A stretch of DNA of 61,605 bases, filler included. It is 10 parts of 10 records of this genome, joined end to end, with 100 filler letters (N's around TTAATTAATTAA, not from the genome) between each part and the next. Parts side by side here need not be neighbours in the genome. Positions count along the whole stretch, not along the records: positions 15,592 to 22,449 come from SRR31156797_55139; 9 more parts are not named here. One strand, given 5' to 3'. The position numbers and the translations under genes are program-made. Under the pieces are notes generated by a model. That model worked only from the letters and a program-made list of their open reading frames with translations, was not told the origin of the DNA and ran no database searches. The first letter of the stretch is position 1, and each line of letters begins with the position of its first letter. This document shows positions 1 through 61,605 of the stretch, in pieces.

Positions 1-1
1 A

Positions 2-382
2 GACCTTTTCCTTCAATATTCCCGACTTGGCCGGGCCTATCACCATGTGGGCAAAACCAAGGAAGCCCTGGCGGCTTTGGATGCAGCAATGGCTTTAATG
101 CCGAAAAATCCAATGCCTGAAACTTTGTATCTCATGGCCGATGCTTTCAAGCGGATGGGCCAAAAAGAAAAACAAAAACAGATTCTTGATTTGATGGTCA
201 AAAACAGAAATCCGTTCTGGCGTGATGTAGCCAATCAGGAAATCGTGGAGCTCGAACCGGATAAAAGAATCAGTAGATTGATAGACCAGAGATCGTCTAA
301 AAACGTGGAGTCAAGAAATGGCAGTAAAAACGACAGTTCCCCTGACCAACCCGGAAGAGAGCCGTCTCCGGCCGCACCATGA
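2..382 (+). CDS. TPR-repeat protein, 5'-truncated at window edge
   Basis: Frame is open from base 2 (DLFLQYSRLGRAYHHVGKTKEALAALDAAMAL...ETLYLMADAFKRMG), a TPR-like helical pattern. Confidence 0.55.
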   Translation, partial: DLFLQYSRLGRAYHHVGKTKEALAALDAAMALMPKNPMPETLYLMADAFKRMGQKEKQKQILDLMVKNRNPFWRDVANQEIVELEPDKRISRLIDQRSSKNVESRNGSKNDSSPDQPGREPSPAAP

Positions 383-1517
383 AACGGTAATTCCTCTTCG
401 GGATTTTAACAGCAGGAAGCAGACAGGACCGCCGGACGGCGAGACGCCGGCGGACGAACCGGCCGAACTGGCTATGAGCCTTGCAGTGTTGAAATTTGTG
501 TTGGACAACATTCATACCGGCGTCCTCGTGTTTTCTCCGGGAGGTGAAATAGTACTAGCTAATAAGGCGGCCCTGATGATTTTGCGCCTGAATGCTAAAA
601 ACGCGGACCGCCTTCCCTCGGTTCTAAGCCGCCAGTTCATCGATGCGGCCGGTCAGGGCATGATTGTCTGCCAGGGTCCGGGCGGCCGTCTTTTATCCTG
701 CTCTCTAAGTCCCATTCCATTTTTCAAGGACAACGAAGGCGGGACAAACATTATGGCCATGATCGAGGACGTTACCGAGCAGGTAAAAATGGGCGCGCAG
801 CGGGAAAGGGCCAATTCGCTTTCAGCCATGGGTGAAATGGCGGCGGAAGTCGCGCACCAGATCAGAAATCCTTTGGGCGGGATAGAACTTTTCACTTCGC
901 TGCTGGGCCGGGAAATAGCAGGAGAAGAATCCCTGGAGCGTTTTATTGAAAACATTCAGGGCGGAGTCAAGGAAATAAACCATTTGATAACCAACTACCT
1001 GGCTTTGGCCCGCCCGCCCAGACCGGTGAAAACCGCCGTCAATATCGGACGGCTGCTGGAAGAAGCCATCTCCGCTGCGACTGAAGTTCTTGAACACAAT
1101 TCCATACAGACGATCCTGGGTTTGAATTTTCAGAGCGCCTGGGTTGAAGCGGATTCGGAACTTATGCTGCAAGTGTTCCTGAATATAATCCTGAACGCGG
1201 TGGAAGCAATGGCTACGGTTAACGACCGGAAAAACCGCCTGGAAATCACCATGAAAAACGAGCAACGGCGGGTGAAAATAAAATTTCATGATAACGGCCC
1301 CGGCATTGGAGAAAAGGAACTTGCCAGAATATTCAATCCTTTCTTCACCACCAAGGATAAAAACCTTGGTCTCGGTCTTGCCGTCAGCCATCGTATCATT
1401 GATGCGCACGGGGGCCTTATACAAATAAACAGCAGGTTGGGACTTGGAGCAATGGTAACAATAACATTGAACATGATGCCGGCTAAACAAATACCGGCCA
1501 AGCATCTCAGGAGTTGA
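318..1517 (+). CDS. PAS-domain sensor histidine kinase (FlgS/FleS-like)
   Basis: H-box (AHQIRNPL), N-box (QVFLNIILNA), DNGPGI, FNPFFTTK, GLGL; directly upstream of a sigma54 response regulator and flagellar genes. Confidence 0.9.
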   Translation: MAVKTTVPLTNPEESRLRPHHETVIPLRDFNSRKQTGPPDGETPADEPAELAMSLAVLKFVLDNIHTGVLVFSPGGEIVLANKAALMILRLNAKNADRLPSVLSRQFIDAAGQGMIVCQGPGGRLLSCSLSPIPFFKDNEGGTNIMAMIEDVTEQVKMGAQRERANSLSAMGEMAAEVAHQIRNPLGGIELFTSLLGREIAGEESLERFIENIQGGVKEINHLITNYLALARPPRPVKTAVNIGRLLEEAISAATEVLEHNSIQTILGLNFQSAWVEADSELMLQVFLNIILNAVEAMATVNDRKNRLEITMKNEQRRVKIKFHDNGPGIGEKELARIFNPFFTTKDKNLGLGLAVSHRIIDAHGGLIQINSRLGLGAMVTITLNMMPAKQIPAKHLRS

Positions 1518-1521
1518 CGGC

Positions 1522-2898
1522 ATGCCTGCCAGACCGATTCTAGTAGTAGATGATGAACCGAGCATGAGAAATGCTCTTTTTGAAGCGCTCACCCGCCAGG
1601 GGCACGCGGTGGATTTGGCTGAAAACGGCGAAGAAGCCTTGGTCAAGTTCAAGGCCCACCCATATGATATGGTTATCACGGACGTCAGAATGCCCAAGCT
1701 GGACGGTATGGAGTTGCTGCGGGAACTGAACCGGCATTCACCTCAAACGCCTGTATTGGTTATTTCGGGCTACGGCACGGTTGAAAGCGCGGTTGACGCC
1801 ATGCGCGAAGGGGCTTTCGATTACATACTCAAGCCTTTTTCTCTTGAGTTAATAGAAGAAACCGTGGACAGGGCCTTGAATTCCTCCCCTAGGGAATCCG
1901 CTTGCAGGAATACATTCCAAGGTGAAGCCGGCCGCAGGCCGATCATCACCACCAACGGGAATATGAAGAGGGTCCTTGAGATCGGCATGAGCGTGGCCCC
2001 CAGTAAAGCCACGGTTCTTCTCCAGGGTGAATCCGGTACGGGCAAGGAGCTTATCGCGCGTTTTATTCATAACAGTTCCGACAGGTCGGGCGGGCCTTTT
2101 GTGGCGGTTAATTGCGCCAGCCTGCCCGAAGGTCTTCTGGAAAGCGAGCTTTTCGGCCACGAAAAAGGGTCGTTTACCGGCGCGGTCAGCAGAAAGCTGG
2201 GCAAATTCGAATTGGCCGACCAGGGGACAATTCTTCTGGATGAGGTAAGCGAAATGGACCTTTCCCTGCAAGCCAAACTGCTAAGGGTTCTGCAGGAAGG
2301 AGAGGTTGACCGCGTCGGCGGCAAGTCCCCGACCAAAATTGATGTCAGGGTTATTGCCACCACGAACAGGGACCTGAAGCAATGGGTTGAAGAAAAAAAT
2401 TTCCGGCAGGATCTGTATTATCGCCTTAATGTCATTCCGCTGACTATTCCGCCGCTCAGAGAAAGGCGCAACGACATAGAATTACTGACCGTGCATTTTC
2501 TTGAGAGATACGCCCGGGCCAACGCCAAAGGCGAAAAAAAGCTTTCCGCGCGCGCCCTGCAATCCTTGCTGAATATGGAATGGCCCGGCAATGTCCGTGA
2601 GCTCGAAAACATCATCGCCAGGGGCGTATTGTTATCTTCGGGTTCGGAAGTCGACATATCCGATTTATTCCTGGAAGAATGGCCCGTCATTGATCAAAGA
2701 CCGGAACTGGAAGCAAGGTTAGACGGCCTGATGACCATTCGGGAAATGGAAAGAGGACTGATTAAAAAAGCCCTGCAGGAGACGGAAGGAAACCGGACCC
2801 ACGCCGCCAAGATTTTGGGCATAAGCGTCAGAACCTTGAGAAACAAACTGGCCGAATATAAGGGAACAGCTTTCGAGATAACCAGCCAGGTCGCCTGA
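1522..2898 (+). CDS. Sigma54-dependent response regulator (FlgR/FleR, NtrC family)
   Basis: Receiver domain (ILVVDD, D-phosphoacceptor region ITDVRMP), Walker A GESGTGKE, GSFTGA loop, WPGNVREL, C-terminal Fis HTH. Confidence 0.93.
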   Translation: MPARPILVVDDEPSMRNALFEALTRQGHAVDLAENGEEALVKFKAHPYDMVITDVRMPKLDGMELLRELNRHSPQTPVLVISGYGTVESAVDAMREGAFDYILKPFSLELIEETVDRALNSSPRESACRNTFQGEAGRRPIITTNGNMKRVLEIGMSVAPSKATVLLQGESGTGKELIARFIHNSSDRSGGPFVAVNCASLPEGLLESELFGHEKGSFTGAVSRKLGKFELADQGTILLDEVSEMDLSLQAKLLRVLQEGEVDRVGGKSPTKIDVRVIATTNRDLKQWVEEKNFRQDLYYRLNVIPLTIPPLRERRNDIELLTVHFLERYARANAKGEKKLSARALQSLLNMEWPGNVRELENIIARGVLLSSGSEVDISDLFLEEWPVIDQRPELEARLDGLMTIREMERGLIKKALQETEGNRTHAAKILGISVRTLRNKLAEYKGTAFEITSQVA

Positions 2899-2958
2899 TT
2901 GGAAGGTATACCGTGCAAAACAGCTTTAAATTGATCGGAGGACGATCAGAACAGACCT

Positions 2959-2974
2959 TGGCACATAAGTTGCT
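2959..2974 (+). promoter_or_regulatory. Sigma54 (-24/-12) promoter of the flgBC-fliEF operon
   Basis: TGGCAC-ATAAG-TTGCT matches the TGGCAC-N5-TTGC consensus, about 35 nt before the flgB ATG and next to a sigma54 activator gene. Confidence 0.88.
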
Positions 2975-3009
2975 CCCAATCAAACTGATTATTATAAGAG
3001 GTGAATTCG

Positions 3010-3444
3010 ATGACCGAGCTAACTAGCAATTTATTCAACCGGGCCATGAACGTAATGGGCAAATCCATGGGTTTGCGGTTGGCCAGGCACAGCATGGCCT
3101 CAACCAACCTGGCCAATATGGATACTCCCGGGTACAAGGTCAGGCATATTAAATTCGAGAAGACCTTGCAGCAGGCCCTTGGCCCGGCTGAAGGCCAGTT
3201 GGAAGTCAGGCAGACCCACAACAGACACATGCCGGTTAGAAGCATTGAAAAAGCCTATGTAAACGCCCAAAAAGACATAAAATATTCACCCTACGGCCAG
3301 GATGAAAAAGGGAAGGATATTTTGGACATAGACAAGGAAATGACCAGCCTGGCCAAAAACAACCTGATTTATAACGCTACAGTTCAAATGCTGGCCAAAC
3401 AATTTGAAGGACTTAAAACTGCAATCAACGAGGGAGGTCGTTAA
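3010..3444 (+). CDS. flgB: Flagellar basal-body rod protein FlgB
   Basis: STNLANMDTPGYK motif; C-terminal DIDKEM..LAKN; ATG at 3010 follows a GAGGTG RBS. Confidence 0.93.
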   Translation: MTELTSNLFNRAMNVMGKSMGLRLARHSMASTNLANMDTPGYKVRHIKFEKTLQQALGPAEGQLEVRQTHNRHMPVRSIEKAYVNAQKDIKYSPYGQDEKGKDILDIDKEMTSLAKNNLIYNATVQMLAKQFEGLKTAINEGGR

Positions 3445-3446
3445 TA

Positions 3447-3884
3447 GTGAATTTCTTAAACGCCATGGATATCAGTTCGTCCGGCCTGACCGCCCAAAGA
3501 AACCGTATTAACCTTTGCGCCATGAATCTGTCGCACATGCAAACCACCAGGACGCCCGAAGGCGGTCCGTACAGAAGAAAGATGCCGGTTTTTTCCACCG
3601 AACCTCTGTTTCAAGGATTTCGAGGCCGCCTGCAGGACGGTCTCAACCGGGAACTGGAAGACGTTCAGGTTCAGGAAGTCATTGAAGACAAAAGGGATTT
3701 CAAGATGGTCTTCGATCCTTCGCATCCGGAAGCCGATGAATTCGGGTATGTTCTAATGCCCAATATTAACGTGGTCGAGGAAATGGTCGACATTATATCG
3801 GCCGGAAGATCTTATGAAGCAAACATTACAGCTCTTAAAAGCAGCCAGAACATGGCCCTTAAGGCCCTGGAAATATTGGCTTAG
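3447..3884 (+). CDS. flgC: Flagellar basal-body rod protein FlgC
   Basis: SSSGLTAQRNR, GGPYRRK, DPSHPEAD..GYVLMPNINVVEEMVD..A.RSYEAN. Confidence 0.96.
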   Translation: MNFLNAMDISSSGLTAQRNRINLCAMNLSHMQTTRTPEGGPYRRKMPVFSTEPLFQGFRGRLQDGLNRELEDVQVQEVIEDKRDFKMVFDPSHPEADEFGYVLMPNINVVEEMVDIISAGRSYEANITALKSSQNMALKALEILA

Positions 3885-3981
3885 GCGGCTGCCGCATCAA
3901 CAGAGCAGCTTACATATTGAATTAACAAAGCAAATTGGGCCGCCCGCCGCCGGACCGGGTTTTGTTCATTAGGAGGTTCCC

Positions 3982-4269
3982 ATGAAAACATCACCCATTA
4001 GCACCCCTCCCCTTGATATGTTGACTCCCAAGGATAAGCCCGACACAAGGCCGGGCTTTAAGGAAACGCTCAAGGAGTCCATCGATAAAGTAAACGACAT
4101 GCAGATGGAGGCCCATTCGGCCATGGAAGCACTGGCCACGGGCAAAACCAATAATCTGCATGAAACCATGATCACTATTCAAAAAGCTGAAATTTCATTT
4201 AAAATGATGATGCAGGTAAGAAACAAAATAATGAGCGCTTACCAGGAAGTCATGAGAATGTCCGTGTAA
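3982..4269 (+). CDS. fliE: Flagellar hook-basal body protein FliE
   Basis: LHETMI..QKAEISF.MMMQVRNKIMSAYQEVMRM C-terminus. Confidence 0.96.
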   Translation: MKTSPISTPPLDMLTPKDKPDTRPGFKETLKESIDKVNDMQMEAHSAMEALATGKTNNLHETMITIQKAEISFKMMMQVRNKIMSAYQEVMRMSV

Positions 4270-4318
4270 GCGGGCAGTTGTAAACAAGCCCGACCGGGAC
4301 CAGGGGGATTGATAAAAA

Positions 4319-5804
4319 GTGTTTGAAAAATTAAATGAAAGATTCGTACGGAGCCGGGAAGTATTCGGCGCCATGACCCCCGGGAAAAAGATTATGGTTG
4401 CGGGCGGGCTGGCCGCTGTTCTGGCCTCTTTTATCGTCCTGCTCATAATAGCCAATACGCCTGATTACCAGGTCATGTATTCCCGTCTTTCCCAGGAAGA
4501 CGCCGGGGCCATAGTAGATAAGTTAAAAGAAAAAAAGGTCCCCTATCGTCTTTCCGGGGGAGGGAGCGTGATCGAGGTTCCCAAGGAACTGATGCAGGAA
4601 ACCCGCCTGTTCTTAGCCACGGAAGGGCTGCCTGCCGGCGGCGCTGTCGGCATGGAAATGTTTGACGAAACAAAGCTGGGCGCCACGGATTTCGTCCAGC
4701 GTCTGAATTTTCAACGCGCTCTCCAGGGCGAACTCGAAAGAACGATCAAGAAATTTCCGGAAATCGACCAGGTTCGGGTTCATTTGAACATACCCAAAGA
4801 GTCGCTTTTTATTGAAGAAGCCAGGGAGCCGTCTGCATCAATCGTGGTTAAGTTGAAAATGGGACGGGAATTGTCCCGGGCTCAGCTTGCGGGCATCGTG
4901 CACCTGGTGTCCAGTTCGGTTGAAGGCCTGAAGCCGGAAAGCATAAGCGTGGTTGATACTTCCGGCGGCCTGCTGTACAGCAAGGAAGAAGGAGACGGCG
5001 CGCTTTTGAGCGAGAGTCAGGTTCGCCGCCGTCGCAAGCTCGAACAGGATCTGGCCAACCGCATCACCACCATGCTGGAACGACTGGTCGGCCCCGACAA
5101 GGCCCTGGCCAGGGTGACGGCCGATCTCAATTATCAGCAGATAAGCACAAGCGAAGAAATATACGACCCGGACCGTACCGCCATCCGCAGCGAACAAAGG
5201 CTTAGTGAAAAGAGCCAGGACGGGGCCGGGGCCGCCGGCGGCGTCCCGAATGCAACTTATGAACTCGGCACAGGACAAAGACAGCAAGGCGCCGGAGCCG
5301 GCGGAGGCGAGCAGTACGAAAAAACCGAAGACACGACCAATTATGAAATCACGCGTATTAACCGCACCATATTGGTTCCGGCCGGAGAAGTAAAACGCCT
5401 TTCAGTGGCGGTAATGGTGGATGGGACCTATACGGAAGCTGTAAAAGACGATAAAATAGAACGTACATATATACCCAGGACCCAGGCCGAACTGGCCCAG
5501 TTTGAGGACCTGGTCAGGAATGCCGTCGGGTATGATGAAGAGCGGGGCGATTCAGTCGTGGTCAGCAGCGTTGCCTTTTATTTACCCGAACAAAAAGCGC
5601 CGCACTGGTCCGACATGCCGCTCGATTATGCCCGTAAATACGGGAAGCCGGTGTTCAGCGTTTTATTAATAGTGTTGTTTTTCCTCTTCGTGGTCAGGCC
5701 GATTATGTCCAGGCTCATGAAAGCCACGGAGCCGGAAGAACCCGCGATTGAAACGGCCGCCCTGCCGGAAGGCGAAGAAGGAGCAGCTCTGCCTGAACCG
5801 GAAA
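4319..5804 (+). CDS. fliF: Flagellar M-ring protein FliF, 3'-truncated
   Basis: N-terminal TM, GATDFVQRLNFQRALQGELERTI, ASIVV, KRLSVAVMVDG, second TM near the contig end. Confidence 0.95.
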
Positions 5805-5904
5805 NNNNNNNNNNNNNNNNNNNNNNNNNNNNNNNNNNNNNNNNNNNNTTAATTAATTAANNNNNNNNNNNNNNNNNNNNNNNNNNNNNNNNNNNNNNNN
5901 NNNN
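5805..5904. other. Artificial contig spacer
   Basis: 100 nt: N-run, TTAATTAATTAA (stops in all six frames), N-run; composition changes abruptly across it. Confidence 0.98.
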
Positions 5905-6260
5905 ACACTTGAGACCTTTTACCATTACGTTGTTCCTTAGCGAATTTAATATAGCGTAATGGAGGTTCGATTAGAAAGATTGTTAATACTAATGAAATAA
6001 TCTGCGCTGTTTTATATGTAGGATTTCTTCTGCCGTCAGAAATATGTTCTATTCTCTTGTCAATATAGTAAACATTTTTTAAGTATTTTATCAGCTTTAA
6101 GAAGTAATTTTCTCTCAAATTCATATGCCTTTTCTACTAATTGTATTAAATCCGTTTCTTTACAGTAAGGGTGTAAAATATTGTGAATTTAATACACTGA
6201 AAAAAGCTCGACAAGTCGCCTTGTAGAGCCTGTTTAGAGATATTGAACCGAAATCGCTGG
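5905..6260 (-). mobile_element. IS remnant: N-terminal transposase fragment (to about 6124) plus probable element end
   Basis: LRENYFLKLIKYLKNVYYIDKRI...RNPTYKTAQIISL is a paralog of 12961-13296; resembles clostridial DDE transposase N-termini; family not assigned. Confidence 0.55.
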
Positions 6261-6264
6261 ATTT

Positions 6265-6304
6265 TTATGTTAGATGAAAATATGGCAGATTTTCATCAAC
6301 ATAA
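6265..6304 (-). terminator. Hairpin terminator of the opp operon
   Basis: Inverted repeat TTATGTTAGATGAAAAT / ATTTTCATCAACATAA immediately after the oppF stop. Confidence 0.6.
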
Positions 6305-6306
6305 TC

Positions 6307-7221
6307 TCATTTCCACTGAGCAAATTCATCATCTGTAGCTAATACATAATGAGTACTGCTCAATTTCTTCCAAGTAGAAGTATTGTAATTGAGCATACTT
6401 TCGTCTAGTTGTACCCTTTTCCTAACTCTTTCATATCGAGGATTTGGATGTGGAATAGCAGACAGCAGTGACTTCGTATATGGATGGATTGGATTCTCAT
6501 ATATATCTTCTTTATTACCCAGCTCAACTATATGCCCCTTATGCATTACAGCAATTCTATCGCTGATATGCTTAACCATTGAGAGATCATGTGCAATAAA
6601 TAAATACGTCATACCCATTTCATTTTGTAATTCTTTCAGAAGATTTATTACCTGTGCTTGAATAGACACGTCCAGTGCGCTAACAGCTTCATCTGCAATA
6701 ATGAAATCAGGCTCCATTACCATCGCACGAGCTATGCCAATTCGCTGCCTTTGACCGCCAGAAAATTGATGAGGGTATCTCTGTAAATGGTCTTTCAACA
6801 GACCTACTTTGCCCAACACTGCCTCTATCTTTTCCTGGCGTTCTTCTTTAGTTTTATATAGATTATTAACATCTAACCCCTGACCTATGATGTCCACTAC
6901 TTTTAACCTTGGGTTTAAACTAGCCATAGGATCCTGAAAAATCATCTGCATGTCAATTCTAAGCTTATTCTTTGTTTCTTTATTAAGCTTTCCTGAAACT
7001 TTCATGTCTTTAAAGTAAATATCCCCTTTGGGATCATACAACCTAATAATAGAACGTCCCAAAGTAGATTTTCCGCTTCCTGACTCACCAACTAATGAGA
7101 AAGTCTCCCCTTTATATATTTCAAAAGAAACCCCGTCAACAGCCTTAACAACTGACTTTTTATCAATCGGAAAATACTTCTTTAAATTTTCCACTTTCAA
7201 TATAATTTCTCTATTATCCAT
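6307..7221 (-). CDS. oppF: Oligopeptide ABC transporter ATP-binding protein OppF
   Basis: [42 protein letters not shown]. Confidence 0.93.
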   Translation of the reverse strand: MDNREIILKVENLKKYFPIDKKSVVKAVDGVSFEIYKGETFSLVGESGSGKSTLGRSIIRLYDPKGDIYFKDMKVSGKLNKETKNKLRIDMQMIFQDPMASLNPRLKVVDIIGQGLDVNNLYKTKEERQEKIEAVLGKVGLLKDHLQRYPHQFSGGQRQRIGIARAMVMEPDFIIADEAVSALDVSIQAQVINLLKELQNEMGMTYLFIAHDLSMVKHISDRIAVMHKGHIVELGNKEDIYENPIHPYTKSLLSAIPHPNPRYERVRKRVQLDESMLNYNTSTWKKLSSTHYVLATDDEFAQWK

Positions 7222-7222
7222 C

Positions 7223-8257
7223 CTAATACTCCTTGCTTAGCATAACGTCAATACGTCTTTGCAGTGCCTGAGGCTTCTTAATATCTGGTGCATTTTCATG
7301 CAGAAGCCAAGTTGCTGCATAATGTGTATCACTAACCTTGAAAAACGGTGGCTGCTCTTTGAAGTCTATATTTAATGCTGCCATACTTCGGGGTGCAAAA
7401 GCATCACCTTCTGGCGGATGTATTAAGTTCGGAGTGGTACCCGGAATAGAATACAGTTCATCTACATCTACAGATATCTCTGGAATTGATGCTAATAATC
7501 CCCATGTGTACGGATGCCTAGGGTCATAGTATATTTCATCCGCCAATCCATATTCGACTATCTTGCCAGCATACATAACAGCTACTCTTGTTGCCATATT
7601 TGCAACAACGCCTAAATCATGTGTGATAAAAATAATAGATACACCAGTTTTTTCTTGAATCTCTTTTATCAGCTCTAATATTCTCGACTGAATAGTTACA
7701 TCCAGTGCAGTAGTTGGTTCATCAGCTATCAAAACATCTGGTTCTGAAGCCAAAGCAATAGCAATAACAACTCTTTGCCTCATTCCTCCAGATAATTGGT
7801 GTGGATAATTCTTAAATCTCTTTTGAGGCTTATCAATACCTACAGTATCTAATAACTCTATTGCTCTTTTCTTAGCTTCTTTTTTCTTTGTAGACGTATG
7901 CTCTGTAATGCTTTCTACAATTTGTGCACCTATAGTCATTGTAGGATTTAGACTTGTCATTGGGTCTTGGAATATCATAGATATCCTTGCTCCTCTGATT
8001 TTTGAAAGCTGTCTTTTGGACATCTTAATTATGTCTTCACCTTCAAATATTATCTCACCATTTTCTACTACAGCATTATCGTCAAGCATTCCTGTAATCG
8101 CTTTTGTTGTAACCGATTTACCACTGCCGGATTCACCAACTATTGCCAATGTTTCACCTTTATATAAATCGAAACTTACATTTCTGATTGCATAAAGTTT
8201 CCCACCTGCGGTAGTAAAGGAAATAACTAAATCTTTTACTTCAAGTATCTTTTCCAT
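7223..8257 (-). CDS. oppD: Oligopeptide ABC transporter ATP-binding protein OppD
   Basis: [36 protein letters not shown]. Confidence 0.93.
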
Positions 8258-8258
8258 G

Positions 8259-9269
8259 TTATTCCTCCTTCATTTTTGGATCAAAAGCATCTCTCAATCC
8301 GTCAGCTACAAGGTTAAATGTAAGCATTAACAACGCAATAATTATTACTGGGAAAACAATCATATAAGGATATACTAAGATTGACTTATAACCCTCACTT
8401 ATTAAAACACCCAGAGATGCCATTGGCGGCTGTAATCCCAGACCAATAAATGCTAGGAAAGACTCGTAGAAAATAGCATTAGGAATAGAGAACATACTCA
8501 TAACTATTACCTGACCAAATATATTTGGCAAAATGTCTCTGAATATTATTCTTGCTGTGGAAGAGTTAAGCGTCTTCGATGCCAGAATGAACTCCATTTC
8601 CTTAAGCTTAAGCACCTGCGATCTTACAACCCTGCTCATACCAATCCATCCAGTAATAATTAATGCCAATGATATGGACATGATACCTGGGTTTAGTACC
8701 AGTACCAGCAGTGTAACAATTACAAGCGATGGAATACCGACTATTACCTCTATTATCCTCTGCATAATTACATCAACACGTCCTCCGACGTAACCAGAAA
8801 TCATACCGTAAGTTATACCGATAAGCATGTCAATTGTCATAGCTAATAGAGCAATATAAAACGATACCCTAGTACCAATCCACACTCGCGTCCATAAATC
8901 CCTGCCCAGCTTATCTGTTCCAAAGTAATGGTACACATCATCCAGACCTTTTTCCTCGTATACATTTACCCCATTCAATGTTCCGTCCATTATGCCTAGA
9001 TTCTCCAAACCAGGAACTCTAGGAGGCAACTTTGTTCTGTCTTTCATTACCTGATCATATGTATATTCATTGAAATATGGACCAATAATAGCCATAATCA
9101 ATATAATTGCAATAATAATAATTCCTACAACAGCACCTTTGTTCTGCTTAAATCTATGGAATGCATCCTGCCAAAAAGATCTTGTGTCAGAAACCATTTC
9201 TCTTTGAGCATTACTACTAGTCAATGCTTTTACAAAGTCTTTTTCACTAAATCTACTTTTCATATTCAC
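8259..9269 (-). CDS. oppC: Oligopeptide ABC transporter permease OppC
   Basis: SFWQDAFHRFKQNK, FGTDKLGRDLWTRVW, DGLRDAFDPK. Confidence 0.93.
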   Translation of the reverse strand: MNMKSRFSEKDFVKALTSSNAQREMVSDTRSFWQDAFHRFKQNKGAVVGIIIIAIILIMAIIGPYFNEYTYDQVMKDRTKLPPRVPGLENLGIMDGTLNGVNVYEEKGLDDVYHYFGTDKLGRDLWTRVWIGTRVSFYIALLAMTIDMLIGITYGMISGYVGGRVDVIMQRIIEVIVGIPSLVIVTLLVLVLNPGIMSISLALIITGWIGMSRVVRSQVLKLKEMEFILASKTLNSSTARIIFRDILPNIFGQVIVMSMFSIPNAIFYESFLAFIGLGLQPPMASLGVLISEGYKSILVYPYMIVFPVIIIALLMLTFNLVADGLRDAFDPKMKEE

Positions 9270-10201
9270 TCACCCTTTGATAATCTTATTCTTGGATCTA
9301 TAATTCCGTACAAAACATCAACAACTAGATTAACCGAAATATATAAAATACTATAAATAAAAGCTATTGCTATAACTACGTTAAAATCATTTACCTGAAT
9401 GCTTTCAACAAGCAAACCCCCAATTCCTGGTATTCTGAATATCTTTTCTACTACTAAAGAACCAACCATCAGATTAACTAAAAGAGGACCTAGAACTGTA
9501 ATTACAGGAATCAATCCATTTCTGAATGCATGCTTAAATATCACTTTGAATCCGCTTAAGCCCTTTGCGTTTGCTAACTTAATATAGTCTGATTTTAATA
9601 TTTCAATCAGCTCCATTCTCAAGAACCTAGCAACCTGTGCAGTAACAAACATAGATAATGCCAGTGTTGGTAGAAGTGAAGAAGTCAAAGGTTCCTTTAT
9701 CTGGTATGTTATAGGAAGAAGTTCCATTTTATAACCTACAAAATAACTTAACCCTAGTGCAAAAACATATGAAGGAATACTTACTCCTAATACTGCAATA
9801 ACAGTTGTTAAACTATCATATATCGTATTTCTTTTTACACCTGCAATAACACCTAGAATGATGCCAATAAATGTGCCCCATACAATCGCTTGTGAGCCAA
9901 TTCTAATAGTTGTAGATATTCTGCTTGCCAGCAAGCTGCTTACACTTGCATTCTTTTTAATAACGTATGAATCACCAAAATCCTGGTGAACAACAATATT
10001 TTTTACATAGTTTACGAATCTTATATAAAAGGGTTTATCTAATCCATATTTCTCATTAAGTATTTCCAACTGCTGTGTGGATAATTTTTCATCGTTAAAT
10101 GGTGAACCTGGCATGAAGTTCAACAATGTAAACAGGAAAAACAATATGACAGCAATTGTTACCAAAGAAATTATTACTCTTTTTAAAATGTATTTTACCA
10201 T
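9266..10201 (-). CDS. oppB: Oligopeptide ABC transporter permease OppB
   Basis: KYILKR, MPGSPF, DFGDS, VEKIFRIPGIG, DVLYGIIDPRIRL. Confidence 0.93.
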   Translation of the reverse strand: MVKYILKRVIISLVTIAVILFFLFTLLNFMPGSPFNDEKLSTQQLEILNEKYGLDKPFYIRFVNYVKNIVVHQDFGDSYVIKKNASVSSLLASRISTTIRIGSQAIVWGTFIGIILGVIAGVKRNTIYDSLTTVIAVLGVSIPSYVFALGLSYFVGYKMELLPITYQIKEPLTSSLLPTLALSMFVTAQVARFLRMELIEILKSDYIKLANAKGLSGFKVIFKHAFRNGLIPVITVLGPLLVNLMVGSLVVEKIFRIPGIGGLLVESIQVNDFNVVIAIAFIYSILYISVNLVVDVLYGIIDPRIRLSKGE

Positions 10202-10237
10202 ACTCTACCTTCCTTATACCTTGATACTATTACATAA

Positions 10238-10270
10238 AGCAAACTTTCACTTTGAAAGCGAAAGTTTGCC
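10238..10270 (-). terminator. Intercistronic stem-loop after oppA
   Basis: GCAAACTTTC...GAAAGTTTGC inverted repeat between oppA and oppB; typical of a partial terminator or stabiliser of binding-protein mRNA. Confidence 0.6.
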
Positions 10271-10300
10271 TCATTGTTAATATCAAGTTATCTGCTAAAT

Positions 10301-12013
10301 TTAGTCAGCAATAACTACGTTTTTGTATACGTGTGGTAGACCAACTGAGTGTGCCTCAATACCCGATACATCAGGATTGTGCAGGAATGAATAACCACTT
10401 TGGTAAATTGGGAATATGCCTGGGTTAGAATCGTCAAGCAGTACAGCTTCCATTTCCAGCATTGCATCCCAACGCTCTTGAGTCTTATCAGAAGAAGCTA
10501 ATTCTCCGCCTGCAATGATTTTCTTGTAAATATCATCATATTCCTGACCTACTGTGAAGTAAGCAGTGTTAGACATATCATTTTCGCCTTCTGTTAATGG
10601 AGCAGCGTATAGGTCTAAGTATGTTTGTGGGTCAGCATAGTCTGGTCCCCAGCGTGTCAGCGCTATATCGTAGTCATAATCTCTCATTAATTGCAGTCTG
10701 TTTTTCTTTGGTTGAGTCTTTAGAGTAACAGTCAAGCCTGGTAGATTTGTCTGCCATTCAGACTGGATGAACTCAGCCATAACTTTTACAGATTCAGCAT
10801 CATCAAATAATAGTTCAATTTCAACAGTATCTGTGCCCAGTTCTGCTAAACCAGCTTCCCAGGCTGCTAGTGCTGTTTCTACATCATATGTTAGGAATTC
10901 GCCGCCTTCAGCTCTGAAATCAGCACCTGATGGTGAAGCTGCAAGACCTGATGGAATAATGTAGTTAGCTACAACAGAACCGTCATTGAATAATTCGTTA
11001 ACGATGTAATCTTTGTCATATGATTTAGCTAGAGCTAGACGAATATTTGCATTGTTGATAGCTGCGTTTGCATCAGATTTTGTGACATAGTTTGGAGCAA
11101 CATACCATACGTAACCACCTGGTTCGTTTGTGAATGCTTCGTCGTCCTTGTACTTATCAACTAGTTCTGCTGATAGTTTTACAACATCAACGTTACCAGC
11201 TTCGAATTCTAGAGATGCAGATTGAACATCTTTGAATGTTAACCACTCAATACCATCGATTGCAACTTCGTCAGCTTTATAGTAATTTTCGTTCTTAGCT
11301 ACTGTTAAGCCATAGCCTTCTGTCCATTCTGTTACTGTGAATGCACCATTAGCTAATACAGCATCAGCTGTTAGACCATAATTCTCAGCACCAACTTCAT
11401 TGTAGAATTCTTCGTTGATTGGGAAGAACGGGTTGAATGTCATTAACTGTAGGAAGAAAGGACATCCGCTATTTAATGTAACTTCTAGAGTTTTGTCATC
11501 AATTGCTTTTACACCCAAATCTTCTAAAGCAGCTTCGCCATTCATAATAGCTGTTGCATTAACAATATCTGAGATTGAGTAAATATAGCCATATTCTGTT
11601 GCCATTGCTGGATCACAGAATCTTCTCCATGCAAATACAAAGTCATTAGCTGTAACAGGTGTACCATTTTCCCACTCAGCATCTCTTATGTAGAATGTGT
11701 ATACCAATCCATCTTCTGATACATCCCATGACTCAGCCATAGCTGGTACTAATTTACCTTCAGAATCATATTCTGCTAAGCCTTCACAGAAAGCACCAAT
11801 AACTTCGAATGATAATCCGTCTGTTGCCAATGCCTGGTCGATTGCAGGTACGTCAACGTCTGATGCAATTCTTAATACCTTTGCTTCCGCTTCAATACTT
11901 TCGATTGCTTCTGCGGCCTCAGTTGCTTCAGTACTTTCTGACTCAGAGCAGCCAGCAAATAGTGAAACTAGCAGCACTACTGCTAATGAAAATAATAATA
12001 ATCTCTTTTTCAT
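10301..12013 (-). CDS. oppA: Oligopeptide-binding lipoprotein OppA
   Basis: Lipobox FAGC, family-5 signature (AESWDVSEDGLVYTFYIRDAEWENG), RWGPDYADP. Confidence 0.93.
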   Translation of the reverse strand: MKKRLLLFSLAVVLLVSLFAGCSESESTEATEAAEAIESIEAEAKVLRIASDVDVPAIDQALATDGLSFEVIGAFCEGLAEYDSEGKLVPAMAESWDVSEDGLVYTFYIRDAEWENGTPVTANDFVFAWRRFCDPAMATEYGYIYSISDIVNATAIMNGEAALEDLGVKAIDDKTLEVTLNSGCPFFLQLMTFNPFFPINEEFYNEVGAENYGLTADAVLANGAFTVTEWTEGYGLTVAKNENYYKADEVAIDGIEWLTFKDVQSASLEFEAGNVDVVKLSAELVDKYKDDEAFTNEPGGYVWYVAPNYVTKSDANAAINNANIRLALAKSYDKDYIVNELFNDGSVVANYIIPSGLAASPSGADFRAEGGEFLTYDVETALAAWEAGLAELGTDTVEIELLFDDAESVKVMAEFIQSEWQTNLPGLTVTLKTQPKKNRLQLMRDYDYDIALTRWGPDYADPQTYLDLYAAPLTEGENDMSNTAYFTVGQEYDDIYKKIIAGGELASSDKTQERWDAMLEMEAVLLDDSNPGIFPIYQSGYSFLHNPDVSGIEAHSVGLPHVYKNVVIAD

Positions 12014-12221
12014 TTTCTCTCCTAAATATATTTTTTATATATACATTCTAGACATTCTTTCTTGTTTTGAATATAAAAAAAGACGTCTAGAAATATATTA
12101 CACATGGATTATTACAATGCTCTATTAATGTTTGCATTAATAATAAACAACTTCTTTTTCGCCTTTGAAATGAGTTCTTCAATTTTACAAAAAATACATA
12201 GTATGTTACTACGTTTTTTCC

Positions 12222-12249
12222 ATTTTATCACATATAAACCAAAAGTCAA
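12222..12249 (-). promoter_or_regulatory. SigmaA promoter of the opp operon
   Basis: Minus strand TTGACT-16 nt-TAAAAT with extended TGn. Confidence 0.55.
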
Positions 12250-12363
12250 GAACATGATTTATTAATTGCTTCATTCTAGGATTTGCAATAAAATAAAAAT
12301 CTTCTTTCAAAAAAACAGTTGAACCTTAAATAAATACGATAAAATCGCGGATATTAATAGCCT

Positions 12364-12960
12364 TTATTGAAATCTCCCTCAAATAATATTTCACCATCCA
12401 CAACTGTCATCAAGACTTCAGTGCTATGGATTTCCTCTATTCTTACGGTGAAAACATCTCTATTAAACACTATAAAATCAGCTGAAAATCCATCATTTAT
12501 TTTACCGGATTATCATTTTTCATATAATAAGCAAGCTATTGCGCATTTACTCAAGGACTATAAATGCTTTCCATATGTTTGTTATAAAGTTATAAGATTA
12601 CTGCACGATATCTAATAACGAATATAACTCCCCCTTACCGCAGTTTATAGAGCTATGATATTTCAATATTCAGTTTTGCTTTAATTAGCCTACGTCTAAT
12701 ATGCAATCATCAAACCATTGATTTAAGTATAAGCCTTCTTAGCCTTAACAGTCCCAATTCCTTCTGAATCGGAATATAATTCTATAGACGTCGTACCTTT
12801 AATAATTGAAACAGGTTTGAGGTTATAAGCATAAGATGTGAATAAAATATCTTACCACGCTTATTTGTGTTTAAGTAATCATCACAATGTGGATTTTATG
12901 TATTGTAAATTTTCGTACCATCTATGGCTACAACTGTATATCCATCCACTATTCCGTCAG
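12364..12960 (-). pseudogene. Decayed amidohydrolase-3 (YtcJ-like) gene, C-terminal remnant
   Basis: Minus strand reads GKINDGFSADFIVFNRDVFTVRIEEIHSTEVLMTVVDGEILF, a typical amidohydrolase-3 C-terminus; upstream frame has stops and frameshifts; 5' limit approximate. Confidence 0.6.
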
Positions 12961-13296
12961 CTAAACTATGTCCATAACCGCTTTCTTAATAATACTTTTA
13001 TTAATACACCGAAGCATATCAATGCTAACTGACTTCAACGGATTTCTAATTGTATCAATCTTATGAATACCAGAATCGCTAGAAAGAACATTGCTGAATT
13101 CTCCTGTTTTAATCATTAATGATAGTTGATTAAAACTTTGTATTCTTAATAGGAATCCTGCTAAGTCTAGTGAAATAATTTGTGGCGTTCTGTATATTGG
13201 ATTTATTCTATTATCTTTAACGTATTTTATTTGATTATCAATGTGATAATCCTTTTTTATGTATTTTAACAACTTAACAAAGTAATTATCTCTCAA
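12961..13296 (-). mobile_element. Truncated transposase fragment, same family as 5905-6124
   Basis: LRDNYFVKLLKYIKKDYHID...RINPIYRTPQIISL.LAGFLLRIQSFNQL; ends prematurely. Confidence 0.55.
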
Positions 13297-13366
13297 GTTT
13301 ATTTGTCAATTATATCAATTCAGAAATTCTCGTGCAAAGCTATGGAAACTTGAGAATTTTTCACAA

Positions 13367-13964
13367 AAACCTGCTAAGAAAAGTCAAGTTAAATTTCATA
13401 GCAGGTTATTTTATTGTTTTTGTTTTTTTCACATCATTAATAGGCTAGCAAAGCTAACCTGTTCAATTTAATTGGTTTTATTATAAGAAGTTCTTAAGTA
13501 CATACCTCTTTGCAACGAGCATAATAAATTCTTAAAAATTTATTCAATGCAGCGATTTTAGCAACTTTCTTAGGCTTACCTTCAGCTCCCTTTTTAATCA
13601 TATAGTCTTGTACAGCAGTATCTTTTAGGTTGCTAGCAGACTTAACGCATTTCATTACTTCATATCCAATTTTTCTAAGGTTCGAAGATCCACGTTTAGA
13701 TATCCTACATTCTTTTGCAGTGAATTTACCAGATTGGAATGGAGGAGCATCTATACCAGCATAGGCAATTAGAGCTTTCCCGCTATGAAACCTGTTAATA
13801 TCACCAATCTCTGCTATAAGCTTAGGAGCTAATACATCACCAACACCACCCATTGCTCTCACTACTTGATATTCTGGTAGTGTCTTTGCTAAGCTGGTTT
13901 CTTCGAGTAAATGTGATATTGCTGCCTTTTCTGCCAATAGTGCCACCAGCGTCTTGATTGCCAA
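13367..13964 (-). mobile_element. IS110-family remnant: C-terminal transposase domain (13494-13964) plus right non-coding end
   Basis: GVGDVLAPKLIAEIGDINRF...AYAGIDAPPFQSG...ISKRGSSNLR...KFLRIYY (Transposase_20-like); RuvC/DEDD N-terminus absent. Confidence 0.85.
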
Positions 13965-14114
13965 GTCAGTTGTTAGATGAATGTTAGATTGCTATGGATT
14001 AGAATGTTAGATGAGTGTATAACAAAATTATTCATGAACTCACAAAAAACTTAGTTGATTTCTATCATCAGTAAGTATATAATAATATTTAATATTATAT
14101 TGGACGGCATAAGT

Positions 14115-15338
14115 ATGACTTATATAAAAAGAAATATCGAAGACACAGTGTTATCAGCGGAAAAAATGTTCTCTGCAATTCTAATCACTGGTGCTCGCCA
14201 GGTTGGTAAAACCACTTTATTAAAACACATTAAGAAGGATATTAATTATTTGACATTGGATGACCCACTGCTATTACAAAGTGCATTGGAAGATCCGGGG
14301 AGTTTCTTTGAAATTAATCAACCTCCTATAATTGTTGATGAAGTACAATATGCTCCTCAGTTATTTAGCTATATTAAAATGATAGCTGATTCAAGTCATG
14401 CTAAAGGTCAGTTTTATTTAACTGGCTCACAGCAATTTCATATGATGAAAAATGTAAGTGAATCATTAGCTGGAAGAATCGGAATAATTAACTTAACAAG
14501 CTTATCAGTAAGAGAAATTCAAAGCATTTCTTTTAACAATAAATTTATACCCAATGATGAATATTATAACAAACGAAAAAAACATGCTAAACCTTTATCA
14601 TACAATGAAATTTGGAGTATTATTCATAACGGAACTATGCCTGCAATGTATACAGAATTTTCAAACTGGCAATTATTCTATGCATCATATACAAAAACTT
14701 ATATTGAACGGGATGTAAGGTCATTAACTCAAGTAGGCGATGAGCAAAGTTTTGTTAAATTCATGATTACACTTGCTGCAAGAACTTCACAAATGTTAAA
14801 TCTAACCGCTGTTGCCAATGAAGTAGACATAAGTATACCTACCGCAAAAAGGTGGTTATCAATACTGGTGTCCTCAAATATAGTATATTTATTGCAACCA
14901 TATCATAACAATATTTCTAAAAGAACTGTAAAAACACCAAAACTCTACTTTTTAGATACAGGTCTAGCAGCATATCTAACCAAGTGGAATACCCCAGAGA
15001 CTATGGAAGCCGGTGCAATGGCAGGAGCATTTTTCGAGACATTTGTTATTGGGGAAATATTGAAAAGTTATTATAATGCCGGAATATTGCAACCAAATTT
15101 ATATTATTATAGGGATAAGGACAAAAAAGAAATAGATTTACTAATAGAGCAAAATGCAACACTTTTTCCTATTGAAATCAAAAAAACTTCTGTACCAAAA
15201 AAAGATCACATAAAACATTTTTCAGTACTTAATAACATTAAAAATATTAGCGTTGGAACTGGAGGAGTCATTTGTATGTATGACAATATTTTAAATATCG
15301 ATAAGAAAAATATGATTATTCCTGTCAATTATTTATAA
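14115..15338 (+). CDS. AAA+ ATPase with DUF4143 (COG1373)
   Basis: ITGARQVGKTT, DEVQYAP, LTGSQ, SESLAGR, KTPKLYFLDTGLA, YYYRD..KKEIDL...PIEIK; ATG 14115 preferred. Confidence 0.9.
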   Translation: MTYIKRNIEDTVLSAEKMFSAILITGARQVGKTTLLKHIKKDINYLTLDDPLLLQSALEDPGSFFEINQPPIIVDEVQYAPQLFSYIKMIADSSHAKGQFYLTGSQQFHMMKNVSESLAGRIGIINLTSLSVREIQSISFNNKFIPNDEYYNKRKKHAKPLSYNEIWSIIHNGTMPAMYTEFSNWQLFYASYTKTYIERDVRSLTQVGDEQSFVKFMITLAARTSQMLNLTAVANEVDISIPTAKRWLSILVSSNIVYLLQPYHNNISKRTVKTPKLYFLDTGLAAYLTKWNTPETMEAGAMAGAFFETFVIGEILKSYYNAGILQPNLYYYRDKDKKEIDLLIEQNATLFPIEIKKTSVPKKDHIKHFSVLNNIKNISVGTGGVICMYDNILNIDKKNMIIPVNYL

Positions 15339-15341
15339 TGA

Positions 15342-15369
15342 TGCACTGACCCCCAAAAGTTGAACAAAA
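15342..15369 (+). mobile_element. IS3-family (IS150-like) terminal inverted repeat remnant
   Basis: TGCACTGACCCCCAAAAGTTGAACA resembles IS150/IS861-group ends. Confidence 0.5.
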
Positions 15370-15403
15370 TACTACTTTAATGGAGGTATTGGGGACCTTA
15401 ATA

Positions 15404-15491
15404 ATGAAAAACATGTTCAAGTGGAAACAATATCAAACTGATATAATAATTCTTTGTGTTCGTTGGTATCTCAAATACCCACTTTCATATC
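15404..15491 (+). mobile_element. IS6-family transposase N-terminus, truncated by contig end
   Basis: MKNMFKWKQYQTDIIILCVRWYLKYPLSY matches the IS6 FKW..Y....I...VRWYL.Y.LS signature; not in the ORF track. Confidence 0.85.
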
Positions 15492-15591
15492 NNNNNNNNN
15501 NNNNNNNNNNNNNNNNNNNNNNNNNNNNNNNNNNNTTAATTAATTAANNNNNNNNNNNNNNNNNNNNNNNNNNNNNNNNNNNNNNNNNNNN
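15492..15591. other. Artificial contig spacer
   Basis: N-run + TTAATTAATTAA + N-run. Confidence 0.98.
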
Positions 15592-15658
15592 GAGGGGTTG
15601 GGGAGAGTTCTGAGTTCTTAACTTTACAACGATGCCACGAGGGATACCCCTACACGAT
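15592..15658 (+). mobile_element. Probable 3' end (domain VI) of a group II intron
   Basis: GAGGGG...CCCCT-A-CAC-GAT: basal stem with bulged A and terminal AY; domain V lies beyond the contig break. Confidence 0.55.
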
Positions 15659-15818
15659 ATTATGCGATAAGTTTTGCAGCTCATGATAGGTTACTATCAA
15701 AAAGAAACTAAAATTTATATAATTGATTTATTTTCAAAGTAAATGTTAATATAGATAAATGGATAGAACTAATACTAAAAATAAGTCCGATAATAAAATT
15801 AATATGAAAGGGATTCGA

Positions 15819-16448
15819 ATGAAAAAAACAATAACAATATTACTAATTTTAAGTCTTAAAATGCTAGCAATAGCAAGTGAAGTTCAAATCAATATTTTTA
15901 CCGGTAAGTATTACAAAAAAACTGCTTATGTACCTCAAATGGCTATTTGGGTAGAGAAATCAAATGGAGAATTTATAGAAACACTTTATGTAACTGAATC
16001 AGAAGGGAAAGGAAAATATTTTGGTGTTAGAAAAAGAAAAGAAGCTCTACCTGTATGGAGAAATAAAAAGGGAAATAAAATATCTAAATCAAATCTGGAC
16101 GGCATTGCCGGAGCATCATACCAAAATAATTTTGAGATCATTAAACAAATAGATAGCTATCCTCAGAACTTTAAATTATATCTGGAAGTTAATAAATCTT
16201 TTGATTATAATTCATATTTTGCCAGAGGTCTAAGCTCAAAGGAAAAAGGGTATAATACAGGATATTCAGGTCAACCCTCTATAGTATATGAAGTGTTACT
16301 TGATAAAAATAATGCAAAAAGTTTAAAAAGAATGAAAGCTATTGGGCATGGAAGTCCAACGGGTAAAAATGGGGAAATTAATTCTGATTTGTCTAAATTA
16401 ACTACAGCTTTATATATTCTGGATGAGATTAAAGTTAGAATTAAATAA
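15819..16448 (+). CDS. Secreted DUF2271-like protein
   Basis: Signal peptide MKKTITILLILSL; PQMAIWVE..NGEFIETLYVT, EALPVW, DGIAGAS, SGQPSIVY. Confidence 0.75.
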   Translation: MKKTITILLILSLKMLAIASEVQINIFTGKYYKKTAYVPQMAIWVEKSNGEFIETLYVTESEGKGKYFGVRKRKEALPVWRNKKGNKISKSNLDGIAGASYQNNFEIIKQIDSYPQNFKLYLEVNKSFDYNSYFARGLSSKEKGYNTGYSGQPSIVYEVLLDKNNAKSLKRMKAIGHGSPTGKNGEINSDLSKLTTALYILDEIKVRIK

Positions 16449-16758
16449 AAAATTACTAAAGAGCTAGTTTGTGGAAGTTTTGAACACAAAATTAAAGTAA
16501 AAAAACGAGTTTATTAATCAAATCAATAAAAAGAATCAAAATTTAGATTCATTATTTTTAAGTAAATTTAATCTTTACACTGTTATCTATGAAAAGGGTA
16601 GTGTTACTTAGCGAAAGAACATGCTGTAAAAAAAAGTAATTTTTTGGTTACAAAAGAGATGGTCATCAAAAAATTACTAAATTATAGTATAATGGCTTTA
16701 GTTTAAGTAGTTAATTCTAGTATAAGTAAATACCATGATATTTAATATTACATAGTAG

Positions 16759-17868
16759 GTGGGGAAAATGATTAAATTATCTATTGATAAGATTGAAGAA
16801 GGTATGAAATTAGGGGAAGATATTACTACAAGTACAGGTAAAATTCTTTTGACAGAAGGAACAATATTAACGAAAAAATTGATAGAGAAAATTAGAAAAC
16901 TATCAATAACTGTAATTCTAATTGAACGCAAAAGTAAAAAAAATATCTTAAATGATATAATAAAAAATAGAGTCAATAATTTGGAGAACTCTGTTAATCA
17001 TATTAGAAGAATTCATATTAAAGAAGAAATTGAAGAGAAGTTTAAGGAGATTGCGGAAATTGCAAAAAATGGAATTCTTAATTTACATATTCCTTGTGAT
17101 GAAATAATCGAGAATTGTGATTGTGTAGAGAAAATGATAAGAAAACATTTCTCAGCAAACACACTTGAAGTATTTGAATGTATACTAAGTACACGTGAAA
17201 AAGATGAATATTTATTCAGGCACTCTATTAATGTATCAACTATTTCTTATTTAATTGGAAAATGGCTGGGGTATGGAGATAAAAAACTAAGTAAACTTCT
17301 AAAGGCTGCATTACTTCATGATATTGGAAAATTAAGAATTCCTAGAGATATTCTTAATAAACCCGGAAAACTTACTGAAGCAGAGTTTGGCATGATAAAA
17401 AATCATTCAATCTATACACAAGAAACCTTGACTAAAATTAAAGGAATCGATAAGAAAATAGTTTCCGGTGCGACACTTCATCATGAAAAAATAGACGGTT
17501 CAGGTTATCCATTTGGACTACAAGGTGAAAAAATTCCTGAGTTCGCCAGAATAATAGCCATAGCGGATATTTTTGACGCTATGACAAGTGATAGAGTGTA
17601 TCATAAGAAAAGATCTCCATTTAAAGTTATTAAAATGTTTGAAGAGAGTTTCTGGGGTACTTTGGATTACAAGATAACCAGACTATTTACGAGAAAATTT
17701 CTTGAATATTATATAGGAGTTGATATAGTCTTAAATAATGGTACAATTGCTAAAATAGTTAGAATAAATCCTCTGGAAACAGCTAAACCACTTATACAGA
17801 CAAGTAAAGGTGAATTTATTGATCTAAGTCTAAATAGAAATTTAGCTATTGAAACAGTTGTATCTTAA
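16759..17868 (+). CDS. HD-GYP cyclic-dinucleotide phosphodiesterase 1
   Basis: HSINV, LLHDIGK, HHEKIDGSGYP, IADIFDAMTSDRVY. Confidence 0.92.
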   Translation: MGKMIKLSIDKIEEGMKLGEDITTSTGKILLTEGTILTKKLIEKIRKLSITVILIERKSKKNILNDIIKNRVNNLENSVNHIRRIHIKEEIEEKFKEIAEIAKNGILNLHIPCDEIIENCDCVEKMIRKHFSANTLEVFECILSTREKDEYLFRHSINVSTISYLIGKWLGYGDKKLSKLLKAALLHDIGKLRIPRDILNKPGKLTEAEFGMIKNHSIYTQETLTKIKGIDKKIVSGATLHHEKIDGSGYPFGLQGEKIPEFARIIAIADIFDAMTSDRVYHKKRSPFKVIKMFEESFWGTLDYKITRLFTRKFLEYYIGVDIVLNNGTIAKIVRINPLETAKPLIQTSKGEFIDLSLNRNLAIETVVS

Positions 17869-18035
17869 GTAAAATTTACCTCTTTTAAGCTTTTTTTTGA
17901 TTATTTTTATAGTTTTTTAAAATAATTTCAAACAATTAGCTAAAAAATTACTTATTTATATTATAATTTATTAATATAGAGGGTGTAATGTCAAGTAAGT
18001 TTTATTTTTTTTAAGAGCTGAAGAGAGGGATTATT

Positions 18036-18659
18036 ATGTATAATGTATTTTTTTACCGATCAGGAGCAGATGAACTTCCTGTAATGGATCATATTTCATC
18101 AACTACGTGTAAAGAGCAGGCAATATTATTGAGGGAAATAAGCCTCATTGGAATTATTGAAGATAGATTTAGAGGCACGTATTTTCGTTATGTTTCAGAT
18201 GATATCTTTGAATTAAATGTAAAAGTTGGCAGTAATTTGAGTAAGGTTTTTTATTTTATTACTGATACAGACAGAGTAATTATTCTAAACTCATTTACAA
18301 AAAAGACAAAAATAAATCCAGCTAAACTATTAGAAGAAGCTGTCGATAAAAAAGACGATTATTTTAATAATAAAGCTAAACGATCACTAAGCTTAAAAAA
18401 GATTCTTAATAATGATTTGTTACTTAAAAAAGAGTATAAGAAACTTTCAGATGAATATGCTGCAATAAAAAATCTTGCTGAGTCAGAGCAGTTAAATCAA
18501 TTAGACTTACTTGATATGATTCAAAGAGGGGTAATATATATAACAAAAGATGAAAAAGGTTATTATACTCCCAGCTTAAAGCAAGTAAAAGAAACTATAC
18601 AAAAATTTGGCAATACAATCCAATTTAGATTTTTAGAAGACAGTTTTATTAAAATATAG
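18036..18659 (+). CDS. Fused Gp49/HigB-type (RelE-fold) toxin domain + XRE-HTH antitoxin domain, degenerate
   Basis: aa 1-110 follow the Gp49/RelE pattern (FELNVKVGSNLSKVFYF..RVIILNSFTKKTKINP); aa 115-205 follow the HigA/XRE pattern (KKEYKKL..EY, LNQLDL, EKGYYTPSLK, FGNTIQFRF). Confidence 0.7.
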   Translation: MYNVFFYRSGADELPVMDHISSTTCKEQAILLREISLIGIIEDRFRGTYFRYVSDDIFELNVKVGSNLSKVFYFITDTDRVIILNSFTKKTKINPAKLLEEAVDKKDDYFNNKAKRSLSLKKILNNDLLLKKEYKKLSDEYAAIKNLAESEQLNQLDLLDMIQRGVIYITKDEKGYYTPSLKQVKETIQKFGNTIQFRFLEDSFIKI

Positions 18660-18660
18660 T

Positions 18661-18704
18661 AATAAAGAGAAGAAGTGAAGAGAGATTCACTTCTTCTCTT
18701 TATT
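18661..18704 (+). terminator. Intrinsic terminator
   Basis: Perfect 19-bp stem AATAAAGAGAAGAAGTGAA / TTCACTTCTTCTCTTTATT immediately after the stop. Confidence 0.85.
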
Positions 18705-18993
18705 TTATCTATTAGGAAAATATAAAATTGTCAGATTTCAAAGCTCTTTTTTAGTGTAAAATAAAATATTATAATAAAAAGATTTTGCCACTCATTAATG
18801 GTGCTGTATTGCAATCAAAATAGTGTAGCTATTCTATGATATTACTAAAATGAAGAAGCTAATTAATGCTAAACATAATATGATTAGTTTGGAATATTAT
18901 ACAAAAAATTACTAATAAATAGTATCATATGTTAATAAATGTGAAAAGGTGTCAATTGTTGTCTTATGAGATAATTTCAAAGGAGATGCAAAA

Positions 18994-20022
18994 ATGGGAA
19001 CAGCAATTAAGGAAATGATAGAAGGAGTTTTAAGTTTAGAAAAAGAAACGTTTCTTTTAATTTTAATTAATCAAATTAAGTCTTCGTTAACTATAAATAA
19101 TATTAAAAGAAAATCAATTAATATTTTAAGTTTAATTGGTTTGTTTACAAGTCGAAAAACTAAAGAGCTTATAGCTAAAAGATATCAAAAAATATCCCTA
19201 ACAGCAAATGAGGGAATAAAAAATCTAAGTATTTCTTATAGCAAAATTGAAGAAAATCTTGATTTAATGGAAAAAATCCTTAAGAGAAACTATTCTAAAA
19301 ATACTATTGCAGTACTTGATTATTTATTATATGCAAAAGGACATGATGAGTATCTTTTTAAACATTCCGTAAATGTAGCATTGTTATCATTTTTTATAGG
19401 AAAATGGCTCGGGTATACTGATAAACAACTATATAAACTAATTAAAGCCGCTTTATTACATGATCTCGGTAAATTAAAAATTCCAAAAGAAATATTACAA
19501 AAACCAGGTAAACTTTCTGTAGAGGAGTTCGAAATTATAAAAAAGCATCCTATCTATACTTATGAAATAATAAATGAAATTAAAGGTTTAGATAATGATA
19601 TATTACGTGCAGCTGTAATGCATCATGAAAAAATAGATGGGACAGGTTATCCCTATAGTTTGATCGGTAAAGAGATAACAGAGTATGCTAAGATTATCTC
19701 CATAGCAGATATATTTGATGCAATGACTTCTGAAAGAGTATATCATAAAAAAAAATCACCTATTAAAGTGCTCGAAATGTTCGAGAAAAATTTCTGGGGA
19801 ACTATTGATCATCAAATTACTCAAATTTTTGCTCGAAATATGATGGAGTTTTATCTTGGTAAAACTGTAATATTGAATAATGGTATTATAGCTAAGATTA
19901 TTGCGCTTAACTCTGAGGAGGCAGCAAGACCGATAGTAGAGACAAGAGAAGGTATTTTTATTGATTTAAGCATAGATAAATCAATAGAGATTAAAACAAT
20001 TATTTATGAAAAAATTAGATAA
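18994..20022 (+). CDS. HD-GYP phosphodiesterase 2 (paralog)
   Basis: HSVNV, LLHDLGK, HHEKIDGTGYP, IADIFDAMTSERVY. Confidence 0.92.
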   Translation: MGTAIKEMIEGVLSLEKETFLLILINQIKSSLTINNIKRKSINILSLIGLFTSRKTKELIAKRYQKISLTANEGIKNLSISYSKIEENLDLMEKILKRNYSKNTIAVLDYLLYAKGHDEYLFKHSVNVALLSFFIGKWLGYTDKQLYKLIKAALLHDLGKLKIPKEILQKPGKLSVEEFEIIKKHPIYTYEIINEIKGLDNDILRAAVMHHEKIDGTGYPYSLIGKEITEYAKIISIADIFDAMTSERVYHKKKSPIKVLEMFEKNFWGTIDHQITQIFARNMMEFYLGKTVILNNGIIAKIIALNSEEAARPIVETREGIFIDLSIDKSIEIKTIIYEKIR

Positions 20023-20057
20023 AAATCGAGATGACCTGAGTCAGTCATCTCGATTTT
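20021..20057. terminator. Bidirectional terminator
   Basis: AAAATCGAGATGAC / GTCATCTCGATTTT stem between convergent genes. Confidence 0.8.
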
Positions 20058-20060
20058 AAT

Positions 20061-22100
20061 TTATTTAGCTATTACTACTGAACTGTGAGCAGGAACAATA
20101 ACTCTTCCATCACTAACTTCAACTTTCGTTTCAGTCAATTCAGTGATTCCAGCTTTTTCTCCATCCATGATTACGATCATATCTTTAGTAATCTCATCAC
20201 TTTGAAGAACATACTCATTTTCTAAACTATTATGAATAACGATTAATTCTTTGAACTTATCACCGTTTGAATTATCAAGTTTATAAGCAATAACTCTATC
20301 TTCATTAGGGATTCCTGAGTCGATAAAACTTAATCCGTTTCGAATCTCATCAGCTGAATAATAATTAAATGCGTAAATCTCTCTTCTCATCTCTGCTAAT
20401 CCACAGTAATAATCATAGATATTCGCAAATATAGGTAATCTTTTTCTACTCCATCTGATTTTATTGACGAAATCAGAAGAAGAGTAACTGTTTTCATGAT
20501 AATGTCTGATTCCACTCATGTCATCATCTACATGCAACTGATCACTAGTGTGAGCTCTATGTGGTTCCGGATCTCCCTCTATTAATGGCTTAGTTCTACC
20601 AACCTCTACACCGGCATGAAGTATTATTTTACCTTGACTTGTAAATAATATTGCACTAGACTGCTTATGTAGTTTTGCTCTCATAGCTGTCGTTCCGCCA
20701 TATGATATGTTTAGTTTATCCCATAGAGTAAATCCGTCATGAATAGTCAGATATTGCATTAGTTCTTCCGGTTCATGTGCAAATCTGTTATAGCTGTTTT
20801 TATCAAGTTTAGCACCTTTTGCATCAAAGTCTATTAAATTTCCCATAATACTTGCTCTAAGAGTTGGAGTTAATTCAGTATTTCCCTGAACAAATCCTTT
20901 CTCTTCCATTTTACCACTTACAGCATCTCTAATAGAATCATTAAACATACCTATGTCACAACCAGTCGGATATGTGTAGCCGTGTCCTTTAATAATTGTT
21001 TCTTCTCTGGCTATGTCAGTAAAATCCCACGCTTCTCCATGAAGAATGATATCATTTCCTAATCTCTCTCTGATATCAAGCAGAGTTTTTTTATCTATGA
21101 ATCCCATTAAATCAAATCTGAATCCATCTACTCCGTATTCTTTAACGAAAAACTCTAAACTCTCTATTATAAGTTTTCTAACCATTGGATTTTTTGATTC
21201 AAGAGTTGGACCTGCTCCTGTTTTACCACTGATGTATGATCTGTCATCATATCTGTAATAACATCCCGGTGCAATATTTTCAAATATTTCAGTTCCATAA
21301 GTATGATTATATACAACGTCCATAATAACACCTAAATCATTGCTATGAAGCACTTGGATTAATTTTCTGAACTCTCTGATTCTTGCATATGGATCTTTTT
21401 CATCACTTGCTAACCATCCCTCTACCGTGAAGTAGTTATGAGGATCATATCCCCAGTTATAGTTAAGCTCTTTCTCTTTATACTCTTTATCACTTTCATC
21501 TACAGTACAGTAATTTTGAATCGGAAGGAACTGTACATGTGTAACACCCATTTTTTTCAAGTGTTCGATTCCTTCACTATAATTAGCAAAACCTAAAAAA
21601 GTTCCTTTATTTTCCACATTAGTATCAATAGTAAAATCTCTCACATGAACTTCATAAACTACCATATCAATTGTATTTTTTATAGTTCCAAGTCCGATAG
21701 CTTTATCTTTTTCACCAGCTTTATCACTATCCATATTTACGATAGCTCCATATCCGGATTTATCGCCCTTATGATAATTACCACTCATAGACAGAGTATA
21801 AGGATCAATTCCTCTTTTTCTTTCTTCTGTTGATGTGATAATTTCATATTGATAAAATATTCCGTCAAAAGTATTTAATTCAAGATCTTTTGCCTTGATC
21901 TCCTTATTCCAAACACCGCTTTCACTATCGAAATCAAGTTGAATTCCCTCTTTGTTGATAGCTTTTTGCTCTCTATCATAAAAGAATATTCTCAGGTCAA
22001 GAATACTTGGTGACCATAATTTACATGTAATATTTCCCTCTTTATCCAGTCTAACCCCTAAGTCATTTCTGCTATAAATCTTGTCTGTAAAGTTGTTCAT
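20061..22100 (-). CDS. pulA: Type I pullulanase (GH13)
   Basis: YNWGYDP, MDVVYNHT, GFRFDLMG, HGEAW, TIHD; ATG 22100 follows a GGGG RBS. Confidence 0.9.
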   Translation of the reverse strand: MNNFTDKIYSRNDLGVRLDKEGNITCKLWSPSILDLRIFFYDREQKAINKEGIQLDFDSESGVWNKEIKAKDLELNTFDGIFYQYEIITSTEERKRGIDPYTLSMSGNYHKGDKSGYGAIVNMDSDKAGEKDKAIGLGTIKNTIDMVVYEVHVRDFTIDTNVENKGTFLGFANYSEGIEHLKKMGVTHVQFLPIQNYCTVDESDKEYKEKELNYNWGYDPHNYFTVEGWLASDEKDPYARIREFRKLIQVLHSNDLGVIMDVVYNHTYGTEIFENIAPGCYYRYDDRSYISGKTGAGPTLESKNPMVRKLIIESLEFFVKEYGVDGFRFDLMGFIDKKTLLDIRERLGNDIILHGEAWDFTDIAREETIIKGHGYTYPTGCDIGMFNDSIRDAVSGKMEEKGFVQGNTELTPTLRASIMGNLIDFDAKGAKLDKNSYNRFAHEPEELMQYLTIHDGFTLWDKLNISYGGTTAMRAKLHKQSSAILFTSQGKIILHAGVEVGRTKPLIEGDPEPHRAHTSDQLHVDDDMSGIRHYHENSYSSSDFVNKIRWSRKRLPIFANIYDYYCGLAEMRREIYAFNYYSADEIRNGLSFIDSGIPNEDRVIAYKLDNSNGDKFKELIVIHNSLENEYVLQSDEITKDMIVIMDGEKAGITELTETKVEVSDGRVIVPAHSSVVIAK

Positions 22101-22449
22101 TATTTCCCCTTTCAAGATGAATTGTTGTTATAGTGAATGGCTAAACCTAAAACATAGTTGATAAAAATATGCTAAGATTTTCCATAATTTTCATATAAAT
22201 TTTAATTTGTTATTTTTAATTGAAAATATTAAATAAATCATTAAGCTTACTTATACTTTATAACCTATAATTTTCATAAAATCAATTGATTTTGTTTAGT
22301 TTATCTAATCTATGGTTTTTATGGAAACGATTCAATTTCAATTAAAGTTTATTATAGTTTATCCCAAATGTCAAGCTGAAATAATATTATTTTCTATATA
22401 AAATTTATATATGTTATAATTAATTATAATGAATGTTGTAAATCTTGGC

Positions 22450-22549
22450 NNNNNNNNNNNNNNNNNNNNNNNNNNNNNNNNNNNNNNNNNNNNTTAATTA
22501 ATTAANNNNNNNNNNNNNNNNNNNNNNNNNNNNNNNNNNNNNNNNNNNN
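22450..22549. other. Artificial contig spacer
   Basis: N-run + TTAATTAATTAA + N-run. Confidence 0.98.
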
Positions 22550-22551
22550 AA

Positions 22552-24489
22552 TCTTTTGAAGAAACTGATGACAAAAAGTACGACCAGTTTGAGATCATTA
22601 ACTACATCCCGCAGAAAAAAAGAGCAGCAGGGATCTATCATTTTATATCTGAAAAGTGGCGTGATCTCAGTGTGAGTCAACTTAAAGAATATCTTTCCAT
22701 GCTTCCGGAAAACTATTCAAAGAGGTTGTATAATCTTTATCTTAAAAAATTGTATTTATCTGGAAATATTAAGGAATTTGTTGAAAGTTATAAGCAGTCC
22801 AGGAGCACTGAGCTAACAACATGGTATGTTCGAGAGCTTTTAAAAAAAGGTCCTGAGGTTGCTCTTGCCTATCTTCTTGATCTAAAAGTGGTCTTTCCTG
22901 AATATTTTTACGATTCAATTGCAAAGGAGATCGAGAAGTATTCTAAAAAACTCAAAGGAAGATCAGTCTATGATTTTAGGATCTGGAAGCTTGAATTTAA
23001 CTACCGAAAGGTTAGGTATTCTCAAACTATAAATCTTGCAAATGGCTGGTTCCCTGCAAAGAAATATGCAAATAGCCATCATTTTAGAGCTCATCTTTAC
23101 AGAGCAATGTCGTATACCAAAAAAAGAAAGCACCCTAGAGCTATTGCGATATACAAGAGGCTTGAAAAGTATATAGACAATGAAAAGCTAAGCGGTGGTG
23201 ACAGATACAAATTTTATCAGGGCTACGGTTACAGCAGTTCAGCTGTTGGAGACAATGAAAAAGCTATAGAAACGTATTTTAAAGCCCATGATCATTTTCA
23301 TACAAAGGACGATGAAAGTGCAGCGTTCTTTCTTTACAACATTGCGGATATGCTAAGGCTTGACGGTCAGCTAGAGAAGGCCGATGCAATGTATAGCGCC
23401 TATGTTGACAACTATCCTGACGCAGGAAAGATCGATGTGGCAAAGTTTCTTCTTTTCTGGATAAACTACCGCCAAAATGATTATAAAAAAGCCAGTGAGA
23501 TACTTGAAGGTATCATTAAAGGCGCCCCGAAAAAGAGCTATATTTATCAAAGAGCACTTTACTGGAAGGCCCGAGTGCTTCAAAAACAAGGTGATGATAA
23601 AAGTTCAATGGACATCTTTTGTGATCTCAGCAGGCGTTCCCCTGCATCTCTTTACGGTTCTTTTGCTGCCGGCAGAGTTAGGAAGTCACAGGTCTGCTGT
23701 GGAGATCCTGCTAGTTTGGCAACTGATGAGAAAAATTCAGACCGGTCCAGATTCAAAGACAATGAGATGTTATCTGAAACTGAATGGATCGTAGCCGCAG
23801 TTGCAACAAAAGATGACAGTATAGTTAAAAAACTCATAAGAGCATCTTCTTCAGTGATCAGTTACAAAGGTGGAGAGATCGATCGATTAATTGTGAGTTA
23901 CTGCGCTGGGAAGACAGGTAATCACAATCTTGCAGCAAGAATGCTTAAGTCAATATCCAACTTCTCTGGCAACACGAGAGAGTATTTTAAAATGAAATAT
24001 ACGATCGGGTTTGAGGAGGAAATAGTTTCTCATTGTGATTTTTATGGAATTTCACCTTTCTTTGTTTTTTCAATAGCAAGGCAGGAGAGTCTTTTTAATG
24101 TCGGAGCTGTTTCATCAAGTTATGCAATTGGTCTGCTTCAACTATTGCCTTCTACTGCACAGTTGCTTGCAAACAGTGAAGGTTATGGAAAGGTTACGAC
24201 CGCAAATCTGAAAAAACCGCTCACAAATGTCAGGTTCGGGATCAAGTATCTTGCTAACCTTTTAAAAAGATTTGATAATTCTATAGCTCTTGCGGCAGGT
24301 GGTTATAACGCCGGTCCGGGAAGAATCTCTAAGTGGCTTGCGCAAAAACCGGATATGGAGCTTGATGAGTTCATAGAAGATATTCCAATTTTTCAAACAA
24401 GAAACTATGTCAAGAAGGTAATGCGTAACTATGCTATATATTACTACATCTATAACGGTGAAGTTTATGACGGCATGTCGTTTGACTAA
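22552..24489 (+). CDS. Soluble lytic transglycosylase (Slt-like, TPR + SLT), 5'-truncated
   Basis: IARQES, AIGLLQLLPSTA, GYNAGPG, FIEDIP..QTRNYVKKV; frame open to the contig edge. Confidence 0.88.
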   Translation, partial: SFEETDDKKYDQFEIINYIPQKKRAAGIYHFISEKWRDLSVSQLKEYLSMLPENYSKRLYNLYLKKLYLSGNIKEFVESYKQSRSTELTTWYVRELLKKGPEVALAYLLDLKVVFPEYFYDSIAKEIEKYSKKLKGRSVYDFRIWKLEFNYRKVRYSQTINLANGWFPAKKYANSHHFRAHLYRAMSYTKKRKHPRAIAIYKRLEKYIDNEKLSGGDRYKFYQGYGYSSSAVGDNEKAIETYFKAHDHFHTKDDESAAFFLYNIADMLRLDGQLEKADAMYSAYVDNYPDAGKIDVAKFLLFWINYRQNDYKKASEILEGIIKGAPKKSYIYQRALYWKARVLQKQGDDKSSMDIFCDLSRRSPASLYGSFAAGRVRKSQVCCGDPASLATDEKNSDRSRFKDNEMLSETEWIVAAVATKDDSIVKKLIRASSSVISYKGGEIDRLIVSYCAGKTGNHNLAARMLKSISNFSGNTREYFKMKYTIGFEEEIVSHCDFYGISPFFVFSIARQESLFNVGAVSSSYAIGLLQLLPSTAQLLANSEGYGKVTTANLKKPLTNVRFGIKYLANLLKRFDNSIALAAGGYNAGPGRISKWLAQKPDMELDEFIEDIPIFQTRNYVKKVMRNYAIYYYIYNGEVYDGMSFD

Positions 24490-24540
24490 ATTTTTTCATT
24501 CATGTAGTATTTTTTGTTTCAGTTTTTTAAGAGGTGGCAA

Positions 24541-25305
24541 ATGAATGTATTAATCGTTACTCCATCAAAAAGTGAAATAGAGTCCGGAGACAAACAAAGT
24601 CTGTTCTTTGCAAAAAGTGTTGTAGAACAGATAAGGGAAAAGAACTGTGAAATAAATGCGTCATTGATAGACCTGACAGAGGTTGATATCTATGACCTTT
24701 CTATTTCCGGAGCAATAAAAATTCTTGAAAAGTCTAATGTAGACCTTAAAGCGGTCGATATAATTCATACTTTTTCTATTTTCCCCTTTCTTTTCAGACC
24801 TCATTTTGATCAGTTGCTGATCTCTTCATTTGATGCTGATAAGATTGATGAGAAATTGAAACCTTTTTTCCCATGCAAAAGTTGCCCGGGTTTTGCAAGA
24901 TACGATATCAGCGCAATTGAATCCATTGTTATTGAAGAGCTTTATAGCGAAGCTTACAACAATAGAAGACGTTTTGACGAAAGACCCTGGGGTTGGTGGA
25001 GATCTCTTGAGCTGGATAAGAATTTCAAGGTTAAGCACATTTATGTTGCTCCTGGAGAGAAGCTCAGTCTTCAGACGCATAAATTTAGAAGTGAGATCTG
25101 GACAGTTGCATACGGAAGTGGTCTTGTGACCATTGATAATGAAGCTATTCCTGCGGAAAAAGGCAGTGTGTTTAAAATTGAAAAAGGTCAGATCCATAGA
25201 GCACAAGGAGGAGAGAACGGACTTCATATTGTTGAGGTTCAGACTGGTGATTACCTTGGAGAAGACGATATTATCAGACTTGAAGATATTTACGGGAGAA
25301 AGTGA
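24541..25305 (+). CDS. Mannose-6-phosphate isomerase (type II cupin) with extra N-terminal domain
   Basis: RPWG, KVKHIYVAPGEKLSLQTHKFRSEIW, EVQTGDYLGEDDIIRLEDIYGR. Confidence 0.85.
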   Translation: MNVLIVTPSKSEIESGDKQSLFFAKSVVEQIREKNCEINASLIDLTEVDIYDLSISGAIKILEKSNVDLKAVDIIHTFSIFPFLFRPHFDQLLISSFDADKIDEKLKPFFPCKSCPGFARYDISAIESIVIEELYSEAYNNRRRFDERPWGWWRSLELDKNFKVKHIYVAPGEKLSLQTHKFRSEIWTVAYGSGLVTIDNEAIPAEKGSVFKIEKGQIHRAQGGENGLHIVEVQTGDYLGEDDIIRLEDIYGRK

Positions 25306-26357
25306 TGAAAATAGCAACAGTGATAATGGCTGGAGGGAGTGGTAAGAGATTTTGGCCCCTTTCAAGAGAAAGCAAAGCGAAACAGTCTTTGAATCTTTTT
25401 TCAAAGCATACACTTCTTGTTGAAACAATTGAACGGATCAAGCCAGTCTGTGAGGATGTTACGATCATAACTTCCATAAAACAGAGAGATGCAATAGAAA
25501 GTGATGTCTGGAACTATCCACGTCTTAAAGTAATTTATGAGCCAAGTGGAAGAAATACTGCTCCTTGCATTATGCTGGCACTTCATTCTATAAAGAAAAG
25601 GTTAGGTGAAGACTGCGCGGTACTAGTTTTGCCAGCAGATCATTATATTAAAGACGCTAACGGATTTGTCGACCTTGTAAAGAAAGGGGTGAATTATCTG
25701 GAAAACAACCCTGAGGCGATAGGAACAATAGGAATTGAACCTACAAGACCTGAAACAGGGTATGGATACATAAAAAAAGGCGAAGTTGTTGAAAATGGTG
25801 TTTTCTCAGTAAGATCATTTGAAGAAAAACCTGAGATGGAAAAAGCACAAAAGTTTGTTGAAAGTGGGGAGTATCTTTGGAATGGCGGTATCTTTCTGTT
25901 TTCCATGAATAGTATGATAGAAGAGTTTCGCAACAACAATAAAGACATTTTTGAAAAAGTTGTTCAACTGAAAAACACAGAAAATATTGATAAGGATTTC
26001 TATGATTCCATTCGTTCAATTTCTTTTGACTATGCAGTTATGGAAACGACAAAAAAACCTGTTTTTACTGTTGCAGGAGAGTTTGGTTGGAATGATATTG
26101 GTTCATGGCTCAGTTATTTTGAGCTTCTTGAAAAAGATGAGGATGGAAACTACTCAAAAGGTGATGTCCGTCTTATAAACTGCAAGAATTCCATGGCGAT
26201 AAATCTTTCAGGAAAGCCTGTGGTGATCTTTAATAAGGAAGGAGAGCTTTTTGTTGATGCCGGTGATGTTGTTTTAAGTGCCTATCTTAATGATCATCAG
26301 GCAATTAGGCAAGTCACAGAATATCTTAAAGGACAGAACCTTTCAGATCTGTTATAA
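25305..26357 (+). CDS. manC: Mannose-1-phosphate guanylyltransferase
   Basis: IMAGGSGKRFWPLSR, EPSGRNTAP, LPADH, PETGYGYI, FEEKP, WNDIGSW. Confidence 0.93.
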   Translation: MKIATVIMAGGSGKRFWPLSRESKAKQSLNLFSKHTLLVETIERIKPVCEDVTIITSIKQRDAIESDVWNYPRLKVIYEPSGRNTAPCIMLALHSIKKRLGEDCAVLVLPADHYIKDANGFVDLVKKGVNYLENNPEAIGTIGIEPTRPETGYGYIKKGEVVENGVFSVRSFEEKPEMEKAQKFVESGEYLWNGGIFLFSMNSMIEEFRNNNKDIFEKVVQLKNTENIDKDFYDSIRSISFDYAVMETTKKPVFTVAGEFGWNDIGSWLSYFELLEKDEDGNYSKGDVRLINCKNSMAINLSGKPVVIFNKEGELFVDAGDVVLSAYLNDHQAIRQVTEYLKGQNLSDLL

Positions 26358-26381
26358 AATTTCTTAATAGGAGTCCCATAA

Positions 26382-26945
26382 ATGAAAAAAGTTTTTGTTT
26401 TTATACTTTTAGGAATGCTTGTTGTTTGTTCATTCTCATGCAGCAAGAAACAAGAATCTAATAATTTGCAACGATATAAGGTGATCAAAAAGAAAAATGA
26501 TGTAGTGATAATGGATGTTACGTCGGGGCTTTCCTGGATAAGAGATGTGCCCACCGAAGGGATGGTTTGGAAAGCGGCAGATAAGTACTGTTCTGAGCTT
26601 GAATACTCAGGGTTTAAAGATTGGCGACTTCCGACGATATCTGAGCTGAAAACTCTGGTCAAAGGCTGTAAAAGTGGAACAAAAAAGTGTAAGGTGAGCA
26701 CATCGTGTCAGAACCCGAAATGTATGAGTAACAACTGTTTCTGCTCAGAAAATAGAGGTTCCGGAGAAGATGGGTTTTACTGGCAGAAAAAAGTTTGGAA
26801 TTATAAAGGTGATGAAATGGGTTCTTTCTGGTCATCTACTATTAGATCTAACCATAAATTCTTTTATTGGGGCATCTCGTTTAATAATGGTGGTGTTGAT
26901 AACGGACATATGGATAGCGAATTTTATGTGCGCTGTGTAAGATAA
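26382..26945 (+). CDS. DUF1566 (Lcl-type) lipoprotein
   Basis: Lipoprotein signal; DVTSGLSW, A..YC..L..SGFKDWRLPTISEL, FWSST, YVRCVR. Confidence 0.85.
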   Translation: MKKVFVFILLGMLVVCSFSCSKKQESNNLQRYKVIKKKNDVVIMDVTSGLSWIRDVPTEGMVWKAADKYCSELEYSGFKDWRLPTISELKTLVKGCKSGTKKCKVSTSCQNPKCMSNNCFCSENRGSGEDGFYWQKKVWNYKGDEMGSFWSSTIRSNHKFFYWGISFNNGGVDNGHMDSEFYVRCVR

Positions 26946-26954
26946 GGAAAAAAA

Positions 26955-27789
<835 letters not shown>

Positions 27790-27889
27790 NNNNNNNNNNN
27801 NNNNNNNNNNNNNNNNNNNNNNNNNNNNNNNNNTTAATTAATTAANNNNNNNNNNNNNNNNNNNNNNNNNNNNNNNNNNNNNNNNNNNN
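27790..27889. other. Artificial contig spacer
   Basis: N-run + TTAATTAATTAA + N-run. Confidence 0.98.
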
Positions 27890-29094
27890 ACTTCGACCAG
27901 TGAACCATCCACCATGGCACGCACGCCAAAGCCGATATCATGGATCGTACTATCGGCGTTTCGAACCACAATCCTGGCATAGTGTGCTGCCTTGAGAATC
28001 GCCCGTGCCAAGGGATGGGTGCAGTTTTGCTCGGCGCTGGCGGCACAGGCCAATAATTCCTCTTTTTCGACCCCTTCCATACAGACGACCTCGTCCACTC
28101 GGGGCGCCCCCTTGGTCAACGTACCGGTTTTATCAAAATAAACAGCCTGTATGGAAGCTGCCCGCTCCAGGTAGATCCCGCCTTTTACGAGAATGCCTGC
28201 TTTTGCAGCGCGTCCCAGCGCTGCCACCGTCGCCGTTGGAGCGGCCAGGATCAGGGCACAGGGGCAGCCCACGATCAAGACGGCCACGGCCCGATCCACG
28301 GACCCGGTGACGCCCCAAGTCATTCCAGCCGCTGTCAAAATAAGCGGTGTGAACCACTTGGCATACCGGTCGATCAACCGTACGGCCTCCGGACGGTACC
28401 GCTCCGAATCGGCCACCAGTTGAATGACTTTGCCCAACGTGGTGTCTTTGCCGACCTTTCTGACTTTGGCGGTCAAAACGCCATTGTGACTCATGGTTCC
28501 GGCGTAAATGTCGTCCCCGGGCCCGCGGTCTTTGGGCAAAGGTTCCCCTGTCATGGCAGACTCGTCTATGCTGGAAACGCCGGTGAGAATGACGGCATCC
28601 ACGGGAACCTGTTCCCCCGGCTTGATCAAGATTGTATCACCCACCGCAACCTCGGAGACGGGCACCTCCCTTTGTTTTTTATCCTTCACCAAAGTCGCCC
28701 TTTGCGGAGAAAGTCGCACCAGGGATTTAATTGCGTTGCGTGCCGATTCAGCCGTGGCCTCTTCGATAAGGGCGCCGAAAGTCATCACGAAGCTGACGAC
28801 AGCCGCAGCGAGAAACTCTCCCTGGATAAGGCTGGCGATAATGGCCAGGCTGACCAACTCATCCACATTCACCTGCCGTTCCACCAGCCCCTTGGCAGCC
28901 CCCCAGATGATGGGAAGCCCGTTAACGGCCACCGAAGCGAGGGCAAGTGCCACTGCCGCAGGATGGGCGCTCGATTCCACGCTTCCGACTATATAGCTCA
29001 AGCCGGCCAGGCAGCCGGCACCGAATATAAGGTAGAAATCTTTTGAAATCAACAATTCACGGTACACTCCGGGTTCCTTGAAACGACCGATCAT
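27890..29094 (-). CDS. Heavy-metal P1B-type ATPase, 3'-truncated
   Basis: TGE, CPC, DKTGTLT and HP motifs; no N-terminal metal-binding domain. Confidence 0.92.
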
Positions 29095-29194
29095 AATCCA
29101 CACCCTGTTCTGTAAATAAGTATTGATAGCTCTTCTGCGACTTCGTTAAAAAGCCTGTACTCAAGTCAGATGGCCCTTCAACAACAGCCTCCTC

Positions 29195-29225
29195 AAATAT
29201 ACATATATGGTGTATATGTATATTT
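29195..29225. promoter_or_regulatory. Palindromic operator overlapping the ATPase promoter
   Basis: Perfect 13-5-13 inverted repeat AAATATACATATA-TGGTG-TATATGTATATTT; minus-strand TTGACT at 29240-29245. Confidence 0.7.
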
Positions 29226-29280
29226 ACACCCCCCCTTGAAGTCAAGTATTTTCGGCCCCGTTTTCAGGAGCACCAAAAAC

Positions 29281-29309
29281 AAAAGCCACCTGCTAAACAG
29301 GCGGCTTTG
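29281..29309 (-). terminator. Intrinsic terminator
   Basis: Minus strand AAAGCCGCCTG-TTTAG-CAGGTGGCTTTTGTTTTT. Confidence 0.7.
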
Positions 29310-29376
29310 CCAAAATGGATATACAAAATTAAAAGAAACGCGGGCCTCCCAATGGAAAGCAGCACAGGGTGTGGAT

Positions 29377-29781
29377 CTATCGGTTCTCGGTTCCTTTCAT
29401 CTTCCAAATATTGCCTGGACCTCTCACCAGCGAAAGCGCTGGCTTGAGATGCTTCGGCTTCTTTTTTTTAACCGTGGCTTTTCCTCTTTTACTAATCAGC
29501 ACCCGACTCCCGTTCGGTGCGATAGAGAAGCCTTTCTGCCCTTTGAAATAAAGCCAGTCAGAAGGTATTTTTCGATGTGTCATATGTAGCTTGAACAAGC
29601 TGATTCCCTCGTCGGCCATTTCCCGGATGCCTTCCGTGTTGACGAACACTCGCCCCGGGACTTCCGCGGTCTTGAGAATTTTCAACAGTTTCCAGGCACA
29701 GACACTGTTGAAATCACCACACAATGCAATATGAAGGTTCCCCGCACTGTGTCGGCAATCAATACTGGAATCCGGATTCAA
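29377..29781 (-). CDS. Small STAS-like hypothetical protein
   Basis: GNLHIALCGDFNS..AW.LL, VFVNTEGI pattern; good AAGGAG RBS. Confidence 0.55.
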   Translation of the reverse strand: MNPDSSIDCRHSAGNLHIALCGDFNSVCAWKLLKILKTAEVPGRVFVNTEGIREMADEGISLFKLHMTHRKIPSDWLYFKGQKGFSIAPNGSRVLISKRGKATVKKKKPKHLKPALSLVRGPGNIWKMKGTENR

Positions 29782-30000
29782 TATAATTCTCCTTTGTGCC
29801 AGTTTACTTCCAAGAATTTCGGCCGGCCATGAAGGCCGGCCCCTGTTGATGATTCAGTTTTAGAGATAATTACACATAAACGGGGCTATCAGCTTTTAGC
29901 CTTTATCTATTAGCAAAGATCCGTTGCGGGTTTGATCAAAAAACGATTGCCACCCACTGGGCGAATTGCTAAAAGCTAACCGCTAACAGCTTGTTTCAGA

Positions 30001-30447
30001 TTACAAAGACGACACTACCGAGGTGGCCCAATCCTCTATCTCTCCTTCAAAATCGTCCGGGTCGCCATCGATTTTCAGCCCGTCGACCAGAAGTTTTCCA
30101 CCCATTTCGGACATTTTCTCTTCCAAGAAATCGACCGTCCCGCAAAAATACTCATAGGTACTGTCGCCCGGAGCAAAGACGGCAAAAGGTTTTCCATCCA
30201 GCTTGAGCCCGTTCAGGCCTTCGTAGAAGTCTGCGAAATCCTCCTGCAGCTCGATTTCGTCGTCACCGTATGCCGGGCAACCGAGGAGAAACATGTCATT
30301 GTCACCGGTCAGATCGTCCCCCGATGCATCGGTCACCTCTTTTATCTCCACTTCCATACCGGCCTCTTCCAGCCCTTTTTTTACAAGGTCAGACATCGTC
30401 TCCGTATTCCCAGTGGTGCTTCCATAAAGAATCAGCGCTTTGCTCAT
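30001..30447 (-). CDS. Short-chain flavodoxin
   Basis: ILYGSTTGNTE FMN loop; FAVFAPGDSTYEYFCG. Confidence 0.95.
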   Translation of the reverse strand: MSKALILYGSTTGNTETMSDLVKKGLEEAGMEVEIKEVTDASGDDLTGDNDMFLLGCPAYGDDEIELQEDFADFYEGLNGLKLDGKPFAVFAPGDSTYEYFCGTVDFLEEKMSEMGGKLLVDGLKIDGDPDDFEGEIEDWATSVVSSL

Positions 30448-30500
30448 TTTCTTCCTCCTTTGAACAGGGTAAAATGTATGTGGTTATTGTGTGTCCGGTC

Positions 30501-30596
30501 AAAAATAAAAAAGGCTCGACACGGGTCTTACTGAGCGGATCCCGATCAAGCCTTCACTTCCCAGCGCACCGTTCCAGGCCACTGGACGTAAGGAAA
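30501..30596 (-). promoter_or_regulatory. Candidate attenuator/riboswitch-like 5' leader of flavodoxin
   Basis: Two overlapping hairpins, the second followed by a U-tract; see findings. Confidence 0.5.
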
Positions 30597-30758
30597 TTCA
30601 ATTATATTTAGAAGTATCTACTTTTTTTATATACCCCTTACAATTTGTCGAATGGATTGTCAAGCGTAAGGTTCAAACTTTCCGATTTTTGCAAACCCTT
30701 CCAGACAGAACGAATTGTCCGCCCAACTGAAACCGGTCGCGAAGTCGTCTTGGTGCAA

Positions 30759-31958
30759 TCACGTAGGCTTTCGAGAGAGAATTCGATACGCTGCGACCGG
30801 CATGGTCGAGGAGAAAAAAACAACCACGCTGCCAAACATGAGCAGGCCGCTGAAGGAAAACGCGTGACACAGTTGAACGAAATCCATCATCATTCCCGCC
30901 ATCAGTGCCCCGCAGAGCATGCCGATGCTGTGTGCCATGCTGATCAATCCCATCACGGACCCCATGGCACGGATCTCTCCACCTTTGACTACCGCCAGCG
31001 CCATCAAAGCGGCCGTTGTTATTCCACCGCCGACTCCGAACAAAAGGTTGGCTCCCGCCAGCGACCAGTAGCAAGAGGACCGGCCGATGGCATAAACGGC
31101 AAGGGCAATTGTCAACCCGCCGATGACCACCATGCACCGACGGTTGAAGCGATCGGCAAGATACCCCATGGGCGCTTGCACCAGGCCACTCACCAGCACC
31201 CCTATCGTCACAAGAAAACCGATTTGTGCTGTAGAGAGGTGGAGCCGGGCATCGGCCAGCACCGGCAAAAAGCTCCAGATGGTACCGATGCAAAGGGCGA
31301 AGGCAAAACGGACAAGAAGCAGCGCCCCCAGGTCACGATCCTGCAACAATCTTCGCCAGGGCATAGGGCATGCACATTCGGCGGCGGCGGTGGTCCTCGG
31401 TTTGGCCGGCAGTATTGCTGCGCACAGCAGCAAGCCTCCCAGCGCAAGCATGCCCATGCACCCGAAGGCGACATTCATGCTGTAGCGAGTGCTGAGAAGA
31501 CCGCCCACAAGAGGCCCGAGGCTGAGGCCCAAAAATACGGAACTATTGAATCGGCCCATGGTCATCCCCTCCCTTCCCTGCCGGGTGAGATCTCCGACAA
31601 AGGCCTGGACCACCGGCATGATCATTGCCGATGCAATACCCTGGACACATCGAATGGCGATCATCCATTCCACACTTTCGGAGAGAAAGATGAACGCGAG
31701 GGAAACCAGTGCATACGCCAACAGACCGGCAAGAATGAAGGGTTTACGGCTGTTGCGATCGGAAAGACGCCCGAAGACCGGAAGTAAGAAGGTACGCGTT
31801 AAAGCAAAGGAGCAGAATATCAGCGAGATGTAGATTCCGCTAGCACCCAGGTCACGGGCATAGACCGGTAACAGGGGAACGACAATGCCCACACCGGTCA
31901 CCACGGTGAAAAGGGAAAAATACAAGGTGAGGAAACTTTTACGTGCGGATTGCTTCAT
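30759..31958 (-). CDS. MFS transporter (DHA1-like)
   Basis: GIVVPLLPVYA, motif A GRLSDRNSRK and GYLADRFNRR; about 12 hydrophobic segments. Confidence 0.9.
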   Translation of the reverse strand: MKQSARKSFLTLYFSLFTVVTGVGIVVPLLPVYARDLGASGIYISLIFCSFALTRTFLLPVFGRLSDRNSRKPFILAGLLAYALVSLAFIFLSESVEWMIAIRCVQGIASAMIMPVVQAFVGDLTRQGREGMTMGRFNSSVFLGLSLGPLVGGLLSTRYSMNVAFGCMGMLALGGLLLCAAILPAKPRTTAAAECACPMPWRRLLQDRDLGALLLVRFAFALCIGTIWSFLPVLADARLHLSTAQIGFLVTIGVLVSGLVQAPMGYLADRFNRRCMVVIGGLTIALAVYAIGRSSCYWSLAGANLLFGVGGGITTAALMALAVVKGGEIRAMGSVMGLISMAHSIGMLCGALMAGMMMDFVQLCHAFSFSGLLMFGSVVVFFSSTMPVAAYRILSRKPT

Positions 31959-32134
31959 GTTGATCGGAGCCTGCCCGCGCGAACCTTAATGCAGCTCGCG
32001 TTATGGTTGTTGAAATCCGCCGGTCCCGGAACCGGCACAGCGATAGGTTTGAACCCGGGTTTCCCCGCACCGGACATTCGATCGTTTCCGGTACGGGGAA
32101 GTGTCTGGGTTGCTGTCGGATGCGAATCAGTTCA

Positions 32135-33210
32135 TCACGGAGCTGTGTAGGTGAAGGTAAAGGTGTCATAGCCCACAGCCTCTACCACGAGGGTATAGGT
32201 TTGACCGGATTCGAACAGCGCCTCGTCGTTGGAAGTTGCTTCCGGGTTGATGCTTTTGTTCCCGTCATCGTCTTCGCTGAAGAAATCGGACCGGCGGCCT
32301 GTTTCGACTTCAATGCCCTCAACCTCACCATCGGCTGTCACGGTGACTTTTTCGACGTTGTCGGCATAGTCGTTGCCCTTGTCGATATCACCATCGATGG
32401 CAAAAACGCCGTCGGTCAGGGTGATATCCGACTGTGTGATTGTCGATTTTAAAAGGATATCGGCTTCCGCAGGCTGATAATCGGGATCGGTCAAAGCCAC
32501 GACATATTCACCCGGCACCACAGTCTCACTGGACAGAAAGGTCAAGGTTTGTGTGGCGGTGTCATAGGAGAAATCCGTGCCCTCTTCGAGACTGGTCCGC
32601 CTTCCCTTGGTGACACTCCAGCTCTCCGCCTCGAAATCTTCCGGCAGCGCCGACGTATCCAGAACGATGCTTGCGCCGCTTTCGGTCAATTCCGCTTCCC
32701 CACCGACAAGGACCTCTTCATCGCCAAGGGTGGTGCCGAATGTAAAGGTGCCCACCGCATCTTCGTAGCCCCTTGCCTTGACCGTTATGGTATATGTGCC
32801 CGGCCTGATGGTCCGGGTATCCACTTCATCAAAATAGTCGACAACGCGTTCCGAAGTGAATTCATAGCCATGGGCCTCGAAATCGCCGTTCGTGAGGGCG
32901 ATATCAATGCCGCCATGGTGAACCTCATGCCAAGTGTCTTCATAAAACACCGTCCCCGCCACCACCCCGTCTTCATTTTCGTAAGTAACGGCATAGATGA
33001 CGTTCATATAGGCCCCCAGATAGTTGACGGCAGTATCGTCATCGGTTTGCAAGTTTGTAAAACTAACGCTGAGCCCGCAGTCCCCATATGCGTAGTCATA
33101 TGAAACCGTCGTTGACACTTCGAAATCCCCAACGTCGACCAGCGCTTCCGAAGCCTCGATCGTACCGCTTATATCGTTGGCCGTGCCGTAACTGCCGTCG
33201 GCCATGACCG
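32135..33210 (-). CDS. Acidic extracellular beta-rich protein, 5'-truncated
   Basis: Ig-like repeats ending YTITVKARGYED and YTLVVEAVGYDT; weak resemblance to DUF1533/Tp47-type surface proteins. Confidence 0.55.
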
Positions 33211-33310
33211 NNNNNNNNNNNNNNNNNNNNNNNNNNNNNNNNNNNNNNNNNNNNTTAATTAATTAANNNNNNNNNNNNNNNNNNNNNNNNNNNNNNNNNN
33301 NNNNNNNNNN
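33211..33310. other. Artificial contig spacer
   Basis: N-run + TTAATTAATTAA + N-run. Confidence 0.98.
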
Positions 33311-33312
33311 AT

Positions 33313-33846
33313 GAGCACTGGAGAGCCTTCAGGGAATTCTCATCTAAGGTTGCTTATGTTGACATTGAAACCACTGGCCTGTCCCCTTGCAGTTCATACA
33401 TAACTGTAGTGGGGATATATGATGGGAAGAATGCACGGACCTTTGTGAAAGGGATAGATCTTGATGAGATTGTGGATGTACTGTCTGAATTCGAATTCCT
33501 TGTGACATTTAACGGCGCAAGATTTGACCTTCCTTTTATCAAACGAGAGTTCCCGGAGATCGAATTTAACCAACTCCATGCAGATCTCATGTATCCTCTG
33601 AGGCGCATCTCCCTGAAAGGCGGCCTGAAAAAGATAGAATGCGAGCTTGGTATATCAAGAGCAGAGGAAACTGTCGGTATCAGTGGTTTTGATGCGGTAC
33701 GTCTCTGGCACCAGTATCAGCGTGGGGATCAGGAGGCGCTTGAACTTCTGCTAAAGTATAATCGTGAGGATATAGTTAACCTCAAGACCATTATTGACAT
33801 GAAACTTACTGATTTCATAGAACACAAATTTGCCGAACGAATCTGA
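33313..33846 (+). CDS. RNase H-like exonuclease (YprB/RNase_H_2), 5'-truncated
   Basis: EHWRAF..VAYVDIETTGL, VTFNGARFDLPF, GGLKKIE, YNREDI. Confidence 0.85.
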   Translation, partial: EHWRAFREFSSKVAYVDIETTGLSPCSSYITVVGIYDGKNARTFVKGIDLDEIVDVLSEFEFLVTFNGARFDLPFIKREFPEIEFNQLHADLMYPLRRISLKGGLKKIECELGISRAEETVGISGFDAVRLWHQYQRGDQEALELLLKYNREDIVNLKTIIDMKLTDFIEHKFAERI

Positions 33847-33847
33847 T

Positions 33848-35644
33848 ATGAAATTCGACCTCAAGACACTTCCTGCATTGTCGGGTGTCTACCTGATGAA
33901 AGATAAATCAGGAGATGTCATATATGTGGGTAAGGCCAAGTCCCTGGATAAAAGGGTGCGCCAGTACTTCCAGTCAAAGAGAAACCTCTCTCCAAAGACT
34001 GTTACATTGGTGAAGCACATCGATGATATTGACTACATTGTAACTGATTCAGAGATTGATGCACTTGTACTTGAAGCAAATCTAATCAAGAAATACAAAC
34101 CTCGTTACAATGTACGCCTGAAGGACGACAAACGCTATCCTTATGTCAAGGTCACGGTAAATGCCGCATTCCCGCGAATATTTTTGACACGTCGAAGGCT
34201 TATGGATGGAGCTCTCTATTTTGGTCCTTATACTAATGTAAAGGCAATTCGCACCACACTTGACCTTATATCCAGGGCTTATATGCTCAGGCAGTGCAGA
34301 AAAAAAATAGAGCCTGGCAAAACCCGTCCATGTCTTAACTATCACATTAAACGCTGCATTGCTCCCTGTAAAAAAGGAATTGACAGGGATGAATATCGCA
34401 GAAGAGTGATGGAAGCTGTCAGATTCTTGAAAGGCGATACTTCAGGTATTCTCAAGGAACTTGAAAAAAAAATGAAATCCATGGCTGAAAATCAGGATTA
34501 CGAATCTGCAGCAGAGACAAGGGACCAGATTGAATCTGTAAAATACCTCTCAGAGCAACAGATAGCAAGTTCCGGCACAGATGACAGGGATGTACTTGCA
34601 GCAGTTGCCGATGAAAAGGCAGTTTATATACAGGTTTTCTATGTGCGGCATGGCAGTATGGTAGGGAAAGCAGATTTCACACTGATTGGTGCCGAAGCAT
34701 CGGAGAGTATCGAAGAATCTATGGCACAGTTTGTAAAACAGTACTATCAGGATTCGCCTATTCCTCCCGAGATCCTTGTTCAGCATGAGCTACCTGAAAA
34801 AGAACTTATTGTCAAATGGCTATGCCAGCACTCCGGCAGGGATGTGAAGGTTCATATTCCTCTGAGGGGTGAAAAGAAAAAACTCGTTGAGATGGCAGCA
34901 AAGAATGCAGAGATGTCCCGAAGGATGGCACAGCTAAAGCCCTTACCCTCTGAAGCTGCCACGGAGGCTCTTGAGGATTTGCAAAAAGTGCTTTCTCTGG
35001 ATGAACTCCCTCTGCATATAGAAGGTTTTGATATTTCCAATATATCAGGTACAAATGCAGTAGGGTCCATGGTATATTTTGAGAATGGCAGGCCTGCAAA
35101 CAACAATTATCGGCAGCACAACATTAAAACCGTAAAGGGAATTGATGATTTTGCAATGATGGCAGAAGTTGTGCACAGGCGTTATTCCCGCCTGCTAAAG
35201 GATAATGAATCACTGCCTGATTTGATTCTCATAGACGGAGGCCCGGGCCAGGTGGGTGCTGCAAAGTCTTCTCTTGATGCATTGGATCTTAGCATACCGA
35301 TGATTGGTCTTGCCAAGAGGTTTGAGCATATAATAACCACCAAAAAGGGACCTGATGAAGTTATTATTCTTCCACATTCTTCACCTGCTCTAAAGCTTCT
35401 GATGCATATCCGTGACGAAGCCCACAGGTTTGCAGTGACTTCCCATAGGCGCAGGAGGTCAGCAAGCCTTACGCATTCTGAACTGGATTCGGTACCTGGT
35501 ATCGGTGCGTCCAGAAAACGTCTCTTGCTTGAGAACTTCGAATCGATTGATAGGATAAGGAGTTCTTCAGTTGAAGAACTTTCGTCTGTCAATGGAATAA
35601 GCAGATCACTTGCAGAAAAGCTTCTTTATCATTTGAACAAGTAA
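33848..35644 (+). CDS. uvrC: Excinuclease ABC subunit C
   Basis: GIY-YIG (GVYLMKD..IYVGKAK), IEGFDISN, LIDGG.GQ, RDEAHRFA, HhH tail. Confidence 0.96.
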   Translation: MKFDLKTLPALSGVYLMKDKSGDVIYVGKAKSLDKRVRQYFQSKRNLSPKTVTLVKHIDDIDYIVTDSEIDALVLEANLIKKYKPRYNVRLKDDKRYPYVKVTVNAAFPRIFLTRRRLMDGALYFGPYTNVKAIRTTLDLISRAYMLRQCRKKIEPGKTRPCLNYHIKRCIAPCKKGIDRDEYRRRVMEAVRFLKGDTSGILKELEKKMKSMAENQDYESAAETRDQIESVKYLSEQQIASSGTDDRDVLAAVADEKAVYIQVFYVRHGSMVGKADFTLIGAEASESIEESMAQFVKQYYQDSPIPPEILVQHELPEKELIVKWLCQHSGRDVKVHIPLRGEKKKLVEMAAKNAEMSRRMAQLKPLPSEAATEALEDLQKVLSLDELPLHIEGFDISNISGTNAVGSMVYFENGRPANNNYRQHNIKTVKGIDDFAMMAEVVHRRYSRLLKDNESLPDLILIDGGPGQVGAAKSSLDALDLSIPMIGLAKRFEHIITTKKGPDEVIILPHSSPALKLLMHIRDEAHRFAVTSHRRRRSASLTHSELDSVPGIGASRKRLLLENFESIDRIRSSSVEELSSVNGISRSLAEKLLYHLNK

Positions 35645-35733
35645 TATCCTCTTATTAAAAAAGTTGCGGCAAAAATAAATACTGTGCTGACACTCTATAT
35701 ACTTGATTTGTTTAAATGGTGATGTGTGATTAA

Positions 35734-36465
35734 ATGGGTAATGAACTGGATTTTTATGGGAATATCCGCAGTCCTGACATAAGGATGCTTCATGATATGG
35801 ATGAGGTTATCTATGATAAAAAATGGCTTCAGTCTCAGGAGAATTTTGAACTTTATTACATGTATCGGAATCTTTCAAAGAATGAAGCCGACCATGAAAA
35901 GATAGCCGGAAAAAAACTTCGTTATGATATTACTATCATCCCTCCTGCAATGCTTGGTGATGAGTACATAAAGACTGCGGGACATTATCATCCTCCTGTG
36001 CCTGGACAGGACGTATCGTATGCTGAACTCTATCAGGTGCTGGAAGGTGAGGCTGTATACCTTCTCCAGAAGGCGGAAGGTGGAAGGATCACAGATGTTA
36101 TAGTCTGTGAGGCAAAAGCAGGAGATCTTGCGCTGGTTCCGCCGGACTATGGTCATATAACCATCAATAACTCCGATAAGACTCTCAAAATGGCTAACTG
36201 GGTATGCGACGATTTTTCCTCAATTTATGAGCCTGTGAAAAAACTCTTTGGGGGAGCTTACTACTTGTTAAAGGACGGTTTTGTGAAGAATCCTGAGTAT
36301 GTTGTGGTTCCGGAAATCAGGTATGTTAAGCCAATGGATTATCCAGAAGCAGGTCTTTACTGTGGAAAGGATATGTATGATCTGGTAAACGATCTCGACA
36401 AGCTTGATTTTCTCGTAAGCCCCCGGGATAATGCCGCTCTTTTCGCTAAAATGACTTCTCTCTGA
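35734..36465 (+). CDS. pgi: Cupin-type (archaeal) glucose-6-phosphate isomerase
   Basis: LRYDITI, EYIKTAGHYH, ELYQVLEG, VPPDYGHITIN. Confidence 0.82.
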   Translation: MGNELDFYGNIRSPDIRMLHDMDEVIYDKKWLQSQENFELYYMYRNLSKNEADHEKIAGKKLRYDITIIPPAMLGDEYIKTAGHYHPPVPGQDVSYAELYQVLEGEAVYLLQKAEGGRITDVIVCEAKAGDLALVPPDYGHITINNSDKTLKMANWVCDDFSSIYEPVKKLFGGAYYLLKDGFVKNPEYVVVPEIRYVKPMDYPEAGLYCGKDMYDLVNDLDKLDFLVSPRDNAALFAKMTSL

Positions 36466-36546
36466 GTTTGTCGCACAATATGCGAAACTATAAATGTCTG
36501 GCAGCTACTAATTCCTAGCAGTTAGAAAACGGTTAGAGGTATATCT

Positions 36547-37302
36547 TTGCAAAGCAATCATCAAATTCAATTCACATCGTCTAAAATAGAGGACCTGATG
36601 TTCAGGACTACTTTCAATCCTAAAACCATGGAAGGGGATGTAATTGTAAATCTCTCTCTAATTGATAAGCAGGATTATGACGATGTTTTCAAGATATTCA
36701 GTATGGCTATTAACAGTGGACTTTCAGTAAGTCCCCTGCTTAAAGTCCTTCATGAAGGTGATTCAATTGGTGACCGGAAAATCGGTAAGGATGAGGTTGG
36801 TTTTGCAACTGTGTGCAGCATCACCATAGACGGTCTTCTGTTAAAAGCCGGTGTAATGGTAAAACCAAGGTTTGGTGGCCTTGTTGAAATAAGGGATGGT
36901 GAACCCCTACGCTTTACAAATGTGCTTACCTATCAGAGTACTACTATAGATCCTCTGGAGGTTCTTATGTCGCAGGAACTCACATCTGTAATGAGCATGC
37001 TTAAAACAGGTTCTGGTAAGATTCTTGCCAACCTGCGTGAGGCACCAATGGTTGCAAGGGATGAAATCGACAGCACCCTTTCTGACATGGTGGACGCAGG
37101 CATCAATGGTATTCTTGAAGTGGGTGAACCGAATACAAGAATACTGGATGTTCCGGTAGGACGTGATCATCTTGGAATTGTTGTCATTGGCGGCACGAAT
37201 CCAATGGCCATTGTGCAGGAACATGGCATTCCGATAAGGACGAATGCAATGTCTACACTAATTGATATCAATAAACTTTCTCACATCAATGATCTGGTTT
37301 GA
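36547..37302 (+). CDS. nrpRII: DUF128 / NrpRII nitrogen regulator subunit (no HTH)
   Basis: [35 protein letters not shown]. Confidence 0.75.
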
Positions 37303-37308
37303 TGTGTA

Positions 37309-38691
37309 TCATTTTTTTGTTAACTGATTGGCGATTGCAGAATTTAGTTTTTGAATAAATTCTTCTTTTTTACCAACGGGAACGGTAGCTCCCGCTGCAA
37401 TATCGTGACCTCCACCGGCTCCGCCAAGTTCCTGGCACACAATACTCAGGGCTTCTGCAAGGTTTAGCCCCCTGTTGATAAGTTCCTGTGTTCCCCTGGC
37501 TGATACTTTGTAACCGTCATCCTTGTCCGCAAATGCGATAATGGGTAATTTCCGGTTACCTGTTGATGAGTGGCTCATGCCGGCAACAATTCCCACTATA
37601 GTTTCAGGTATTACACTTCCTGCATCGAAATACTGGAGGTGTGAGAGCTGGGTAATACCATTGTTCTTGACAAAATTAAGTCCGTCAACAAGGTTTTTGC
37701 GGTGAGTGTTCAAAAGATCCTGAGCTTCCCTGTATGCTTCTTCACGATCTCCCATGCATACCTGCATGCCCACTTCTGCTCTCATGTATCTTCCTGTGGC
37801 ATTAAGAAGTGTGGAATATTCACTGGCATCCCTCATCTCAGTGCCTTCTTTCTCGGAAAGGAGAATATATCCTTCAGCTACAAGCCTTCCGATGTTGTAG
37901 GATGACACTCCATTTTGCATGGAATGTTGCAGGAGTGCCGAACTTACTTTCATTTTCTCCTCTTCTGAAAGGTCTATCCACCGTCTCCATTTTTCATCGT
38001 TTGAGAACTGAAGTCCAACCCTGGCAAGAAAATCAATACAGGCATCTTCATTGCCGGTGAGCCCGGGAATAAAAGGGTCTGATGAGAATTGTAGCATCTT
38101 GTATACAGGTCTTGTTTGTTTTCCAAAGAGCGAAATATCCTTTTTAGGGACTATAACTTCAGGATTAGCTTCAAGTATCATCCTGTTAAGACTCACAAGT
38201 TGCCCGTGTTTACGGTACTGCATATCTCCGACACACCCAACAATTGCCAGGTCTGCAAGGTCACGGTTGTCTCCAAGTCTGGATGCAAGTATGAATGTTG
38301 TTCCTGATCCGCTGATCTCATAGGAGCCGTTAGCTCCGAATAGGTGGGGGTTGAGGTGGAGTTCTGTTTCTCCCTGTGGACGATGATGGTCTGAAACAAT
38401 GGCATGCACTCCATAGTTGTTGATGTGTTCCAGTTGTCCGCTCCCAAGGTCTGTGAAAATGCTGAGGTCTGGATTCATGTCTGCAATATGTTCAACGATT
38501 GTTTCATCAAGCTGTTTTACAAACATCATTTCATAGCCAATACCAGCTCGCTCCAGGGATTTGGCGATAATGGCTGCGGAACTTATCCCGTCAGCATCTA
38601 TGTGTGATACCAGTTGTATTTCATCGTGTTTCTTAATTTCATGGGCACACTTTTCTGCACGTTCTACCATCATGGCCATAGTTGTAGACAT
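37309..38691 (-). CDS. DHH/DHHA1 phosphoesterase (archaeal RecJ-like)
   Basis: SHIDADG, DLGSG, SDHH, GGGHDIAAGA. Confidence 0.9.
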   Translation of the reverse strand: MSTTMAMMVERAEKCAHEIKKHDEIQLVSHIDADGISSAAIIAKSLERAGIGYEMMFVKQLDETIVEHIADMNPDLSIFTDLGSGQLEHINNYGVHAIVSDHHRPQGETELHLNPHLFGANGSYEISGSGTTFILASRLGDNRDLADLAIVGCVGDMQYRKHGQLVSLNRMILEANPEVIVPKKDISLFGKQTRPVYKMLQFSSDPFIPGLTGNEDACIDFLARVGLQFSNDEKWRRWIDLSEEEKMKVSSALLQHSMQNGVSSYNIGRLVAEGYILLSEKEGTEMRDASEYSTLLNATGRYMRAEVGMQVCMGDREEAYREAQDLLNTHRKNLVDGLNFVKNNGITQLSHLQYFDAGSVIPETIVGIVAGMSHSSTGNRKLPIIAFADKDDGYKVSARGTQELINRGLNLAEALSIVCQELGGAGGGHDIAAGATVPVGKKEEFIQKLNSAIANQLTKK

Positions 38692-38710
38692 TTTTCCTCC
38701 TATTATTCTA

Positions 38711-38810
38711 NNNNNNNNNNNNNNNNNNNNNNNNNNNNNNNNNNNNNNNNNNNNTTAATTAATTAANNNNNNNNNNNNNNNNNNNNNNNNNNNNNNNNNN
38801 NNNNNNNNNN
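38711..38810. other. Artificial contig spacer
   Basis: N-run + TTAATTAATTAA + N-run. Confidence 0.98.
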
Positions 38811-38815
38811 AAACT

Positions 38816-39604
38816 TCAAACTGATTTGAAGTTAACCTTTTCATTGCCTTTCTCTTTGCTCCTTACATATATAAGATCAAGGAACTCATGGGCAAGATCT
38901 GCAAGTTCAAGAAGTTCATCCCTGCTCAATGGTTTTGTATCCCTGAGAGACTCCATCATAGCATTTTCAGCAAATCCCTGCTGGATAACATAAACCACAT
39001 CCCGCCTTCCGGTGAGGTTATTAATAGAACTTGCAATTTCTGAGACATCGTCGGAACTTCCCATGAAGTCTCTGATTATCGTGGTCCTCAGTTCAAGCTC
39101 AACACCCTTTTCCAATACCTGAGAGATAGACTCACTTACTTCTTCGATAACTACCTGTGGGTTGATATGGATATCAGAATAGTCCATGCATCCAATTGCC
39201 TTTGCATACTTTTCTGCATCATCAAGCGGAGCTTTCACGTCGATGAAGAATTTGTCCACAAGCCCTTCATCCATCAGTTCGGCCATTACGTGAGGATAAT
39301 AGCCGTTGGTATGGATACCAACCAGCAGGCCAATCTTCTTCGCAAACCTTGCAAGGTGCTTCACAGCATCCTTCTGCATCAGGGGTTCGCCACCAGAGAT
39401 AACCATACTGCTGACAAAGAGCCGGGACTTCTTCATCTCAGCTTCGAGCAATGAAATGTCAACCATGTTGCTTTCAAAAAGAAGCTCATAGTTCTGACAA
39501 TAAGGACACCTGTAAGGACATCCCCGTAAAAAGAGGACGACTGACACTTTGCCGTGCCAATCTACAGTTGATATAGGAACAGTGTTCCCATAGTTTACTT
39601 TCAT
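38816..39604 (-). CDS. nrdG: Anaerobic RNR activating radical-SAM enzyme
   Basis: CPYRCPYCQN, SGGEP; immediately downstream of nrdD. Confidence 0.9.
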   Translation of the reverse strand: MKVNYGNTVPISTVDWHGKVSVVLFLRGCPYRCPYCQNYELLFESNMVDISLLEAEMKKSRLFVSSMVISGGEPLMQKDAVKHLARFAKKIGLLVGIHTNGYYPHVMAELMDEGLVDKFFIDVKAPLDDAEKYAKAIGCMDYSDIHINPQVVIEEVSESISQVLEKGVELELRTTIIRDFMGSSDDVSEIASSINNLTGRRDVVYVIQQGFAENAMMESLRDTKPLSRDELLELADLAHEFLDLIYVRSKEKGNEKVNFKSV

Positions 39605-39619
39605 AATTCACTTTAATCT

Positions 39620-42022
39620 TCAGATCATATCTGAGGAGCTGTAGCGCATCCTGTCTTCAAGTTCCTGCCTCTTACCATTGTTCCAGCCGCCTACTGCCTG
39701 TACATATCCGGTTACCCTGGACATCTGCTCGACGTTCTCGGAACCACAGTTTTCGCATGAGCACTTAAGACCTGACATCATGTGGAAGTCATTGAGACAC
39801 ACTGTCATGTCCTTGGTGAAAGCAAAGTAACCGATCTGGGTGTTCTTTGCAATGTTCATTGCAAACTCCTTGAGACCCTTTGCATCAGGCGCACCTTCTC
39901 CCATCCATATGTGACAGATGTTACCACCGTCAACGATCGGGAAGAACACATGCTCGATATTCATCCTGTCAACGAGTGAGATGTCAGCACCTGGTGGTAC
40001 GTGAGTACCGTTGGTGTAGTACACTGGCAGGTCTGTGGTTTTCCTTAGATTCGCAAGAGCAGCTTCCTTGTCACCCTGTACGACTTCAAGGACACAGTCC
40101 CTGTACTCCTCGTGGAGCATGTCGGATACTGAGAATCTCTGACCTGTGGTCTCTGCAGGAGTACGTGCAAGAGCAATCTCAAGACCGTGCTTCTGGCTGA
40201 GCTCGTGGGCATACATCTCCATCTCGGTCATTACTCTGATGGCGAACTTGAACGCATCCTTTGACTCATGTATCTGAGAACCGACATGATACTGGACCAT
40301 CTCATTGATACCTATGACACCGATGGTGCAGACAAGTGCATCAATATCAACTGCTATGCAGCCCTTCTCACCTGTCACAGGGTCCTTTGGCCTCTGTGTG
40401 GCAAATGGCATCCTGTTGTTCTCGATAATGTTATCCATCCAGCTGCGCTTTGTCTTGAAGAGGTCGATACACTGATCCATGAGGTGTTTGAGGTCAGCAA
40501 ACAGAGCAGAATCATCCCCATTCGCTCTGTATGCCGCTCGTGGGCAGTTAAGAGAGACAACCTGCCAGGAACCCATTGAAAAATGTTTTCCATCCTTGAA
40601 TATTAGCTTGTCCTCAAAACTGTCATCTGCATCAGCATTTGCTGAGAACTGGTATGCACAGCACTGATAGCAGGATATACCCTCGCCTGCGCCTCTGTAT
40701 TCAGGTAACTGATTATCGAAATATGGAGTACCGAACTTTGCTGCAAGTTCAAAGGTCATGTCATAGAGTTCCTCGTATGTTGGCAGATCAGGATGTGCCA
40801 TGTTGTAGAACTCGTCCTCTTCAATGAAGTCAGGTTCAATGGAGATCTCAGGCTTAGGGAAATTGAATGGCTTACCCCAGTTATCACCCTCGATCATAAC
40901 ATCCAGGAGAGCCTTGAATGCAAGACGGACCTCACGCTCGAACTCGCTGTAGGTACGTTCATGTGTACCGTTGCTACCATCATGTACACGTCCCTTGTAA
41001 ACAGCTGGCTTATCCTTCCAGAGTTTTGGCACACCAGGAGACAGCTGAACAGAGGAGAACACTACCTGTCCACCACGGGCTACCATCATCTGAGTCATCT
41101 CGTACACAAACATCTGCATGAGCTGCTTTATATCACCGTAATTCTTGCCCTCAAGGTATGGAGCAAGGAATGTAAGGAAATTGTAGAATCCCTGACCACC
41201 TGCGAAGTTTGTCTGGGCACTTCCCAGAGCCTTCACTGCGTGAAGTATTGCTACCTCTGCCTTCATTGCCGGACCGGCAACACTGGCCTTTGCACCTGAT
41301 CCATCAGGCATGAGACCATAGTAGAAGAAATACCGCAGATCCCAGTCCTGACAGAAGGCACGGGTTCCAAGATATTCAAGGTCATGAATGTGAAGATCAC
41401 CATTAAGGTGCATGTCAGCAAGCTTTGGAGGCAGCAGAAGCAGGTATTGTTCCTTTGAGATCTTATCTGCTTTCTTCTTATGGGATGTCTCTGCATTCTC
41501 CTGAAGATTTGCATTGTCGTTAGCCTCAAAACCGCTTCCAAGGTCGATCTCGCATGCATCATATACAGGAGTACCTATTCTTGTGGATACATTCCTCCAC
41601 TCAACATGGCCTCTCTGAAGAAGCTCCATGTTGACGATCTCCCTGATAAGCGGGCCTGACAGGAACTTAAGGTCAAGACTCCTTATACGCTTCTCCACTT
41701 TCCTGGCAATGTCAAATGCTTCATCCTTTTCAATGCCTGCTTTGCCATGGAATCGCTCAGCAAGCTTTGTTTCTTTCGTCAACTGATCGATTATAATAGC
41801 TCTGTCCCAATCGACCATGTGCCCTGATGTGGTACGCACCTTTGGCATTATGGATATGTCATGGCCATCGAGTGTCTTCTGTATAGCATGCTGTTTTATG
41901 GATGCTGTCATGTTGTTATCTGTCCTCTCGTCTTCCTCTGCGTGAACCTGAGGGTCAGTTCCCAACTCTGCCGTTTCAAGTTCAATCTTATCTTTCGTAT
42001 TGGTTGCACATAATTCCATCAT
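39620..42022 (-). CDS. nrdD: Class III anaerobic ribonucleotide reductase with ATP cone
   Basis: GDLHIHDL, YQCCAY, TPAETT, YYTN, SRVTGY glycyl loop, WNNGK.QEL.DR; ATG 42022 follows GAGGTG. Confidence 0.96.
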   Translation of the reverse strand: MMELCATNTKDKIELETAELGTDPQVHAEEDERTDNNMTASIKQHAIQKTLDGHDISIMPKVRTTSGHMVDWDRAIIIDQLTKETKLAERFHGKAGIEKDEAFDIARKVEKRIRSLDLKFLSGPLIREIVNMELLQRGHVEWRNVSTRIGTPVYDACEIDLGSGFEANDNANLQENAETSHKKKADKISKEQYLLLLPPKLADMHLNGDLHIHDLEYLGTRAFCQDWDLRYFFYYGLMPDGSGAKASVAGPAMKAEVAILHAVKALGSAQTNFAGGQGFYNFLTFLAPYLEGKNYGDIKQLMQMFVYEMTQMMVARGGQVVFSSVQLSPGVPKLWKDKPAVYKGRVHDGSNGTHERTYSEFEREVRLAFKALLDVMIEGDNWGKPFNFPKPEISIEPDFIEEDEFYNMAHPDLPTYEELYDMTFELAAKFGTPYFDNQLPEYRGAGEGISCYQCCAYQFSANADADDSFEDKLIFKDGKHFSMGSWQVVSLNCPRAAYRANGDDSALFADLKHLMDQCIDLFKTKRSWMDNIIENNRMPFATQRPKDPVTGEKGCIAVDIDALVCTIGVIGINEMVQYHVGSQIHESKDAFKFAIRVMTEMEMYAHELSQKHGLEIALARTPAETTGQRFSVSDMLHEEYRDCVLEVVQGDKEAALANLRKTTDLPVYYTNGTHVPPGADISLVDRMNIEHVFFPIVDGGNICHIWMGEGAPDAKGLKEFAMNIAKNTQIGYFAFTKDMTVCLNDFHMMSGLKCSCENCGSENVEQMSRVTGYVQAVGGWNNGKRQELEDRMRYSSSDMI

Positions 42023-42048
42023 TCCCACCTCGAAATTCGATAACACTA

Positions 42049-42300
42049 TTATAGTATGCTACCCAGTGCTTCCAGATTCACGTCAGGACCACTGAAAAGT
42101 TCCTTATGAGTTAAAAACTCATCGCCGATCTGGAGTACAGGGGCTGTCATGGTGAAAACACCATTAAATTTGAGTTCGGTCAAAGCTTCCGGAGTAGACA
42201 TGTCTGCAGTTTCAAAAGAAACTCCCTTTGAACCAAGTACCTTCTTGAGTTGCTCGCACTTCGGGCAAGTCTGTGTTGTATATATTACCACTTCAACCAT
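42049..42300 (-). CDS. nrdH: Glutaredoxin-like NrdH redoxin
   Basis: CPKC motif, TAPVL; first gene of the nrdH-nrdD-nrdG operon. Confidence 0.82.
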   Translation of the reverse strand: MVEVVIYTTQTCPKCEQLKKVLGSKGVSFETADMSTPEALTELKFNGVFTMTAPVLQIGDEFLTHKELFSGPDVNLEALGSIL

Positions 42301-42682
42301 TATCTCGCGTCCCTATGTTGTTTATATTAATTTTTTTATAGTAATCACCTTCCTAAGAGGAACAACAATGCCAGATTGAAAAACACATTCAATCGGCATT
42401 GTAGTGGTGATGACCTCCGTATTCAGAAGGTAAATTATACAAATGCCATATTACTTAATAATGGTTTTTCAAACTGCATTTGAATATACAGTAAACCATA
42501 TGACACCACCATAATAATCACATATGATCACATATACACATCATTTCTGATAACTAAATTGATAACAAAAAAAATATAACTAAATTCTAGCACACCCCCA
42601 TAAAGCAAAACACACAAAAATAAAACAATTGCCAAAATATGTATACCATAAACCCTACTATAGCACATAATTCAATCAAGAG

Positions 42683-43360
42683 GTGGAAAAGATAACTGAA
42701 CAACTAAGTTCCGGCTGCAAGCCCATAGATGAATTATTAGGAGGCGGATTTGAGGCAGGAGTTGTCACACAGATATTCGGAGAACCGGGAAGTGGCAAGA
42801 CAAACCTATCCCTGCAACTTGCAGTTGAGTGTGTAAAGACCGGGAAAAAAGTCATTTATATTGACACCGAAGCAATCTCCCCTGCTCGCTTTAAACAGAT
42901 TGCAGGAGAAAATGCAAAGGAAATTGCACAGAATATAATTATCTTTGAACCACATAATTTTGAAGAACAGTATGCAGCCGTTAAGGAAATAGAGAAACTT
43001 GTATCTGAACAAATCGGACTTATTATAGTAGACTCTGCAACGGCATTTTACAGGTTCGAACTTGACCAGGAAGACTCAAGTATCAGAACTAGAAGAGAAC
43101 TTGCAAACCAGATCGGATTTATCCATGCAATTGCACGCAAACACAGGATAGTCGCCTTCATAACGAACCAGATTTATACAGATATAGCAACAGGTTCAGC
43201 AAGACCAATTGGTGGAAGCGGCATAGAACACATATCAAAAACCATTATCCAGCTTGAAAAAACAGGTGATGGAAAGAGACGTGCAAAAATCTGGAAACAT
43301 CGTTCCCTTCCTGAAGGCATAACCTGTGAATTCACAATAACCAACGAGGGCGTAAGGTAA
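42683..43360 (+). CDS. radB: DNA repair protein RadB
   Basis: GEPGSGKT, IVDS, ITNQ, RadB-type KHR motif; no RadA N-terminal domain. Confidence 0.92.
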   Translation: MEKITEQLSSGCKPIDELLGGGFEAGVVTQIFGEPGSGKTNLSLQLAVECVKTGKKVIYIDTEAISPARFKQIAGENAKEIAQNIIIFEPHNFEEQYAAVKEIEKLVSEQIGLIIVDSATAFYRFELDQEDSSIRTRRELANQIGFIHAIARKHRIVAFITNQIYTDIATGSARPIGGSGIEHISKTIIQLEKTGDGKRRAKIWKHRSLPEGITCEFTITNEGVR

Positions 43361-43371
43361 TTTCTAAAAAG

Positions 43372-44127
43372 TCATGCCCTTGCAATTGTGATAAAACCTG
43401 TATGACCTACTTTTGTAGTTGACGGACGTGTACCCCTTGCAGAGAATGATATCTCGCGTTCTGTGCATTCTATAGTTATCACGTCATAGAAGCCCTCGAC
43501 TTCCATTGCATCACGTATCTCCTTTGTCTGCTCAAAGAACGGAGAATATGTTGCAAGGAATCCACCGGAGTGCAGTACTTTTCTTACATTAGGAATGACA
43601 TCCTTAGTATTCTGTGTATCAAGGGTAATCACATCGAACTTCTCATCGATGATATTGTTTATCTCCTCGACGATGTCACCACAGCGAAGTTCCACATTAT
43701 CAAGACCTGCATTTTCCACATTCTTACGTGCGACCTTCACAAAGTCCTCTTTTACCTCATAGGTGACGACCTTTTTTGCTATAGAACCCAGATACATTGT
43801 AAGTATCCCAGATCCTGTGCCTGCATCAAGGACGACATCGTTCTTGCTAAGACCGGTGTAAGCGATTATCATGCCTATGTCCTTTGGCATCATAGGGGCG
43901 CCGGTCCTTTTTGCATGACGGAAAAAGTCAGGCATTTTAGGACGCTGTATGGTGAATTCCTGACCCTTGTGAGCCACAACTGTATCACCAGGAACCTTAT
44001 CAGCAAGAGTTGAGAGTTCCACAATACCAAAATCCGTGTGCAGTTGCTCATTGGAAACTTTCACAATGAACTCCCTGACCTTGCCCCTGTGGGAGGTCTT
44101 CAGCAAAACCAATTCACCAGTTATCAT
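43372..44127 (-). CDS. trmI: tRNA (adenine-57/58-N1)-methyltransferase
   Basis: PKDIGMI, DAGTGSG, YSPFFEQ, TRP..KVGHTGFI. Confidence 0.9.
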   Translation of the reverse strand: MITGELVLLKTSHRGKVREFIVKVSNEQLHTDFGIVELSTLADKVPGDTVVAHKGQEFTIQRPKMPDFFRHAKRTGAPMMPKDIGMIIAYTGLSKNDVVLDAGTGSGILTMYLGSIAKKVVTYEVKEDFVKVARKNVENAGLDNVELRCGDIVEEINNIIDEKFDVITLDTQNTKDVIPNVRKVLHSGGFLATYSPFFEQTKEIRDAMEVEGFYDVITIECTEREISFSARGTRPSTTKVGHTGFITIARA

Positions 44128-45321
44128 TATTTTACACCTGTGGACCGTTTTTTAGAGACATACCTGTTTGAGGGAATCGTTACGATATCCCGCTTTATTG
44201 AGTGTTTTGCCATAGTCAGATGAGACATCATCACATCGAACTCAGGACGGTATGCTTCTGCAAGTGTCCCTGCATATTCAACCCCTTCCCATGTCAGCAC
44301 ATATTCATAACTCTGCCGGAACCTCCCCTCCTTTTCATAATAACGGAGATCCTCATCGACTATACCCATGGCGACGAGTACCTGAATATCCTCAAAGACC
44401 TTTTCACTATAGGGGAATCCATACCTTTCATGGAATGAATAATCAAAAAGATTCTTCAGTTTCGGGAAACCACTGAGCTCACGGATGGTACGGTAAAGCC
44501 AGGTGATATGCCGAAGGCGAGGGATAGAGATGGATCCTTCTTTTTTCTTTTCATGAACAAAGATGCTGTGGACCGCATAGAATAGCAGGATTATTCCCTC
44601 TATTGGAAGATACTGGTCCTCACGTGTGTAGTTCAGAAGCCTTGGAGAAAGATCATCCACAACCCTTCGCAGTTCTGAGAGCACAGCTTCAGAATCCTTA
44701 TCTGTGACAACTTCAGGATGAGAGAAGGCTGTGAGTGACAATTGTCTTGAAATCGCACGGACAAGACCGTTGGCAAGTGCGGATTCATCATAGAAGAAAC
44801 CATCTTCCTCATCCATTGCAATGCGCATACTCTTTGGAACACCCGAGGCAACTGTCAGGTCCACAAGCACATCACCGAGTTCCCCGGCGAGTCTTGACTC
44901 AAGCCTCCTGGTGGCTACACCGTGGCGTGCAATTGTAGAAAGTGCCATCCTTGTTGATGGTCTGAGTATCTTCTGACTCAGCCTTGCAACAGGAACATAT
45001 AACCTGCCATCCCGCAGGTCGTTCAGTAAATTAAATGACCTTTCAGACGCATTTGACTTGATGAAGTTGAGCAGGTCACTGTCATTATATTCAGTGAAGA
45101 AACGGACTATCTCACCCGTTGCTGCATCTTCCCCCGAGCTGTCCCCGAAACGTTCCAGAGCATCCTCCAATGCATAGAGTAGCATGACCCTAGCTGCCTG
45201 TGTCTTCGGATTATGGATGATGGCAGTATAGTGATGAGCACGGGACACGAGCAACGATTCAGCGGCTGTGAGAGCCATGTCACTGCCATAACCGGAGCCA
45301 TCTGAACTACCCAGCACAACA
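44127..45321 (-). CDS. HD-superfamily phosphohydrolase C-terminal part with winged-helix-like tail, 5'-truncated
   Basis: ALTAAESLLVSR.HHY..I.HN resembles the HD-associated helix; tail YGFPYSEKVFEDIQVL..MGIV...YVLTWEG. Confidence 0.55.
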
Positions 45322-45421
45322 NNNNNNNNNNNNNNNNNNNNNNNNNNNNNNNNNNNNNNNNNNNNTTAATTAATTAANNNNNNNNNNNNNNNNNNNNNNN
45401 NNNNNNNNNNNNNNNNNNNNN
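45322..45421. other. Artificial contig spacer
   Basis: N-run + TTAATTAATTAA + N-run. Confidence 0.98.
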
Positions 45422-45424
45422 CCC

Positions 45425-45451
45425 AGATCCTTCGCTGCGCTCAGGATGACA
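45425..45451. repeat. REP-like extragenic repeat, one arm
   Basis: AGATCCTTCGCTGCGCTCAGGATGACA resembles a widespread intergenic palindromic repeat arm; the contig breaks here. Confidence 0.65.
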
Positions 45452-45463
45452 GATTCATGGGTA

Positions 45464-48295
45464 CTATGAAGTTTCTGGTTTCTGTTTTTCCGTCATCCGG
45501 CAGGCTTGCCGTCGCGACATGACGCCGCAAAGCAAGGCCATCACCGGGATGGCGATGACGCTGATCAGGGCGAACTTACCCCAGCCCAGATGCCAGTACT
45601 GGTGGAGGTTTAGCGCGACCAGCACCACGGCCGCCACCGAGAGGATGACGCAGAACGCGCAGTTACAACTTACCGATTGCGGGCCCTTGGCGGCCTTGAA
45701 TAGGCGCTGTTCGAGCACGGTCAGAATGGCCGGCAAGATCAGCAGCGTGACAATGCCCGACAACGCCATGATGGCACAGAGAAAGATGCCGACCGTCTTG
45801 TAAGGCACCAGCGGCGCCGCCAAGAGCGGCAGGAAACCGATGGCGATGACCAGCACATTGCGGCTGATCGCCCGGGCGGGCTCGCCAAACATCACAGCGG
45901 CGCTGGCCTTCCATGATCCGGTCGCGGCGTGCGTGCTCCGCGCTCGCTCCAGGAAGTGAATCGCAAAGTCGACCGCCATGCCCAACGTCAGAGCGCTCAA
46001 GACCGCGACGGGCATGTCGTAGTCCTTGCCCACCAGGCCGATGATGCCGTAAATCACGGCGATGGTGACCGACAGCGGGACCATGCAGACCAGCCCCCAC
46101 AGCGGCGAGCGGAACAGGATCGCCATCATGATGAAGACAATGATGAAGCTGCCCATCAGCGACTGGAGCATGCCCCAGACCATTTTCTCCTGCCAGACGG
46201 TGTTGATATAGGTCAGCCCCGCCCACTGGTGCAGCAGCGGTGCCGGCGGGGCGTTCTCCTCGAAGTACGCATCGACCGCTTTGATGACCTTCTCCATGTC
46301 TTTGTTGTCGCCGCTCTTGAGCTGGAGCCAGAGGTTGGCCTTGTCGAAGTCGTTGGTGACGAAGTGCCACAGGTCGTCGGGCGTGTGGCTGCTCTGGAAC
46401 TGGATCAGGCACTGCGCCACAGCCGGCGACGACGGGGGCAGCGGCGGGTCCTGGGGCTCGCCCCCCATCAGTTCTTTGTAGACCTTCTCGACGATGTCGG
46501 CCAGGGAATTGCTCTTACCGACCAGGCCAATCTCCTGCAAGTGTCTCTGGAGGCCGGCCATGTAGGTGAGCACTTCAGGCTGCTTGAACACCTTGAGCCG
46601 TTCCTTCTCCAGTTCGAAGAAGTCGGTCAGCTCGTACCACACATCGGCCGCGTTGCCATCGGCGGTCGCCTCCTTGTCACTGGCGAATTTGGACAGCTCA
46701 TCGAGATAGTCGACCTTGCTCATCTGAGCCGTGCCGTTCTCAACCACACGCTGGTCGATCACGGGCAGCAGGGCCCGCGCTTCAGGCCAATCCGGCGCCA
46801 GTTCCGCAACCTTCTCCGTCAGCCGGTCCCGGACGGTGCCACGGTAGTCGACGGTGGCGTTCGGGTCGGCATCGTCTTCGAGGACCAGATACGCCATATA
46901 GGTGCCGCCGAAATGTTTGTTCAACTCGATATCCGCCTGGCGGATCGGGTGGCTCTTGGCGAACCACTTGGTCGGGTTGTCGTTGATCACGATCTGCGTG
47001 ATTCCATAGATCGCGATCGCGGTGACGATCACCAAGCCGACGAGAATGGGCTTGGCCGCTTTATAGGTCAGCCCTCCACCGCCGTGCAGCAGGCGCGTCA
47101 GCCAGGTCTGTTTCTCCTCATGGACGGCTGCGGCGCCGAAGTTTGCCAGACTCTTTTCGCTGAGAAACATAATGTAGGCCGGGACGAATGTCACCGTGCA
47201 GAGCCAGGCGACCATGATGCCGACGGCCACGAAGATGCCGAAGACTTGAACGGGCGGAATGGGCGTCAGTGCCAGTGACGCAAACCCGGAGGCCGAGGTC
47301 AAAGACGTGTAGAGCATGGGCATGAAGAGATCGTCCATGACTTCGAGCGTGGTTTGACGCCGGCCCTTTTCTTTCGTGTACAGGTCGAAGAACTCCGAGA
47401 GGATGTGCACGGAATCGACCACGGCGATCGGCATGAGGAAGATCGGGATCATCGAGCTCATGATGTGGACCGGATAGCCCAGGCCGATCAGCGCGCCCAT
47501 CGTTACGATCACCGCCACCATCGCCACGATCATCGGCGAGATCACCAGTACCAGCTTGCGGAAGAACACCAGCATCAGGATGAAGATGACCGCCATCGCC
47601 AGCGGGGCCGAGATCGCCATCTGCACGAACATCTCGTAGCCGAAGGTGTCTTCGGCGACCGGCAACCCCGTGATATGGTATTCCTCGTCGCCGGCGAATT
47701 CGCTCACCTGGGCGTTCAGTGCCTGATACAACTCGTAGCTGATGTGTTTGCTCGTCAGTGGGATATACAGCGACAGGGCTTTGCCGTCCTCGGAAACGAT
47801 CGTGCCGTAGAGCAGGGGGTTGGACATCGCCTTGTCACGGATCTCCAGTGCTTCGGCCTCGGTCGTCGGGGGCTGGGGCATCAGCCACTCGAACCGGACC
47901 ACACCCGGACCGCCCTGACTGATGTGGTCTACCAGCGAGGGCGCCATCAGATCGACTTCGACCACGCCTTCATTGGGATCTTTCGCGCTGTGCCACGTGC
48001 GGGCGAATTCGGTCAGTTCGTAGATCCGCGTCAAGGACCCAACGTTGAAGACGCCGTTCGGGTCCTCGTTGTTCACGATGCCCAGCACGACGATGTCGTA
48101 CAGCACGAAGTCCTCTTTGGTCTGGTCGTGGAACACGCGCACGGGTTCGTCTTCCGAGAGCATGTTCTCCGGGTCGGTGTCCACGCGGATAAGCGGGATG
48201 AACGCACCCAGCGCGAGCGTGGCGACGACCATGATCGCGGTGATCAGCTTGTAGTGTCTCAAGCAGTAATCGGTGATCTTATGTTTCAAGTCCAT
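45464..48295 (-). CDS. MMPL/RND-family transporter
   Basis: Two repeats of periplasmic domain + TM bundle; IAVVDSVHILSEF and LGMAVDFAIHFL motifs. Confidence 0.9.
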   Translation of the reverse strand: MDLKHKITDYCLRHYKLITAIMVVATLALGAFIPLIRVDTDPENMLSEDEPVRVFHDQTKEDFVLYDIVVLGIVNNEDPNGVFNVGSLTRIYELTEFARTWHSAKDPNEGVVEVDLMAPSLVDHISQGGPGVVRFEWLMPQPPTTEAEALEIRDKAMSNPLLYGTIVSEDGKALSLYIPLTSKHISYELYQALNAQVSEFAGDEEYHITGLPVAEDTFGYEMFVQMAISAPLAMAVIFILMLVFFRKLVLVISPMIVAMVAVIVTMGALIGLGYPVHIMSSMIPIFLMPIAVVDSVHILSEFFDLYTKEKGRRQTTLEVMDDLFMPMLYTSLTSASGFASLALTPIPPVQVFGIFVAVGIMVAWLCTVTFVPAYIMFLSEKSLANFGAAAVHEEKQTWLTRLLHGGGGLTYKAAKPILVGLVIVTAIAIYGITQIVINDNPTKWFAKSHPIRQADIELNKHFGGTYMAYLVLEDDADPNATVDYRGTVRDRLTEKVAELAPDWPEARALLPVIDQRVVENGTAQMSKVDYLDELSKFASDKEATADGNAADVWYELTDFFELEKERLKVFKQPEVLTYMAGLQRHLQEIGLVGKSNSLADIVEKVYKELMGGEPQDPPLPPSSPAVAQCLIQFQSSHTPDDLWHFVTNDFDKANLWLQLKSGDNKDMEKVIKAVDAYFEENAPPAPLLHQWAGLTYINTVWQEKMVWGMLQSLMGSFIIVFIMMAILFRSPLWGLVCMVPLSVTIAVIYGIIGLVGKDYDMPVAVLSALTLGMAVDFAIHFLERARSTHAATGSWKASAAVMFGEPARAISRNVLVIAIGFLPLLAAPLVPYKTVGIFLCAIMALSGIVTLLILPAILTVLEQRLFKAAKGPQSVSCNCAFCVILSVAAVVLVALNLHQYWHLGWGKFALISVIAIPVMALLCGVMSRRQACRMTEKQKPETS

Positions 48296-48342
48296 GCTTT
48301 CTTCCCACCTTTACACAACGTTCGGGCCAACGGGGTTGGTTT

Positions 48343-49554
48343 TCAGCATTCTTTCAGCGTTCGATCGCCGTCGATCGGGCGCTCCTTTTCTCTATGGTCG
48401 TCCGCTTCCGCGAACTTTCCGACCGGGGGCGTGTCGCGCCGGCCGGCCTTGAAGGCGATGGCCTGGGTCGGGCAGCTCTCGATGCACGTGCCGCAGGAGA
48501 AACAGTCCGGGACCACGCGGTCGCGTTTGAGGATCGCGCCCATCACCGTGGACGGACAGGCCTTCTCGCAGGTTCCGCACGCGATGCACTTATCGTAGTC
48601 GACCTGGATCTTGAATAAGCTGATCTTCTCCGCCACCCAGCCGGCGAGGCCGAACGGGCAGAAGAAGTGACACCAGGGACGATAGGTAAACAGACTCAGC
48701 ACCAGGACCGCGCCGAGAAACGCGACACCGGCCAATCCCAGAACCTGCGGCTTGAAGATCTTGAACGGATCGATGCCTTCGACGAGGTCGGTCGCCCAGA
48801 CGAATGCGACGGTCGTTAGTGTCGCGAAGAAGATGATCCGAACGCCGTTCGAGACGAGGAACGGCACTTTGAACTGGCGGACCGCGCCTTGGCGGTCGTC
48901 CTGGTCGCGGTTCAATCGAAAGATCAGATCCTGGAGAGTCCCGAGCTGGCAGCCCCACGAACAGATGAACTTGTTCGCGAGAATCACCATCAGCAGGAAC
49001 ACGCCGAAGGCGATCAGCCGTGGTGGAAAGATCACGCCTTTGGCGCCGAGCAGAACAATCGCGTCCTTGACGGTCCCCATCGGACTGGGGTCGGAGCCGA
49101 GGATGACGCCGAAGAGGACGACCGCGGCCAGCAGCAGTCCCTTGCGACGTCGCGCGGTGATCTGGCCCCGGCGCATCAGGACCAGGACCGCCGCCAGAAA
49201 GGCCAGCCACAGTGAAAACTTCGCGACGATCTTGCCCCAGTTCTTCGAGCCGTGCTCGGCCCGCAGCGCCAGCAGACCTTCGGTCTTGCGCAGGATCTCA
49301 TCCTGGTCCATTCCAAATGCGGTCACGAGCTTCTGCTTGTCCTGAGGTGATTGCAGACCAAACACCTTCTTCAGCAATTGCGGAGGCAGTTCGTTGCGGC
49401 CGGCAAACTGACCGACCGTCATGGTCGCTTCGAGAACCAGTGGCCGAGCCTTGCCACCGCTTTCGGGCTGGCCTGCCCATAGCCGGGCCGAGACGAACGA
49501 TCCGCCCACCAGGGCCGCGATGAGAAGCGCGAATTGGATGAGAGTCTTCTTCAT
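48343..49554 (-). CDS. Membrane 4Fe-4S protein (NapH/MauN-like polyferredoxin)
   Basis: CSWGCQLG, WCHFFCPFG and two CxxCxxCxxxCP motifs; likely start MKKTLIQ at 49554. Confidence 0.85.
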   Translation of the reverse strand: MKKTLIQFALLIAALVGGSFVSARLWAGQPESGGKARPLVLEATMTVGQFAGRNELPPQLLKKVFGLQSPQDKQKLVTAFGMDQDEILRKTEGLLALRAEHGSKNWGKIVAKFSLWLAFLAAVLVLMRRGQITARRRKGLLLAAVVLFGVILGSDPSPMGTVKDAIVLLGAKGVIFPPRLIAFGVFLLMVILANKFICSWGCQLGTLQDLIFRLNRDQDDRQGAVRQFKVPFLVSNGVRIIFFATLTTVAFVWATDLVEGIDPFKIFKPQVLGLAGVAFLGAVLVLSLFTYRPWCHFFCPFGLAGWVAEKISLFKIQVDYDKCIACGTCEKACPSTVMGAILKRDRVVPDCFSCGTCIESCPTQAIAFKAGRRDTPPVGKFAEADDHREKERPIDGDRTLKEC

Positions 49555-49582
49555 GGTGACGTCCAGCAGACACGACATCGCG

Positions 49583-50110
49583 CTAGTTCTGGACAATGCC
49601 CGCAAGGATGGCATGTTCGTCCCGCGCGACGCTGCCGCCCATGACCTTGGCAATGTTACCGCCGAACATTTTCGCCATCAAGGGCATGTTCATCTTCGAT
49701 AGATATACTTTTCCATCGTCGCCTTCCCAGACCGCGAAGGTACACGGCATCAGGGTCGAGACGTGCCGGTCCGTGGTCAGGACGCTCTGGGCATATTCCG
49801 GATTGCACAGCTTCACCAGCTTGACACGCGGCCCGAATTCGACCCCGTGTTTGGCCATCGATTTGTTCATGTCCGAGACGGTCGAAACGACCCAGCCATG
49901 CTCCGGAATGGCCTGCTCCAGCGCCGCCACCGTCTCGTCGAAGCCGAGCCGACTTTCCTGCGTTACGATCATCATCTTCGGCATCGCCGTAACCATGGCG
50001 GCACCCGCCAGCGCCGCTCCTGCGACGAGCCCGACCAAGACAAATACAAAAGTATGTCTATAGGTTTTCTTTTGTTTCTTCACGCCGATGGTTTCCTGTG
50101 CTGCGCTCAT
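49583..50110 (-). CDS. Membrane-anchored DUF302 protein
   Basis: FDETV..L, LCNPEYA, MPCTFAVWE..DGKVY; likely start MSAAQ at 50110. Confidence 0.85.
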   Translation of the reverse strand: MSAAQETIGVKKQKKTYRHTFVFVLVGLVAGAALAGAAMVTAMPKMMIVTQESRLGFDETVAALEQAIPEHGWVVSTVSDMNKSMAKHGVEFGPRVKLVKLCNPEYAQSVLTTDRHVSTLMPCTFAVWEGDDGKVYLSKMNMPLMAKMFGGNIAKVMGGSVARDEHAILAGIVQN

Positions 50111-50424
50111 CGTTGACCTTTCTTCTTCGCCTGGCAATGGTTGTAGACGCAGTTCAGCACCTGCGTAACGTTCTTGTTTTCGAGTTGATAAAAGACCTTG
50201 GTTCCCTCCCGGCGGCTTCTCAGAATGCCTCGATTCTTCATGATGTTGAGTTGCTGGCTCGTGATCGCCTGTTTCTCGCCCAGGGCCTCGCTGATCGCCC
50301 CGACGCACATCTCACCTGGCTCCAGGAGCTCGAGGACCTGCAATCGGATGGGATGGGCCACCGCCTTGAGCACGTCTGCCGCATGGCTTGCCAGTTCCTT
50401 GTCCATTTCTTGCGTCCTATACAT
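50107..50424 (-). CDS. ArsR/SmtB-family repressor
   Basis: LKAVAHPIRLQVL, EMCV, SQQL..MK..GIL.SRREG.KVFY. Confidence 0.92.
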   Translation of the reverse strand: MYRTQEMDKELASHAADVLKAVAHPIRLQVLELLEPGEMCVGAISEALGEKQAITSQQLNIMKNRGILRSRREGTKVFYQLENKNVTQVLNCVYNHCQAKKKGQR

Positions 50425-50456
50425 GTAAATAATGCTATATATAAATATTACTATGT
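50423..50456. promoter_or_regulatory. Probable ArsR operator (tandem AT-rich boxes)
   Basis: ATGTAAATAATGCTATAT and ATATAAATATTACTATGT, 16-nt period, an AT island in a GC-rich contig at the arsR start. Confidence 0.55.
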
Positions 50457-50557
50457 AAAGGGGCGGAAGTTCGCCGCGAATGAGAAATTTTTTGCGGGTG
50501 TTTTCTAAACGAGGGCTATTCTTCTTTGTCTTCGGCCGAGACGCCGGCCGTCAGAAC

Positions 50558-50657
50558 NNNNNNNNNNNNNNNNNNNNNNNNNNNNNNNNNNNNNNNNNNN
50601 NTTAATTAATTAANNNNNNNNNNNNNNNNNNNNNNNNNNNNNNNNNNNNNNNNNNNN
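50558..50657. other. Artificial contig spacer
   Basis: N-run + TTAATTAATTAA + N-run. Confidence 0.98.
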
Positions 50658-50658
50658 A

Positions 50659-50823
50659 CAGTTTATGCCCATGCCCCTCAAGGTGAACTGCGGTCTCTGC
50701 GGCCAGGAATTCGATATGGATAAGTTCGAGACCTCCTGTCCCGAATGCGGCGCGGTACACGCCGTGACCCCCTGTCACGCCTTCGATCCCGCCAATGTGA
50801 TGACCGCCGGCAAGGATTACTAA
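50659..50823 (+). CDS. Small zinc-ribbon protein, 5'-truncated (not in ORF track)
   Basis: QFMPMPLKVNCGLCGQEFDMDKFETSCPECGAVHAVTPCHAFDPANVMTAGKDY*. Confidence 0.7.
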   Translation, partial: QFMPMPLKVNCGLCGQEFDMDKFETSCPECGAVHAVTPCHAFDPANVMTAGKDY

Positions 50824-50835
50824 TTAAGTTTTAGC

Positions 50836-50873
50836 ATCCTCCGTTCTATCAAAGTGTCAGAGGGACGGAGGAT
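50836..50873. terminator. Hairpin terminator between convergent genes
   Basis: ATCCTCCGTTCT / GGGACGGAGGAT stem. Confidence 0.6.
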
Positions 50874-51506
50874 TTATTCTTCTTTTTCCAGCAGGGCTAT
50901 TTCTCTTGTAAGTTCTTTCTGAAGCTCTTCCTCTGATGGAAGATAGAGCTTATATTTTGAAGCGAAGAGCTGCTCGTTATCTGCCAGCATAGAATACTTA
51001 ACCATGGTCTCGTTCTTGTCGGCACAGAGAATCAATCCGATTGTTGGATTGTCATCTGACTCTTTAAACTTATTTTCAAAGATACGGATATAGCTGTCCA
51101 TCTGTCTTTCCAGAGCTCGGGTGGACCAGTTCTCTTTGATAGCTTCTCCCTGGTACCAGAGCCAGGCTTTTTCATCTTCTACCTTCATAAGGTGTTTGTA
51201 ATGAGTCCAACTCAATTCGCGCCGCACTGCGGCGCATTTTGGAAATAGAGAATAAAACTGTCTCATCCTCCTGAGGTTTGTACGATCAAATCCCTTACCA
51301 TAACGCTTGAGTAGTTTTAGAGATAACTCTTTCATCGCCGCTGTTCCATAGACTGCACGTTGTTTTCCCTGTTGTTCATCTTCAACGATCAAGCGGCCGA
51401 TATGCCAGTAACACAGAACCATGGCGCTGTTTACCGAACTGCGAACATTCTGCCGGGCATCTTCAATAACTGCGGCTACAGACTGGTAAGGATCTTTATT
51501 TTCCAT
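50874..51506 (-). pseudogene. YhcG/DUF1016 PD-(D/E)XK nuclease gene with in-frame internal deletion
   Basis: N-domain (YWHIGRLIVE, GKGF, MRQFY, LSWTHY, WSTRALERQ) is joined directly to the C-terminal tail (QMDSY...DNPTIGLILC, FASKYKLYLP). Confidence 0.75.
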
Positions 51507-51520
51507 AGCTTACTCCAGAT

Positions 51521-51689
51521 TTAAGTATCGGTTATTCTCTTAAGAGTCATTTCAAGATGGGAATAGGGGATAAACTCCTGTTCCAGCCGGATATTCTCTC
51601 CATAAATACCATCAGCTCTCCACAGCCATCAAGCGCCAGGCGGGATGGCTCCTTCTCATCTGCTTCAGATCAAAATAATCTAAGGGCAT
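51521..51689 (-). pseudogene. Wadjet deletion scar: jetA (DUF3375) 5' end fused to jetD 3' end
   Basis: MPLDYFDLKQMRRSHPAWRLMAVES* (51689-51612) overlaps, in another frame, DGIYGENIRLEQEFIPYSHLEMTLKRITDT* (to 51521). Confidence 0.7.
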
Positions 51690-51780
51690 ATCACTCTCTT
51701 CTTGTGGTATCGAAAGCTCATAGCTGCAGTATGCCGTATGTGTATGTCATTTTGTGGCATGTAAAATATACTAATCAATC

Positions 51781-52605
51781 TCATCGGCGGAACTCCATGG
51801 CCGAACAGCCCCGGGTCCGCTTGAAGGCCCGGGCAAAGCTGGGATAGTCCTGATAGCCCACCGACTGCCCCACCTCCGCTATGCTCAGCTTCGTAGACTT
51901 CAGGAGTTCCGCCGCCCGGTCCATCCGGTAGCGGATCAGATAACCCTGTAGCGTACGCCCTGTCTTTTCTCTGAACAGGGTCGTCAGATAGCGGCGGTCA
52001 AGCCCCGCATAGTCCGCCAGGATCTGAACGGTGATCGGGCGATTGAAGTTGGCTTTGATAAAGGATATCACCGCTTCCGTGTAGTCTCTGTCCGCCCTGT
52101 CCTGTGCCAGACTCTCCCTGCCGAAGAAGGAGGGGAGGGATGAGAGGATGTGGTAAAGATCTCCCTTGGCCCTGAGGTCGAAGCCCGGCCTTCTGCCGCG
52201 GACCGTTTCCAGGAGAGTGGCAAACTGCCTTTCCAGTTCCGAACTTTTTCCTCCCCTGAGCAGAATAATTTCTCTGTGGATACCCAAGTCCTCCAGCAGC
52301 TCGGGGCAGCGTTTACCGGTAAAGCCCACCCATACATACTTCCACGGATCCTTACGATCGGCCTGATAGCTTATGTTCTGATTGGGATGGATCAGGAAGC
52401 CGTCTCCCCGGCTGAGCTCTCTTTTTTTTCCGTTGTGAAACACGGCTCCCCTTCCCGAGAGGACGTAGTGAAACAGATACTCTCTGCGCTGGGAGCTATG
52501 GCGGTGCGCTGGAAGGCATTGCTCCATCCCGCAGTACTGAGGATAGATCTCTTCAGAGGGCGATACCCTGTTGTAGTATTCTTCCAGTTTGATTGTATCG
52601 GACAT
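51781..52605 (-). CDS. AraC-family regulator (MsmR/MelR-like)
   Basis: CGMEQC.P.H, YLFHYVLSGRG, DPWKYVWVGF, SVGYQD..SF.RAFK; divergent from melA. Confidence 0.92.
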   Translation of the reverse strand: MSDTIKLEEYYNRVSPSEEIYPQYCGMEQCLPAHRHSSQRREYLFHYVLSGRGAVFHNGKKRELSRGDGFLIHPNQNISYQADRKDPWKYVWVGFTGKRCPELLEDLGIHREIILLRGGKSSELERQFATLLETVRGRRPGFDLRAKGDLYHILSSLPSFFGRESLAQDRADRDYTEAVISFIKANFNRPITVQILADYAGLDRRYLTTLFREKTGRTLQGYLIRYRMDRAAELLKSTKLSIAEVGQSVGYQDYPSFARAFKRTRGCSAMEFRR

Positions 52606-52737
52606 AATGCAATAAATTCCATTCAGAAAATATAATCCATATTACATTATGAGATGGTTCTGAGCCAAGGGCGGTACTATGATGGTTTCATTATTTTATC
52701 GATCCGGACCCGGAGCTGAGGTCCGTCAGGAGGCCCT

Positions 52738-54075
52738 ATGTCCAAGATTACCTTTATCGGTGCGGGAAGCACCATCTTCGCCAAGAACGTTCTGGGAGAC
52801 GTGCTGTTAACCGAGTCCCTCCGGGATTCCCACATCGCCCTGTATGATATAGACCCTAAGCGTCTGGATGAGTCCCGGCAGATGATCGAGACCCTCAACA
52901 GCAACTGCAATCAGGGGCGCGCCACCGTTACGGCGCATCTGGGAAAGGAGGAGCGGAAGGAGGCTTTCCGGGGAGCGGACTTCGCGGTCAATGCCATCCA
53001 GGTGGGAGGCTATGAGCCCTGTACGGTGACGGACTTCGAGATCCCCAAGAAGTACGGCCTGAAGCAGACCATCGCCGACACCCTGGGCATCGGCGGCATC
53101 TTCCGGGGTGTGAGGACCCTGCCGGTTATGCTGGAGATGGCCCGGGAGATGGAAGAGCTCTGCCCCGACGTCTGGCTCCTCAACTACACCAATCCCATGT
53201 CCATCATCACCGGCGGCATGCTCAAGGGTTCCGGGATAAGGACCGTCGGGCTCTGCCACTCGGTGCAGGACTGCGCCAGGGACCTTCTGGAAGAGACGGG
53301 CATGCTGGAGGATGTGAAGGATCTGAGATGGAAGATCGCCGGAATCAACCATATGGCCTGGCTATTGGAGATTACAGACGGCAAGAAGGATCTCTACCCC
53401 GAGATCAAGAAGCGGGCGGCCGAGATGAACCGTCTGGCCCGCAACGGAGAGGCTGAGAAGCACGGCGATATGGTCCGCTTTGAGCTGATGCGCCACTTCG
53501 GTTACTACATCACCGAGTCCAGCGAGCATAACGCGGAGTACTCCCCCTATTGGATCAAGAAGCAATACCCCGGCCTTATCGAGGAGTTCAATATCCCTCT
53601 GGACGAGTATCCCAGGCGCTGCGTGAAGCAGATCGCCGAATGGGAAGAGCAGAGCAAGGACATGGTCCACAACAAGGCCCTGAGCCATGAGAAGACCAAG
53701 GAGTTCGGCGCCTACATCATGGATGCGATTGTAACGGGAGAACCCTACCGCATTCACGGAAATGTTCTCAATAAGGGGTTTATTCCCAACCTGCCCGCCG
53801 AAGCGCTTGTAGAGGTACCCTGCCTTGTGGATAAGAACGGCGTTCAGGGATGCTATTCAGGCAGGCTGCCCGAGCAGCTGGCCGGACTGAACCGGAGCAA
53901 TATCAACGTTCATCTTCTGGCCGTTGAAGCGGCCCTTACGGGCAGCCGGGAGGCCCTGTACCACGCGGCTTATCTGGACCCCCATGCCTCGGCGGAGCTG
54001 ACCCTGGATGAGATCCGCTCTCTCTGCGATGATCTAATCCAGGCCCATGGAGACTGGATGCCTAAGCTCTCTTAA
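52738..54075 (+). CDS. melA: NAD-dependent alpha-galactosidase (GH4)
   Basis: ITFIGAGS, QTIADTLGIGG, NYTNP, GLCHSVQ, AGINHMAW, TESSEHNAEY. Confidence 0.92.
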   Translation: MSKITFIGAGSTIFAKNVLGDVLLTESLRDSHIALYDIDPKRLDESRQMIETLNSNCNQGRATVTAHLGKEERKEAFRGADFAVNAIQVGGYEPCTVTDFEIPKKYGLKQTIADTLGIGGIFRGVRTLPVMLEMAREMEELCPDVWLLNYTNPMSIITGGMLKGSGIRTVGLCHSVQDCARDLLEETGMLEDVKDLRWKIAGINHMAWLLEITDGKKDLYPEIKKRAAEMNRLARNGEAEKHGDMVRFELMRHFGYYITESSEHNAEYSPYWIKKQYPGLIEEFNIPLDEYPRRCVKQIAEWEEQSKDMVHNKALSHEKTKEFGAYIMDAIVTGEPYRIHGNVLNKGFIPNLPAEALVEVPCLVDKNGVQGCYSGRLPEQLAGLNRSNINVHLLAVEAALTGSREALYHAAYLDPHASAELTLDEIRSLCDDLIQAHGDWMPKLS

Positions 54076-54093
54076 TTCAATATACCGGGTCTC

Positions 54094-55554
54094 TTAGTCT
54101 GAGGCCCGGACGCAGTTCCTTCCCCCGGCCTTGGCGGAGTAGAGGGCCTTGTCGACCCTCTGGAAGAGGCTGTCCTTGGTATCTCCGTTTACAAACCCGC
54201 TCACTCCTATGCTTACGCTGAGAGATCCTCCGTCGGGATAGCTGGCCAGGGCGGCGTCCTTAACGGTCTTTCTTATCTTTTCAGCCAGATCGAAGGCTTT
54301 TTTCAAATCGCAGTTATCACAGAGAAGCACGAACTCCTCCCCGCCCCATCTGCTGAACTCATCGCCCTTCCGGGTCATCCCCCTGATCAGGGAGGCCGTG
54401 TCAACCAGCACGCCGTCCCCCTCCAGATGACCATAGCTGTCATTGATCTTTTTGAAGTGATCGATATCTATCAATAGAAGGGAGACGGGGATCTCTTTAC
54501 GTTCAAAGCGGTGCAGGGCCTGAGTCAGGGAGTATTCGAAGACCTGTCTGTTGTTCACGCCGGTCAGGGGATCGAGGGTCGCCATCCTTCTCAGTCTGCT
54601 CTGATAGTGGCGCAGGCTTACGAATACCGATGACAGAGTCAGGGCTATGGCAATAATATGAACGCTCAGGAGTGTGATGAGCAGGCGGTTCATCCTCTTC
54701 AGGGCAACCGTCTTATGCTGAATGGTTACCAGCTCCCAGTCCAGCTCGGGCAGATAGGTTCTATGGAGGAAGAAAGCCTCACCTTCAATGGTGCATTCCA
54801 TCATTCGCATTTCCGGCTCTGCGGCGACTTCCGCCCGGGAAGGCAGGCCCTTCAGTTCTTCAAGAATCAACTCATCACTGATGATCGGTTGATCCGATTT
54901 GGCTACTATCTCTCCTTCCGAATCGATGAAATAGATATCCCTGTCATGATCTGTGCCGTATTTTGTCAGCAGTTGCGGTATCGTACGCAGCTCCAGACCT
55001 ATCCCCGCAACGCCGAGGGTTTCTCTCTTATCATCTACGATCCTGACGTTGATGAACACGGTGGGCATGCCACCCATATCCACGTTGTAGTTGATGTTGA
55101 GCTGCTTCAGATCTCCCCCTTCCAGAAAGGAAAAATACCAGGCCGCATCGGGATCCTCTCTGTGTATGGGGAAGGCTCCTTTCATATTGTAGTAGGTACG
55201 GGAGCCTTCGGAGACCAGAAAACATGTCATCGCCTTATGCTGGTTCCTGACCGAATCAAGATAACGGCTCATAAAGTCAGGGTCGGGTTCGCCGTCTTCA
55301 AGCCAGCGGCGGATAAACAGGTCGTCCCCCAGGGTCGAGGAGGCGATGATGGGAGCCTGGAGTTCCTGTCTTATCTCCGAACTCACCAGGGCGCTTCGCA
55401 GAGGCATGTCGTTGTCCATGATGCTGCTTTTCAAATCCCTTCTCATGGTGAAGTAGATCAGGCCTCCGCTCAGCAGGAGATTTATGAGAAGAATCGCCGA
55501 AACGATGATAAGAAGCTCTTGCCCTTTGGGGTTAAACAGCTTTGTACGGTTCAT
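54094..55554 (-). CDS. Cache-sensor diguanylate cyclase
   Basis: Two TMs around a sensor domain; DPLTG, DIDHFKKINDSYGH, RWGGEEF. Confidence 0.92.
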   Translation of the reverse strand: MNRTKLFNPKGQELLIIVSAILLINLLLSGGLIYFTMRRDLKSSIMDNDMPLRSALVSSEIRQELQAPIIASSTLGDDLFIRRWLEDGEPDPDFMSRYLDSVRNQHKAMTCFLVSEGSRTYYNMKGAFPIHREDPDAAWYFSFLEGGDLKQLNINYNVDMGGMPTVFINVRIVDDKRETLGVAGIGLELRTIPQLLTKYGTDHDRDIYFIDSEGEIVAKSDQPIISDELILEELKGLPSRAEVAAEPEMRMMECTIEGEAFFLHRTYLPELDWELVTIQHKTVALKRMNRLLITLLSVHIIAIALTLSSVFVSLRHYQSRLRRMATLDPLTGVNNRQVFEYSLTQALHRFERKEIPVSLLLIDIDHFKKINDSYGHLEGDGVLVDTASLIRGMTRKGDEFSRWGGEEFVLLCDNCDLKKAFDLAEKIRKTVKDAALASYPDGGSLSVSIGVSGFVNGDTKDSLFQRVDKALYSAKAGGRNCVRASD

Positions 55555-55795
55555 TTGTGATCTCCATTTTCTTAAGTATAGCTTCCTCCTGTCGCCGATA
55601 TCAATTCCATTCTCCCCGCACTTAGCTTGTCCCTGAGCCTGCTCCGGAACTTTGTCCGGGAATCCTGTCCAGGGAGCCAGGACAGGTGAAATCGTCCATT
55701 GCCAACCGCAGAGAGCTAACGTACAATAGACTCTTTGACAGAGGATCGCCCTCCGGGGGGCTCGGACTTATCCTTAAGGGAGTTGTGGAGACGTT

Positions 55796-55915
55796 TTGGA
55801 AGATTTATACAGGATGATACTGGTGGACGATGAGGACGAGGTCCGGGGACGGATCTCGTCCAAGATCTCCGAGGAGAGCGGCTTTCAGGTCGTGGCGGCG
55901 GCCGGAAACGGCTAT
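55796..55915 (+). CDS. Response regulator (YesN-like) N-terminus, truncated
   Basis: LYRMILVDDEDEVRGRI...GFQVVAAAGNGY. Confidence 0.75.
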
Positions 55916-56015
55916 NNNNNNNNNNNNNNNNNNNNNNNNNNNNNNNNNNNNNNNNNNNNTTAATTAATTAANNNNNNNNNNNNNNNNNNNNNNNNNNNNN
56001 NNNNNNNNNNNNNNN
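55916..56015. other. Artificial contig spacer
   Basis: N-run + TTAATTAATTAA + N-run. Confidence 0.98.
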
Positions 56016-56228
56016 GCCATCGGCCCGGGCTATATCGCCACCGAACTGACCGCACCGCTAAAAGCCGATGCGGACTTCGACAAGTGGGTCCTGGCCAAGA
56101 CGCCCTTGGGACGATGGGGACGACCCGAGGATTTCATCGGGACCGCTGTCCTGCTGGCGTCACAAGCAGGGGACTTCATCACGGGGCAAATATTCTACGT
56201 CGATGGCGGCTGGACCGCGCTGATCTAG
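56016..56228 (+). CDS. SDR oxidoreductase C-terminus (gluconate 5-dehydrogenase/KduD-like), 5'-truncated
   Basis: AIGPGYIATELT...TPLGRWGRPED...DFITGQIFYVDGGW. Confidence 0.85.
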   Translation, partial: AIGPGYIATELTAPLKADADFDKWVLAKTPLGRWGRPEDFIGTAVLLASQAGDFITGQIFYVDGGWTALI

Positions 56229-56268
56229 GTCGAGCCCACCGAGCAGACGGACACAGGGAGTGCATCGT

Positions 56269-57852
56269 ATGAAACAGCACCGCTTCCGTACACTGAGCAA
56301 AGCGACCCTTTGGGCCACCCTCGTTCTCACGGTCGTCTTGCCGTGCAGTCAGGCTTTGGCGACGTCGACCGCTGCCGCTTTGCAGGTGGACCTGCGCAGT
56401 CGTGTGGAGTTGGCCGAGGCGCCGGGGCAATTCCGCGTGGTCTGTCAACAGACGCAATGGCAGCCCGACCACACGGCGATCATCGTCTGTGACATGTGGG
56501 ATCAGCATTGGTGCCAGGGCGCGACCCGCCGTGTTGCGGAACTGGCCCCGGTGATGAATCGTGTCATTACCGACGCGCGCCGGCGCGGCGTGCTCATCAT
56601 CCACGCCCCCAGCGACACCATCGATCACTACCGAGACCATCCCGGTCGCCGGATCGCCAAGAAGGCGCCGCGCGCCGCCAATCTGCCCGAGGGCATCGCC
56701 CAGTGGTGTCACTGGAAGGACGAGACCGAGAAGACCGCCGGCTACCCGATCGACCATTCCGACGGAGGCTGCGACTGTCAGCCCCCTTGTGCGACCGCTT
56801 CGCCCTGGACGGGGCAGATCGAGGCCATTGAAATCGCGGACGAAGATGCCGTCAGCGATTCGGGTGTCGAAATCTGGAACCTGCTTCAGCAGCGGGATAT
56901 CGACAATGTGATCCTGATAGGCGTGCACACCAATATGTGCGTGCTGGGCCGGCCCTTTGGATTGCGCCAGTTGTCCCGGGCCGGCAAGAACGTTGCGCTG
57001 ATGCGCGATCTGACCGACACGATGTACAACTCGCAGATGGCGCCCAAAGTCAGCCACTTCACCGGGACCGACCTCATTGTCGAGCACGTCGAGACGTATG
57101 TCTGTCCCACCCTCACCTCGACCGCGTTCACGGCGGGGCCGCCCTTTGAATTTAAGAACGACGCCAGGCCGCTGGTCGTCTTCGTTTCGGCCGAGAGTGA
57201 GTACGGAGCGGCCGAGACATTGCCTGGTTTCGCCCACGAACTGGAAATGCAGCATGGCCTGCGCTGCGAGATCCTCCAGGGCAGTACCGAGAAGAAGGGG
57301 CCCGAGCGGCACGAAATCGCGGGCATGGAAATCCTCGACGAGGCCGAGTTGGTGGTGGTCTTCGCCCGGCGCCGCGCCTTCCCGGCCGATCAGATGCAGC
57401 ATCTAGAGGCCTATCTCGATCGTGGCGGGCCCTTGATCGGCTTACGCACTGCCAGCCATGCCTTCGACGCGCGGGGCAGTGGACCGTCCGACCACGCCGA
57501 ATGGCCCCGGTTCGATCCCGACGTGCTGGGTGGCAACTATCACAATCACTACGGCGGCGGCCCCAAGTGCGCCGTGACCGCTGCGGCCGGAGCGCAGGGC
57601 CATCCGATTCTGGCGGGTGTGACGCTCCCGTTGCTCAGCGACGGTTCGCTCTACAGAGTTCGGCCGCTGGCCGAGACCGCCACGTCACTGCTACTCGGGA
57701 CCATCCCCGACCGCGAACCCGAGCCGGTCGCCTGGACAAATCAATACCAACAGTCACGCATCTTCTACACGTCCCTCGGTCATCCCCACGACTTCGACGA
57801 TGAGCAGTTTCGCAAGCTGTTGATCAATGCGGTGCACTGGGCTCTGAACTGA
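56269..57852 (+). CDS. Secreted isochorismatase-like + ThuA-like two-domain protein
   Basis: Signal peptide; IIVCDMWD.HWC, GVHTNMCVLGR; ThuA-like GLRTASHAF, EPVAWT, FYTSLGH. Confidence 0.8.
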   Translation: MKQHRFRTLSKATLWATLVLTVVLPCSQALATSTAAALQVDLRSRVELAEAPGQFRVVCQQTQWQPDHTAIIVCDMWDQHWCQGATRRVAELAPVMNRVITDARRRGVLIIHAPSDTIDHYRDHPGRRIAKKAPRAANLPEGIAQWCHWKDETEKTAGYPIDHSDGGCDCQPPCATASPWTGQIEAIEIADEDAVSDSGVEIWNLLQQRDIDNVILIGVHTNMCVLGRPFGLRQLSRAGKNVALMRDLTDTMYNSQMAPKVSHFTGTDLIVEHVETYVCPTLTSTAFTAGPPFEFKNDARPLVVFVSAESEYGAAETLPGFAHELEMQHGLRCEILQGSTEKKGPERHEIAGMEILDEAELVVVFARRRAFPADQMQHLEAYLDRGGPLIGLRTASHAFDARGSGPSDHAEWPRFDPDVLGGNYHNHYGGGPKCAVTAAAGAQGHPILAGVTLPLLSDGSLYRVRPLAETATSLLLGTIPDREPEPVAWTNQYQQSRIFYTSLGHPHDFDDEQFRKLLINAVHWALN

Positions 57853-57861
57853 GCCCTTCTT

Positions 57862-57901
57862 AATAGGTCTTATCGGTCCCATAGGACCTATCCGACCTAT
57901 T
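57862..57901. repeat. Short 9-nt-unit inverted intergenic repeat
   Basis: AATAGGTC-TTATCGGTCCCATAGGACCTATCC-GACCTATT. Confidence 0.45.
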
Positions 57902-57941
57902 CTGCTTTTCCCTCGGATTTTGCTTCGGTTCGTGTCAACCG

Positions 57942-58580
57942 ATGGGCTACGATACCCGTCTGGAGGAGGTAGTTGGAGTCGTAGCCTTGACGGGAATCAC
58001 AGACGAAAGCCTAATGGCCGCTCACTTGCGTGGAGATCGGGCGGCGTTTCGCGAGCTGGTCCGCCGCTATGGGGACCGCGTGCTGGGGTATTTGTTCCGC
58101 ATGACCGGTAACCGAGACCAAGCCGAAGACCTTTTCCAGGAGACCTTCAAACGGGTCCATGAGAAGGCGCACACGTTTCGGGGGTCGCGTCTGAAGAGTT
58201 GGCTGTTCACGATTGCCACGCGCGTGGCGATCGATGCGTCGCGACGACGCAAGCACCGTCGAACCGTCTCCCTGGATCAGCCGACCGACTGCGGATCGGA
58301 GGAAGGCTGCTCCCTCGCGGCCGTGACGGTCGCCCCTGATGCCACCGACCCGGCTGACGACGCGGTCCGGGAAGAGCAGAAGCAGCAGGTTAGAGAGGCC
58401 GTCGGAACATTGCCCATCAAGCAGCGGGCCACCCTCGTCTTGGCCTACTACCAGCAATTGAGCTACCCCGAGGTGGCGCAGGTGATGGGCTGCTCGGTGG
58501 GCACGGTCAAAACCCAAATGTCACGGGCGCTGGCGACCTTATCGCGCCGGCTGCCGGACTCTCTCAGTGTGACGAAATGA
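57942..58580 (+). CDS. ECF RNA polymerase sigma factor
   Basis: GDRAAF.ELVRRY, AEDLFQETF, SWLFTIA, LSYPEVA..MGCSVGTVK. Confidence 0.93.
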   Translation: MGYDTRLEEVVGVVALTGITDESLMAAHLRGDRAAFRELVRRYGDRVLGYLFRMTGNRDQAEDLFQETFKRVHEKAHTFRGSRLKSWLFTIATRVAIDASRRRKHRRTVSLDQPTDCGSEEGCSLAAVTVAPDATDPADDAVREEQKQQVREAVGTLPIKQRATLVLAYYQQLSYPEVAQVMGCSVGTVKTQMSRALATLSRRLPDSLSVTK

Positions 58581-60463
58581 GCGAACATCAAACCGAACAA
58601 CAACTGATCGACTACGCCTTCGAGCTGGCTTCGGAGGCCGCCGCGCAGCAGACGCGGGCCCACCTCGAAACGTGCGAGTCGTGTCGGCAGAAGCTGGACG
58701 AGTTGAAGGGCAAGTTCACGACGCTGGATTTGCTGCGCGACGAGATCGCGGCCTCCGACGATCTGGTCGCTCAGACTGTCGCGGCTGCCACGGCGCCCAG
58801 GCGAACGCGGATCATTCCCATCTACCGGCATCCCTGGCTCGGCGCCGCCGCGGCCGTCCTCGTCGTGGGTGTGGCGCTGCTGGTAACGTCCACGTTCCAG
58901 ACCGGCCCGGCACCGACCGAACCGGCTGCGCCGAACCTCACCTCTAAGAGGGATCTGGCCAAGGAAGAGATGGAAAGCCGTCCGATGGTCGAGCCGACGA
59001 CGCTCGGCGCTCGCGGCCGAGGAGTGACTCCTGGTTCGGCCGGGGCACCGCTTCAGATGGAGCTTGCCGATAGCGCCCCCGTGGACACGGCAATGACTGT
59101 GGCCTCGGCGCAGAGGTTTGACGAAGCCATCGACGAGAAGCCCCCGTTTGCGCCGGCCAGTGCGATTGAGCTGGTCGTGCTGCCGCGCCGCGAGGACGTG
59201 CAACTGACCATCTACAACTCGGCCGATCTGACCCTGGTCCGCGAGCGCCGGAATCTCACGCTCAAGAAGGGTTGGAACTGGCTGCAGTTCATGTGGGCCC
59301 AGACCCTGATCGATCCGACCAGCCTGACCCTCGAACCACTGGAGCACCGCGACGGTGTCGAGGTTCAGCAACTCGTTTACCCACCAAGGCTGCGGGAACT
59401 GGGCCGCTGGCTGATTCGTTCCGAAGTTAGCGGCCAGGTCCCGTTCGAGCTGACCTACCTGACCAGCGGCCTCACCTGGCGCGCCTTCTACATGGGCACG
59501 CTCAGCGCCGACGAAACGACGATGGACCTCCAGGCCTACGTCCGCGTTGACAACCATAGCGGCGAGGATTATGAAGACGCCCAGACCCGCTTGATCGTGG
59601 ACCAGGTCCACCTGCTCGATCAGATCCGCGATTTGGCCCAGCGGCAATATGCCTATGGCAGTCCGCTGCGCGAAGGGTTGAAGCCGGATGGATACGGCAT
59701 GATGGGAGGCATGGGCGGCGCACGGCGCGATAAGGACAGTGACGTCCTGGGGGCTATCGTGAATGCCCTGGAGCGCAAGCAGATCCGCAAGGAAGGTCTC
59801 AGCGAGTATTTCCTCTATACGATCGAGGGCACCGAGACGATCCCCGACACGTGGGGCAAGCGGCTGCTCTCGTTCGAGACGGACGATATTCCGGTCACGA
59901 GTCTGTACAAGTACGACGAGCAGCGGTGGGGACCGCAGCCGATCCGCTTCGTTTCGTTCGCCAATGATGCCGAGCATGAATTGGGCGGGACACCGATCCC
60001 GAACGGTGCGGTTCGCATCTATGGCCGGGCTGATACGGAAGGACATTTGTCTTACACGGGCGGGACGGAGGTCAAGTACGTCCCGGTCGGCGAGGAGATC
60101 GAACTGAATCTCGGTCTGGCCCGGCTGGTCCAGGTCGAGCCGGTTTTGACAGAGACACGCACGGAGAACTACGTGTTCGACAGCAACGACCGCAACTTCA
60201 CCGGCTGGGACGAAGTGCGGACCTGGAAGGTCGACGTCACGAATGCCCGGACCTTGCCGGTCGACATCGAAGTAACGCGCGGTTTTGAGACGCCACAGTG
60301 GGAATTGACGGTGAACGAAGGCGCCGTCGCTTATGAGAAACATGATGTGACGCACGCTCGCTTCAAGTTGAGCGTCGCGCCCCGGAGCAAAGAGGCATTC
60401 ACCTATACGGTGACAACCTATCATGGTGTCCGAGAAGAAGTGTTCATCAGAAGACAACAGTAA
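58577..60463 (+). CDS. Zinc-finger anti-sigma factor fused to a DUF4139-type domain
   Basis: HLETCESC (HxxxCxxC), TM WLGAAAAVLVVGVALLV, then VQLTIYNSADLTLVRERR, RVDNHSGEDY, KEGLSEYFLYTI; ATGA overlap with the sigma gene. Confidence 0.8.
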   Translation: MSEHQTEQQLIDYAFELASEAAAQQTRAHLETCESCRQKLDELKGKFTTLDLLRDEIAASDDLVAQTVAAATAPRRTRIIPIYRHPWLGAAAAVLVVGVALLVTSTFQTGPAPTEPAAPNLTSKRDLAKEEMESRPMVEPTTLGARGRGVTPGSAGAPLQMELADSAPVDTAMTVASAQRFDEAIDEKPPFAPASAIELVVLPRREDVQLTIYNSADLTLVRERRNLTLKKGWNWLQFMWAQTLIDPTSLTLEPLEHRDGVEVQQLVYPPRLRELGRWLIRSEVSGQVPFELTYLTSGLTWRAFYMGTLSADETTMDLQAYVRVDNHSGEDYEDAQTRLIVDQVHLLDQIRDLAQRQYAYGSPLREGLKPDGYGMMGGMGGARRDKDSDVLGAIVNALERKQIRKEGLSEYFLYTIEGTETIPDTWGKRLLSFETDDIPVTSLYKYDEQRWGPQPIRFVSFANDAEHELGGTPIPNGAVRIYGRADTEGHLSYTGGTEVKYVPVGEEIELNLGLARLVQVEPVLTETRTENYVFDSNDRNFTGWDEVRTWKVDVTNARTLPVDIEVTRGFETPQWELTVNEGAVAYEKHDVTHARFKLSVAPRSKEAFTYTVTTYHGVREEVFIRRQQ

Positions 60464-60514
60464 GGTGTGCATTGCACACCACGTATGAAAAGCGGTGGGC
60501 AGTGCCCACCCTAC
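60460..60514. repeat. GTAG-type REP doublet (REPIN)
   Basis: GTAAGGTGTGCATTGCACACC ... GGTGGGCAGTGCCCACCCTAC, two inverted palindromic units. Confidence 0.75.
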
Positions 60515-60532
60515 GTTTTGGGAGATCGAAAC

Positions 60533-61605
60533 ATGAACGCAAAGAGACTTATTCTGTTGGCAATTGTGGCTCTGTTGGCCGCTACGCCCATGGCCCAGGC
60601 CCGGATCAAGCTGGTGGCCTTGCCCGAACGGGCGGCGACCGTGATTCGCCTGGACAACCCGAACGCCACCCTGATCGAAGAAGAGCGCGTGTTGACGCTC
60701 CAGGAGGGGCTCAACAAGGTTGATTTTTCCTGGAAGGGCGTCCAGATCGATGAGGATTCGATCCGGCTGGTCGTGCTCGACCACCCCGACGGCGTGAATC
60801 TGCTCAGTGTCAGCTATCCGCCCGGCGAGGCGGCGCTGGTCTGGGAGATCAGCAGTGGGGGCAACTACGCCGAGACCGTGCGCATCAGCTACCTGCTGCG
60901 CAACATCGACCGGCTGATCACCTACAAGGCCATCGCCGACAAGGCCGAGACCCAGGTCGATCTGAAGAGCTACGTCGTGCTGCGCAACTTCTCGGGCGAG
61001 GACTTCGAGAAGGCCCGCATCCTGCTCGACTATGGCGAAGCCTTCGAGCAGGGGATCGACCACGAAGAGACCAAGCGCGTGCTCTTTCTCAAGGCACCGG
61101 AGGTCCCCATCCGCAAAATCTGGACCTTCGACGCGGCCAAGTTGCCCTGGGACCCCGAGCAACTCAACAACCAGAACGTCGGCATCCCCGTCAGCTACCG
61201 CATCGTTAACGACGCGGCCAGCAGCCTGGGCCAGTTCGCGATGTGGGGGGGCAAGGCCCGCCTGTTCCAGGACGACGGCCGGCAGAGCACCATCTTCCTG
61301 GGCGAGGACAACGCGCCGCTGGTGCCCGTGGGCGAGAAGATGGAACTGTACATTGGGGACAGTCGCGACATCGTCGTCACCCAGCGCAAGATGCGCGACG
61401 CCCAGATCAACCTGCGCAAGAACAATGCCGAGCGCGTTGTGCTCTACGATACCGACGAGATCATCACGGCCAAGATCGAGAACTTCAAAGACGGCCCCGC
61501 GATGCTGACCATGATTCAGCACATCGGCGGCCAGTGGGACATGGAGCAGTGCAACCTGACGTATACGAAGAAGGACGCGAGCACGCTGGAGTTCGAGATC
61601 GAACT
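60533..61605 (+). CDS. Secreted DUF4139-type protein, 3'-truncated (not in ORF track)
   Basis: GGAG RBS; MNAKRLILLAIVALLAATPMAQA signal; TLIEEERVLTL..GLNKVDFSW, LRNFSGEDF, GKARLF, FLGED. Confidence 0.8.
   Translation, partial: MNAKRLILLAIVALLAATPMAQARIKLVALPERAATVIRLDNPNATLIEEERVLTLQEGLNKVDFSWKGVQIDEDSIRLVVLDHPDGVNLLSVSYPPGEAALVWEISSGGNYAETVRISYLLRNIDRLITYKAIADKAETQVDLKSYVVLRNFSGEDFEKARILLDYGEAFEQGIDHEETKRVLFLKAPEVPIRKIWTFDAAKLPWDPEQLNNQNVGIPVSYRIVNDAASSLGQFAMWGGKARLFQDDGRQSTIFLGEDNAPLVPVGEKMELYIGDSRDIVVTQRKMRDAQINLRKNNAERVVLYDTDEIITAKIENFKDGPAMLTMIQHIGGQWDMEQCNLTYTKKDASTLEFEIE

Follow-up and report, generated by a model that had tools for sequence, protein, structure and literature searches.

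A single-chain HigB–HigA fusion gene with altered toxin-site residues and an apparently degenerate HTH between two HD-GYP paralogs

The fusion gene, its context and its relatives

The window analyzed here is a stretch of 61,605 nucleotides, filler included, in which ten unrelated contigs are joined via N44-TTAATTAATTAA-N44 linkers. The real contig bearing the gene of interest occupies positions 15592..22449 (6858 nt, 28.7% GC), and the rest of the window belongs to other contigs. A DUF4143 AAA ATPase gene at 14055-15338 was rejected as a neighbor of the fusion gene because it lies on a different contig. The gene itself (18036..18659, + strand, ATG start) encodes a single-chain HigB(Gp49)-HigA fusion protein of 207 aa, as judged from the ORF, the Pfam Gp49 match, an antitoxin profile and a full-length fused relative, P0001. 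The N-half (aa 1-112; 18036..18371, + strand) is assigned as the RelE-fold Gp49/HigB toxin domain from PF05973, AF2 and Foldseek. The C-half (aa 113-207; 18372..18656, + strand) is assigned as a whole HigA antitoxin from its match to profile positions 10-90 and from alignment; within it, the toxin-binding N-segment spans aa 113-150, and aa ~151-199 form a degenerate XRE-type HTH. The initial annotation had described an uninterrupted ORF with its own RBS and terminator, and each of these elements was present. The Shine-Dalgarno-like GAGAGGG, read from the sequence, lies at 18023..18029 (+ strand), 6 nt 5' of the ATG, and an intrinsic-terminator-like hairpin with 19 perfect pairs and a 6-nt loop begins 2 nt past the stop codon (18661..18704, + strand).

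The length of the ORF is not a chance product of A+T-rich DNA, since each codon has a probability of 0.095 of being a stop and none of 20000 nucleotide shuffles kept the frame open. Its GC3 (0.188) equals that of the neighboring genes (0.17-0.18). Profile searches and PADLOC found no defense or mobile gene on the 6.9-kb contig; aa 51-113 of the fusion protein had a weak domain-level match (24.7 bits) to PADLOC's NsnC model. RNA-library contigs overlap part of the gene, and such libraries may carry DNA.

We considered whether sequencing or assembly could have produced a false fusion by skipping a base or a stop where higB meets higA. The two genes of the relatives abut or overlap by a few bases, so that one error could fuse them, and only the 6858-nt contig of run X1, perhaps the source, spans the junction by at least 31 nt. 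That contig covers 16400-20100 with 0 differences. None of the X2-X4 contigs spans the junction by at least 31 nt, and they leave stretches of the gene past 18386 without clean coverage. Against an error, X2 (17989-18386) and X4 (18158-18381), which come from two other studies, agree with our sequence up to 12-17 nt past the junction with no indel inside the ORF, and P0001, which comes from a different assembly, joins its two halves at the equivalent point without a gap. An artifact is thus very improbable.

P0001 (199 aa) was the sole close relative in the databases searched, which contained no further P0001-like protein. It is fused alike and shares 55% identity over 199 aa with the fusion protein, with 70/112 identities in the N-half and 40/84 in the C-half. 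The claim that toxin and antitoxin are joined in one gene was borne out, and the search for full-length fused homologs that had been proposed did return P0001. The closest IMG/VR relatives are instead two-gene modules. No single-ORF fusion was found in 50 IMG/VR loci among the nine matches that looked full-length, all nine of which hold stops or a frame change, and an antitoxin ORF of ~90-106 aa starts at the toxin stop in 40 of 48 loci. A scan of genome contigs with the fusion protein as query gave no relative; the same kind of contig scan with the first HD-GYP protein gave one distant match (36%). A JGI metagenome scan with the alignment of the fusion protein and P0001 gave one locus, 28% identical and restricted to the N-half. 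Plasmid tblastn returned 204 records, none covering at least 80% of the query, and phage tblastn returned eight, the one with 88% coverage being in two pieces. P0002 was rejected as a fused toxin–antitoxin (TA) gene, since it consists of Gp49 domains repeated in tandem.

The gene descends from a two-gene higB-higA (Gp49-type) module and has been selectively maintained as a single chain. The fusion is old, P0001 being fused in the same way. Loss of the toxin stop codon let the RelE-fold toxin (aa 1-112) run straight into the complete antitoxin (aa 113-207), and in the small lineage of this gene and P0001 the RNase site and the HTH have both been remodeled since then. One could instead regard the gene as a functionless relic, in which loss of the stop codon fused two decaying genes that are now drifting towards loss. 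Both halves have indeed lost family-conserved residues, and only 2 members are known of this very rare lineage. However, the two lineages are 45% diverged and both have kept ~200 codons open where 9.5% of random codons would be stops, their conservation is patterned (core residues plus a new invariant motif), and a Shine-Dalgarno sequence and a terminator are present. We consider decay improbable.

Altered residues in the toxin and antitoxin halves

The N-half is a Gp49/HigB RelE-fold toxin domain, as first annotated. Pfam Gp49 (PF05973) matched aa 33-103 with 28.9 bits (cut-off 23.9), and the AF2 model of the fusion protein had a pLDDT of 82.1, with most of the N-half above 90. In Foldseek, the N-half matched S. 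pneumoniae HigB (SpHigB, 6af4_C) with E 9.5e-7 and a TM of 0.76 (normalized to target), and M. tuberculosis HigB1 (7nbu_Y) with E 2e-4. The toxin motifs read exactly as they had been written: ELN (E59-L60-N61), KVFY (K70-V71-F72-Y73), and LNSFTKKT (L84-N85-S86-F87-T88-K89-K90-T91).

The initial annotation further claimed that a conserved R, R and H had been replaced. Library proteins matching a Gp49-type query at E<=1e-3 numbered 321. At position 61 (R68 of SpHigB, in beta2), Arg occurs in 146 of 151 aligned rows and Asn only in the fusion protein and P0001; at position 70 (SpHigB R73, in beta3), Arg occurs in 147 of 151 rows and Lys only in the same two proteins. Both arginines are kept in 4/4 canonical fused relatives. 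Two other residues of beta4 are retained, namely F87 (equivalent to SpHigB F90; F in 136/150 rows) and K89 (equivalent to SpHigB K92; K in 149/151 rows). The supposed loss of a histidine at position 85 did not stand, because N is the majority residue there (94/150 rows, with H in 41/150). Two of the three claimed replacements, those giving N61 and K70, are thus real departures.

The active site of SpHigB consists of R68, R73, F90, and K92, and R68A and R73A abolish toxicity, with R73A having the strongest effect (PMC7984235). In V. cholerae HigB2, mutating the beta2 and beta3 arginines lowers activity 170- and 350-fold, respectively (PMC5416850). The RNase site of the fusion protein is likely disarmed, as judged from these residues, and we infer that the protein would no longer act as a growth-arresting mRNA interferase. 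The word "disarmed" fits the change of two toxicity-essential arginines but overstates the rest of the site, where F87 and K89 are intact and K70 is conservative. Because of these intact residues, the retained charge of K70 and the known variation of active sites in the RelE superfamily (PMC5416850), residual or altered RNase activity is possible.

The C-half had been annotated as the cognate XRE-HTH antitoxin, of which the HigA homology stood and the recognizable HTH did not. BLASTP of the C-half against a single cognate antitoxin (L001) gave no alignment, so a profile search was needed, for which we used 32 distinct antitoxins of two-gene relatives. The C-half alone (aa 113-207) scored 26.1 bits against this profile, compared with 10.9 for the best of 2000 shuffles, and the C-half of P0001 scored 21.5 bits. 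On these scores, the C-half is a homolog of the cognate HigA. Pfam HTH_3 (PF01381) had no match in the C-half or in P0001 even at E<=10, and its antitoxin identity therefore rests on HigA homology rather than on a recognizable HTH. No HTH family matched the whole fusion protein at E<=1. The only matches were weak ones, to NCBIfam couple_hipB (E 0.07), PDB 9sf2_A (E 0.079), and phrog_1373 (E 5e-4).

Where the relatives have TGIxQADISK for the HTH turn and recognition helix, the fusion protein has QRGVIYITK. The segment GVIYITKD, which is invariant between the fusion protein and P0001, occupies the expected place of the recognition helix, and two AF2 runs placed no helix at aa 165-180, with pLDDT of 50-70 there. 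The HTH of the C-half appears degenerate by both the alignment and the predicted models. In the AlphaFold check of both halves, the N-half matched SpHigB, and the C-half model had no Foldseek match at E<=1e-3 and nothing at Z>=5 in VIA-align, where SpHigA (6af3_B) reached Z 3.2. Searching the ESM Atlas with the C-half gave scores of 0.88, which we treat purely as leads; its closest clusters contain HTH_3, and Spirochaetota is their most frequent source. The antitoxin N-segment was modeled with more confidence (pLDDT 86-97 over aa 101-140, with a short strand at aa 117-119 and helices at aa 120-150) and is predicted confidently to dock on the toxin domain in cis.

These features could also belong to a single-gene TA or abortive-infection module that is still active, in which the RNase is auto-inhibited in cis, a trigger such as a phage protein acts on the remodeled C-domain, and the position among HD-GYP genes is an incidental insertion. 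Such a module would work on the principle of CapRel-like fused systems, and it is the chief rival to the tamed-regulator reading given below. Fused TA genes of the BECR fold are common and some are defensive (PMC11980606). The fusion protein has kept F87, K89, K90, and E59, its K70 is basic, the antitoxin N-segment is confidently modeled against the toxin domain, and a conserved, non-canonical C-domain surface such as GVIYITKD would suit a sensor; the weak NsnC match falls on the same side. Set against this, Asn replaces the nearly invariant beta2 Arg, whose alanine mutant is non-toxic in SpHigB (PMC7984235), while the canonical fused relatives have kept both arginines. The contig's content speaks against a defense module as well, as do a base composition like that of the neighbors and an upstream element common to the HD-GYP genes, described below. 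We regard continued activity as unlikely, though far from negligible.

Flanking HD-GYP genes and the role of the fusion protein

The initial annotation placed the fusion gene between two HD-GYP paralogs, and it does lie there. HD-GYP1 (16759..17868, + strand) has a Pfam HD_5 match with E 8e-32 and the motifs LLHDIGK and HHEKIDGSGYP; translation may in fact begin at the ATG of position 16768, which is preceded by AGGTGGGG. HD-GYP2 (18994..20022, + strand) matches HD_5 with E 8.8e-30. The two are 53% identical over 281 aa, and both carry HD and HHExxDGxGYP motifs in addition to the HD_5 match and are predicted phosphodiesterases.

All three genes are preceded by a 26-nt element (AAAAAATTACT...TATAAT) on the + strand, one copy of which ends 66-69 nt 5' of each start codon. 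The copies lie at 17942..17967 before the fusion gene (ending 69 nt 5' of the ATG), at 16668..16693 before HD-GYP1, and at 18903..18928 before HD-GYP2. The HD-GYP1 copy has an inverted partner, AGTAATTTTTT, at 16635-16645, with which it forms an inverted repeat with 17-nt arms that are 88% complementary and 10 nt apart. A 14-mer of the shared element occurs five times in the contig compared with 0.42 expected, and 0 of 300 simulations reached five. The AAAAAATTACT element is confined to the HD-GYP/fusion locus. It may simply be a common promoter that was duplicated along with the genes.

P0001 and an HD-GYP protein, P0262, are each encoded on one Logan contig of 5033 nt. That they share one contig is judged solely by the equal length, for which we roughly estimate a coincidence at ~0.5%, and P0001 probably also adjoins an HD-GYP gene. 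Clusters at >=90% identity to P0262 are also present on further contigs, including one of 378,978 nt, yet the databases searched contain no additional P0001-like protein, so the pairing may not be constant. A complex prediction for HD-GYP2 with the fusion protein, run without controls, scored 0.00 and speaks neither for nor against binding. Our literature search on a HigB/HD-GYP link or a tamed, inactive RelE returned no paper on such a fusion. The suggestion that the protein serves the flanking HD-GYP genes thus gains from the shared element and the equal contigs, but the tie is indirect.

With changes in both its toxin site and its DNA-reading helix, the protein is probably a tamed regulator. 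Our preferred reading, held tentatively and at somewhat less than an even chance, is of a non-toxic regulator derived from fused HigB-HigA that acts on, or is co-regulated with, the HD-GYP genes. The protein would be a regulatory or adaptor protein whose toxin domain is held in cis by the antitoxin N-segment. The weakest step is the target: the neighboring phosphodiesterase genes might be acted on or co-regulated, most plausibly via the AAAAAATTACT-containing element. A true loss of the recognition helix would make DNA binding less likely, and with it any action at the shared element.

The family considered in this reading has only two members.

A more specific version is that the pseudo-toxin and rebuilt HigA were exapted as a dedicated HD-GYP regulator that binds the AGTAATTTTTT/AAAAAATTACT dyads before its own gene and both paralogs, or the enzymes themselves, in a partnership that the two known lineage members would both have conserved. 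We think this version doubtful. About equally doubtful is a tamed protein with no tie to the HD-GYP genes, whereby a TA module inserted between the tandem paralogs, ceased to be toxic and became an autoregulator or took an unrelated role. TA modules insert freely, the three genes look like separate transcription units, the fusion gene being followed by a strong terminator, and the P0262 cluster also appears on further contigs, whereas nothing else like P0001 has turned up. Such an independent role fits poorly with an element that is confined to the locus at the same distance before all three genes, and the equal 5033-nt contigs are unlikely by chance.

Fused TA genes have been catalogued, and the lineage described here shows what may become of them. 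A fusion has long been kept while its RNase site and DNA-reading helix were rewritten, as would be expected if an addiction module were exapted as a host regulator. Should the HD-GYP tie prove true, the locus would offer a straightforward, testable example of cyclic-dinucleotide signaling under the control of a TA-derived protein, and if the dedicated-regulator version is true, a former addiction module would have been wired into second-messenger turnover. Without the tie, the protein would still be a natural "toxin-dead" HigB, useful for asking which residues the family needs.

Comparison with known systems

No structure matched the N-half better than S. pneumoniae HigBA (6AF3/6AF4), which was also the top PDB match by sequence (E 0.056) and shares the toxin-first order with an HTH antitoxin (PMC7984235). 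It differs in consisting of two separate proteins, in its identity of only ~20-22%, and in having R68, R73, F90, and K92 where the fusion protein has N61, K70, F87, and K89. V. cholerae HigB2-HigA2 (5JAA, 8A0X) is another member of this family, having an arginine on each of beta2 and beta3 and an aromatic residue and a lysine on beta4, and the N-terminus of HigA2 packs against the toxin by folding into one helix and one strand (PMC5416850), comparable to the strand and helices modeled here for the antitoxin N-segment. Unlike the fusion, it is encoded by two genes, its structural match is weak (E ~1e-2), and the equivalence of residues is inferred from strand position.

CapRel-type defense proteins are single chains in which a toxin domain is auto-inhibited by a C-terminal antitoxin-derived domain. 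The fusion protein resembles them in joining a toxin to such a domain in one chain, but the toxin fold and chemistry are unrelated, and here the catalytic site appears degraded. A connection between HigBA and cyclic dinucleotides has a precedent in P. aeruginosa, where HigB/HigA alters the expression of c-di-GMP hydrolysis genes (PMC6265988); this involves an active two-gene toxin and distant genes, with neither fusion nor adjacency.

The closest architectural parallels are the 69 gp49-HTH single-gene TA fusions catalogued by Gerdes (2025, mBio, PMC11980606, Table 2, with their sequences in Table S2). The initial annotation had presented the gene as a one-gene fusion of a normally two-gene module, which agrees with its closest IMG/VR relatives, but the fused architecture is already known from this catalogue. 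Like the protein described here, the catalogued fusions have one ORF of ~160-215 aa, toxin first, with an N-terminal PF05973 domain followed by an XRE-type antitoxin, and the 194-aa Succinivibrio example resembles our canonical relatives P0003, P0005, and P0122, in which HTH_3 was found in 3/3 tested (E 1e-14 to 2e-15). The motifs GVIYITK and IFELN are absent from the accessible portion of the supplements to that article. Canonical fusions carry ELR/EIR and RV(L)YF together with HTH_3 at E 1e-14 or better, whereas the fusion protein and P0001 carry ELN and KVFYF with no HTH_3, a form that is a new variation on the known architecture.

Genomic setting and integrity of the fusion gene

The window is a mixed metagenomic set and not one genome: its ten separate contigs are 5.1-9.6 kb each and range from 28.7 to 62.2% G+C. 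Between consecutive contigs lies a 100-nt linker, N44-TTAATTAATTAA-N44 (5805-5904, 15492-15591, 22450-22549, 27790-27889, 33211-33310, 38711-38810, 45322-45421, 50558-50657, and 55916-56015), so findings that rely on neighbours across a linker are invalid. A DUF4143 ATPase (14055-15338) was rejected as a neighbour because it lies on a different contig. Only the third piece (15592-22449; 6858 nt, 28.7% G+C), which carries the fusion gene, is real context, and the neighbours are thus limited to four genes: a DUF2271 protein (15759-16448), two HD-GYP paralogs (HD-GYP1, 16759-17868; HD-GYP2, 18994-20022), and a GH13-like gene (20061-22115, minus strand) convergent with HD-GYP2. A hairpin of 14-15 bp between these convergent genes (20022-20057) resembles a bidirectional terminator.

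The initial annotation described a single 207-aa ORF with its own ribosome-binding site and terminator, and all three were found. The ORF was read from the sequence at 18036-18659, GAGAGGG is positioned 6 nt upstream of its ATG, and a perfect 19-bp hairpin (18661-18704) is located just past its stop. Its GC3 (0.188) equals that of its neighbours. That the gene is a relic is a lesser alternative; stops make up 9.5% of random codons at this composition, and the ORF was open in 0 of 20000 shuffles.

An assembly artefact, the other lesser explanation bearing on the ORF itself, was weighed against independent sequences. The proposed search for fused homologs returned one close relative, P0001 (199 aa, from another assembly), which is fused at the same point and shares 55% identity over 199 residues (70/112 in the N-half and 40/84 in the C-half). 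Searches of 5.8 billion clusters, 1.84 billion representatives, JGI metagenomes, IMG/VR, plasmids, and phages turned up nothing else in this sub-lineage. Four more distant proteins are also fused (P0003, P0005, P0122, and the partial P0133); each retains the two arginines of the toxin site, and HTH_3 was clear in each of the three scanned (P0003, P0005, P0122). A 217-aa protein, P0002, was rejected as a toxin-antitoxin fusion since it is a tandem Gp49 duplication with two matched stretches and a repeated ...GIFEIRGKVGTDISRVMYFF... segment; it could stem from a repeat in the assembly or represent a true double toxin.

At the nucleotide level, a 6858-nt contig from run X1, possibly the source itself, covered 16400-20100 with 0 differences. 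Near-identical fragments of the fusion gene occurred in runs from three other studies. Two came from estuary metatranscriptome libraries (X2, 17989-18386; X4, 18158-18381) and have two substitutions in common, one synonymous and one S66N, their presence in RNA libraries being no proof of transcription. The third, from a sediment DNA run (X3, 18010-18226), was identical to the window. All three contigs are free of indels within the ORF; those of X2 and X4 end 12-17 nt beyond the junction (~18369-18374), so the junction is not formally bridged by them. The fusion is real and old, and the gene encodes a maintained single-chain HigB-HigA protein.

The toxin half and its RNase site

The assignment of the N-half to the Gp49/HigB RelE-fold was upheld by both profile and modelled structure. 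Pfam Gp49 (PF05973) matched aa 33-103 with 28.9 bits against a cut-off of 23.9, and HMMER, run exhaustively against 1.84 billion representatives, matched 321 of them at E<=1e-3, the best 150 being mostly stand-alone toxins of 100-140 aa. An AlphaFold2 model (59-row alignment; mean pLDDT 82.1, pTM 0.71), with pLDDT mostly >90 as far as about residue 140, matched S. pneumoniae HigB (6af4_C; Foldseek E 9.5e-7, target-normalised TM 0.76), M. tuberculosis HigB1 (7nbu_Y; 2e-4) and, more weakly than either, V. cholerae HigB2.

The first annotation gave the motifs correctly as ELN, KVFY, and LNSFTKKT, and took them to replace the conserved R, R, and H. Two of these replacements are real and lineage-specific. 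In an alignment of 151 rows (the window protein plus the best 150 of the 321 representatives), position 61, N in the window protein, is R in 146 rows and N in 2, while position 70, K in the window protein, is R in 147 and K in 2; both rows with N61 and both with K70 are the window protein and P0001. The third did not hold, as N85 is the family majority (N in 94/150, H in 41/150). By HMMER alignment to 6af3_A, N61, K70, F87, and K89 correspond to R68, R73, F90, and K92 of S. pneumoniae HigB. The substitutions R68A, R73A, and F90A there abolished toxicity in E. coli, and R73A lost ~70% of RNase activity (PMC7984235). Mutants of the beta2 and beta3 arginines of V. cholerae HigB2, whose equivalence we infer from strand position, had activity reduced 170- and 350-fold, respectively (PMC5416850).

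Judged from these residues, the toxin is likely disarmed. The chief alternative is a fused toxin-antitoxin or abortive-infection sensor that is still active; in its favour, F87 and K89 agree with the family (136/150 and 149/151, respectively), and against it, PADLOC found no defence system on the 6858-nt contig. The toxin half is probably attenuated or dead, and the N-terminal segment of the antitoxin is probably still docked on it in cis, because modelled pLDDT is 86-97 over aa 101-140.

Descent of the antitoxin half

The C-half had been annotated as the cognate XRE-HTH antitoxin, and its ancestry was upheld; its HTH was not recognisable. No Pfam HTH family matched the C-half of the window protein or P0001, even at E<=10, and other matches were weak (NCBIfam couple_hipB, E 0.07; PDB 9sf2_A, E 0.079; phrog_1373 'transcriptional regulator', E 5e-4). 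The homology of the C-half emerged only from the cognate antitoxins of the nearest toxins. Relatives are encoded at 50 IMG/VR loci; all nine that appeared full-length by tblastn proved to be gene pairs, divided at the junction by a stop or a change of frame, and an ORF of ~90-106 aa begins at the toxin stop, or a few bases away, in 40 of 48 loci inspected. A profile of 32 distinct cognate antitoxins, leaving out duplicate sequences, an unrelated ORF (L040), and two split-toxin loci (L033, L036), scored aa 113-207 alone at 26.1 bits (profile positions 10-90) and the P0001 C-half at 21.5 bits; 2000 shuffles scored 10.9 bits at most. In the split-toxin loci, on IMG/VR viral contigs (~5001-5360), an in-frame stop follows codon 52 of the Gp49 gene, which continues further downstream; these phage-borne toxins may have been inactivated.

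The alignment keeps the XRE structural residues (helix-2 Q and L, I-[ST]-K, E-x-G, P-S-L, and the terminal F). Where relatives have TGIxQADISK as turn and recognition helix, the window protein has QRGVIYITK, and P0001 shares GVIYITKD exactly. No helix was predicted there in either of two AlphaFold2 runs (pLDDT 50-70), and fold searches using the C-half model gave nothing significant. Given the profile homology and the altered recognition helix, the C-half is therefore HigA by descent with its DNA-reading element rebuilt. This rebuilding would argue against canonical DNA reading, yet the strict conservation favours a putative new binding function.

The HD-GYP genes, a shared upstream element, and known systems

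HD-GYP1 and HD-GYP2 match Pfam HD_5 (E 8e-32 and 8.8e-30, respectively), contain the HD and HHExxDGxGYP motifs, and are 53% identical over 281 aa. For HD-GYP1, the listed GTG (16759-16770) is probably not the true start, an ATG at 16768 having a better ribosome-binding site, AGGTGGGG, upstream.

Three of these genes are preceded by a 26-nt element, AAAAAATTACT and then a TATAAT-like hexamer, whose end lies 66 nt from the start of HD-GYP1, 69 nt from that of the fusion gene, and 66 nt from that of HD-GYP2. Its 14-mer core, with one mismatch allowed, has five copies in the 6858-nt contig and none elsewhere in the window; 0.42 were expected from first-order Markov simulations of the contig, and five were reached in 0 of 300. 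Upstream of HD-GYP1 the element stands in an inverted pair with AGTAATTTTTT; the pair AGTAATTTTTTGGTTAC / GTCATCAAAAAATTACT (16635-16678; 17-nt arms, 88% complementary, 10 nt apart) includes the element common to the three promoters and is a candidate dyad operator. The other two copies have weaker inverted partners upstream. The 26-nt element could act as a shared promoter, as an operator, or in both roles. The AAAAAATTACTAAA core occurs a fifth time at 16447-16460, overlapping the DUF2271 stop codon far from any start codon.

P0001 may have a similar neighbour. Among the 120 listed of 2620 matches to HD-GYP2, P0262 (405 aa, 44% identity) comes from just one Logan contig, 5033 nt in length, and the single contig of P0001 has this length too; from this equal size the two are probably on the same contig; by a rough estimate the chance of an exact coincidence is ~0.5%, with 11 of the 120 on contigs of 4000-6000 nt. 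The HD motif of P0262 is LLFDVGK, with Phe for His, and HHERMDGSGYP is kept; going by these motifs, this partner may be catalytically altered.

The window protein would now act as a regulator linked to the two HD-GYP paralogs, perhaps at the shared element. This is the weakest of our inferences, and a tamed protein with no tie to these genes is a lesser rival.

Single-gene fusions of BECR-fold toxins and antitoxins have been catalogued: 195 in total, 69 of them gp49-HTH (Gerdes, 2025, PMC11980606, Table 2; sequences in Table S2). GVIYITK and IFELN were absent from the portions searched of its supplements; other portions might contain a member. Neither an inactive HigB-HigA fusion nor one next to HD-GYP genes came up in a literature search. 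The two-gene HigBA of P. aeruginosa alters the expression of c-di-GMP phosphodiesterase genes (PMC6265988), a precedent in function only.
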